Made by a program: the position numbers and the translations under genes. A stretch of 64,000 nucleotides of DNA from the human T2T-CHM13v2.0 reference genome, Homo sapiens: the NCBI RefSeq assembly GCF_009914755.1, contig NC_060927.1. One strand, written 5' to 3'. Positions 1 through 64,000 of the stretch are shown piece after piece (within the stretch, counting starts at the first letter, position 1; every line of letters begins with the position of its first letter). The notes below the pieces were generated by a model. It had not been told where the DNA came from. It made no database searches and saw nothing but the letters and a program-made list of their open reading frames with translations.

Positions 1-1212
1 TGGTCCCCTTGGCTCACCTGCTTAGACTAGACCATCAGGACAGCTCTGATTTCAGTTTGGGTCTCTATCTTGTGCCCTAACTCCCATCATCATCTTCTCA
101 ACAAATGTCTATGCCTGTGACCCTGGGAGAATGAGAACGCATGTAAAAAGCTATGGGTGGGAGCTCCATGACCACAGGGGAACACCCACATAGGAGTTGA
201 TTCTGTGGAGCCTAATTCTGTAGATTCAGCAGCTTCTTTATTTCTCAAAGCAGGTATTCCCCACATCTGTAGGAGATGGAAGGGAGAGAATCAGAGAAAG
301 AAGAGTCCCAGGCAAGCAAGAAGCTGCGGGAGAATATGCAGCAATAAATTCAAGTGCCATTTGCTCTTCACCAACTCTCCGGCTCAGGTCTTACCAAGCC
401 AACGCAGTGATGGGAGGGAGCACCCAATCCAGTGAAGTGTTTTGCTTCTGGCCAGGCACATTTCTACCCTATGGAGGAGAGGACATTGCAGCAAAGGGAA
501 TTTTGAAGTCAGGCCCCAAAGATTATATAAGATAGAACACAGGAAAATGAACCATTCTTCAGAACCCTTGAAGTTCTTGTATATTATTATCCAATGATAG
601 ATATGCTTTACCATTCACACATGGGAATAAATCCTAAAAATAATAACCTTTTCATTAGAAAGCTAGACTATAATTTTTCCAGGGGTCAAATGGATAACAT
701 GCATATTTTTATAAATCTCTTTGGGCTGTTGAAGCACTGGTTTGGTGTTATAATAGCAGAAGGGGTTTTGCTGTATTTTTCTCTCTTCTTTCTGAGGTTG
801 TGGTGGACAAACAGGAATTCAAATTTTGCAACTCTAAAATGACACCCCTACTTCATGGTTGGGGGCTGTTTTTCCAGTATCAGGCACAGATGGTGTTTCT
901 GTCTCCTCCAGAGAATATTTTTGGATGTAAAGTTTCTGAAATAAATTATTCAACTGAGGCCAAAATAGTCTCTGGAAAATAATCATATGTGAATAGAAAA
1001 TAAGAGCAGCCTGGCCGGGGCTGAGAAAAAAATGCAGCTGGTTTTTAGAAATGGTAATGTTTGTACTAATATTTGTATTAGGAATAGAATGAGACCCGGA
1101 ATTTTGGAAGTGAGTGCTGTTTTACTCAGAAAATTTGGTGATTATCTTCTCTTTTCTTTTCCTTTCTCCCTCTCTCTCATTCTCTTAAGATTAGTGAAGA
1201 GCAGTCAAGGGT

Positions 1213-1365
1213 TAGTACTTCTGAAACTCTAATGACCATATGAATTACCTCTGGATTTTGTTAAAATGCACACTTTGACTCCATATGTCTATAGATTCTG
1301 CATTTCCAACAAGCTTCTGGGTTAGGGTACTGTTACTGGTCTGCAGATCACTTTGAGTGACAAGT
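1213..1365. mobile_element. MER5A1-like hAT-Charlie MITE
   Basis: ttgttaaaatgca...attctgcatttccaacaagct...ctttgagtgacaag resembles the MER5A1 consensus. Confidence 0.65.
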
Positions 1366-1449
1366 GCTGGAGGAAGTTCAGATAAATTATATAATGGAGT
1401 AAAGCTATGCTTTGCCAATCTAGTAAATTAATTATTTTATTTTTTCCTT

Positions 1450-1720
1450 TAATAGGTATTTATTGAAACCTGCTTTGTGCTGGGCAATGTGCCAGATGTT
1501 GGGGATAAAATGGTGAGCAGACAGATCCTGTGCCTGTCTTTATTGAGCTTGGAGCCTAGTATGTATGACAAACTTTAATCAAATAATCATATATTGAAAT
1601 ATTGCAGCTGTAGTAAATCTAATGAAGAAGGGGTACAGGTGCTATGAGATCTTAAAATAGGTGCCTTCATTAGAGGGCTGGAAAAGGTTTCCCTGAGGAA
1701 GGGTATTGAGCTATGAAGAT
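1450..1720 (-). mobile_element. L2 3' fragment
   Basis: tatttattgaaacctgctttgtgctgggca...gggataaaatggtgagcagacaga is the antisense L2 3' end. Confidence 0.7.
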
Positions 1721-1749
1721 AAGAACAGTAGTCATTATTATCATCATAG

Positions 1750-1960
1750 TGAGCAGCTAGCCATGATTTGAACATTTCCTTTGGGCCAGTACTAGGTATA
1801 CATCTGTCCATTATCTCATTTAATTCTCACAGCAACCTCCTAAGGTAGGTGCTGTTGTTATCCAATGTTACGGTGGAGAGACCTGAGGCTCAGAGAGTTT
1901 GCACAAGGTCACACAGCTAGCACACAGCAAATTCATTACCCAAACACAGAACCATTTAAC
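1750..1960 (-). mobile_element. MIR
   Basis: ctcatttaattctcacagcaacc...ctgaggctcagagag...aaggtcacacagctag MIR core. Confidence 0.8.
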
Positions 1961-2365
1961 TGCTTCAAGTTATCATCCAGGACTTTAACCAGAAAGACTG
2001 CTGAATCAACTGTATCAGCTTCTTAGCTCCTTGTTTTAACAGCAGCCATATTGGGAACTGTTCTGCTCCTGCTGGTGTGATGTAGCAGTGAAGGCTCTGG
2101 GCAGGAATGAGGAAACATGACTTTGGGCCCTAGTTTTGCCAGTAACTTGCCTGGGGTTTGGACAGTGGTCATGACGGTGACCACTTTTCAAGCACTTTCT
2201 GTCTACCACATACTTTGCTAAGGCTTAACAAATGATTATTTTGCAAGATCAGAGTTATATATTAATATCTGCATTTTACTGGTGGGACAATGAAACTTGG
2301 AGAAGGTTAAGTGGCAAAATTCGTAAGAGGTAGGGCATGGGTTTGAGAGGTTGTTTAGTGTAGTG

Positions 2366-3863
<1,498 letters not shown>

Positions 3864-3927
3864 CCTAGTGCATGAGAACATGGGCTCTGGAGCCAGGCCT
3901 GCCTGGGTATATCCTATTATCGCTGGG

Positions 3928-4352
3928 TTTTTTTTTTAATTTTATTTTACGTTTAGGGGTACATGTGCAGGTTTGTTATGTAGATAATAAACTCATGTCA
4001 TGGGGATTTGTTGTACAGATTATTTTGTTACCCAGGTACGAAGCCTATTACCCAGTGGTTATTTTTTTTGCTCCTCTCCCTCCTCTCATCCTCCACCCTC
4101 AAGTAGGCCCCAGCATCTGTTGTTTCCTTCTTTCTATTCATGAGTTCTCATCATTTAGTTCCCACTTATAAGTGAGAACATGCAGTATTTGGTTTTCTGT
4201 TCCTGGGTTAGTTTGCTAAGGATAATGACCTCCAGCTCCATCCATCCCATGTTCCTGCAAAAGACATAATCTCATTCTTCTTTATGGCTGCATAGTAGTC
4301 CATGGTGTATGTGTACCATATTTTCTTCATACACTCTGTCATTGATGGGCAT
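3928..4352 (-). mobile_element. L1PA (about PA13-15) 3' end fragment
   Basis: ggggtacatgtgcaggtttgtta...cccacttataagtgagaacatgcagtatttggttttctgttcc is the L1 3'UTR in antisense. Confidence 0.88.
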
Positions 4353-4509
4353 ATAGGAAGAGATGTTGGACCTTGGGCAAATTATTCCCACTTTGTCTGC
4401 ACTAGTTTTATAAGCAATATAGAAACAGTTCCTACATTCATTCTAGGGGTGTTATGAATGATAAACAGGTGGGCACAGATCCGTTAGCTCTTGTCTAATT
4501 TGTGAGTGA

Positions 4510-4923
<414 letters not shown>

Positions 4924-5152
4924 TAAACAAATTTCAGATCAATATTCTAGCTAGAGATGATGCCAGTATAGAAAACTCTATTTAGCCTCTGAAAGGAGTG
5001 TACTTGCATTGTATGGACAAAGGAAGTTACTTTGAAATTATTCCTAGCTCTGCCATAGATTTGCTCTTTGGATTTGAACTTAGATACTTTTTAGAATTTG
5101 CTCACTCTGATCAAGTGTTTTGATTATGAACGTTAGCAGCAGGCATCCAGTT

Positions 5153-5955
5153 GCATTCAGCTTTCCAAGCAAATATTTACAGAGCCCCTTCTGTGCAATT
5201 GGCACGGTTCTAGGTGTGGGAATGAAACAGACAAAAGCAAACAACAGGAATGCATATTCTGGGTGTGTATATCATGGGAGAGACAAACAATGAATAAATA
5301 AGCAAAATATATAGTGCGTTGGCTGATAAGAAGGACAATGAAGAAAGACAAAGCAGGGAGAGTGGAGAAGGCCTGGGGTGTGAGTGTGGGCTGCAGTTTC
5401 CCTTCCCAGTCAGGAAATGCCTTACTACAGAGGTGATTTTGGAGTGAACCATGTGGATATCTGGGTGAGAGAATTCTAAGACCAGGGAATCGCATTTATA
5501 AAGACATAACCAGATTCTGCCCGGCGTGTTAGTGTGGTTGAGCTGAGTGGGCAAGGCAGGTGTAGAAGATGTGATCTAAGAGGTATGAAGTGCCACACTG
5601 CATCATACCGGCCTGGACACCCTGATTTGGAAGCCACTGGAGACTTTTGAGAAGTGACGTGATCAGAGGGATCCTGGTGATCAGTGTGGTAGCAGTGGAG
5701 ATTGTGAGACATGGTCAGATTCTGGATCTATTCTGAAACTAGAACTACCAAGATTTGCTGATATATGGGATTTGGGGTTTGAGGAAAACAAGGAAGTCTA
5801 GGATTATTCTAAAGCCGGGGTAACTGGAGGGATGGAATTCCAAGAACCAAGGCCAGGAAGACTGAGGAAAGGGCAGGTTTCAGTGGAGGTATCAGGGAAG
5901 GGACCAGAGTTTAGATTTAAATGTGTTCATTCTGGGGTGCTTAATAGGCATCCAA
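5153..5955 (-). mobile_element. L2a fragment
   Basis: aaatatttacagagcccc...ggcacggttctagg...ggagagacaaacaat...tggtcagattctggatctattctgaa. Confidence 0.75.
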
Positions 5956-7459
5956 TTTTTTTCATACTCTCAAGGATGAACCAAATTAGTAAAAACAGCC
6001 AATTTACTGCTAGGAATTACTAAAAAAAAAAAAGTGGCTGCATTACTTTCTAGAAAAAGAAAGCCTGAAATCTTACATATAAGGATTCTTTTTTTTTTTT
6101 TGTGCATCATGTGGTGCTGTTCCAGAACTGAACACCCTATGCCAGGTGCGGTCTTATTAAAGTTCTGGAAGAAAAGACTATCTGTTCTGAGACACAATGC
6201 CTCTACTTGTGGAACTAAAAATAGCTCAGCTCTCAGTCCCCAGGGCACGCAGTTCTCTAAGTGTCCATCCATTACATGGCCACATTAGTTTGACAAGTTT
6301 TCAAGGCTCACCTGTCCACTACTCACACATCTGGGTTTTATATTTTAATTTTAATATTTTGCATGGCTCCTTCTGCCTTTGTCACAAATGTGACTTTCTC
6401 TACTTCATCCTTCCCTCTCACAGATGCTATTGTTGGGTATGGCTGCCTGATATATTGTTGTCATTAATAAGAAAAACAGCATTTCCCAATTTAGTATCAT
6501 CTGTAGAATTCATTAACGTGTTGTTTGCACTTTTATCCAGATATTTTAAAAGGATGTCAAATAATACGGATAATCATCTTACAATTAAAGTAAGGGAAAG
6601 GTTATCTTTTTTTTGGAGGAGAAAAAGGGACATGTTTTCTGTTGTTTCCAATAGCTCATTTGCTCAGCAAACAGACAAGAAAAAGGGAGCAGGGACAGAT
6701 TTTTTTTATAAGAATGTCAATTCATTCGTGGGTTGGGGAGAATTGTCCAGAAGCTTAACTGACATTCCTCTTCCACATCATCCCACATATAATTTTGAAA
6801 CAAAGACAAGCAGGAAACGCAGATTTCATAACCTGAAATCTCTTTAGCTTCATCAAATGCCAAAAAGCAACTGCAATGGCAGAATAAAATACACTAATGT
6901 GTTTTGACACAATAATCGTGCCTGTTTCTCTTTAATGAGCCAGGCTGGGGATTTCCAACTTATAGAGGCAGAGAAAGGCTGTCAAACCAGCAGATGTGCC
7001 CCATACTTGCAAGGGGCATTTACTTAATGGGCCATCTGAATACTTGTCTACATGTCAGCGATGATGCAAACATGACATCTCTCAGCTTGAGAGTTGCTCT
7101 TGTGTGCAGACAACTTTGTGAAGTCATGGGATAGCACTTGGAAAGGAATTTTAAACTGGGAATACATTTCATAGCTCAGCTGCAAGACTGAAGACTGCAG
7201 GAAGGAATTCACTTTCAGCAACTATGTGAATTCATGGAGTAGGTCCATGCTATTTCAGTTCTGCACAGCTGGCCGACTGTGAAGCTTTATTTTTCTCTTC
7301 TTAGAGCTGAGTGACGTCTCTTTAATGGTTTTGGAATGACTGTTGCCAACTCTTTTTGATAATTTTTGTTTTGTTTCTCTCAACTGGGATATTTCTTCTC
7401 ACCTGGGTGATTTCCCATCTTAAGAATTTTTCGGCTAATGTATGAGGGTTTTTTTTTTT

Positions 7460-8015
7460 TTTTTTCTTGATTGCCTGGAACAGACATCAACTTGTGTTAG
7501 CTCACTCACAAAATGAGGATCTAGTGTAAAGATGGAGAGATTGTGCAATGGAAGTGTAAGCAGAAATACAGCGAGGGCTCAGGAAATACTAGAATAGGCA
7601 ACATGCTCTTCCTCTCTGCTTCTATCTGCACATCTGCTTTATTTCTTTGCCTCAGCAGACTCACCATCTCTGCTCCTCATCCCGCATGGTGGGGAAGGAT
7701 GCCCACCCACAGCTCCCCAGGCCATCTGTTAGAGCTCCAACCACGTGGAATGACGGAATCCATTCTGTTCTCTATCTCTGCTCTAGTTTCAAATTCCTGG
7801 GGAAAAATGACCCAGCTCACTTCAGGCTCCCACTCTTGGTCCAGTGGGCTGCAAAATTTCCAAGCGTAGCTTCTGTCAGTTCCTTGCTTTGGGTTAGGTG
7901 AAAATGAAGGGAATAATTGTGAGCTGTTCAGATTCACCAAGAAATTATCTACTATTGTTGGGGGAGAATGCCCAGGGACAGATGCATTTGGGTAAGGGAC
8001 AATAACAAGACACTA
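7460..8015 (-). mobile_element. Old MLT1 (J/L-like) MaLR LTR
   Basis: ttcttgattgcctggaacagacatcaacttgtgttagctca resembles the MLT1J/L end; highly diverged. Confidence 0.45.
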
Positions 8016-8448
8016 GAAAGGAAAATCCCAATTTTATTTTCCTACAGAGTCAGCATCCCACACATTTTCCTTCACAGAAACTGACAAATAATCCATGGGG
8101 GCAGCTTAGCAGATGGGTTGAAAAAAGCGACAGGCTCATCATCAGTTTTCAACACCTTGATACATCAGGCTTGGCCCTTGCTACCTCATGCATTATTTAA
8201 GCACAATGCATCTCCCTCTGATTGTGTCATGTGCTGGAGGAGAATGTGAAGTTCTGTCTGTCTTTAGCAAACATGTTTCAAGTACTGTCTGTCTGAAAAC
8301 CAAATGGAAGAGGGTAAACCTGATGATCCACTTGATTTTAGTTTTAGGACCTGGATGCATAGGCAGATGTCAGTTTACAAGGATTCTGTGTACTTTAAGG
8401 AATGTTTTCTGAGCATGTCCAGTACAACAGACGCTCTGTTAGGTAGCT

Positions 8449-9020
8449 GTAGTTAGGATTTTTTGGTTGTAAGTATGTGAAGATTTAAATGTATCAGCTC
8501 ACTTCTCAGAAAATCTGAGGCAGTGCTAGCCAAACCAAATGGTTCAAGCAAATGTCATCAGTATTTGGCCTCTTCCAGTCTTTTTACTCCTCTATCCTCT
8601 GTGTCTGCTTCACTTCTACACAAGCTTTCTCTATGTGGTGGCTCCAGATTTTATATCTTCTAGTAGATATTTTTTTAAAAAAAGAAAAGAAAAAGACTCC
8701 CCTTGCCCCCTCCCCCAGCTCCTTTCTCTTGTTCATTCCAGTGGAAGTCCAGGGTCTCCTTGCTAACATTGCTTGATTGGCTGTGATTGGGTCATGGACC
8801 CAGTTCTGAGACAATCACTGAGTCCAGGATGAGGTGTTGCTCTGATTGGCTAAGCTTGGATCTTGTGCCCAGTCCTGGAGTTGGAGTAGAGGCAGCTCAA
8901 ACCTAACCACAGGGATGGGGCTTGCGGGTGGGGTGGTTCCCCAAAGGAAACCCAGGATACTGACACCCAAAGAAGGGGGAATAGAGGCTGTGAGGGCAGA
9001 ACCCATAAATGTCTACTACC
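8449..9020 (-). mobile_element. MLT1K-like MaLR LTR
   Basis: ctgattggc...gggtcatg...gtggttccccaaaggaaa...aatgtctactac matches the MLT1K pattern. Confidence 0.75.
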
Positions 9021-9449
9021 CAGGCTAAGGAAGGAGACACATACACTACTTACTCTCATAAAAACCTAATGATGGTAGGTGTTTCAAGTGAGATATTTGG
9101 AAAACACAGATGAAAAGCCATTAATTCTGAAAATCTAGACATCAGTGAGGGATTTTAGAAAATACAACATCTGTGATGGGCCTTGAAGGATAAGGGGGAG
9201 GCTGGAACAGGGCATTCTAGGCAGAGGGAGCAATGTTTAAATATACTCAGAGATTTCTAAGGGGGTGGCACATTCCGGAGAACGTTAGACCAGTGTGTAT
9301 TGAGGACTTATAGGTTGATACAAATATGACATTTCTGACCTTTGAGGCCTGAAATGTTTCCCTGTCATTGATGTATATATGTATTTACTGAATATTCACA
9401 TACATAAGCCTTCAGCTCTCAAATTATATGTAAGCATGGACACATTACA

Positions 9450-9695
9450 TACAATGGTGCAATCAGCAGAGACTCTGAATTCATTCAGACCTGGTATGAA
9501 TCCCAGCTCAGCCACCTACTGGCTGTATGACAACAGAGAAGTAATTTAAATATTTTAGCCTTCATGTTTTTATCTGTAGGAGGGTGACCTATCCACTGCA
9601 TATTGTCTTTGTGAGAATTAACTGAGTTCACACACGGAAATTACCCAAAATGGTGCCTGGGATATAATAGACACTCACTAAATACCAGTTACTTT
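9450..9695 (+). mobile_element. MIR
   Basis: cagacctggtatgaatcccagctcagccacctactggctgtatga...tggtgcctggg. Confidence 0.8.
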
Positions 9696-9799
9696 CTCTC
9701 TTCCCGCTCCTCCTTTGTATATAACCACACTGTTTCTAATAAGAGCATGAAATTGATTTGTTTTATTACACGCATAGTGACTACTTGTTGACCACAGCA

Positions 9800-12503
<2,704 letters not shown>

Positions 12504-14189
12504 AAAAAATCAGCTGAGATAAATGAACTTGTAATTCTGTAGATAACGGGGGAAATTCCCCAGATTGAGTGGAGACATTTTGTTTAAATGTAGCTAATGT
12601 TTAAAATAATTACCTTCTTAAGAAGACCTATACTTTCTTCTGGAGCATGGTGGTGTGTCCTTCACTTGGATTTCACAGATTATAAATGACCTGATAATGA
12701 ACCCAGTATGAGAAACAGTTGAAGATTTTTTTTCTCCCTGGGTTGGGTTGGGGGCAGAGGGAATGGGCTTTTGATCATTTTTGAGTCTCAAAATTGTTCC
12801 ATGTAGGTTAGCCATTTCAAAAGCCAAAAAACCCATCTTTTTGGATAAACAATATCCAGTAAATAACCCTCCACTCTTATCTTTAAATATTGACACCAAA
12901 TCCTATAAAAAAAACTCTGTTATTTGTAAATAAAAGGTACATTGGTTCAAAGGGTCAAAGTGGAGAAACATCATAACGAGTCAAGTGTCCATGGCATAAC
13001 TTTGAATAAGATCACTTTTATACCATCCAAAGCCATTGGATTTCAAGCAGACTGCTAAATTTAACCACAGGGAATTGTTAACATTCTACCATTTTTCTGA
13101 CCTACAAAATGACAATTTCCTAGGGTTGAAATAACAGATGATTCTTGCTGTTCTTTAAGAGAACATAACCTTCATTTCCTCCCCGTTTTCCTGTGAGTAT
13201 TTTCTCCTTATTTTAGTGGGTGGATGTCAGATTTTTCTCTGATGGTTCCTCTGATGAAATATCTAACAGATGAGTAGACAAACTTTGTCACAATATTTAG
13301 TTTTTTATTTGTGAGTTAATTGTATAAGTTGTATTAACTTTGTTCCCTATATTTTCCATATGGTACTTTCAATAAACATAAACAAAACAATATAACTCCA
13401 GAAGATAAAATCTGATTGCCACTGAAAGCTAATGCCTAGAAGTATGTGAACTATTAATAATCACAAAGCCTTTGCTCCAATACCCTGTTGGCTATTTAAA
13501 AATACTATTCTCAGTTTAAAGTTATTTTAAAACACATCTAGTTTTAGCCATAAATACCCTTTTGTTCTGACATTTACTTTAAATAACTGTGCTTTCTTAT
13601 AAAACAAGACGCAGCCTACTAATATTCAACCAATACTACCACATTCTTCACAATTCTGGGTTGCATATGTTTAAGATTTAAGGTTAAAAAGCAGTATTTT
13701 TCTTAAGGTAAAAAAAAAATGATCCAATTAAATACAAGCCAAGATTATGCAATGCATTTGAATCTGTGCATGGGAAGAATGGTGAGAGACTCTTGCTATG
13801 GGGATTATTTGGGGTGTGGTTCCTCCAAAGGGAGTAAACCCAGGTTTTAGAGAAAGTTTTCAAAAAATTATTCTCTGAAACTAAAGCTACTAATGTCAAC
13901 ATAATATCATGAGATTAGTTCTTTGCAAAAGGAACATAATAAATAATAATCTACATATGCATTGCTTTTAAGACAAGTGTGTCCCCTAAAGGCATCTAAA
14001 AAAAAAAAACTCATCAGCAAGAATCCCTTGTAAATATTTGTACAATACACAATATAGCCCACTTAACTGGAACATTATGCTACAAAAGGTGATTTTTAGA
14101 CAGAGAATTGTGTGAAATTTCCATGACTGTCTGTATATGAAATCTTTTTTGTCCTGTAGTTATATCATGTGCCTAGGATTTTTCATTTT

Positions 14190-14508
14190 CATTTTATTTT
14201 ATTTCTATCGATTTCTATTGATTTACTTAGAGACAGTTTCATTCTGTTACTCATTCTGGAGTGCAGTGGCACTTTCACAGCTCCTGCAGCTCTGAACTCC
14301 TGGGCTCAAGCCATCCTCTTGTCTCAGCTTCCTGAGTAATTGGGACTACAGGTGCATGCCACCATGCTCGACTAATTAAAAAAAAAAATTGTAGAAATGG
14401 AGTCTCACTATGTTGCCTAGGCTTGTCTTGAACTGCTGGCCTCAAGTGACCCTCCCACCTTAGCCTCCCAAAGCACTGGGATTACAGGTGTGAGCCATTG
14501 CACCTGGC
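14190..14508 (-). mobile_element. AluJ (Jo/Jr-like)
   Basis: Antisense dimer, gaactcctgggctcaagccatcctc. Confidence 0.92.
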
Positions 14509-14553
14509 ATCTGTGATTTTTTAAATAGGAAAATATAACTTCTGTTTTTATAA

Positions 14554-15059
14554 GTGCATTAGTTTCCTGTGGCTGTTGTAACAGATTGCCACAAATTTGG
14601 TGGCTTAAAACAGCAAGAAATGTATCCTCTCATAGTTCTCGAGGACAAAAGTCTGAATCCAGAGCTGAAATCACTGTGTTGGCAGGCCCTCCCTCCCCTA
14701 GACACTCTTGGGAAGAATCTATTCCTTGCCTCTTTTAGCTTCTGGTGGCTCCTGCGTTGCATTCTTTGAAGGTGGCCATGTCATGCCGGTCTTCAATGCC
14801 AGCATCGTCAAATCTCTCTTACTTCATCTTCATGTCACCCTTTCCTCTACATGTTTCTGATCTCCCTTTGCCTACTTTTTATAAAGACACATGTGACTGC
14901 ATTTAAGGTCCACTTTGATAATGCAGGATAATCTCATCTCGGATATATATTTTAATCACATCTGCAAAGATACTTTTCCCATATAGGGCCCCATTTGTAA
15001 ATTCCAGGGATTAGTACATGATTAATGTTGGGGGGAGGTGCATTTTTAAGACTACTACA
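14554..15059 (-). mobile_element. MLT1C-like MaLR solo LTR
   Basis: tgcattagtttcctgtggctgttgtaaca...ggtggcttaaaacagcaagaaat...taatcacatctgcaaaga...actactaca. Confidence 0.85.
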
Positions 15060-15690
15060 ATAGGGAATGTGAGATAAAGCAGCATAGTGAACTGGAAGGA
15101 CTAGAAGTTAGGAAACCAGGCTCAAGTCCTGGAATTTGTCTAGGTTTCCTTGGAAAAGTCAATTATTTGAGACTCACTTTCATTATCTATAAAATGGGTA
15201 TTGGGTATAAGGAGACAGATGATATCCCTACGTTTTTTGTTTCAAAATTATATTAGGCATAAATAAGACAGATATGCCAGTATTTGTCTTTCATTCTCTA
15301 AGGAGAGAGAGAAAGTTCTGGGATTTGGTGGCTACAAACTTTTCAACCACCAGAAAAGTACAAATGATAGTGGAATCAGGGTAAGTCTCTGGCCTGTATC
15401 ATACATCCTGCAATAACATTCAGAGATCACAAGCAACCTTCTGACTGTTAATTCTGTGCTTCAAGTACCTTGATTTCAGGAAGTCCTGACTCCTAGAAAA
15501 AATATATCTTTTATTATAAATTGATGAATTCCCTTCCAGCTCAGAAACCAGACTTCAGTGATTTCATTAGACCTGACAACTACAAAATGAATTAATAAAG
15601 TATAGTTCCTTAGTCCTCCAAATTTGAATTGCATAGTGAGCCTTATTCTGAAAGATCCTGACATTTATTAATTTCACAGACACTTATACC

Positions 15691-15713
15691 AATAATAATA
15701 ATAATAATAATAA
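15691..15713. repeat. (AAT)n microsatellite
   Basis: aataataataataataataataa. Confidence 0.9.
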
Positions 15714-18428
15714 TGGTATTTCACATGCATTGAAGACTTACTCTGTGTAGCCACAAAGATAAACACTCTACATTAATTGTTTCATTTGCTGTCCACAATT
15801 TTCCAGAGAAACCAGGTGTTATTCAAGAAATCATCATCAAATACGTACTGAGTGCAGGGCATGTAATGGTGCTGCGGAATATAAAGATGAACAGGGGCCT
15901 TGACTCAAAGTAACATAATGTCTAAAAGAGGAGACAAATATTAAGCAAAGAGCCACAGAAGCAAATGTAACATTTACAACTGCATTAAATACTGCCTACC
16001 AGTGGGAGGTACATGGTGCTATTAAACTGGTTGCAGAGGAAAGATAAATCATTTTGAGAGAATTTTGTAATTTGTCCCAGGTCACAACCTAAATAAGACG
16101 AGTCTGACTTTTGATCCAGGACTGCTGACTTGGAAGCCCCATTGGTAACTACTATGCCATACCTCTTGTCTGTTTTCTCCATCACCGTTTGAAGTTTAAT
16201 ATGCCCGCCTTTTCTGTTGGCAATCTTCAAGTGGTCATTTTCCCACCATGACTGCTTGGCTCCAAAGTTTAGTTTTATTGACTGTTTTGAACATTCCCAG
16301 TGTATGGAAATTTTTAAAAGAGCCCTCAAGCCATTTCTGGAGTCTATGACACAGACTTTAGATCTCATTCTATTAAGAGTTTGATTCCAAGCCCACTTCT
16401 GAAAAGTGAAAGTATGTACTCAGTAAATTCCTGAAACTGACAAGAACTCTTTGGCTATTACTCAAAAATGTCTAATACCATGAACTAAAGTGGTGAGTTA
16501 TTTCCGCACTTCACACACAACCCCCACAATCCTTGAAAGTGGAGTACTAAACTATGTTAACCACTGGGTGCAAAACCGTTTCCCCTTAAAGATAATCTGA
16601 AATAATCTGATAATGATGGTGGATTGGAAGGCAGTGTTGATACAAATTATTTAAATTTTCTATGCTTAAATTTTCTTAAGTAAACACATTTTGTATACAA
16701 TAAACTATTCATGTAAGATTTTTCAATTAAATTTCACACTGTTAACTAGATACATTAGTAAACACAACTATTTCCTCTTACATTAACGTAGCTGCATTGA
16801 GTGTGAACTCACTTTTAGTTCTTTTTCCCCAAACTAGAGTCAGTTTTTCATATATGAACAATACATTTTTATGTGGGCAGGGCCAGAAAAAGCCAATATT
16901 CACCATGCATTTTACAGTTCCTGTAGATAAATATTAGCAGAAGTGTTGGCTTTCCATCCAGTTTAATTAAAAAAAAACACTTGGTTTTAAGTATTTTCCC
17001 CTACTTATATACAATATCATTATATAATGGAAATTAGCCATTTAAAACAACTTTAGACATTTTATTTTTTATGTTTTTATAATTTGAATTAATGGCAAAA
17101 ATAACTTAAAAGAGCTTTTTTTCCCCCTTTGGAATAAACAATCAATTTTGAAGAGAGTTCCCTTGAGCTGCTAAGAGGCAAACTAGTTAGCAAATCAAGA
17201 AGTGACCCCATGGACTTGCATAAACACTATTACACACCCAACAGGAAGGATTGTGACCAAGTAAATAGCACAATTCAAACTCAAACACCAGCTATACAAT
17301 TGCTCAGTCCCATTTAAATTGGTGACAAATGCCATTTAATCCCAAGTAACTGCTCTTTCATTCATCACGGTTCCCATATATCTCTATAATCTATTGTAGC
17401 AGAAGATTCCTAAGAAATCATTTTCTTTCTGCCTAGAACCAGTCAGCCCTATTTTAGAAATCCTAAAGTAAATACTTATAATCCCTGTCCTCTTTAAGTG
17501 ATCACTCAAAGAGGACATGACATGTTCTTTTAAGTGCCAAACAGCTGGTTCATTTCCCAATTAGAGGAGAGCACTGCAAATGATAGCTCTAAATAAATAT
17601 GTAATATAATCTACTGATAAGGACAATGTAAATATTTACAACAATTAGGGAAACAAATGTACACATATTTGAATATTCTCCAGAAGATGAAATCTATCCA
17701 TTGTAACATTTGTCAGAAAGAGTCTGTTTGGTGGGTTCTCCTCAGGAAGTTGTGCCACTTCGGTGTTTTGCTGTTAAGCTGCCTCAGGCTCTAGAAGGGG
17801 TGTACAGGAAGGAGATTCTTACGAAGGAGCCCCTTTCAATAAATTGCCTTCCAAAATGGAAGCTGGATTCCTTGCTCTCATGGTTTCAAATCTTGGATGG
17901 GGTGAAACTGGATGCCCCTTGCCCTCAACCCCTTGATGAGATGCACTGAAGGACTACCGAAGGGAAGGACAATACACAGAGTTCGCAGGGGCCTGGGCAA
18001 ACTGTCTTTCTAATTACATCCCTACATTAGTTTTCATATACACATGGTAACCACGAAGATTCAGAACAACGCTTCAGTTCAAGAATATTTTGTTTTCCAG
18101 ATGAGGCTGTATTCCTCCATAAGACCCATAAAAAGGAAAAATAGAACACTATGCTATACATTACAACATTGCAACCAATTTTATGCAAGCTCCTGTTGAA
18201 ATTTAGGTCACTTGCTCGGGCCTTAGTTTTCCCATCACTGAAAAGGGATAGTGCTACAGTCCTTTCCAGCTTCCTTCAGAAAATAGTTAGGACCTCTAAG
18301 TATTATACTTCAACTTAAAAAAGATGGACTATTCTCTGATTATAAAAATAATAAGTGATCATTGTAATACAAGGATGAATGAATAAGAAAACAAAAACAG
18401 CTTATTTTCCATTGTCAAAGTTTTCTCC

Positions 18429-18480
18429 GTGTGTGTTTGTGTGTGTGTGTGCATGTGCGCGTGTGTGTGTGTGCGTGTGT
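18429..18480. repeat. Imperfect (TG)n microsatellite
   Basis: gtgtgtgtttgtgtgtgtgtgtgcatgtgcgcgtgtg... Confidence 0.9.
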
Positions 18481-18500
18481 ATAGACACACATTACATATA

Positions 18501-18897
18501 TAGTTATGCACCACATAATGACATTTTGGTCAAAGAGGGACTGCATATATGATGATGATTTCATAAGATTATAGTGGAGCTGAAAAATTCCTATTACCTA
18601 GTGACACAGTAGCCATCATAACATTGTAGCGCAACACATTACCTTTTCCATGTTTAGATATGTTTAGACACATAGATACTTACCAATCAATGTATTACAG
18701 TTGCCTACAGTACTCCCTACAGTACAAACATGCTGTACAAGTTTGTAGCCTGGGAGCAATAGGCTATTCCATACAGCCTAAGTGTGTAGTAGGCTATTCC
18801 ATCTGGGTTTATGGAAGGACATTCTATGATGTTCACACAATGTTGCATTTCTCACATTTCTCAGAATGTATCCCCATTGTTAAGTGATGCATGACTG
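18501..18897 (+). mobile_element. Tigger3-family (Golem) TcMar element
   Basis: TIRs tagttatgcaccacataatgac... / ...cattgttaagtgatgcatgactg; internal ggagctgaaaaattcctat and tgtgtagtaggctat. Confidence 0.88.
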
Positions 18898-20691
18898 TGT
18901 AGACTATGCTGAATATTCATATGTAAATATTACTCTGTGATCTAACTATTGTGAACATTTCTCCATATCATTAAATGCTGTGTGAACATATGACTTTTAA
19001 TGCTGTACAATATTCCTTTGTATGGATGAGTCATGATATATTTAATGGTAACTATTGTGGGATAATTAGGTAGTTTCTAATATAAGTTGTCTCTTGTAAA
19101 AATGCCTGTCCCTGTTGTGTTTTAGTCTTTCAATCTCTTTGATCTTTCATGGTAGATTCAAATGCTAAGACTGTGAAAACAGGAAGAGGCAATTTTGAAT
19201 CCCTACCTACTACCTGTCAGCTGTGTGATCTCTGTAGATGTTTAACTTCTCGGGGAATTTCACTTTCCTTATCTGCCAAATGGGAACCACAGCTCTGTCT
19301 TTTAAAGCCACTGTGAAGGAGTGTTGATATGTATGTCATGTGCCTGCCATACAGAAGGCTCCTTGTAAGAATGAGGCTCCCTCTCTTTCCTTCTTTTTCT
19401 TAATCCAGGAGTCCAAGGTGCCCATGATTAGGTTTCATTCTCTGCGAGAACCCCAGAAATTGTGTGCAAAATTTTGTGAGTATGTTCAGATATTTTTTGG
19501 GAGAAAAACTTTCACAATATAAGAATCACTACAAATCTCCTTCCTGGCCCATGGCTTTCCATTTTGCTATAAAATGATGGGACTGATATTTGCCCAGTCC
19601 CTAATGGCTGCTATATTGGCTTGTATTTCTCTGTTAATATCTCCCTTATCTGTTGGTGAGCTTACTGTTCAGTATGAACCTAGCCTGACACACAACTTCT
19701 ATGCTGAAATCCCAAATCCCAAGGCACACTTTCCACTTCCCGATACACAATAAGCACACAATAAATGTTACTTGTTGCTCCTGTTATTATATACATGAGG
19801 AAATTTTTAGAAGAGGCACATGCTTCTTAAATTAAATACTAGTTTGATTATGGAAGATATGTTGCATATGAATCGATCCCTCTCTCTCTCTCTTTTTCTC
19901 TCTGTCTCTCTGTCTTTTATGACAAGACCTGTATGGATTTGGCCAAATTCTAAAACATTTCCAGGTTCCATTTATCTTGTATAGGTTCATAAACAGATCA
20001 AACAGCTAGAGATTACTATTTCTTTTATATCATAACAAAAGGATGTGTAGTGGGGGAGAGGAATTTGGCACTAAGCAAACATCAGTTTAAGACTTTAAAA
20101 TGGAATGAGGGTCCATCTGTCTTGAATAACTTAGACCACAAGTTGACTACCAAAGAGGAAACTGCTGAAATTCTTCTCAACTTTGCAATTCTCTGATCTT
20201 ACACATGGTGCCTTTGACAAATCTTTCTAAAGCAAGTATGTTTTAGAATGTCCATTACATAGCTGGAAAGCTCAGGTTAGTGGGCATACCAAGGAAATTT
20301 CCCCATTTTGATCTCCCAGGAGTGGGTCACTGATGCCACTGTTAGCTTTTTAAATAATTGACTCCTAAAACATTAGACTTATATCTTTCTGCTCACAGCA
20401 ATAGCACTCCATGACCTCACTCAAGAAAAAAGGAAGTTTTGTTTTCTTTCACTATGCATAACAGGTGCTTTTGGAAATATCTGGAAACTATTTCAGACCC
20501 ATCAGAAATGAATATTTAAGGAAAATAGAGCCTGGACTCAGAAAAAATGATAGCATCATTCTCCTTTGTATTTTCAGAAGCCAAAACCAGAGGCAGTATC
20601 CCAAGTCTTGGAGTCTGTTTCCTCTGTTCCATTACCCATGCTACATAGGTCAGTTATAAAAAGTTTGTTTCTGCCATCTACTCTTGCCTAC

Positions 20692-21099
20692 TGTGGTAGG
20701 TTATTCAGTTATGGCCCCCGATGAAACATGGCTTTCTGTCTCCGTGCCCTTGTACAGTCACCTCTCACACTGAGCTTTGGCCACTGGGGCATCAAAACAT
20801 GTAATGCAAGAAGAGGCTTATGCATTGGAGCTTGTCTCTCAAAATGCTGTCACCATATGAAGAAGCCAGGGTATCTTTCTGGAGATATGTGAGCCAAGCT
20901 ACAGCCAGCATCAAACACCACACATGAGTGAGGTCACCATGGGCCATCTAGCCTAAGCTAGATAACTGCAGTTTTGTGTGTGAGGCTGGAAGAACCACCA
21001 AGCTGACCCCAGCCCAAAGTGCTGACCCAAAATCATGAGCAAATAAAATGGTTGTTTTAAGCTCAGAAGCTTTGGATGCAGCAATAGATAACAGAGACA
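20692..21099 (+). mobile_element. MLT1 (G/H-like) solo LTR
   Basis: tgtggtagg...gcagcaatagataacagagaca; 5-bp TSD cctac/cctat. Confidence 0.82.
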
Positions 21100-21427
21100 C
21101 CTATCTTGACTTGGTAGAGATTGACACATCCCATGATTGCTGGCTGTTCACCTAATATATTCATGCAGCTGACTTCTCCCTATACATCGTGAGGGGCTAA
21201 GAGATGAAAAGACAGGGCAAATGGATGAAGGAAGAAAAAGATAAGATAGCACGAAAGAAAGAGATGGCTTTCCCTTTCTCAGATCATTCTATTCTCTGTT
21301 CAGCATTTTTTTTTTTTTTTTTTTTGGATGGCTATGCCGGGCTCTCCTTGACTGAGTAGCAGAACAGAATGTTAATATTAAGGAAATAAAACTTGCTTCT
21401 CTGTCTCAGACGTTATTTTTCAAAAGC

Positions 21428-21769
<342 letters not shown>

Positions 21770-24700
21770 CAAAAGGTTTCTTGAAGGAACGAAACCTTAT
21801 GTCTGACTGACACACTTAAACACCAAGGGACTATCTTTTAATGGAATGCTACTGTGTTCTGAGACAAGACATTAATATCATTGTAGGCCGGCCTGTTCCT
21901 TACACTTGACATTCTGAAACATGAACTGCTGTCCTTGGCACAAGTATCAATGTGTGGCTTTACCAAAGCACGTTTTGGGGTTTTTCTTTCCCACTTCAAC
22001 TAGAACGTAAGCAGTTACCCACGAAGTAATGCAAATTCCTTCCCCCTAACCTACACAATTTAATATTAAGCTGAGAAAGTTATAGCTTTCAAAACCTGTT
22101 TTCTGTAACCTAAGAACTGCTGTTTCAGCTCAAATGTAAATATGCATCAAAATGATGTAAAATCAATACAATAAAATGACACCCTCTAGATCTTTAAGTT
22201 TTAATGTGTTTTCCAACACAGTTTAACTAAGGAATAATATCTACGATGTTCATCTAAGAAAATGAAATATACCCTCCTGCTGCCACATACCAAATGCCCT
22301 TGTATTTGTTTAAAACGGTATTCCGGAAAGGATAGAAAAACGGAAGCAGAAAAGTCCCTCGCTATCTTCTAGCCTAACTCTTATGTGATGAAGGAAAGTC
22401 TGGAATTAAAAAGCTATTGTTTGTTAGGATTAACGGCTATTGGATTGCTCGAAAGAACACTCCTAAAATTACATGGATGGACAAACAGCCTGAATAAAGA
22501 AATGAGCAAACTTTCCCAAGAGTTTCCTTGGCTGGCTGGGTCACTGACTGGCAGCTGACAAGGTTTTCAATAATGCCGACTCAGCTGGTTCTATAATGCT
22601 GTGTGCCTCAAACATAATTAAAAGTGTTAAGAATTTTGTAGCCTTTATCAGAACATATTCTCCCCACATGCCTTCAGTGACCTGGTCACAACTACTAGAG
22701 ACAAATAACTCTCTCATTTTACTCTGTGTGCTAAGGTCATTGTACCCTAGGCAGCTTTCCTGACTGTATCTTCTCCAGACCTAAGAGACTCCAAAACCTA
22801 CCCAGACGAATTGTGTGGGGTCACTTGAGCAATACCCCTTTTCTTTCTCAGGATGACAGCAAACAATTAGGGTTCTTGGATATTTATGGAGAGAAGAGTG
22901 CATATGCTTCTGGTCATTTTATGTCAGCTACTTTTGTTAAGTCCATCCACACGTTAATGAAATGAGACAGGACTTGCAGAGCTGAAAGGGACTTGAGAAA
23001 TCATCAGGTTGCCCCTAACACTTTACATTTTGGAAGCCAGGGGCTGTAAATGTCAAATGGTTTATGAGCATCTGAATCTTCTAACTGCTAGTGCACTTTT
23101 CCTATGTCACACTGAAAAAGGTAAGAGTCTGTATCTTTGCATCCAGAGCTGGGATAACCATGAAGATCATGCACGTCAAATTCAGGATATAAAAATAGTT
23201 ATTAGTGACCAAGATGAGACAATGCCGAGTATTCTTAAGAGATGAGAGTAAACACTTATTAAGCACCAACCTAACATCTTGCATGTATTTGGTACAAAGT
23301 AAATTGTAGTGATTATTTTCTCTGTCTTGTATGTGATTATAAATGTGTGGGTGATTTTAAGAGTGCTGTCTCTCTTATTAGGCTGTTGGTCAGGGAGGAT
23401 ACTCTGCCACCCGCCCTTGCTGTGCCAGAGTACACATCATGACATGATCTCAGCATTCTCTCCCACCGATTCTCATTGGTGCCTTAGAACTCTTCTGAAG
23501 ACTTCCTTCCAGCCTCCACTATCAGGTCGGCTCCAGATGAAACTTACCATGCTGGAAGATCAGGATCTGTGTCCTGTTCACCTTTGTAGCCCCCTACCAG
23601 GACTCTCACAGTGCTTTGTGCATAATAGGTACTCAGTAAATATACCAAAAACATACAATCAGCTTAACACCAATAGGATAATTACAAGAGTGCAGCAAGG
23701 GGAAAATTAGAGGTTGGGGATTGCTGTTTATTCTGAAAATCCCAAAGCTTTCTAAAACCTCTTGCAGGGTAACTGAGAGGAGTAACTCAAAGGACCAGGT
23801 TTACACTAGGTCTTAGCTCCTCGGAGCTCCTTTCATATTTAACACAAGAGTGCTGTCTAGTGGGTCAAGGGGCACCTGGGCCTGAACTGAAGTCATGTGG
23901 TTCCACTCGGGGCTTCCAAGTCAGTGGCGCCAGTGGTGGTTTCTGCAATTATTTCAAACCAGCGTCTCCCCCTTGGCCTTGGTTCTGGATGTCTGTGGCT
24001 GGACATTCACCAACTCTGGCTCCACTTGAATAATCCAGGGAGGTGGCCCGAAGCCAGAAGCTACCCTAGTGACCTAGATCCCATCCCCCAGTCTCAAATG
24101 GGCTTCATTTAATGGCATGAAGACTTAGGGGGTACATAGACTCTTTGAGATGAGTTATCATCTCATTACTGAAATGAGGGAAGGAAAACCAGTCCAAAGG
24201 AAGAGATGAGAATATTTCTGCCCTGAAGTTAAGAAGACTTAAAGTAATCATCAAAATGTGCTCATTGATAATAAAATTAGAGACGAATCACATCTAATTA
24301 GACCTGTTCTGCATGTAGCCTTGCACATCCATTTCTTAACACCAAATAGAAGCATTATAGTGCAAGTCATGGACAGTATGCTGAGTGTCAGCCTGCATGG
24401 ATGAGTAAACACTACCAGAACGGATATAGCATTATATGTATTTATAACAAGGGTTTCAAACCGGGAACAAGCTGGGATTCCAAATGTCCAGGTGAGGAGT
24501 AGGACTAGATAAAAGAGTAGAGAGAAGTAGTGATAAATGCATTTCTTTTGGCTTAATCAGTGAATTCGATATTTGTGCACTCTCTTGGCCACTCAAGAGA
24601 CTCATCTGCAGGCTAAATTTGGCTAGTTCACGTGACTTTTTAAACCTGGATTAAGAGACTTTACATAAATGAATTTAAACTATTTTAAACGTATACCCCT

Positions 24701-24843
24701 ATACTCCAATAACACATTAATTGTTGGGCAGGGTCAGGTTATTTTCCAATTCTTCACTTCCCTGTATTTTCCTTAATCTGTCAATATAAAAATGGGCCAC
24801 TGAGATCTCAGGCACATTCTATAGCTATAGAATGAGAATTAGG

Positions 24844-25146
24844 CAGGGGAAATATTGAAAATCTTTAACAGGCAGTATGGTAGAGGAATAGGCCACTGAG
24901 AATGGATGCTAGCTGAAGAAATGGACCTCCCTTAGGAAGTGAGGCATTTTGTTCCTGAAATATGTGAAGGTTTAGGGGACACAGAGAAGAGGCCAGGGAA
25001 GCTAAGGTGGTAGAGGGGACGGTTTGGAGGGCTTGGGCAGTGGCTGTTTACCCACTACTAAAGAAATATTTAAATTTAAGAATACAGCAATACTTAACCA
25101 TATGTATGGCCATACTGGTTAAGTATGGCTGTATTCACCGTTCTTG
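24844..25146. mobile_element. MamRep38/MamRep1894-like ancient hAT element
   Basis: caggggaaatattgaaaatctttaacaggcagtatgg...gaatggatgctagc terminus and gtatggccatactgg core at the other end. Confidence 0.55.
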
Positions 25147-26759
25147 CATATTATGAATAATAAAAGTAACTGATTGGGTAGTCGGGGCATACACCCAGTT
25201 CTACTTGGATGCATTTCTATTTAGCTCACCATTTGAAATCTTAGTAGCACACAGAAAACTTATAACCTAATGATTTTCATGTTCATACATGACAAGAGAT
25301 AAACTCAATCATAGCCTCAGAGTGAAAGATCTTAGATAGCGATACACAGCTTCCACCTCCCCCAAGTACTTTAGAGAAAAAAATATATATATATGCTTGG
25401 ATCATTTAGTCTACCTCCACTAATAATATATGATCAACAGTGAATTCAGAAAGGGGAAGGGAAGTCTGTTGAAGGGTGAGCTTAGGCAAGGTTGACTCTA
25501 AAATCTGCTAAGGAATCTGGTCACATTTGTCATAACCCAAATGTCTAAAATGACAGAAAATACAGTGCGGTAGTTAAGAGGATGGTTTTTAAGATAAGTT
25601 GAATGAATATGAATCCCAAAGCTAATGTGAGATCCTTGAACAGAGTAATCAACTTTAAAATGGGCATATAGTAGTACAAGTTATTAGAGATATTGTGAAT
25701 ATTAAGTAGAATAATATATATATAGCGTTGCCCTTGGCATGAAGAAAATACAGACATGTATGGTTCTGTAATATGAATTAGGCCATCTGTTACTGTAATA
25801 GGGGAATGTCCTTCATGTAATGCAGAAGACATTGGTTCATATGTGATGTTTTTCTCCTAGGCAAGGGGCAAGGGGAATTGGACTAGCAGGAGTCCAACTG
25901 AAAGCTTCAGCAAAAAAGGAAAATGTCCTCAGCTTGGCCTTCTGTACTGACAGCAGGAGACATTTCAGTTGTTTTTGAAGAATATTTTAACACACATCCC
26001 CACACCTGGGGCTCAGAGATGGGCACCCCCAGCCTTGCTCAGCTCTCAGCTCATGGCAGATTGTACTTCCTCCCATGCCCATCTCAATGGCAGCCCCACT
26101 ACTCAGAGCTCCACTTCCATTTGCACCTGCCAGCGCTGCTATAGCCAAGGCACTGCCAGAATTCCCACTTTATGTGTGAGTGTGTGCATGTATATGAGTA
26201 CATTTTTAAGATACGTCACAGCAGCCTACAGCCATGCTAAGTTTCCTGCCTGGGTTAGTCCCCATAGACCAAATGTTTTTGTTAGTGTTCTGGTTACAAA
26301 GGTGGGTGAGTTTTTAGTGGTCTGTCCCTAACCTTATAAAACATGATCTTGGTTATTGTTAGGGCTTACTTTTGCCCAACAGAGGATTTTTAGGAAAGCA
26401 TATATCACATTATGAGGTGATGTGCCTGTGGACAATAGGAAAGGGAGGTTCTGAAATGAGCGCTATTGATATGGGGTAGACCTGAACTCATTCTCCACAG
26501 CCTCCAGAAAGGGGGACACATTTACTGATGAAGATTTCAGGTAAGTGGAATGCTACTGAGGCTTTTGGGTTGTTTCCCAGGCATTTGCAAAAGAGCTAGG
26601 TCTCGATCAAAATGGAAGGCCCGGCTTTCACCTGGGCCTTGAGTGCATCCGTTCAGTAGCACCTCCTGTGTTTCTACTCCTCACTATATACATTCTCTTA
26701 TCACAACTCTAAACTTAAACTGAAAACAACAACCCTTACAATAATCCTAAACTTAAAAT

Positions 26760-26900
26760 GATGAGATATGTTTTTATAATCCCCATTTTGCAGATGAGGA
26801 AACTGAGGTTGTCAGAGGCTCTGGGATTGCCTAAGGTTTTTTAGCCATCAGAACTCAAACCCTAAGGTCTTCTGACTCCAAGGCCGAGCTCCTAAACACC
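26760..26900 (-). mobile_element. MIR
   Basis: atccccattttgcagatgaggaaactgagg core. Confidence 0.85.
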
Positions 26901-26955
26901 ACCAGTATCTCAGATGGAAGGGCACATTTGCCTGGCCCTTTGTTAAGCTCTGGAG

Positions 26956-27752
26956 CAGCTTTATCCAATAGAAATAAAATGTGAGCCACACATGTGAGCC
27001 ACATATGAATTTGTAAAAATTGCGATAAAATATACATGATATGAAATTTACCATTTTAACTATTTGTAAGCATATAATTCAATGGCATTAAGTACACTTT
27101 ACAATGTAGTACTACCATCTCCACTATTCATTTCCAGAACTTTTTCATTGCCGCAAACAGAAACTCTGTACCCATTAAACAATAATTCTCCATTCCCTTC
27201 TCCCCCAGCACACTGGGTACATCTGTTCTTTCTCTTTCTACGGATTTGCCTATTCTAGGCACCGCACATCATGGAATCATACAATAGTTGTGCTTTTGCC
27301 TCTGACTTATTTAGCTTAATCTTTTTGAGAGATGATCCATGTTGTAAAGTGTATCAGATTTTCATTCCTTTTTAGGCTAACATTCCCTTGCATGTATGTT
27401 CTACATTGTTTATTCGTTCATCTGTTGATGGATATTTGGGTTGTCTCACAAATGAATTTTTAAATATTGTAGTAGCTACATTAAACGAAGCCAAAACAAA
27501 AAGGTGAAGTTTAATATTTTTCTGTATTTTTGGATATATTCTAGATTTATAATGATATTGGATATATTTAGTGCAGTGTGTCAAAATTATTTCAAGACGT
27601 TATCACTATAAAAATTATTAATGATGTATTTTACATCCTTTATTTACTACTAAGTGTGTATTTTACACTTATAGCACATCTTCATTCAGAGTAACTGCTT
27701 TTCAGGTGCTCAATAACCACCCGAAGCTAGGACCCTTATTCTGGGCAGTGCC
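26956..27752. mobile_element. MER33 hAT element split by an L1MB fragment
   Basis: cagctttatccaatagaaataaaatgtgagccaca...tgtgtattttacacttatagcacatc; flanks ctctggag/ctccagag. Confidence 0.8.
27013..27447 (-). mobile_element. L1MB 3' fragment
   Basis: aaatttaccattttaac...ttccagaactttttcat...cagaaactctgtacccattaaacaataa; TSD-like acatatgaattt/acaaatgaattt. Confidence 0.85.
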
Positions 27753-27778
27753 ACTCCAGAGATTTAGTTGGGGGCCTT

Positions 27779-28091
27779 CTTTGTTTGTTGTTTGTTTTTT
27801 TGAGACAGGGTCTTGCTTTGTTGCGCAGGCTGGAGTGCAGTGGCATGATCATGGCTCATGGTTCACTGCAACCTCGACCTCCTGAGCTCAAGCAATCCTC
27901 CCACCTCATCCTCCTGAGTAGCTGGGACTACAGGCATGCCTCCACATGCCCAGCTAGTTTTCTGATTTTCTGTAGTAAGACTTCTCCTACTACATTGCCC
28001 AGGCTGGTCTCTAACTCCTGGTCTTAGGCAACCCTCCTGCCTCAGCCTCCCAAAGTGCTAGGATTAGAGGTGTGAGCTACCACACCTGTCT
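27779..28091 (-). mobile_element. AluJ
   Basis: Antisense dimer, gcatgatcatggctca, ctcaagcaatcctcccacc. Confidence 0.92.
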
Positions 28092-28481
28092 GGGGGGTGG
28101 GGTGAGTGGGGCTTCTTAATAATGTTCCTTTGAGCCCCAAACATCAGCTATATACATTTTCCATTTAGTCTCTGTGACATTTAAAGTCCCCTTTTCAATA
28201 GTCCACAATTAATATGTTTCTTTGTAACACCAGATATTGTAAAAGATATAGGAGAATATTACATGGCTGAGATTATGCCCAAGATATATGCATATAAGAA
28301 TAATACGAAGTGGTATGGTATTCATTGCCACAAAGCAAGGGATACACGATGGCTACTGTCTCTCGAGCAAATACAGTTGCAAAATTATAGTTTCTCTGAT
28401 TTGTGAATTTTTAAATGCAGTTTATGACACATTAAAAATAATTCTACTTATGCATTTAACAAATTATCTTAATTGGAAAGA

Positions 28482-28558
28482 ATTGGTTGAACTGTGTGAT
28501 GTTATCAGTATTTGACTCTTTTTGTCCTACAAAACTGTCAGTTTATGATTCAACCTAA
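28482..28558. mobile_element. MADE2-like mariner MITE
   Basis: ~77 bp bounded by ttggttgaac... and ...ttcaacctaa, internal tttgactctttttgtcctacaaaa. Confidence 0.65.
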
Positions 28559-28931
28559 AACATTGTTTTATCAATGCACACGATATTAGCAAGTTCTTAA
28601 GGAAAAGTGGACTTTCAGGGGATCTTCAAGGCTGCATGCGATTTACATGGGCATAAAGGAAGGTGAGGCTGTTCCTAGGGGATGGACTCCAGCAGAGTGA
28701 AGGAAGTTAACAGAGTAACAGCAGCAGCATTGATACCAATAGCCACTGTTTCTTGAATGCTTATAATGTGACAGACTCTGTGCTGAGCATTGTGTAAATT
28801 TAACCTCCTTTAACCCTTATTAGAACCTTGTGGGTTAGGTCTTCTTGTTCCCATTTTGAGATTAAGATGCTGAGGTTCAGAGAGGTAGGTAAGTTGACCA
28901 AGATCACACTGTTATTTCTGACTCCAAAGCA

Positions 28932-29038
28932 CCCACCAGTCATCCAGGTTTACTGGCAACTGAGGGGTTCCTGAAGCATGTGGCTTCCTGTTTAAAACAG
29001 GGATGGTCCTGGGCAAATCAGGACAAGTTGGTCACTCC
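28932..29038. mobile_element. MER81-like hAT MITE
   Basis: accagtcatccaggtttactggcaactgaggggttcc...gtcctgggcaaatcaggacaagttggtcac. Confidence 0.7.
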
Positions 29039-29317
29039 AGTGCCAAAACTCTTCCTTATTCAATTACGACAACTTTGGGGCCTTTGCCTGCCAGTCTAAA
29101 GAGGGCTTTTCATTAAGTGTAAAGCAGACATGGCAGGTACTGATAGTTTTCCAACTTTTCAAGCTTTCTCATTGTTGACCTAAGCCAGCAAGAACATTTT
29201 CTTACTGGACTAGGAATAGTTAGAACAAATGTTGGCAAGCAGAGGCATCTCACAGTGAAGCTGGGTGTGCTGCTTAGAGCAGAGGCTTCATGGACTCTGT
29301 CACTCCAACCTCTACGG

Positions 29318-29766
29318 CAGGAGTTCTTAATCTGGGGAAGAAGTTGGAGGATGTCCATGAACTTGAATGGGAAGAAAAATTATATCATTATTTTTATTCA
29401 CGTCTGAGATTTAGCATTTCTTTCAATGATGAATGCAGGCAACAAACGACAGTAGTATTAGCTGTACCTGTGACTTTAGCACTTCTATAATTTGTAGATA
29501 CTTTCATATCACATTCCAATTGTTGAGATACTTCAAACTATCATTTAAACTCATCCATACTTTAAACCTATAGTTTTTATCAGTCCTACTACTAGCTCTT
29601 GATATTTAATGTATTGATAAATATGTATATACTGACCTGTTTATTAAAATATATTTTTACAAATATATTTCTAATTAGTTTCTTGGCAATCTTATGCTAC
29701 CTATTTTATGCAATTTAAAGCATTATTCTGAGGAATCCATGGCCCATAAGAGGTTAAGAAATCTTG
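29318..29766. mobile_element. Charlie4a-like hAT element
   Basis: caggagttcttaatctgggg...gtccatgaacttgaatgggaa...gcattattctgag...aggttaagaaatcttg. Confidence 0.75.
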
Positions 29767-30639
29767 CTCCAAACCAAGCGGTGACAGACTAACTTCCTTA
29801 GATACACATTAACACTGTTTCCCCACCCGATGCCACTTCACCAATCTAATGCTTCTTTAGAGGAACTAACCACCTGCCGGGCTTGCAAAATCTAATCTAA
29901 CGCTTGCACTGAGTTCAGTGAAAATATATTGGGCCCAACCAACTCTATTTAGAAACGAAACACATCCACCATCTAGAAGTAAGGGAGAGGGTTTCAGCCC
30001 TGGAAAGAAGAAGCCTCCCCTAACTCAATCCAGCCCACCCCTCCCTCCACAGCCATTTTTCTTCTCTGACCAATTCTGAGTCCCTTTTGTGAATAATATG
30101 TCTGGATTAGTTTGCTGAACAATTGAACAACTGAACAATTCTCAGCCTCTGTCCTTGCTTTTGTGAGTAAAAAATCCTTAATCTTATTTGAATGCAATTT
30201 AATTCCCTAGAGAGCTGAATCTTTAGTCTCTTGGTTTTATAAAGTGAGTGCTTAGAGAAAATGCATAAGAGCCAACACAGTGCTTCTTAAAAGCTAGGTC
30301 AATCTACGAAGGCAAAAATTAGATAAATGTATACTCCAATCAGGGAGAGGAGGAAGAAAAGAATTTCTCCACAAATTACTTTTAGGACATTTAAGTGGAA
30401 TTGAATTAGAATGTCAGGGGCCAGACAGCTCTCAGGAGGTCATTTGATCTAGTCCCCTGTTGTTGGGCAAGAGCACAGATGTGAAAATCTAGCCCATACT
30501 TTAAAAGCTTTAAAGAGGGGAACAAACATTTTATGTAAGCAGGTCCTGCAAGGTGAGTCAGAGAAACTTGTAGATTTAAAGAAATATTTGTAATGAATTA
30601 AACAATAGCATGTAGCTCATTAATTAGCCAATTAATTAA

Positions 30640-30830
30640 TTAGACATATTTATTGAGCCCCTGCCATGTGTCAGAGACTGTCCTAGGCATTTAAGATATA
30701 TCAGTGAGCTTCCATTCCAGTGGAGGGAAACAGACAAGTAATAAACCTAGTAAGAAAATGATAAAGTATGTTGGAAAGAGATCAATGCATTGAAAAACAG
30801 GGAATCGAAATGGAAGTGCTGAAATGTGTG
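30640..30830 (-). mobile_element. L2 3' fragment
   Basis: atatttattgagcccctgccatgtgtcagagactgtcctaggca. Confidence 0.65.
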
Positions 30831-32704
30831 CAGAGAAGAGTATCACCATAAACTTGTAAGCATAAAAGAATAACTACATGCTAAGAGCTTAGAATAGTGC
30901 TTAGCATGATATATTCTCAATAAATATTATATATACACATAATACGTAGTTATATATTATATACACAATGTATATATGACATTTTGCTTAGTTTTTTTTA
31001 ATATGAGATGGGGTTGAGTGCAAGAGACAGATATTGATTTTGACTGATTTAAGCAAAATGTGATTTCATTAGAAGGGTGGGGCAGCCAGCTCTGGTCTAG
31101 AACAATAGAACTAAGTTCTCTGAGGAACATTCAAGAACCTTATGCCTGCCAAGAACACCTCATGGTCTCACCTGCCTGGGCCAAGGCAGGTGCAAAGAGC
31201 AAAGAAGATCATCTCAGAGAGGGAAATGCTGGAAAGATGCTGCAGTGGAACTGAGAGATGAACTCATTCTAGTTAATTCACTATTATCTTCAGGTTAATA
31301 ATGAATATTATTCACTAGTTATGGAATACTGTGAGTTAGGTAGATTTAGTTTCAAAATGAAGGTATTGGAAGAGGGTGTTATACACTCCAAATTCCACCA
31401 GCCATGACCAAAGATGATGTCAAATTTAATTGGATGGGTTTTAATTTAGTATATAATGTGTATTATCTACAACCTCAACTGTGGTTGTGGAAAACATGTA
31501 AGTGGATTCTGAAGAATCAGGTAATCTCTGATGAGGGAATCATCATCCCAAACATAATCAGCTGGGTAACAGATGAAGTGAAACCCAATGACACACATTC
31601 TCTTGACTTTAGAGCATCTCTTTTCAAGCTGAAAAAAACAACGTTGGATAAGACCGTGTGCCCAGCACTTGGCTCCATTCTGCATCATCCCTTTTTGCCA
31701 CCTCAGATTGGATTTGTCCATCTGCTTACAGTTCTGACCCGGTAACTCGTGTGTTCCCCAGAAGGAAACCTGACCACATTCAGGCTGAGAGGTATAGGGC
31801 CTCGGTGGTCTATTAAAACTTGCTGCAGTGTGTCTGAGAGTGTAATTACCAGTTCATTGTGATTTACAAAACTTTCTCATGTGAGACATAATAATTAAGC
31901 ACATAGTAATTGTCCTTGAATAATTTAAACACTTGATTTGTCCCTTGAATTTCTCCCAATACATACTAAGCTGGAATCTATTTGCCACACCACCTTGTCT
32001 GCATGTTTTACTTCCAATCTCCAGGCACATCGGTTCCCTTATCCCTGTGGAGCTTACTTTTGGTCAGAAATCTCTCCTGTTCCAATGAATCATGCTTATT
32101 TTGGATGTCAACATGATGCAGGTGTGTGAAGATTTAGAGAAAGGATCCGAGTCTCAGATATATGTGATTTGGTTTCAAATATGGTAGGTCAGAGAGACTT
32201 GATTTTTTATGACTGAATGGGGTAGTTATATATTTGGACATATGGAATTCACATTATGTCTAATTTTCTTCAGTTTTCTTGGCGGAAAAGCCATAGCAAG
32301 AGAAATGGCTTTCTTTCCCCTGTGGTTTTGCTTAAGCAGTGGAGAGTCACAGACCAGCATTTGGTTCTCACGTTGATCCTCTGCTCCGGATGAAGAGTCA
32401 CGAGGCCATAAGTTAACAATAAGATCATCTACTGTCACGTGTTGTAGGGGTGAAAGCTGTTCAAATACAGACCCATAAGGGACCTTACCACACTTAGGAA
32501 GTACCTAGCGGGAGACAGTATTATAGTAATTTTATAGAAGGAAAAATCTAAGCCAGACATATCAAATGTCTACTCCATGTACACAGAATTAGGACCTAGA
32601 TCTGTCTCAACTCCTTAAAGACTTCAGATCCAAAATGGAATATGGATATGATCCAAGATGGTGTGAAAGTGTGATATATTTCCTATGTGGGTAGGCATAT
32701 CTTG

Positions 32705-32940
32705 CTTACTAGGTGCTGGGACCAGGCACTGTTCTAAGCACTTTACATCTATTAACTCATGTAAAATCTCACAATAACACTCTGAGTAGATATTCACATT
32801 GTCTGGATGTTACAGACGAGAAAACTGAGGCACAGAGGTGTTAAATGCCACGCCCATCATCACAAAGCTAGCAAGTGGCAGAACTGGGATTTTGAGGCAG
32901 GCTGATTGGCTCCAGAATCTGTGCTCTCAGCTCCTACGTC
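32705..32940 (-). mobile_element. MIR
   Basis: ccaggcactgttctaagcactttacatctattaactcat...ttacagacgagaaaactgaggcacagag. Confidence 0.85.
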
Positions 32941-33430
32941 TACTGTTGGTTTCACATGTGTTTATATTGATGGATATTTGAATCAAAAAGATAACTAGCT
33001 ATGATTGCTTCAGATAAGCCTAAGGTATGCAGAGTACTGATAATCTACTTGATACAGGCATGGCGCCCAGGTATGCTCACGAATGGGTCAATCCTCCAGT
33101 AACAAGATCTTCAGAATGGGAAGTATAATGTTTTATCCTACTAAAGTAAAGCCAATACACCTATGTTAAATTACAGATTGATTTTAAATTTACAGATTTA
33201 CACAGGCATACTGAATATCTGTGTGTATGACTTTATTCCTTTCAATGCTATATTGAGGGACTATTTTCCCCCCAAAATGGCAAAAATTTTGAAGGCTGTA
33301 TAAGAAAGATTACATTTGGGAAACCAATTCTAGTCCAAATCTTCTACTTTACAAATGAGGAATTTAAAGTCCAGGTGGGTAAAGTAACCTGCTAAAAGTA
33401 ATACAGTTAATTGGTGTGAACCATGTTTAA

Positions 33431-33785
<355 letters not shown>

Positions 33786-34141
33786 TCAGGTTCTATTCTA
33801 AGTAGTGTGGAGCCTTATAATTTTAAAATTTAATCATAATGTTTAAGGTAAATATGATTACCCTATTGTTGTTATTATACTCATTGTACGGATAAGAAAA
33901 CTGAGGCTTAGCAATAATAAGTAATTTGTCCTAAGGTGAAAGGGCGGGAAAGGGGTGGATTTGGGGTTTGGACTCCAGTCTTTCTAATTCAGAGCCCAAG
34001 ATGTCAACTATGCAGCTCTACATCCAAATCGTGTAAAGCATTAGCAGATAATTGCAAAGCAGTTTCCCATCTGTATTTCTTCCAATGTCATACACCATCC
34101 CACTGCCCGGTTTACTGAGATCAGCTACCACGAAGCATAAC

Positions 34142-34568
<427 letters not shown>

Positions 34569-35739
34569 TAGCCAAAGTTCTTAATTTTCATGTGATGAAA
34601 TAATGCCATTGGAATACAAAAAACAATTTTAATAGTACATTCACAAACATTTTGTAATACCGTGATGTTTTCATAACAGTACGGTGCAACTTGTTAGAGA
34701 TGAGCCAGATATAATAGAACTTCTCTGAGAATTCTTCCTCTCAACCTCCTCCTTGCTTTATATTTTTAAATTTTACTAGACACTGATAGGATTTCAGCAA
34801 CAAACAATAGCTTTTAGGTAAGTCTTTCATCAGAAAGAGAATCTCAAGATTCCCTTTATAAACAGTGCCTTGATGAACCACCACCCTTTGGTGATGATCA
34901 AATGAAGCGAAGTTAATAGCATTCCACTCTCATTTCCCCTTGAGGACACTGGCTGCACAAGAAATATCAGTGTTTTATTTGGAGACTGTGGAGCCGAATA
35001 TTCTGCTGAAAAAGTGGAACCCAATGAAGCAAAGCTGCTATATAAGTATGAGAAAATATACTCTATGGAGAGCGTGATCATAGTTTCCTGGGTTTTCTCT
35101 CATCATAGTTGTATTAGTGTTATTATCTCCATTGTATAGACTGGGGAAGCTGAGCTGAGAGATGTTGATTTGTTCCTGAGGCCACAAAACCAGTGCGGAG
35201 TGGAACCCAGATGACACCCACATCGTTCTCCCTGCAAATGCACGTTCTTGCCGTCATTCCACGCTGGGGCAGGAGAGTTGGCAACACACGAGGGGGTCCT
35301 TGGAACATACACATTCCTGTGGGTGATCTCTTCCTCATTACTTCAGTTGCCTAAACATTTTGGGTGTGATTACAGAACTGAATTAATTACTGATGAGGCA
35401 GCTGGCCAGCACATAGAAAAGTCCCACTCGGATTGGGTATGTTCCCTCTAAGTGGAGAGTTGGATGGACTGTGGAGCATGGTTTTGCTCTTCCTAAGAGA
35501 AATGGCTGGGACAAATGGCCAGTGCCCAGCAGCCTGGGCTTTGGTTACAAATGATCATTACTCCAATTAAGAGCTGTAAATCAGACCATCTAGCCTTCTT
35601 TCCCCATGAAATGCATTGCACCAAGAGTTTTATCATCTGGAGGTAGAAAGTAGAAATCCCATAATAAAAAAGTTTTGTTATTGAATACCAGGATGTGTCA
35701 CAGCTCAAAGAACTTTATTTTTTCCAGCTATTGGAATGA

Positions 35740-36490
<751 letters not shown>

Positions 36491-36809
36491 AAAGCAATGA
36501 AACCAAGAACAGAAATGAAGATTATATCACTGTTTTTTGAGGGTGGGGGGTACAGGGGTGTTTTTACAATAGAAGTACCCAAGTTAAAAGGGAAAGGAAC
36601 ATTTATAACGGGAAATATTATTAGCGAATTTATTATTAGCTCAATCTCTTTTAGTCTCAACTAAATTCTCTTATTTCCATTACACATCATCTACAAGCTC
36701 CTTCTTTCCAGTTCTTGAACTCACTGATGGAAGCCATGTACCACCCTCCTGCTCCAATCCCCTCACCTCTTCCCCCACAGCTGCTTTGCCTTCTTCCTAT
36801 TGGTTTTCA

Positions 36810-37295
36810 CCAACCTGACCACGTCATTCCCCAGTTTCATCACATGCCAGTGCCTTTAAGATAAAGTCAAACTTTACTATGCCTTGGAGAATCTTTTGCA
36901 ATCCTGCCTGTGCTCACACCTCTAGCTTCACTATTCTCTTCCTCTCCAGGCTCCTGCCACTTTTCCTTCCACTTCCTGAAGTCACCATGTTCTCTCTCGC
37001 TTCTGGGCCTTTGCACATGCTCTTCCCTCTGCCTGGAACACCCCCATTCCCACCCACACCCCCAATTCAACACACAGACACCAATTCATGTTTCAGCTTT
37101 GAAGCCGAGGTCACTTCCTTCTGGAAGCTTCCCCAGCCATCATCCTGTTTCCAATCTGGGCTCCTCCTGCACCTTTACCCACTACAGCACTCAGACTACA
37201 CAGTTGTTTCCAGCTTCCTAGGTTGCCTCTCTCATTAGGTTGCATTTGTCTTGCATACCTCTAGTGTTGAGCATGGATTTTGGCACTTGGTTGTC
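36810..37295 (+). mobile_element. L2 fragment
   Basis: gggcctttgcacatgctcttccctctgcctggaaca...tcacttccttctggaagcttccc. Confidence 0.75.
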
Positions 37296-37302
37296 ACTCA
37301 GT

Positions 37303-37608
<306 letters not shown>

Positions 37609-38706
37609 TGATTTAAAAATAAAATAAAATAAAGGGATGCTTTATTTAGGAAATCTCTAAGTTTCAGCTTGGAGACTTTTCACCAGCTGCCGAGTGTCTG
37701 CTAGGCCCACCATGCCAGAAGTCACTTTGGCCCTCTTTCCTTGTTGCACGATCACCAGGAGGCATTGTAACCCCCTGGGGAGTCTTAGCTCACAGACCTT
37801 GCCATTTAGAGTGTAACATAAGAAGGTCAGTTCTGGAAGCAACATTGTCCGTGGTGGTACCTTTCAGCCCAGCAAAAAGTCAAAAAATAGGGTGGTCTCA
37901 GCCAAGGGTCAAATTGCAGATTCGATGCTTTATGTGTTTGGCAGCGCTCTAGAGACAAATACATTAATCATGGAGGTATGCAATCTGGTTGGAAAATTCA
38001 GGCCAGATAGAATGACATGGGGAGAAGTGCACACACAAACACACACAACCATGAGCTCTCTTATTTGTAAAAACCACATTAATGGATGGCAGCTCCCTAC
38101 CTCTGAAGTGATTTATAAATTAAAATAATTGCTTCTTTGAACTGTTCGATATTAATTGACCTATCACTAATGTACGCACAGTCTCTAAACCATCCAAACA
38201 TTACCTAAACATTTTTATTCTCTTTATTCTGGAAATCCAAAAAACCCACAAAAAATAGGCTCTTTGTTCTGGTGCCAAGGGTCATAAAGAAAAGCCATCA
38301 TCTTTGATGACTTTGCAATTCTTATTCTATTTCTTCATCAGATTAATTCTATGTGAAATAGTGAGTACTCTGAACTCACATGAGTCTTCCCACTCCCCTC
38401 ACTTCTTAACAATCTCATCCCCAAGCACATGGATTCAGTTCTAGTTCAGATTTCTGGTAATAAGAGGAAGGCAATTCATTTTTTTTTTTAATTAACCCTA
38501 GCTTTGAGTTCATATCCCAAACCACCCCAGAGTGTGGGCACCTGGCATTTCCTTTCTAGGTAAAATGAGGTAGAAACTAAATTGGCTGAGGCTCAGATGT
38601 GCATAGACTATGACAAGCTTGCCAGGGGTCCATTCTGCAAGGGTGACCTTGACCTGTATTGAAAGGCAGGCAGAAAAACACAGTGCTTAAGACAGGAGCT
38701 CTAAGG

Positions 38707-38936
38707 CAGTGGTTCTAAACCAGGGGTGATTTTGTCCCCCAGGGGAATTTGGTAATGTCTAGAGACATTTTTGGTTGTTACAGCTTGGGGTAAGAGGAGA
38801 AGGTGTTATTGGCATCAAATGAGTAGGGGTGAGGGATGTTGCTAAATATCCTGCAACGAATGCACAGCACCCCCTCAAAAAACCACAAGATTATCCATTC
38901 CAAATGTCAATAGTGCTGAGTCTGAGAAAAACCCTG
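38707..38936 (+). mobile_element. MER20 inserted in a MIR
   Basis: cagtggttctaaaccaggggtgattttgtcccccagggg...caaatgtcaatagtgctgag. Confidence 0.88.
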
Positions 38937-39916
38937 CCCTAGAGTCTGATACACTTGAATTTACATCTAGGTTTGCTCCTTAGTGGCTGTGTGATCTTGG
39001 GCAAGTTTCTTGATCTCTCTGAGCCTCAGGCATCTCTTCTAGAAGATGAAAATAGTGATAAAGCATCTTCTTTGTTGGCATTTTGTCAAGCCTGGTAGTT
39101 GTGAAGTTTTAAACTTATTTTCTATTTTTATTAATCTATTAATATTAGTGTACTTTAAGTGGAAATGCCTACTGTCGTGTTTTGAGGGGAAACTATAAAC
39201 ATTTCCATTTGCATTCCAAACCAATATTTTATTTTCTCTTTAAATTAATGCATAATAGGATATAAAATAAGTAATTCTATCTATAAGATCGAAGGATTTG
39301 AAAACTTTTCATTTAGTATGGCTAAGTAATATTAATTTCAAAATGTCAAAAACCCATTCTGTTACTAAGAAAAGATCAATATTTAACATGTACATTTACC
39401 AGCATCTACACAGATCCATGGTTTTTAAATTGGAAATACGATGATATTTACTTTAATTCAAATAGTAAAACAAAAACAAAAACCCAGTTCCCAGTGGGCA
39501 AAAACTCATCACTCTAAAATGCCTGAGAGAATGGAAGAAAATGGAAATATAAGTCATATTCTGATATTTTTCTATATGACAATAATATGTAATAGATTAA
39601 GCATGGGAATCAGCAAATATGACTTCTATATAACGCTATATAAAATTTAATATTTGAGTAAAGAAATCATGTTTATATTAAGAAGTTTCCTGAAACTGTT
39701 ATTTAAAATAAGTGTTTTGGTATCATATAGAATGAGTCTGCTATTGTCTTTATATAACTCTAAAAAATACTGTCCCAAAGTAATTTGATACGTGAAAATC
39801 ATTATCTCCCAACACTTCTTACTGCTGCAGCTCCCACTTCCTTGTGCTAGTCATTATTTAACAGGTTAAAGAGCACAGTCTTTTGGTTATTATGCAAATA
39901 TTTTTTGAGTGCTGAC

Positions 39917-39977
39917 TATACCTTTCCACCAAGATGTATGTTAGGGTATCCCTTTCCACCAAGGTGTGTGTTAGGGT
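39917..39977. repeat. 30-bp tandem duplication (2 copies)
   Basis: cctttccaccaagatgtatgttagggtatc / cctttccaccaaggtgtgtgttagggt. Confidence 0.9.
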
Positions 39978-40233
39978 TATAACTATGCTGTGGAACATGC
40001 AAATAGTCAGGAGGCAGGACAGCTAATGAGTGAGGACTCAGAGAGATGGCTTGACTTCTGGCTGAGCCACATCTTAGCTGGTGGCCCTTTGGACACCTTC
40101 TCAACTTGCCTGAAGCTTGGTATCCTAATCTGTAAAAAACAGGCTGATAGACTCTTTCTCATCATTTTGTTGAGAGGATGCTGGTACAAAGTCCCTAGCT
40201 GGGAGCTTGCTGTTTATTAAAAACATTGCTCAA

Positions 40234-40410
40234 GGGTGGGCGCAGTTGTTCATGTTTGTAATCCTAGCACCTCAGGTGGCTGAAGTGGGAGGACTGCTTG
40301 AGGCCAGGAGTTCAAGAGTAGCCTGGGCAATGTGACAAGACCCCGTCTCAACAAATAATAATAATAATGAAAATAACATTTTAAAAATAAAAATTTTAAA
40401 AAGTAATAAA
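40234..40410 (+). mobile_element. FLAM_C-like Alu monomer
   Basis: Single arm ending gaccccgtctca plus A-rich tail; flanks cattgctcaa/aattcctcaa. Confidence 0.85.
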
Positions 40411-40874
40411 AAAGAAAATTCCTCAAAAATAGTTAGCTGTACTAGCATGACCATTGTGTTATTTTTATAGTCGAGAAATATCCTGGCTTTGGAAAATGGA
40501 GGCTGTTTTTCTACTGGGAAATTTAAAAAGCATTACAAACCAGAGGCTGAATAACTCTTATTTCCTAGCATAGTGTGTATAAGCTTACCAAATGGAGCCA
40601 GCTGTCGCAAAAACAACCCAGCGTTGCTATTGTTTTTTCTAAACTTCTGATGACCAACTGGCTGCTTAATCCAGTAGCTGGCCGACTTCTCTACATTGCA
40701 TTGTTTACATATTTTCCTTAGACACGAGGTAGTGTTGAGAAACAAATCCTTTAGCATTCTCAAATTCAGAGCTTCTGTACACCCAGCTAGCCAACAGCAA
40801 AATCCTAAATGGTGGGGAAGAAAAAACACTCAACATGATATATATGCAATACTTTTTGGGGGGGCTGGGGGCAG

Positions 40875-41162
40875 GACAAAGACTCCCTGTCACCCAAGCT
40901 GGAGTGCAATGGTGAGATCTTGGCCTTCCACAACCTCCACCTCCCGGGTTCAAGCCATCCCCCCATCTCAGCCTCCTGAGTACCTGGGATCACAGGCGCA
41001 TGCCAACATGCCCAGCTAAATTTTGTATTTTTTTTTTTTATAGACAGGGTCTTGCCATATTGCCCAGGCTGGTCTTGATCTCCTAGGCTCAAGCAATCCT
41101 AGGCTCAGGCGATCCACCTCCCAAAGGGCTGGGATTATAGGCACGAGCCACCATGCTCAGCC
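40875..41162 (-). mobile_element. AluJ
   Basis: Antisense dimer; a G-rich run sits where the T-tail is expected. Confidence 0.88.
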
Positions 41163-41429
41163 TCTTTTTTTTTTTTTAAATACAAGTAGTATTTATTGAT
41201 TTTCTTATTATAAAAGCAATGTATATTTCTCATTGAAAATACAAAAATGCAAAAAGAAAAAAATGCAAAGATTTGCCTCTAATCTCAATGCCCAGAGATG
41301 ATAATTCTTCTGTTTTGCTTTTTTTTTTTTTTTTTGCATGTATACATAATGTGTTACTTTTCCTTCAACAAAATTTTCTTATTTCATTTAATACTCTTAT
41401 CAGGATCACTAAATGTTATTGTATTAGAG

Positions 41430-41632
41430 TAAAGGTCAGCACATTTTTTCTGTGAAGGGCCAAATTGTAAGGATTTTAGGTTTTCTGGGCCATATAGTCT
41501 CTGTCACAACTACCGGATTCTGCCATTTTAGCATGAAAGCAGCCATAGACAATCTGTAAATGATTGGATGTGGCTGGATTCTGCCCACGGTGGCCTGAAT
41601 TTCTCCCTTGGCCTGTAGTTTGTTGACTCCTA
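41430..41632 (-). mobile_element. MER58A
   Basis: ttttttctgtgaagggccaaat...gggccatatagtctctgtcacaactac...gcagccatagacaat. Confidence 0.85.
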
Positions 41633-42169
41633 TACAAAAGCGTCATCAGTTGTTGTAATATTAATAGTTTATTAAAAGTAATTATACTAGTGTTATCAGT
41701 ACTTATATTTCATCATAATAGTTAATTACTTTTTAATCCTTTGTGTCTTGGAGACTCCTTGAAGAGTTGTCTTGTTCGTGCCTATTTTGCGGAATTGGAT
41801 ATAAAAAGACAACAACCAAGCATTAAAGGAGAATGGTTTTCTGGAGGTTAAGAAACACAAGAACTCTGACACTGCCCATAATTAAGGGTGTGCTTTTGTC
41901 CACCACCATAATTTCCTAAATTCCTAATGCTGTCTTGAGAGCAGCGTTCTCGTGCATGGTAGGAAAACGCTGCCTGGTACTCCTGGCTCTGAAAGGGCCG
42001 TTGCATTGTGTTACACGAAGACTGTGACTTCAACCCTCTGCCGCAGCTGCTACCAAGATCTCTTGCTTTCTCCAATTATAATGTTGGTCTTTCCTAGATT
42101 TTTCTAACGGGGAAAAAATATTCCTTTAATTGATTCCTTTTTGTTTGATTCTCTTAAAGCACAGAGGCA

Positions 42170-42600
42170 TTGGGTTGTAGGCTGTGTTTTTTGGGAAACG
42201 AACTTTAGGACAAATATTAGCATTCAGGAAGCTTATTAGGGAGTGCTCCAGGGATCAACACTTGTGGATTGGAATGGGACAGAGGTGGGGTGGGCAGAGG
42301 GAGAAGTTGGGCTGTGTTACAGTCTCAACAAAGGCCTCAGCTGATCCCATTGGAAGCTCTAGAGCTGGGATGGCCCTTCAGAATTGTCCAGAGTTGCAGA
42401 GAGGGAGGATGGCCTTTATACACTGGCGTTTACTAGTTTTTGGCTGAGGCTACCCCAAGAAGGGCAAGGTGCTCTCTTCAGCAGAGTCTTTTTGCAAAGA
42501 GGGTCAACAACCAAGTGTTGGCTTCTGACAACACTCCCAGTAACTGGGAGAGTAATCCCTTCATTCCTGCAGGGGTTTCTGGATGGTATGGCATGTCTAC
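42170..42600 (-). mobile_element. LTR16-family ERVL LTR
   Basis: gggagtgctccagggatcaacac...gggcagagggagaagttgggctg...aaggcctcagctgatccc...agagctgggatggccc. Confidence 0.8.
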
Positions 42601-43829
42601 CATCTCATGGGTAAAGTCTAGAGGAGAAACTTGCTCAAGTCAATGCTCTGTTCTTCATTTCAAAATATCATTGTAGTAACGTTCTGAAGCAGTGTGAAAG
42701 TTTAAGTTTGGTTTAATTAAGTCATTTGGTTTAATAGCTTCATTCAACCATCTTATGAATATCAAGACCTGCAAACCCTCTATATGTAAGATACTGTTGT
42801 CTGTGTGAGTGAGATACAAAAACAAATTCAAGGCATGAGTCTTGTCCTCAGAGAGCTTATAGCATTTTGGGAGAATTCAGGAATATGAGGTATAAGGTAA
42901 AATGAAAGGTGACAGTACTGGGATGATACAGCGATTCCTGGTCCTAAGAAACCATGGTTCAGCGAACTCAAATGCATACAGAATTCTCATTTTATTTTTT
43001 AAGCCATTGCCCTTTATAAGTTTATTAATAACTGGTATTAGTAACAATCATGGCTCAATTTCTGCTGCAAGAAAGCCTAGAGTCAGAAACAGAATGTAGC
43101 TCTGTGGCAAAACTTGGAGACTGGTGTCATGGCCAAAATTTGTTGTTACCAATAGACACAGAGTCATCTGAAATCCCCTGCCTTAGTTAACCCAGCTCTT
43201 GCACCAGGATCCATTACATTCTTCTGGATGTCACTTCCCCCCCACCCCCGTGATTGTATATAATTTAGCAGGATATTATAATACATTGCAGATATTACTC
43301 GTGGGTCCCATTGAATAAAACTACCACATTAAAAATGTACTTTGGCTCACAAATGGAATGCAGCTTCAGCTTTTTCACCTGCAAGTCAAAAATGAGGTCC
43401 CTGTACAATTAAAAAGTGAATGTGGGACTTTTTACTGGTGCCTGGAGGATTGTGAACCAAGTTCTAGTTTATGAAAAAGTATATGAGGAATTCAAATGAG
43501 GGTAAAAGAGATCTCATTCAGAACACATAAAATACCAAAATAATTGCTTCTGTGAGACATACATGATGGCATATACCACTGCACAGGATTTTGTAGATTT
43601 TAGGAAATACTGGACATCAAATTTTGGTTGTCCCCAATGAGACAATTCTGCACCAATGACCAATGGTTTCATTCACTTATCCATTTATTTATTCATGTAT
43701 TCATTCCTTCACTCAATACAGGACTGCTGTGTTGTGCATCTCCAGGCAGCACCGTTCATATCATTGTCTATGTGGATGAAGCCCCTGGAGCTTAGCAGTA
43801 CACAGCCTGCGCAACCACATTCAGTGGCC

Positions 43830-44560
43830 TTAACTAAACAATATTTACTGGATGAGTGTGTTCCAGGTGCTGTTCCAGGCTAGGCATTGAGAATAGAGCA
43901 GTGAGCAAGACAGACTTGATCTTGCCATCATGGAGATTTATTTTAGATAAGGGCCTACAAAAAATGAATAATTACAAAAATCACATAAATATGAATTTAA
44001 ATAAGTGCTATGAAGTATAGGAACAGGATAGTCTATGGACCTCTGACAGTGAGACCTACTATTCTGGACTGGCAGGAAAGAAATTCTGAGGAAGCAGTAT
44101 TTAAGTTGAAGCCTGAAGACTAAGTATATTTATATTATGTGAATACTGGGACTGGGGAGAATGTTTCAGAAAGAGGGAACAGTAAGCAGTTCAGGCAGGA
44201 GCACAGGATAGCCAAGGAATTCTGGCCGGGTGCAGAAATGGGAGATGGAGGAGACGGGGCTAGAAAGACAGTCAGGCACCAGACCTTTCAGGGTTTTGGA
44301 GAATGTGTTGACAATTTTGGTCTTCATCCTAAGAAAAATTGCAAGACATTGGATGTCCTATGCAAGAGAGTGACCTTTAGCTACGTCGCACTATCTGCAT
44401 TATGGAGAAGGCATTTGACATGGACAAGAACATATATGGTTGACAAGATGGGGGCCGTTGCAGTAACACAAGTGAGAGGTAGTGGTGGCTTGCTCTGGGG
44501 CAATGCCAAAGAATATGATAAGTAGACAGATCAGAGAGATTTTCACATGGAATGTCGTGC
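43830..44560 (-). mobile_element. L2 fragment
   Basis: aacaatatttactggatg...gcagtgagcaagacagac...taagtgctatgaag...tttggtcttcatcctaag. Confidence 0.7.
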
Positions 44561-45299
44561 CCTAATCTCACTCTTTGTTATTTATTGGCCAGTAGCTCTG
44601 AGTTATTTTGACCTTTGAGTGCTCTCAGGCAATATTAATTATCAACTAGTGTGAGTGACTCTGTGAAAGGCAGAATTATGTGAGTAAACATCAAAGATCA
44701 CTGAAATCAAGTATTGCATTTGGCTATTAATATATTACATAGCTAATAAAACAGTCATTGCCCTTTTATGTATCAAAAGCCCATTTGTCAACCTCAAATT
44801 TAAGCCCTCTGTCCTCTTCCATATCATGTGGTACCTACGTCTATGGGATTGTGGCAGAGATTCAAAGAGAGAATATATCTAAAGTATTTTGCACAATGCC
44901 TGCAAGATCATACTTATTATTAACTACTTTTTACTACTGTTATTACTCATGCCTATATTACGTTGGGGTTTAGGATGAGATTTAATTACATCCCTTTTCC
45001 TCTAAGTTGGGTACCAAAATTTGAGTAAACAGATACAGGTGTCAAACCAAGAGAGATGAAATTATTAGTTTTATTGCTGATATTGCTAACTTCAAGAATG
45101 TGGATTGGCTTTTCTGCCAAATCTAGTGATTGGTACAGATAACAATATGAAACCTGTATATCTGTACATCATAATTTCTCCTTTGCCTCCCTCACAAAGG
45201 GTAAGAGCAAGACATGAACCCTGGTCCTCACCCAGGTATACTTATATCAGGGAAAAACTGAGGAGAACATGCTCCTTCCTCAGGTGAATCACAGAGCAG

Positions 45300-45520
45300 A
45301 GAAGTTGAGAGCCTGAATCCTGGAGCTAGACTTTGTGAGTCATCTTGGCTGTGGCATTCATCAGCCAAGCAGCAATGCAAGTCTCTCAGTGTTTCTGTGA
45401 CTCAGTCTCCTCATCTGTAAAATGGGAATGATAGTCGTACTACCTGCTAGGACAAGTGTGAGGATTGAATGAGTGCAAATATTGATCTCTGGAACATAGA
45501 AACTCCGATATATGTTTATC
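45300..45520 (+). mobile_element. MIR
   Basis: ctcagtctcctcatctgtaaaatgggaatgatagt. Confidence 0.8.
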
Positions 45521-46464
45521 ATTATCAATATTTATGAGGAGAATTTAGAAAGCACTGCTCCATACATGCCTCTTCAAACCCCCTAACAGAGAGGTTATTC
45601 CTCTCCCCAGGGGAAGAGCCAATGAGATGACTGGAAGAGAAGCATTGCTCCCATACTTCTCCTTCCTGAGGGGTGGGGTGTGAAGCCCTCCCTCTCTGCT
45701 GAACATTGAGCAGAAGGAAGGCAAGGTTTACTTTCCCCATATTCTATTATTTGACATAGTTGGCCTCCAACAACCTGACCTCTGCAGGTCCCTGTATCTA
45801 CCTGGAGAGAAAGAGCTTTGTCATATTCATCAGTATATGCTTCCATTCTATAGGGCCACACACTGGGCTTTGCATCCAGCTGGCACTCAAGCAGTGCTTG
45901 ATGGGTTTGAAGATGAGCATCTTTCTCTGAGATATTGTGTTCTTATTGGATTAAATAGTGAGGGGCTGCTGCCTGGTAGCAATATACTGGCCCTGAGTGG
46001 GAAGTGCGAATGAGGTCCCCTTGGTCTACCCCCTTTCTCTGGGCCCTCTGGCCATCTGCATCCTGATTTACACCCTGAAATTTTAGGAAACCGGAAGCTA
46101 ACTAAAACTTTCTTAGCGCAGGGCAAACACTTTCTACATTGGCTTTCCTCACTTGTGCCTTTTTCCTGATCTAGAATGTTGGGCTTCTCTGGCAGAAGCA
46201 GAAATAAATAATTGAGAAAAAGCTTATTATCAGATGAACACATTATGCATTGATTTGTTCCTGCATGTGTATTCTCATAAGTTAGGTTTAATTAAATGTA
46301 CAATATAGTGGAAGGATTAAGTGAAATATGGGATAGCAACTGGGCAGGATATTAGGAGGTCACGGACATTAGTAAATCGGAAGATTGAGTAGCTACACAG
46401 AAAGCATTCACAAAATGATACTGAGTAAAGCCTAGCACTGAACTGTAGTAATAGTAATACTACA

Positions 46465-47209
46465 ATCCTAACATGAGTCATACACGTTTCCGTCATTATA
46501 ATTGTTACTTCCCAAAATAATTGTTATCTGTCTGCTGTATATTATCCACCTCCCCTAATTGCAACGTGTGTTAAATGGGACTTGGTCTCTTTTGTTGGTC
46601 TCTATAGCCCCCTGGCCTTGTGGCAGAGTTTGGCAAACTATGGCCAACCAGCCAAATCTGACCCACTGCCTGTTTTTTGTAAACAAAGTTTTATTGGAAC
46701 ACTTCCAGACCCACTGGTTTACATATTGTTCGTGGCTGCCTATGTGACAAAACAGTGAAGCTAAGCAGTTGTGTCGGACACTGTGTGGCCCTCACAGCCT
46801 ACACCTTTTACTATCTGGTCCACTATGGAAAATATTTGCTCATCCCTGGCCTAAACCACTGACTGACAAATATTAAGTGCTTAACAAACACTGATAGAAT
46901 GAAGGAGTGGAAGAAGAAATGAATACACATGGATACAGAGTGTAAGAAAATGCAGATAAATCAAAACTGTGAAAGGAATAGGTCTGTGCTTAAAATTTTT
47001 TTCTTTTTAAACCCTGTTGTATTTTGTTTAACAATATAGGTTGAGTATCTCTGATCTAAAAATTCAAAGTCTGAAATGCTGCAAAATCTGAAACGTTGTG
47101 AGCACCACTTGTTGGAGTATTTTGGATTTCAGATTTTCAGATTACGGATGCTTAACCCATAAGTATAATGCCAATATCCAAAAATATTCAAAATCCAAAA
47201 CATTTCTGG
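46465..47209 (+). repeat. Left arm of the ~750-bp inverted duplication (probable donor copy)
   Basis: Reverse complement of 49654-50426; same mosaic of L2 end, MER58A, unique sequence and Tigger4a. Confidence 0.95.
46624..46848 (+). mobile_element. MER58A within the left arm
   Basis: cagagtttggcaaactatggcc...aaagttttattggaacac...tttactatctgg. Confidence 0.9.
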
Positions 47210-47243
47210 TCCCAAGCATTTTGGATAAGGGATACTCAAACTA
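47037..47243 (-). mobile_element. Tigger4a with both TIRs, TA-flanked, 21-bp internal deletion
   Basis: ta|taggttgagtatc...ctggtcccaagcattttggataagggatactcaaacta|ta. Confidence 0.88.
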
Positions 47244-49216
47244 TATATATATTTTAAAAAGCAGAAACAAAATTTGAAAAGTAATGCTACCACCTATGTA
47301 AATTATTGAGAATATAATTTGGAGGTCTTGTGGTTCAAGAATTGCTGCAACTCTAGATTACTGAGTGGTTTGCTCATGTTTTTGTTTTTAGTTCAAAAGC
47401 AAAGTGCCCTCATCACTAATTGCCCTTCTAATTGTAAGTTAACAGTGGGGAAAGCAAGCCCGTGGGGATTACTTGCAAAGCTATTTTACAGCAGACTACG
47501 TGGGTTGTCCACACATGAATGGAACAGACCCAACTTGTATAGTAACATAAATAATATTGACCGACCTGGTCATTCATCAAAATTAAATTGATATGCGGCC
47601 CCATGAGGCTTGGTTGTCTTAGTCTCTCCTCTAGACATAACATTTATCTGATAACTCACAGAGCTTCCAGACCAGCTCCAACCTCCTCCTTAGCTTAGCT
47701 CTTCTTACTTTAGCCTTCATAATAAGCCTTCTTTATTTAAAACTCTATTAGCCAAGAAAAGATTAATGAGCCTTTACATTTTTAAAAGATCAAAAAGAAA
47801 AAAAACAAAGAAAGAAAATAGGAGAGACATTTTATTTGTTTCACACAAGGACAAAAATTGGTCTCGCTCACTGACTTCATCCAGCTTCATGCTCTTGTGA
47901 ATCTGGTTGGCTCTTTTGTACCTATTTGTTCATTTGCTTAATGGTCCTTTGGGGCCTCTCCAACTAGTAGCATAAGCCAGAAGAGGAGAAGCAATCTATT
48001 TTCCAAAAGGGTGCATTTAAAAAAGTCATTTTGCCTACTCCATTTCACAAAGAAACAATGGTTGTAAGAGCTCTGGGACATTAATTTTTCACAGGCAAAA
48101 TATTCATCTTAATGCATATAGCCATAGGTTCAAAAAGTAATGTTAAGCTTGTGTATGTTGGCCACAGTAGTGCTATTCAAGACCTCCTCCTAGTTCCCTG
48201 TTGCAAAAGACTTTTACCCCACTGTGTTTGGTGTTTTTCTTTGCATTTCAAAGCCCTGGAATCAAATGCAATTGAGGTTGCATGCTGGATTTTGGGGGCA
48301 CGTATGAATTTACATGCATTTATGTCTTTAATGAATATTAAAGTGGGGTTATTTTTCTAAAGCAACTCAAAACAGGGTGGAAAATCTGACTTTTCTTTGT
48401 TTTAACCAGAACTTGGTAAAATAGATGAAACACCCTGGAAAGAGACATGGTCACTTGAGTGACCTCATTAAATATGGCTACCCTGTCCCTCCCAGAACTC
48501 CCATTTTTTGCAGTTAGCCATTAACATGGCTAGGTTAAGTAGCAACAAATTATGATGAAGGTGCAACTTGCTCTTTTATTTGGGAGAGGAAATAAAATTA
48601 TTCTGAAGCTCAGGATGATACAGCTCTTTGTAAGGTTTGCTTCATAATTGATCTTTCTTGAGCGAGAGGTGAAATGTCTTGGACTGAACAAGATGAGGCA
48701 GCAGGCCTGATAAAATGGCACTGATGTATATGAACACATAGAGAAAAGAGGCCAACTGCAACAAAATGCCAACAGACACAAAAGTCATGCCACCGGAAAT
48801 GGAGCAGAAATGCTATTTGTGAATCTGCTTCATAAAGGACATTTTTTTTAAGCTAATAACATCTTTCTATACAATTTCACATGTACAATATCACTTAAGC
48901 CTCTTTTTGCTCCATATCTAAAGCTGCAGGAAGTCCAGCAGCCGTGCACTGTGCTTTTATTAGGTTGAGTATATCCAGATGATTTTAATAAAGTTTTAAA
49001 AGGACATTAGTTTCCTGCTATTTCAATGAAAACCACTTGCAAGATGAATTTAAAGCAATAGGTCTATTTCTTGTCAACACATGCCCTTTTTTAATGCAAA
49101 TATGCCACCCTTTTCTAATAACCAACAAAACTACACACAAACACAATTATCAGCTGCATGTGACATGGGAGAAAAATATCATCCTCATAAATGTTTAAGG
49201 ATGAAGAGATGGTAAG

Positions 49217-49653
49217 AGTGATAGATGCCACTGTATGCTGCTCGGATTCCTCCTAAAGGACTGGGGTTCCTCTGACCTCCAACTGCTGGAAGCTCAGAGT
49301 CTTGGATACTGTAGTCTCTCTCTCTGGGAGTTGTCCTCAGCTAAATGGTGGCTTGTCTCAGGCCATGTGAACTCTCTAGAGCTCACAATCCAGTAACTGG
49401 TCAAAATGTGCATGGGGTGGAAGGGCAAGGAGAGGTGTTTAAAGACCCAGTCCCCTGATGCCAGATGACCTGAGGGACCATCCTAGTTTCAGAGCTTCCC
49501 TTGGGAGCAACTGAAGTCCGTGTTGTGACTGCATTATAATTCAGCATCTCCTTCTGCCCAGTTCTCCTTCGTGCAACCTCCCACTGAGCTTCATCTCAAG
49601 AGAATTCTTCCCCTCAACCCTATGCCCTCCCCCTGCAAATCTCCACCTCAGAG
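49217..49653 (+). mobile_element. LTR16-family LTR broken at its 3' end
   Basis: gggaccatcctagtttcagagcttccc...tgttgtgactgcat...ctccttctgccca...tgcaaatctccacctcagag, then an abrupt switch to Tigger4a. Confidence 0.78.
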
Positions 49654-50426
49654 CCAGGAATATTTTGGATTTCAAATATTTTTGGATTTTGGAACATTTG
49701 AATTATACTTATGGGTTGAGTATCCCTAATCTGAAAATCTGAAATCCAAAATGCTCCAGTGAGCATTCCCTTTGAGCACCATGCTGGTGCTCACAATGTT
49801 TCAGATTTTACAGCATTTCAGATTTTGGATTTTCAGATTAGGGATGCTCCACCTATATTGTTAAACAAAATATAACAGGATTAAAAAGAAAAAAAAATCT
49901 AAGCACAGTCCTATCCCCTTCACAGGTTTGATTTATCTGCGTTTTCTTACACTCTGTATCCACGTGTATTCATTTCTTCTTCCACTCCTTCATTCTATCA
50001 GTGTTTATTAAGCACTTTATATTTCTCAGTCAGTGGTTTAGGCCAGGAATGGACAAATATTTTCCATAATGGGCCGGATAGTAAAAGGTGTAGGCTGTGA
50101 GGGCCACACAGTGTCTGACACAACTACTTAGCTTCACTGTTTTATCACATAGGCAGCCACGAACAATATGTAAACCAGTGGGTCTGGAAGTGTTCCAATA
50201 AAATGTTATTTACAAAAAACAGGTAGTGGGTCAGATTTGGCTGGTTGGCCATAGTTTGCAAACTCTGCCACAAGGCCAGGGGGCTATAGAGGCCAACGAA
50301 ATAGTCCAAGTCCCATTTAACACACATTGCAGTTAAGGGAGGTGGATAATATATAGCAGACAAATAACAATAAGTTTGGGGAGTACCAAGTACAATGAGG
50401 GAAACGTGTATGACTCACGTTAGAAT
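49654..50426 (-). repeat. Right arm of the inverted duplication (derived copy): truncated Tigger4a 49654-49855, MER58A 50044-50267
   Basis: Reverse complement of 46465-47209; ORFs 46559+ and 50145- share QTMANQPNLTH...EHFQTHWFTYCSWLPM. Confidence 0.95.
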
Positions 50427-50456
50427 CATTCCTTCATGGGAAGGAATATTCTTCAC

Positions 50457-50485
50457 CATCTTAGGTTGGGTTCCCTGTTCACTCT
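50457..50485 (-). mobile_element. Displaced, inverted LTR16 3' terminus
   Basis: Reverse complement agagtgaacagggaacccaacctaagatg matches the LTR16 end ...cagagt...gggaacccaacctaagaca. Confidence 0.65.
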
Positions 50486-51159
50486 TATCACATCTTAGTG
50501 GGTACTTTTCCCCTGGACTTTCTAAAATATTGAACCACAGTACTCAGACACTCATTGTGGCCATCACTGACCCCTGAATATAAAGAGCATAAGTTGGCAA
50601 CCACTTCTCTTAATAATTTTTATGGTCCCTTTTTGATTAAAAATTCTATGATGCTCTAAGCCAGACAGTTCAAGATTCAGTTCTTGCATGGTTTATTCAC
50701 CTTTTCTGTATGTGTTTATGCAGCCTGTGTCATTGTTATGAAAGGATCAAAGACATGGGACCCAATTAAGAAGGGCAGGCATTTCAGCCTGAGGGATGAG
50801 AGGGCAAAGGGAGAGTAGGGTAGGGACAATTATCCGGGCAGAAGGCACTGGCATACAGGATAAATCCAAGATAGATCCAAGAGGCTGTGATGCTTTGAAG
50901 GGAACTCTGTATGTGGCTATGTGTTATGGGAAAGGCAAGGGCAGAGATGGGGTAGAAGAGTTAAAGCTGGAAAGGCTGAGTGGTAACTATGTACCAATGA
51001 GCCTTAAAGCATGTATCCTAAGAACAAGGAAGAACCAGTGAAGAGTTATAAGTAGAAGAAGTACATGATACATTTTACACATTGAAAACATCACTCTGAA
51101 GATTGGACAGAGAATGGTTTGGTTTGGGGACAGAGAGGTGAGATAAGACCTTGTACCAA

Positions 51160-51460
51160 TCATCATTAGTATTACTAAAAATTGTATTAAAAGATTGGCA
51201 TCTTTTTTTTCAAGGTGGGTCATGAAATTAATGTAATGGAGTGTGGCCAGTACTTAAAAAAAGGAAGAAGAAAAAAATAAAAGAGTATAAACATTACAGC
51301 ATCTGGCACATGTAAGGGGACTGGTTCACGAAAGTCTTATGTAGATTACTGTGAGTATGTAGATTATTGTGTGAGCTCGCGTGGTTGTGTGTGCATTTTT
51401 ACTGGGTAATGACTTCAAATATATTTCTATATGTTGAGGTCAAAGAAGTTTGCCCAGCAT
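51160..51460. mobile_element. Old hAT-Charlie-like element
   Basis: gggtcatgaaattaatgtaatgg...tactgggt...atatttct...ggtcaaagaagtttg. Confidence 0.45.
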
Positions 51461-52570
51461 GACTCCAGACCTCAGGAAGCCTTACTAATGCCTGCTACAA
51501 GTCACCAGGGGAACCAGGTGTCAGCCATCAACAAAGCAGCACAAATCCATCTCTCTCACTAGAAAAATGGGCTCAAGAGAGCAGGTCCTATTGCTGATAC
51601 TTAAGAACCTACCAACAAGTTCAAATTAAAAAGATTTGCCTCAAACGACCCAGAAAGGGACTGCTATGAAAAGATGCATTGGTTTAATGTATTTCATGCT
51701 TGTCAGTGGCATTTCTGGACCATCTCTGTGGTGTTAGATATTTGTGGTCTCCTCAACTTCCTGTGGTTCAGTCACTTTTTTGCTTAGCATTTACCATGGG
51801 AGCGCAGGGACAAGCCATCTGTACAGGAAACTTCAAAGATGTGTTTTGGTTTACATTCTGTTACAATGAAGTCAATGCAAATTGTTTTTATGTTGTTTTT
51901 TTAAAAATTTGTTATTTTACTTGTTTTTGGAAGGGGGATAATAAGGGGAGTGAACAAGGATTGACCATGGTTTATAATATGGTGTGGCCTGACCTTAAAA
52001 AAAAAAAAAGAAGTCTAACAGATGTTAATGTTGATTCGTTGTTTTCAGCAGGAATCTACATTTTGCCATTTTTCAAATTCTACTTGGATGCAGATTTGTC
52101 TTAGCAGAGGAAAATGCTAAATTTCCATTTAGATATATTCGCTTTGCCAGTGGCAAGTTGCCATACTCTTGTCCATTTCTTATTTTTTTCAGAAATAGCA
52201 CAAACACTTCCTTGAACTTGAGGCTGACCTGAACTTTATTTGATGCCCTTTCAAAGGCCAACTGAGAGGCATTATTCCTCATGGAGAAGGCACTCAACTA
52301 GAGTTTAGAGTGAACCAGAAGGAACCTTAGGGTGAATATAATCCAATTCCTGTTAATTTTGCAGATGAGGCAGTTGAGCTTCAGAGAAGCAATGTGACTT
52401 GCCCAAGGATACGAGCTCACTGGTGGTAGAGCTGGGCCTAGACACAAACTCAGGACTAGACAAGGCTCTACTCAGTTGGCCTCACTGCCTCTTCAAATGC
52501 TTGGCCGCATCTCCTTCAGATGGCAGTTTCATGGAAAACACCGGCCATGCAAATCAGATAAAGGTCAGCA

Positions 52571-52636
52571 TGAATTTGGTTACTGGCAAGAAAATTTCTG
52601 AACTGAATTTTGTTACTGGCAAGAAAATTTCTAAAC
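52571..52636. repeat. 33-bp tandem duplication (2 copies)
   Basis: tgaatttggttactggcaagaaaatttctgaac / tgaattttgttactggcaagaaaatttctaaac. Confidence 0.92.
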
Positions 52637-52915
52637 TAATTGATATTGTAGAATTGGACATTTTATTCATTGGTTATTTTTATTATCATAGTAGGAGTCT
52701 CCGGACAAAATTGGTAGTTTATTCACGGTACTTACTATTTCAGATAAGGTGGAAGAAAAAGTTGCCTAAGGATAGTTAATGTTTCTTATCTGATATGCAG
52801 AATATTTTCCCCTTTGAATTATGATTACTGAAAGTGCATAAATTATATCTGGAGGAAATATTCAGATCATGCACTGGAGTTGGAATCAAGGAGGGAAGTT
52901 TTTAATAATTTAGAC

Positions 52916-53126
52916 CAGGGTTCTTAAACTCAGCATTATTGACATTTGGGACCAGACAATTCTTTGTTATGGGGGCTGTCTTGTTATCATAGGATGTTTA
53001 ACAGCATTCCTAGCGTCTATCTGCCAGAAGCCACTAACACACCCCTAGTTGAAACAACCAAAACTGTCTGTAGACCTTGCCAGATGTCCCTTGGGAAGGT
53101 GAAATAGTGTGAGTTGAGATTCACTA
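52916..53126 (-). mobile_element. MER20
   Basis: MER20 antisense with a perfect 8-bp TSD atttagac (52908-52915 / 53127-53134). Confidence 0.92.
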
Positions 53127-53980
53127 ATTTAGACAATTTGGGTGTTTAAAATGTAAGGGGATAACTCTTTTATTAAAAGTGAGGGTTCTTATTTTTTCTG
53201 ATTACAAATGTAATAAATACTTATATTTTTAAAATACGGAAACACATTACTGAAATAATACCAAAATGCCAAGGTATTACTTTGCAATTTGGTATTATTG
53301 AAAATGACTGAAAGGTCAGTCTCCACATGTTGTCACACTCAACAAAAGCACAAATCTGACATCCAAAAATCAATGAAAATAAATTTAACTTTCCACCAAC
53401 ATCTCCCTAAGAGATATGGAGACAGGAAATTGTTGTTCATGACCACCGAAATGCCCTCAATTCCCTCTGCACCATCTATTAATTGCTTTCATCACAGCAG
53501 ACAACAGTTACTCTTTCACAATCTCTCTTCTCCCTCCAACTTGACCCCACATTCCGACCCCTGCTAGCTGTCCTGTCTCCTCTCCCTGCCTATGCTTTAG
53601 CACCTATCAACTCATTTCTTCTTCACGTGGTTCTCTGGCCTTCCCAGCTAGATCCCTGTAAACTCTTCTGTTTGGCTGACTTACCCATTACCTAGATCCA
53701 CACAAGAAAAGACCTGGAATCTCCCTTGGAATGTCCTGAAATGAGGCAAGTTGTCAACCTTTATATAAGACTATTTTTTATCACAGTCATATTATAAAGA
53801 AGAAAATAAGAATCAGCGGCAATTCTACTAACAAACCACACAATTAACAATTTAGTAGATACCTAGGTAGGTGGTTTTAGCACATAGAGCTGTAAGAAGG
53901 GAATCAAGGTGAAAGTAGGTCGTTTGCCTTCCCCAGGAATGAAGGAAAAATAAGATAATTTGACCTTTGCTTCAAAATCC

Positions 53981-54297
<317 letters not shown>

Positions 54298-54794
54298 TAA
54301 GGCTGACTTTAGGATATTTCAGTTTAATAGAATCATCATCATCATTTAAGTATTTACTATGTACCACAGTATAAGCATTTTACAAGAATGTCATAGGTAA
54401 CTTTCAATACAACTACCAAGACAGGTGCCATTAATAGTTGCAATTGACAGATGAGGAGCTTGAGTCTCTCAACAGTTATGTAAGCTGCCCAAGACCACAT
54501 AGCTACTAATTTTTACTTGTAAGTGCAAGAAAAATTCCCATACTCAGGAATGTCTGGCCTTACCACCTCCTTTCCCATGTGTCTGTCTTTGAACACCTGG
54601 TGTGGCCACGTGAGGAGCATCAAGTTGTCATTTCCACTCATCCTTCATCAAACATACACAGAGAGGTGAAGAAGGGCTGGTCTGATGGGCCATAGAAGAC
54701 AGTTGGCCCATAGTTTCTACGGTAAGAACCTTTCTAAGTATTCATCCCCATGCATGTCAGCCATGCCTGTGCTAGCTTGGAAGTATCTTCAGGC

Positions 54795-55137
54795 CATGTT
54801 ACTCACAGTGTGCTCCACCATCCTGCAGCATCAACATCACCTGAGAACTTGGGAGAAGTGCAGAATCTCAGGCCATACCCCAGACCGATTGAATAGTTCC
54901 CGAGATGATTTGAATATAATGGTTCCAATATCTGAAAAGCTGGTCCGAATACAAGGATTCCACATTCCAATAATTCTCAAACTTAAACATATATCAAAAT
55001 CACTTGAAAGACTTCTGAAAACAGATCGCCGAGTCTCCCTCGTAGGGTTTTGGATTCTGTGTCTGGAGTGGTGCCCAGTCGTTTGCATTTCTAACAAGTT
55101 CCCAGGTGGCACGGGGACCACAGTTTGTGAACCATTG
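54795..55137. mobile_element. MER5B-like fragment (54795-54920) and MER5A (54968-55137)
   Basis: gcagcatcaacatcacctgag...cagaatctcaggcc; tttgcatttctaacaagttcccaggtg...ggggaccaca. Confidence 0.75.
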
Positions 55138-56982
55138 CTACAGTCAAATAAATGAGGAAACTCCTAAAAGTTAAACAAAATTAAGCTAGGTGATTTTCTA
55201 TCAGGTCTTCTCAGAACTTAAATATGCAAATACTGTTTCTCAAATCTTTGGCCCATTGAAACAATTTTTGCCAAAATATCACTATAGATTAGTCTTCCAC
55301 AAAATGAACCTAGGGGACCATTGGTCTGCAAACAATAGAATCTGGCAATTTTGACTTAAAAAAAAAATGCTGAATGTAATAAAATGACCCTTTGGGTTGG
55401 GGGAGAGAGAGTCTTGGTTTTGGTGTCAGGTCAACACAGCTGTTGCGTCTTTTAGCAAATGAATAGTACATTTCTCCAAGGGATTTGTACAGACTGAAAA
55501 TAAATTCTAAATTATTGAGATTCACATAACATAGACCCGGAATGAAAAAGGGACAAAAAATATATCTGCAATGACATTTGAATTGCTGTTTCATCCCCCC
55601 TATTGAAATACAAGCCAAGAATAAAACATTGATTAAATAGAGAGCATTGACATTTTACTCCTGTGGTGCTGGATGCCAGCCTAGACAAAGAGCCGGTTAA
55701 ATTCAAAAGACAAAGAGTCCTTTTGTGAGGCAGTCAGTTCATCTGGGAGAAATATTAAGTGAAGTCTCTAAGGATAGAGTTCTCCAACATCTTTACCTAC
55801 AACACTCATTGAGAGACAGTGGGTAAAATCACACTCAAAATATATGGGGAAGGAGGTTACAGGCATTTATTAAAGGATTGTTGGGATCCACATAAAACTC
55901 AACTTTTGTCTCCACAGAGGCCAATTTATAATAGGAAGTGAAAATCAAAATGGCCAATGAGAGAAAAGCAAGAAAATACATTCTTCCAAGTAAAGAAAAC
56001 ATGAAGTGTCTCTTTTATCACATTATGGGTAGGAGATACAGCAGTGGAGAAGATGGATATTTTCTATACCCTCAAAGATCATACCCTGGAATAAGGGGTA
56101 CAGGTTCAAAACTAATAAAAGAATAAATCAAGTAAGTGTTATATTTGAAGATAAATAAGGAGAGGAGATGGAGAATAACAGGGTTTGGGTAGATGCTTTT
56201 TAGGAAGTGTGCTCAGGAAAAGCTGCTCTGATTTATTTGAGCTGAAAAATAAAGACAGAGAAAAAGTGAGCCATGTAATGTTTGGGTAAAGAGAGTTCTA
56301 GAAATCCAAAATACTGTGTGAAAGGACTACATCCGGAAAGAAACGAGGATATTTACAGAACTGAAATGAGACTACATTTATTGAACATTTGCCTTGTACA
56401 AGTGATCATGCCGAGTCATTTGTGAGTGTGAGAGTGTGTGGTTGTGTGTGTGTCAGGATGGAGTGTAGGGGGTGTGATGCTGTTCAAGGACTAGTTAGCC
56501 TTGGCCTTCTGTTCTGGGCCTTTTTTTTTTTTCCTCTGATTCATTCACTCAGCCCCCAGATGCTACATGATGGTTTCCACCATGTTAATACAGAACGAAT
56601 AAGCCATTTGGCTGTGTCAGTTCTACATGTAGAGTCATGTATTGTGTTCTAACCATTGGTCTTGCTAAAGGTTTCTTTTCGATCTCCTGCCTGTGGTTAA
56701 GAGCTATTCCTTGACATTCAGGCTAAATTCAGTTTTCCACAAACAACTTTAACAAGGTGAAATTGCTCAACAACTTTAAATATTTAATGAGGCTTGTCAC
56801 TGTCTTCATTGTGGTGCTACAATGAGAGATGAAAGAGGCTTTGGACCAAAATTGGGGCATGATGGCCCAAATCAATTCTCCTTATATATATTATTGTAAA
56901 AGAGTGTCAGATAAATGGATACTTTAGGTAGATTTTAAATATAAAGAGATAATTTAAGTATTTATTATGGTACAGGTAAAGA

Positions 56983-57289
56983 TTTTTTATTTTTTATTTT
57001 TTGAGACAGGGTCTCACTCTGTCACTGAGGCTGCAGTGCAGTGGCACAATCACAGCTCATTGCAGCTTCAACCTCCCCAGAGTTAGGTGATACTTTCACC
57101 TTAGCCTCCCGCGTAGCTGAGACTACAGGTGCATGCCACCACACCCATCTAATTTTTTTGTATTTTTTGTAGAGATAGAGTTTTACTGTGTTGCCTAGGC
57201 TGGTCTCAAACTGCTGAGCTCATGCGATCCTCCCTCCTTGGCGTCCCAAAATGCTGGGATTACAGGCATATGAGCCATTGCACCCAACC
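56983..57289 (-). mobile_element. AluJ
   Basis: Antisense dimer; flanks aggtaaagat/agataaagac. Confidence 0.92.
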
Positions 57290-58489
57290 AGATAAAGACT
57301 TCTTAAGCCAATACTTACAAAATAAGTATGCAGGGGCTACAAATATATGTAGAAATGATGTTGGCAAAGAATATTTTAGAAAGTGAGTATGCAGATTATT
57401 TTTACATTATTATATTATTATAACTAAAATGAAAATAAAACACATGCAAAGAGACCCCAAAAGCTTGGGGTTAATTATCAAATCCTTTTCCTCAGTCACA
57501 CAGAGCAGGGCATTTCTTCCTGAACGACAAAAAGGACTGGCAAATGAATTTAAGGAAAGCGAGACAGCTTGCTTTCTAAAGCTCACACTGGTGGAAAGAA
57601 TGCATTTATCTTTTCCTCTGTGATTTCTAATATTTTAAATCTGAGCATTTGCCTTCTAAGAAGTTCTAATCCCTGATACAGAAACTTTCGCACTGTCATA
57701 GCAGAACAGAGGCCATGTGATTGCTTCATCACTCCAAAGTCCCAGATCCTATATTTGCTTTGTGCTTTTAAGTGTCATCAAGTTAATCAAGGCTGGCTGA
57801 AATTATTTGAAGACCAGGCAAAAATCTGCTTTGCTTTGCTTTTCTGCAATATGGCCTGATTTTGTAATCATACCCACATGAATCTGGCCTGTGTTGTTAG
57901 AAAAATTATCTCCTCATTAAAAACAAATCTTAATAGGCCTAATTTGGAGCCTGCTTTTGTCTGTAACTTGATCAAGAGAGTAATGAGTGTGAACCATGCT
58001 AAACAGAGGGAGACTAAAAGGAAGTCAGAAACATTCAACAGTGCAGATTACAGTCACATCAGCATGCTTTTGGTATGCAAATAAAGCACACTGGGCAACA
58101 AAATAAAATATAAACGGCTTGCTTCTATTTCTGTTCTTGACACTCTTAGGGCATGTGGGAAAACCTAAGTCTCAGTGAAAGGATTCAGTTTGAGAAACAT
58201 ATAATTGCTCTTTTTGGGGCCTCTCTTTAATTTCCTTAGTTGCAAAATGGGGATAATAATGTCTATAATTATTATAATAGGGTGGTTATATGGATTAAGT
58301 TAGTAGATGTAAAGCATTTAGAATAGTGTCTGGGTTTCTAGTCCAGCACATAGTTAATGATAGCACGTACCATAAGGTCTAGCTGTTATTATTGTTTTTG
58401 TTATTATTTTTGACTCCCCTCCTCCTGCCACACCGCATTCTATGTGAGCAGGAACACCAGGAGTAGACTCACAGAATTTCAGAACTTTT

Positions 58490-59430
58490 GAGTATTGCTT
58501 CCAGAAATACGTTCCATGAACATCCACTGTTATTTAAGATATTTGTTGTATGAAAAAGGATTTCTCTGATCAATTACTTTTGGGAAATGCTAGGTTTAAT
58601 AAAATCAAAACCGTTTTTACCATAGGGTCTTTTAGAGGGCAAGGGTTCAGGAAAAGAATTATTTTTTCCTCGTACATCACTAGGCTCTTGGCCAAGACCC
58701 CTATGACAAAAGACAGATTAACAAAAGAAAAGCAAATGTATTTAATGTCATATATTTAACATAAACACATTTATATTTGTATTACTATAAATACAGATTT
58801 ATTCAATATAAATTTTTTGTGACACAGGAGACTTCAGAAATGAAGATGCAAAGACAACAGGGGAAACCATATATGTTTATGGACAGTCATGCCAAAGTAT
58901 GATTGGAAGACAAAAAGGTATGGTCTGATGGTAATAAATGGGGTGGGGTGTTCTCGGCAAGGCCTGTTTGTTTGGATTTCTTTTTGGCATCCATGTGACT
59001 TCCCTTTCCCCTGGGTATAGGGCAGGACACTGTCACAGAGCCTTTAGTGGAGAAGGAAAGAAGAGGGCCAGAGAGTAAACTCCCTTGGATTTATGGCCTG
59101 CTTCAGGGAATAAAAGCATCAGGAATTCAAGTTTATGGCCTGCTTGGAAGGGAGGGGAAGAGCTTGGAGAGAAGGTCAGAGAGACCTTCCTGCTTCTGCG
59201 GCTTTTTTCCAGTTTCCTTCAGCTTAAACTTCCTGTGTGCTAAGGTACCATCTTTTGGGGTATTATGCTCTGAGCCCTGTCAAGATCCTTTAATATGCAG
59301 GCAATATGAATCTCACAGAGGGTGATATTCCATTCAGTCTTTCCTAAATTTATTTGACCACAGAGCTCATTTGTTCTACAATGTCTTATAACCCTTCAAG
59401 GAACATTAGTTCTTGAAGAAAATTATGGAT
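58490..59430. mobile_element. MER103C-like hAT element split by an LTR
   Basis: tttgggaaatgctagg...tttagag [LTR] cctttaatatgc...tttcctaaatttatttgaccacag. Confidence 0.6.
58640..59282 (-). mobile_element. MER34/MER39-group ERV1 solo LTR
   Basis: acaaaagacagattaacaa...gaaggtcagagagacc...aaggtaccatcttttggggta...ctgagccctgtca. Confidence 0.75.
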
Positions 59431-60517
59431 GAGGACTCAGTGATGCCCAAAGAGGAGAATGACTTCTAGGCTCTTAGCTAGTTGTGGGCAGAGCCCTGAC
59501 TTAAGCTTGGGTCTTGTGCTTCCTATCCAGGATGCTTTGCACAAAGTACACAGCTTGCTCTGTGCTGGATTTCTGCAAGAGAGGATCTTGGGTGAAATGA
59601 GAAGTAAAGCCTGCAGGTTAAAAACATGGCCCCTGAAGACACATGGGACTTGGGTGTAAGTGCCCACTTCCCACTGTATGATCTCATGCAAGTTATTTCA
59701 CTATCTGGGGTCTCCTTTTTTCCCCTTTGTGAATGAATATGATGATTACACTTGCCGTGTGAAGTTGTTGACAACTTATAAGAGAAAATACCTGTAAAGC
59801 ACATACATTAATTATAAGCAATTTATTATTGTTCCTGGCACATAGTGAGTGCTCAAAATATGTTGCCAATTATTGGTCAGTAGTGCTTTGAAAGTGAAGA
59901 TCCCATGGTAGGGACAGAGATCAGATGACAATTGCTTGTTTGCTGAGAACTTCCTTTGAAGTTTTGTCAGTGGAGGCTGCTCTAGAATGCTCTAAGAGAA
60001 AAGGAAGCTCTCTGTATTATTGAACCAGCCCTCAAACAAATCACCTCTTTTATATCACTGTCATCAAGAAAAAAAGACTGCTAATGATTACTGGTCAGGG
60101 TAGAAGATTTGGGCCCAGGCTTGAGGTCTTTGGATTCTACTCCAGAAATTTCCAAGACAGGAAGAATCAGAAGAGCCTCTAAACCAATACTTCTCAGTCA
60201 GGCTGGGAGTGCTATAGTGGGCCAGGGATCTGGGGCCAATCTGTCTACTTTCTGAAACCAGTCCAAGATCAGGTCAGCATAGACATTGAGAGTCAGCTTT
60301 TGGAAACCTTTATAATAATTTGCAGCGTAATTTTATGTCTGTTGGATCCAAATGATAATTTTAAAAATGGGGCTTGTATTTGTATTACCTTTACATTATT
60401 TCACTTTTCTAGTAATTTATTTTTCTTGTATTTTACAAAAGCATCAGTTCAGGTCAGATTGAAAAACAAAATAAAACTTGTCCTTTATTTCAGAGAGTTT
60501 GAGAATTGATCTAGAAA

Positions 60518-60698
60518 AACGATTCTCAAAACTATGTCCTGGGCCGGCAGTATCGGCATCACCTGGGAACTGGTTAGAAATGCAGTTCTCATCCCTACCA
60601 AGATCTTCTGCATTAGAAATTCTGAGCTAGGTCCCAGCAATCTGTATTTTAACACTTTTCAGGTGATTCTTATGCATACTGAAGTTTTAGTTGTACTG
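60518..60698. mobile_element. MER5A
   Basis: gcatcacctgggaactggttagaaatgca...cccagcaatctgtattttaaca...caggtgattct. Confidence 0.85.
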
Positions 60699-63346
60699 GG
60701 ACCATCTCCAGGATAAGTGTACCTTCTTCTAAATTTATTAGAACAAGAACAGGTATTATATCCCAAGCTCTGTTGTGCAAAAATAATTTAACACCATTTC
60801 TCTAAAACCAAATTAAATTTACTTTGAACTACCATCTATTCAGGTTGGTAGTAATTTCAATCTCATTTATTAATAGAATTAGGTTCAATTACAAGTGATG
60901 AAGAACCAAAATAATAGTGGCCTAATCAATAAGCAGACTTTTGAAAAAAAGAAAAAAAAAGAAAAAAAAAAAAAACAGGCAGCAAGGGTTCTCTTGAGGC
61001 AAATTCTGTTTTCTGCCATATAACTCAAACCCCATGAGGGAAGAGAACACAGAGCCCTGCCTACCTTCTTTAATAGTAGGAAAACTCAAGGAGGACCCAA
61101 AGCAAGTTTCCAAAGTACCATCCTGCTCCATCAACAATGATATTTCATCATCCCCTATGATAATCCTGAGGCCAAATCAATACCTAGAAGGTTTGAAGAG
61201 GCCTGCTCTGAATAGCTTGGAGTTTACACATTAGATAGGTTTATTTTCTCCTTCTCTCCTTTAACTATTGTCTACTGAAGTCTTTAAGACTTCCTTCATG
61301 GGTTTTGGAACACAAAAGATTTCCTTCTTATCTTCATTGGTCTGTGAAGGATTCTCTCTTCTGTAATAGATTTTTATTTTCTTGGTACATTTTCTTGTAA
61401 CTGAAATCCTCAAGCTAAAAAAGGTGGATGGAAGCACATTTTGCAAATTCATTCTCATGTCTCTGGCATTGATTCAAATCTCTAATTGAAAAACTAGTTT
61501 CCAAGGGGCACTAATTAGGTCTCGAGATTGATGCTTTGTGCAAAGTTTAGACTTTTTCTAGTCTGCCACATTATGTAGTTTCCTTTTTTCATCATCTCTA
61601 GTTTGTAGCTAAGGAATTTTATATTTCTATTGGTCTGGGCTATGGGCAACAATTTTTATGCAGTGATTACTTTTATGTAAGTGAAAATGTTGGCACTTTA
61701 GAATAAATTTTGACACATTTCCAATATCTACTACTGTATCTAATGAATTATGTAGCATTTTTCTTAATGTGCTTGAGAGCCAATTATATATTTGTTGTAT
61801 ATTCATTTGGTTGTCAAATCTTAAAAAGGAAATATTCAGAATACCAAATTAGATTTACTCCTGTTTATAGTCCCCAGTGTTGTATCTGTCCCATGATATG
61901 AATCTCCACCAAATCCCCAGAATACATAAACTTCTGAATTTAGATATACTTGAAGCTGATCTTTCTTCACCCTTATTTACTTTTTTAGCAAATACTTTTA
62001 GAAACAAAAACAGGAAAAGGTAGAATCTTATCAAATCAAGTATTATGTCACATTAATTTTATAGTAATAACTTGTTATACAGCATGGATATCAACCTCAT
62101 TCTTTACTTCCTCTTGCTTTCATGTTCTAATATAGCTTTTCTATCACTTTTCTTGCTTAATTTTAAATAAGAATAAAAGTACTTGCAATTCCATTTAAAA
62201 ACATCCACTTTTGAATATTTTGGTTCATTTTGTTCTAATCTCAGAGAAAGATATCTTTTTAGAAACACTGCCTTTTAAAATACATCCATATGTATTTTAT
62301 TTATATCCATATGAATTTTTTTTCCCATTTATAAAGTAACACATACTTGTTATCACAAATTCAAACCAAAGTGTATAAAGAAAAAAGTTGGCTGTGTTTT
62401 GTTGCCACATTTTTGGATCTAATTGCCTAAAGATCAGGCAAATTGGCATGGCTTCTGTAACTAGAGGTTAGCTGTTAGTGAAACTTTTTTGCCAAATTAC
62501 TTGCACAGTGTCACTCCACTAGAGCTCTGGGTCAGTTGGATAGACCATTTTACGAATTTCAAGACAACATCTAAAATATATGTTGTTTTGCAACATCTTC
62601 TCCCAGTAAGTAGTGTCAGAACTTGCTCCTCTGGCTTTGATAAAGTGAATTGCAACAGGGAAGCTGAGTCAATTGAGGGTGAGATTTAAAGTTTTATATT
62701 TTAATGTTTTTCGGTTTAACAAGATGCAGTGAACACTGTGACAGTAGTGAAATAGAATTTCCTTCAGCAGTCTCTTTGAATGACTCAAACCCCGATATAT
62801 TTGCTCTTCCCTCCTGAGTGGAGAAAGAATGATGGATTCAGAATAGATAGGGGCCATGACTGCAGAAGATTTTTATTTCTGATTAGACCCTGACAGCCAC
62901 CTAGCTTGTTTTAGAAATTGAAGGAAAAGAAATTTTTTTTTTTGTTTTAAAGATACAGTGAGAGGGAGGGTAAGAATAGCTATATTACTTATGTTTAGCC
63001 CCCAAAAGGCGAATATATCACACACTTGATTTCACCCCTCTTCTGCCCTTGACAGACACTGCTAATCAACCAGGTCACATTTCCCACTGAGCTTAAATAT
63101 AGCCTCAGGATTTTTCTTGATACAGCCCTCTGGGCAGCTGCTACCAATCTATCTGGGTTGGCTTATGAGATTGATTTACAGAGTGCATTATTTATTCATT
63201 TATTCAACATTTATTGAACATCTAAACTGTGCCAGGCATGTTAAAGGCATTCAGCAGCAAGACATGAAACTTAAATTCCAATGAAAATAAAAACTTTTTA
63301 TTGCCTTTTTTGGTCCTGCACATTTGCTTGGCATGCAGTAGGTGCT

Positions 63347-63394
63347 CTATATCTATATATCTATCTATATATCTAGCTATATATATATATATCT
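63347..63394. repeat. (TA/TATC)n simple repeat
   Basis: ctatatctatatatctatctatatatctagctatatatatatatatct. Confidence 0.85.
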
Positions 63395-64000
63395 CACATT
63401 GCATTTAATTGGTACGTGAAGAACATTCTGGCATCAGCTGACCCAGCTGAGAGGTGAAGAGTGGCTATGGTTCTCCCTCAAATAATAAGAACATTTTTTC
63501 CACCTCAGTTCACTTCCTGCTCAGGGTCTATTAAAAACAAATTCATCATCAAGATCAGTTCTCAACTCGGTAGGTTTTGAGGGGCAGGGGGAGATAGCCA
63601 CAAGAAGAATCAGACACAGAATCTCATCTCATCCCTTAAATCTGACCTCTGAATGTCTTTTAGATTTGCTGATTGGATTCTTGCTAGAACACAATATCAG
63701 ACTTCATCCTCAAAGGAAATAAATTAAGCTGCTCCACACAAGGACAAATGGTTGACATTGTGCTCTTGCTAACATCTTGTGTGCAGCTGTGAACAGCTGT
63801 GTTAGTGCCAGTTAAGCTGTGATAGCATCATTTGGGAAAGAGATAAAGGGCAATTCATTCACAAAGCGCTATTCAAAGGGTCTCACAGGTGTGCTCTAAG
63901 GATTGTTTTTCTGCTATCTCTCTTCTATCTAAAATATATACTGACTTAAGGTGATTGGGTAATATAATTCTGACAAAATTACAGGTCACCTCCCTCCAGG

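What the first reader, a model, noticed from the sequence alone, without database searches (positions are those of the whole stretch)
49640..50490. Three-junction rearrangement scar: LTR16 tail relocated and inverted beyond the duplicated arm
The LTR16 stops at ...ctccacctcAGAG (49653). Its expected end (gggaacccaacctaaga) appears on the - strand at 50457-50485 and begins with the same AGAG. The layout is LTRhead | rc(arm) | rc(~30 bp flank) rc(LTRtail) | downstream. A perfect 8-bp hairpin, attccttc-atgg-gaaggaat (50428-50447), abuts the middle junction. Possible origins: serial template switching (FoSTeS/MMBIR); duplication followed by an ~830-bp inversion; or, if the spacer is flipped, reinsertion of a circularly permuted copy, as expected from a circular DNA intermediate.
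Basis: partly seen in the sequence, partly recalled or inferred. Interest (0 to 1): 0.7.

Follow-up and report, generated by a model that had tools for sequence, protein, structure and literature searches.

The report
Ancient LTR broken by inverted duplication
An ancient retroviral LTR in an intron of ADAMTS9-AS2 was cut near its end when a nearby 750-base stretch was copied in backwards and the LTR's last 29 bases were flipped: an ordinary but well-preserved scar of a complex rearrangement tens of millions of years old.

Summary
A solo LTR of the LTR16 group (ERVL/ERV3) runs from about 49217 to 49653 (+) and stops two bases after a family landmark. Arm B (49654-50426) is an inverted copy of 46465-47209: 744 ungapped columns, 90.7% identical, and the only other copy in the genome. 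The stretch 50457-50485 (-) resembles the 3' end of the same LTR family. 15 of 29 fetched copies place their tails there. Its aggregate score ranks second of 6396 places in the window. The 8-bp hairpin is real and extends to a 31-nt near-perfect palindrome across the middle junction.

So the three-junction layout is real. The LTR is roughly 100 My old: eutherian in print, about 66% pairwise identity among copies. The duplication dates to roughly 25-60 My. That date is blurred by uneven arm divergence, 5.8% in the centre against 13% at the edges.

Which process made it cannot be decided without primate outgroups, which these tools lack. The candidates are one multi-switch replicative event or a duplication followed by an inversion. 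A circular intermediate is unlikely. The subfamily is unresolved. This is an ordinary kind of scar and the interest is low to moderate.

The parts
46465..47209 (+). Arm A, the source copy of the duplicated segment. It holds unique DNA, a repeat, and most of a palindromic MITE-like element.
   Evidence: Inverted-repeat pairs I1-I4; pairwise alignment; the only other genomic copy of arm B. The MITE homology to 4 of 4 independent copies runs on past 47209, to 47239-47288.
47210..49216 (+). Spacer between the arms. It starts with the last ~34 nt of the MITE and ends with the LTR's 5' flank.
   Evidence: The stretch 48800-49216 is unique in the genome at the tool's sensitivity.
49217..49653 (+). 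Head of the solo LTR (LTR16 group, ERVL). It is complete from its 5' end (about 49213-49218) to 2 nt after the CTCAG landmark.
   Evidence: 28 of 29 family copies score z>5. blastn hits cover 49440-49653. Alignments of the 5' half with L025, L022, L024 and L023 start at 49215-49218. There is a 14-nt exact match and an 80-column alignment with the annotated HCP5 LTR16B.
49654..50426 (-). Arm B, the inverted copy of arm A, cut off inside the MITE at its left end.
   Evidence: 744 ungapped columns, 90.7% identity, K2P 0.100, 3 gap events. MITE homology starts exactly at 49654 for 3 of 4 independent copies.
50422..50452 (.). 31-nt near-perfect palindrome (13-bp stem with one bulge, 4-nt loop) lying across the middle junction.
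   Evidence: DNA fold -9.3 kcal/mol, z -3.25, 1 of 200 shuffles as good. Base rate of 8-bp hairpins: 18 in 64 kb.
50427..50456 (-). 30-nt stretch read as the LTR's original 3' flank, now inverted together with the tail.
   Evidence: It adjoins the tail's natural terminus. An 11-of-12 match joins 49207-49217 with rc(50450-50461); 447 of 20000 random pairs do as well. No other source for it exists in the window.
50457..50485 (-). Tail of the same LTR, inverted. It begins with the AGAG that also ends the head.
   Evidence: No family-like sequence lies directly upstream of it on the minus strand.
49653..49654 (.). Junction 1: LTR head | arm B.
   Evidence: No microhomology is visible in the present letters.
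50423..50427 (.). Junction 2: arm B | flank. It is ambiguous over 2-5 nt and lies inside the palindrome.
50485..50486 (.). Junction 3: inverted tail | downstream DNA.
   Evidence: The stretch 50487-50900 is unique in the genome.

Best explanation
A solo LTR of the LTR16 group (class III, ERVL-like) inserted here roughly 100 million years ago. It read head-tail-flank on the plus strand.
Much later, about 25-60 million years ago, a complex rearrangement with three junctions hit its last 30 bases. A ~750-nt segment lying 2.4 kb upstream (arm A) was copied and placed in inverted orientation directly after the LTR head. The LTR's last 29 nt and about 30 nt of its 3' flank ended up inverted beyond that copy.
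I take this most likely to be one replicative event with serial template switches to nearby templates (FoSTeS/MMBIR-like). The 31-nt palindrome at the middle junction would then be either the stalling or annealing site or a snap-back product.
Shown: the layout, the homology of the arms, family membership of head and tail, and the palindrome. Inferred: that head and tail were once one LTR, that the 30-nt flank once adjoined 50486 onward, and that all three junctions arose at once.
The element does nothing today that I can show. It lies deep in an intron of the lncRNA ADAMTS9-AS2, more than 8 kb from either annotated exon.
For: Arms: (90.7% over 744 columns; only two copies in the genome).
Direction of copying: the MITE runs on past arm A's right end in 4 of 4 comparisons but starts exactly at arm B's edge in 3 of 4.
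Head: 28 of 29 copies score z>5, and hits end at 49652/49653.
Tail: 15 of 29 copies align on 50452-50477; scores beat the controls; rank 2 of 6396.
The tail starts where the head stops, within 8 nt, and both carry AGAG. It ends at the family's natural terminus, which fixes at +28 to +33 after the landmark by end-to-end alignment with the annotated LTR16B2 3' piece.
No LTR body precedes the tail on its own strand.
The flank and the LTR's 5' flank share an 11-of-12 match (p about 0.02).
The palindrome sits at junction 2.
Complex events with inverted duplications, 2-5 bp microhomology and nearby templates are the stated hallmarks of MMBIR (PMC2621351, abstract read). Short template switches create inversions and hairpins (PMC5453318, abstract read).
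Against: No outgroup sequence could be consulted, so the ancestral state is inferred.
Only 20 of the tail's 29 nt align firmly. Single-copy comparisons are weak (2 of 29 rank it first). An equally high aggregate score occurs at 46161-46220(-).
Direct comparison of the tail region with the annotated LTR16B2 3' piece is not significant (score 6.0; 195 of 200 shuffles reach it).
Junctions 1 and 3 show no microhomology apart from the AGAG overlap, which fits end-joining as well.
A clean 5-bp target-site duplication cannot be read. 2 of the 8 5'-end alignments inspected start 40-50 nt further upstream.
A weak pyrimidine-rich, family-like signal lies on the tail's strand at about 50713-50900 (8 of 29 z>3 against 3 of 29 in a control).
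Arm divergence is uneven, so the date is loose.
Confidence: 0.6

Rival explanations
1. Two or more separate events by breakage and end-joining. First a duplication placed a direct copy of arm A after the LTR's 3' flank; this may have been a 3.3-kb tandem duplication whose head-to-tail joint is junction 2. Later came an ~830-bp inversion with one break in the LTR (a 4-nt stagger filled in, giving AGAG twice) and the other at the arm copy's end. If the first step was a tandem duplication, the rest of the second unit was deleted.
For: Read on the minus strand, tail-flank-arm is the order expected at a tandem-duplication joint. Junctions 1 and 3 are blunt in today's letters, and the 4-nt overlap fits a filled-in staggered break. 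What followed the flank in the ancestor is unknown, so a flanking deletion needs no coincidence.
Against: It needs two or three fixed events within 1 kb. In the simple form, the inversion break must fall exactly at the arm copy's edge. The 31-nt palindrome across junction 2 is left as chance (0.018 expected).
Confidence: 0.25
2. The 29 nt at 50457-50485 are not the head's own tail. They would be a chance resemblance or a scrap of another LTR of the group, and the head's real tail was deleted when arm B came in.
For: Tail-like places without a recognisable body occur elsewhere in the window: 46161-46220(-), 17701-17760(-) and 15101-15160(-). There is a weak family-like signal on the same strand at about 50713-50900. 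Only 20 nt align firmly.
Against: The fragment begins within 8 nt of where the head stops and ends at the family terminus. The signal at 50713-50900 is not confirmed against the well-kept copy at 42100-42640 (z 1.5; 9 of 100 shuffles reach it). Weak alignments place that signal's own 3' part around 50640-50700, 150-200 nt away from the tail. The flank next to the tail resembles the head's 5' flank.
Confidence: 0.1
3. A circular DNA intermediate, covering arm A through the LTR flank and closed at junction 2, was reopened inside the LTR and reinserted as a circularly permuted copy. The spacer may later have been flipped by recombination between the arms.
For: Tail-flank-arm is a circular permutation of arm...tail-flank, and junction 2 is the joint such a circle would have.
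Against: Only about 830 nt of the supposed 3.3-kb circle are present. The spacer and the LTR head occur once in the genome. The original tail and flank would have had to be deleted with exactly the copy's bounds. The arms share at most 59 nt of unbroken identity today, which is poor substrate for flipping.
Confidence: 0.03

Closest known systems
Solo LTRs of the LTR16 group (ERV3/ERVL; Repbase pairs LTR16A-E with ERV3-16A3_I and LTR16 with HERV16), for example the annotated LTR16B/LTR16B2 of the HCP5 locus
   Same: The window's LTR shares a 14-nt exact block and an 80-column alignment with the HCP5 LTR16B fragment. Its family aligns collinearly with the LTR16B2 3' piece up to the terminus. The family is large (294 pattern hits against 16 controls) and old (about 66% pairwise identity). 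In print it is eutherian-wide (PMC4419796, table passage) and ERVL class (PMC5753468 and PMC2689173, passages).
   Different: Direct similarity to LTR16B/B2 is weak (z 3-4), so this is another subfamily, which I could not name without Dfam or RepeatMasker. This copy is split, with its last 29 nt inverted about 800 nt away.
Complex genomic rearrangements by FoSTeS/MMBIR (PMC2621351, abstract read)
   Same: It has several junctions, an inverted duplication from a template 2.4 kb away, and little or no homology at the junctions. Junction 2 is ambiguous over 2-5 nt.
   Different: It is a fixed, tens-of-millions-of-years-old event of under 1 kb, not a recent copy-number variant. Two of the three junctions show no microhomology today. 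Single-event origin is not shown.
Short-range template-switch mutations, the four-point model (PMC5453318, abstract read; PMC7954356, start of abstract in the search listing only)
   Same: These events create short inversions and hairpins in place. The 58-nt inverted tail plus flank and the 31-nt palindrome are of that size.
   Different: Here a 750-nt distant copy is inserted as well, which is beyond the short-range model.
Inversions flanked by inverted duplications from staggered breaks (recalled from Drosophila work; no paper read here)
   Same: There are inverted duplicate arms around a unique spacer, and a 4-nt overlap at the LTR break.
   Different: In that model the duplicated arms sit at the ends of the inverted segment and the interrupted element stays whole. 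Here the LTR is split and the small inverted piece lies outside the arms.

Membership tests
LTR16 group solo LTR (ERVL/ERV3) | Sequence homology to copies annotated as LTR16 | tested here: met
   Direct comparison with the HCP5 3'LTR16B fragment gives z 3.8; 1 of 200 shuffles reaches it, and a 14-nt exact block is shared. With the LTR16B2 5' piece, z is 3.2 (3 of 200). Indirectly, 28 of 29 family copies match the head. 10 of 29 match the LTR16B2 3' piece and 11 of 29 the LTR16B fragment at z>3. Caveat: the copies were picked with a pattern that holds a 13-mer also present in that fragment.
LTR16 group solo LTR (ERVL/ERV3) | Assignment to a subfamily by a curated profile (Dfam/RepeatMasker) | not testable with these tools
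   No repeat library is on hand. The RefSeq masked-repeat table lists only 47176-47285 in 44000-54000 and gives no names.
LTR16 group solo LTR (ERVL/ERV3) | Defined termini flanked by a short target-site duplication | tested here: inconclusive
   The 5' end falls at about 49213-49218 from 4 alignments, but 2 others start at 49169 and 49176. The 3' terminus is fixed. The flanks share 11 of 12 nt straddling the termini; 447 of 20000 random pairs do as well. No clean 5-bp duplication can be read.
LTR16 group solo LTR (ERVL/ERV3) | Solo state: no proviral interior next to it | tested here: met
   Both flanks (48800-49216 and 50487-50900) are unique in the genome at the tool's sensitivity.
LTR16 group solo LTR (ERVL/ERV3) | Eutherian-wide age | not testable with these tools
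   From print only: LTR16A and LTR16C are listed as 'Eutherians' (PMC4419796, table passage). Crude support comes from about 66% mean pairwise identity over 616 ordered pairs.
FoSTeS/MMBIR complex rearrangement | Complexity: several junctions, with an inverted duplication | tested here: met
   Three junctions and a 745/773-nt inverted copy.
FoSTeS/MMBIR complex rearrangement | Microhomology of 2-5 bp at the junctions | tested here: inconclusive
   Junction 2 is ambiguous over 2-5 nt. Junctions 1 and 3 show none in today's letters, only the 4-nt AGAG present on both LTR break ends. About 10% later divergence blurs this.
FoSTeS/MMBIR complex rearrangement | Templates lie nearby | tested here: met
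   The source is 2.4 kb upstream and is the only other copy in the genome.
FoSTeS/MMBIR complex rearrangement | All junctions made in one event | not testable with these tools
   This needs primate orthologues.
NAHR inversion between inverted repeats | Breakpoints lie inside pre-existing homologous inverted repeats | tested here: not met
   No homology was found between the sequences joined at junctions 1 and 3. The arms are the product of the event, not its substrate.
Reinsertion of a circular DNA intermediate | A circularly permuted copy in addition to the original | tested here: not met
   The head, the spacer end and the tail are each present once. Only 830 nt of the supposed circle are present.

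The most novel reading that the evidence does not exclude
The locus is a fossil of a single replication accident with four template switches, including a snap-back that wrote the 31-nt palindrome. The two arms have since kept exchanging sequence by gene conversion (centre 5.8% against edges 13% divergence). If so, a sub-kilobase MMBIR-type event and its later concerted evolution can both be read from one fixed human locus and dated across primates.
Probability: 0.25. Interest if true: 0.4.

Novelty: new member of a known kind. Interest (0 to 1): 0.3.

Why it matters
It matters little for biology. The site is deep in an intron of a lncRNA, and no function is indicated.

It is a clean example of how a repeat annotation can hide a complex rearrangement: a truncated LTR here, and a 29-nt orphan LTR scrap on the other strand about 800 nt away. 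If primate orthologues bear out the date, it is a rare-genomic-change marker for a primate clade. It would also be a natural example of a small multi-junction event with a palindrome at a junction. The uneven divergence of the arms may be a small case of gene conversion between inverted repeats.

Tried and rejected
A DNA search of the genome with the whole LTR head found only three short relatives. A search with its 5' part found only itself. I therefore gathered copies with a two-motif pattern: 5 exact hits, then 294 hits against 16 controls at up to 3 mismatches. 29 non-self copies were fetched of the 294.

Single tails searched against the whole window were too weak: 2 of 29 ranked the tail site first. 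I therefore used the mean of the pairwise scores.

The top-scoring place, 46161-46220(-), was considered as the head's true tail and rejected. It carries its own poly(A)-signal-like stretch upstream, sharing a 10-mer with the copy at 42121-42240. It would therefore duplicate the head's last ~35 nt. No body was found upstream of it.

A possible fourth LTR on the minus strand at about 50713-50900 was examined. It was not confirmed against the copy at 42100-42640 or against the head (z 3.8, but not collinear with the placements).

I tried to test the old adjacency of spacer end, flank and downstream DNA through an older repeat spanning them. Both flanks are unique, so there is nothing to test. 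Neither the 30-nt flank nor 50486-50640 has another source in the window. No repeat spans arm A's left edge.

Direct comparison of the tail region with the annotated LTR16B2 3' piece was not significant. The RefSeq masked-repeat table was no help.

In print, no paper in the library holds both ADAMTS9-AS2 and LTR16. In the looser search, none of the 8 listed of 813 papers holds ADAMTS9-AS2. Supplements were not asked for and none bears on a claim here.

My names for the arm's repeats (a Tigger/MER2-type MITE, MER5A) are recalled and were not tested. The substitution rates (1.0-2.2e-9 per site per year) and the human-monkey divergences are also recalled.
Full report
THE REGION. I read 46200-52000 and searched 46000-54000 for repeats. 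Four collinear inverted-repeat pairs join 46465-47209 to 49654-50426 at 87-92% complementarity. A global alignment of the two arms gives 744 ungapped columns, 675 matches (90.7%), 51 transitions, 18 transversions and 3 gap events covering 30 columns. A genome search with 49654-50500 finds the whole arm only once more, at arm A. The other hits cover only query positions 1-249 and are copies of a palindromic MITE-like repeat, with 2876 first-look candidates of which 40 were scored. A search with 46300-46620 returns only itself and arm B, with the homology starting at 46465.

WHICH ARM IS THE SOURCE. Against four independent MITE copies, arm A's homology runs on past 47209 into the spacer, to 47239, 47246, 47280 and 47288. 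In arm B it starts exactly at 49654 in 3 of 4 comparisons. In the present orientation of the spacer, arm A therefore sits in its original context and arm B is a copy cut off inside the MITE.

THE LTR AND ITS NAME. A DNA search with 49215-49653 found three weak relatives. A two-motif pattern from the head found 5 exact places against 0 in the control. At up to 3 mismatches it found 294 places against 16 in the control. I fetched 29 non-self copies.
- 28 of 29 score z>5 against 49217-49653.
- blastn hits from 13 of 29 cover 49440-49653 at 62-73% identity and end at 49652/49653.
- The 5' half also aligns with some copies. The alignments with L025, L022, L024 and L023 start at 49215-49218, and two others start at 49169 and 49176.

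No repeat library is on hand, so I took an annotated LTR16 from print. PMC6562477 (passages and its Table 1 read) places a 3' LTR16B fragment and a 5' LTR16B2, split by an Alu, at the HCP5 locus. Using the gene table I fetched only those LTR stretches. The paper's primer-binding site and the Alu were where expected.
- The window's head shares a 14-nt exact block and an 80-column alignment with the LTR16B fragment (z 3.8; 1 of 200 shuffles reaches it). It aligns weakly with the LTR16B2 5' piece (z 3.2; 3 of 200).
- The family copies link the two more firmly. 10 of 29 match the LTR16B2 3' piece at z>3, and the best alignments run to that piece's last bases at family positions +28 to +33 after the CTCAG landmark.
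- 11 of 29 match the LTR16B fragment. Part of that comes from a 13-mer that my pattern selected for.

I conclude that this is an LTR of the LTR16 group, subfamily unresolved. Print puts LTR16 in ERV3/ERVL (PMC5753468, table passage; PMC2689173, table passage).

THE TAIL. In the 29 copies, the 45 nt after the landmark were printed as they stand.
- The window stretch 50457-50486(-) scores a mean of 8.1 against the true tails. It scores 5.3 against flanks 200 nt further on, and shuffled tail scores 5.2. 15 of 29 exceed the control maximum (p 9e-5).
- In one search, 20 of 29 best local alignments within rc(50430-50530) score at least 9. Of these, 15 fall on 50452-50477 at family positions +6 to +40, and 5 fall elsewhere.
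- The mean of the 29 pairwise scores over 6396 60-nt chunks of both strands ranks 50421-50480(-) second (z 5.8). The overlapping chunks rank third and fifth.

The tail therefore belongs to this family and ends at the family's terminus. Its firm part is 50458-50477. The 8 nt before it, including AGAG at 50482-50485, are assigned by position. The head ends ...CTCAGAG at 49653, so head and tail overlap by 2-4 nt and nothing substantial is missing.

RESULTS AGAINST THIS READING.
- Single tails rank the site first in only 2 of 29 cases.
- The best aggregate place is 46161-46220(-) (z 6.2). It has its own poly(A)-signal-like stretch upstream, so it is a scrap of another LTR and cannot be the head's tail. 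It still shows that tail-like scraps without a recognisable body occur.
- Places at 17701-17760(-) and 15101-15160(-) also score high and were not followed up.
- A weak, collinear, pyrimidine-rich signal lies on the tail's strand at about 50713-50900: 8 of 29 z>3 against 3 of 29 in a control stretch. It is not confirmed against the well-kept family copy at 42100-42640 (z 1.5). Weak alignments put its own 3' part near 50640-50700.
- The tail region does not match the annotated LTR16B2 3' piece directly.

JUNCTIONS.
- Junction 1 (49653|49654) and junction 3 (50485|50486) show no microhomology in today's letters.
- Junction 2 lies within 50423-50427 and is ambiguous over 2-5 nt.
It is part of a 31-nt palindrome, 50422-50452, whose outer 5 bp reach into arm B's last bases: -9.3 kcal/mol, z -3.25.
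- Perfect 8-bp hairpins with 3-8-nt loops occur at 18 distinct places in 64 kb, so 0.018 are expected within 10 nt of three junctions.
- The 30-nt flank next to the tail and the head's 5' flank share 11 of 12 nt (49207-49217 against rc 50450-50461). 447 of 20000 random pairs do as well. This hints at one insertion site but is not a clean target-site duplication.

AGES.
- LTR. Mean identity over 616 ordered pairs of copies is 65.7%, and the window copy is 62-73% identical to others. By my own Jukes-Cantor arithmetic this is about 0.23 substitutions per site per lineage, on the order of 100 My at a recalled rate of 2.2e-9. The figure is crude because it mixes subfamilies and uses aligned segments only. 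Print lists LTR16A and LTR16C as eutherian-wide (PMC4419796, table passage).
- Rearrangement. K2P between the arms is 0.100, or 0.088 without CpG sites. That gives 20-50 My over recalled rates of 1.0-2.2e-9.
- The divergence is uneven: 13.0% on the left, 5.8% in the centre and 13.5% on the right (Fisher p 5e-4). If the centre was homogenised by gene conversion, the edges give 33-63 My. The longest unbroken identity is 59 nt.

MECHANISM. The layout needs three novel joints.
- One replicative event with serial switches to templates within 3 kb explains all three, plus the palindrome at junction 2. It matches the hallmarks given for MMBIR (PMC2621351, abstract) and for short template switches that create inversions and hairpins (PMC5453318, abstract).
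- A two-step path cannot be excluded: a duplication whose joint is junction 2, then an inversion with a filled-in 4-nt staggered break in the LTR, perhaps with a flanking deletion. The blunt junctions 1 and 3 even favour it.
- NAHR is excluded as the maker, because there is no homology at the joints.
- A circular intermediate is unlikely, because the head and the spacer exist only once.

COMPARISON, NOVELTY AND LIMITS. The element is a known kind of repeat, and the scar is a known kind of rearrangement. What is particular is how cleanly both halves of the LTR survive. No paper in the library holds both ADAMTS9-AS2 and LTR16. No primate outgroup, no Dfam and no pangenome data could be reached, so the ancestral state, the subfamily and the number of events remain inferred.

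Noticed in passing
window 42150-42600 (-): A second, better preserved copy of the same LTR family. Up to 23 of 29 copies hit it by blastn and 29 of 29 score z>5.
   Followed up: partly
window 46166-46232 (-): A tail-like stretch with its own poly(A)-signal-like stretch upstream and the top aggregate tail score in the window (z 6.2). No recognisable LTR body lies upstream of it. It is probably a decayed 3' scrap of another LTR of the group, about 230 nt left of arm A.
   Followed up: partly
window ~50713-50900 (-): A weak, collinear, pyrimidine-rich resemblance to the family's 3' third: 8 of 29 z>3 against 3 of 29 in a control. It is not confirmed against the copy at 42100-42640. It may be a very decayed LTR or a composition effect.
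   Followed up: partly
window 17701-17760 (-) and 15101-15160 (-): Further places with high aggregate tail scores (z 5.1 and 4.3). No family body was found by blastn.
   Followed up: no
window 46465-47209 vs 49654-50426: Divergence between the arms is uneven: 13.0% / 5.8% / 13.5% for left / centre / right, Fisher p 5e-4. This could be gene conversion between the inverted arms or constraint on the centre.
   Followed up: partly
window ~47107 and ~47169 (arm A) vs arm B: Arm A lacks 21 nt and 8 nt that arm B keeps inside the palindromic MITE, so arm A has had deletions since the duplication. The MITE's own 8-bp hairpin is at 49773-49793.
   Followed up: no
window 52571-52636: A tandem pair of 33-nt units, 94% identical (family D4).
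   Followed up: no
L012 (HCP5 locus, chr6 of the same genome): The GRCh38 coordinates of the paper's table, shifted by the offset of the HCP5 gene start, landed exactly on the LTR16B2, its nested Alu and the quoted primer-binding site in T2T-CHM13.
   Followed up: yes
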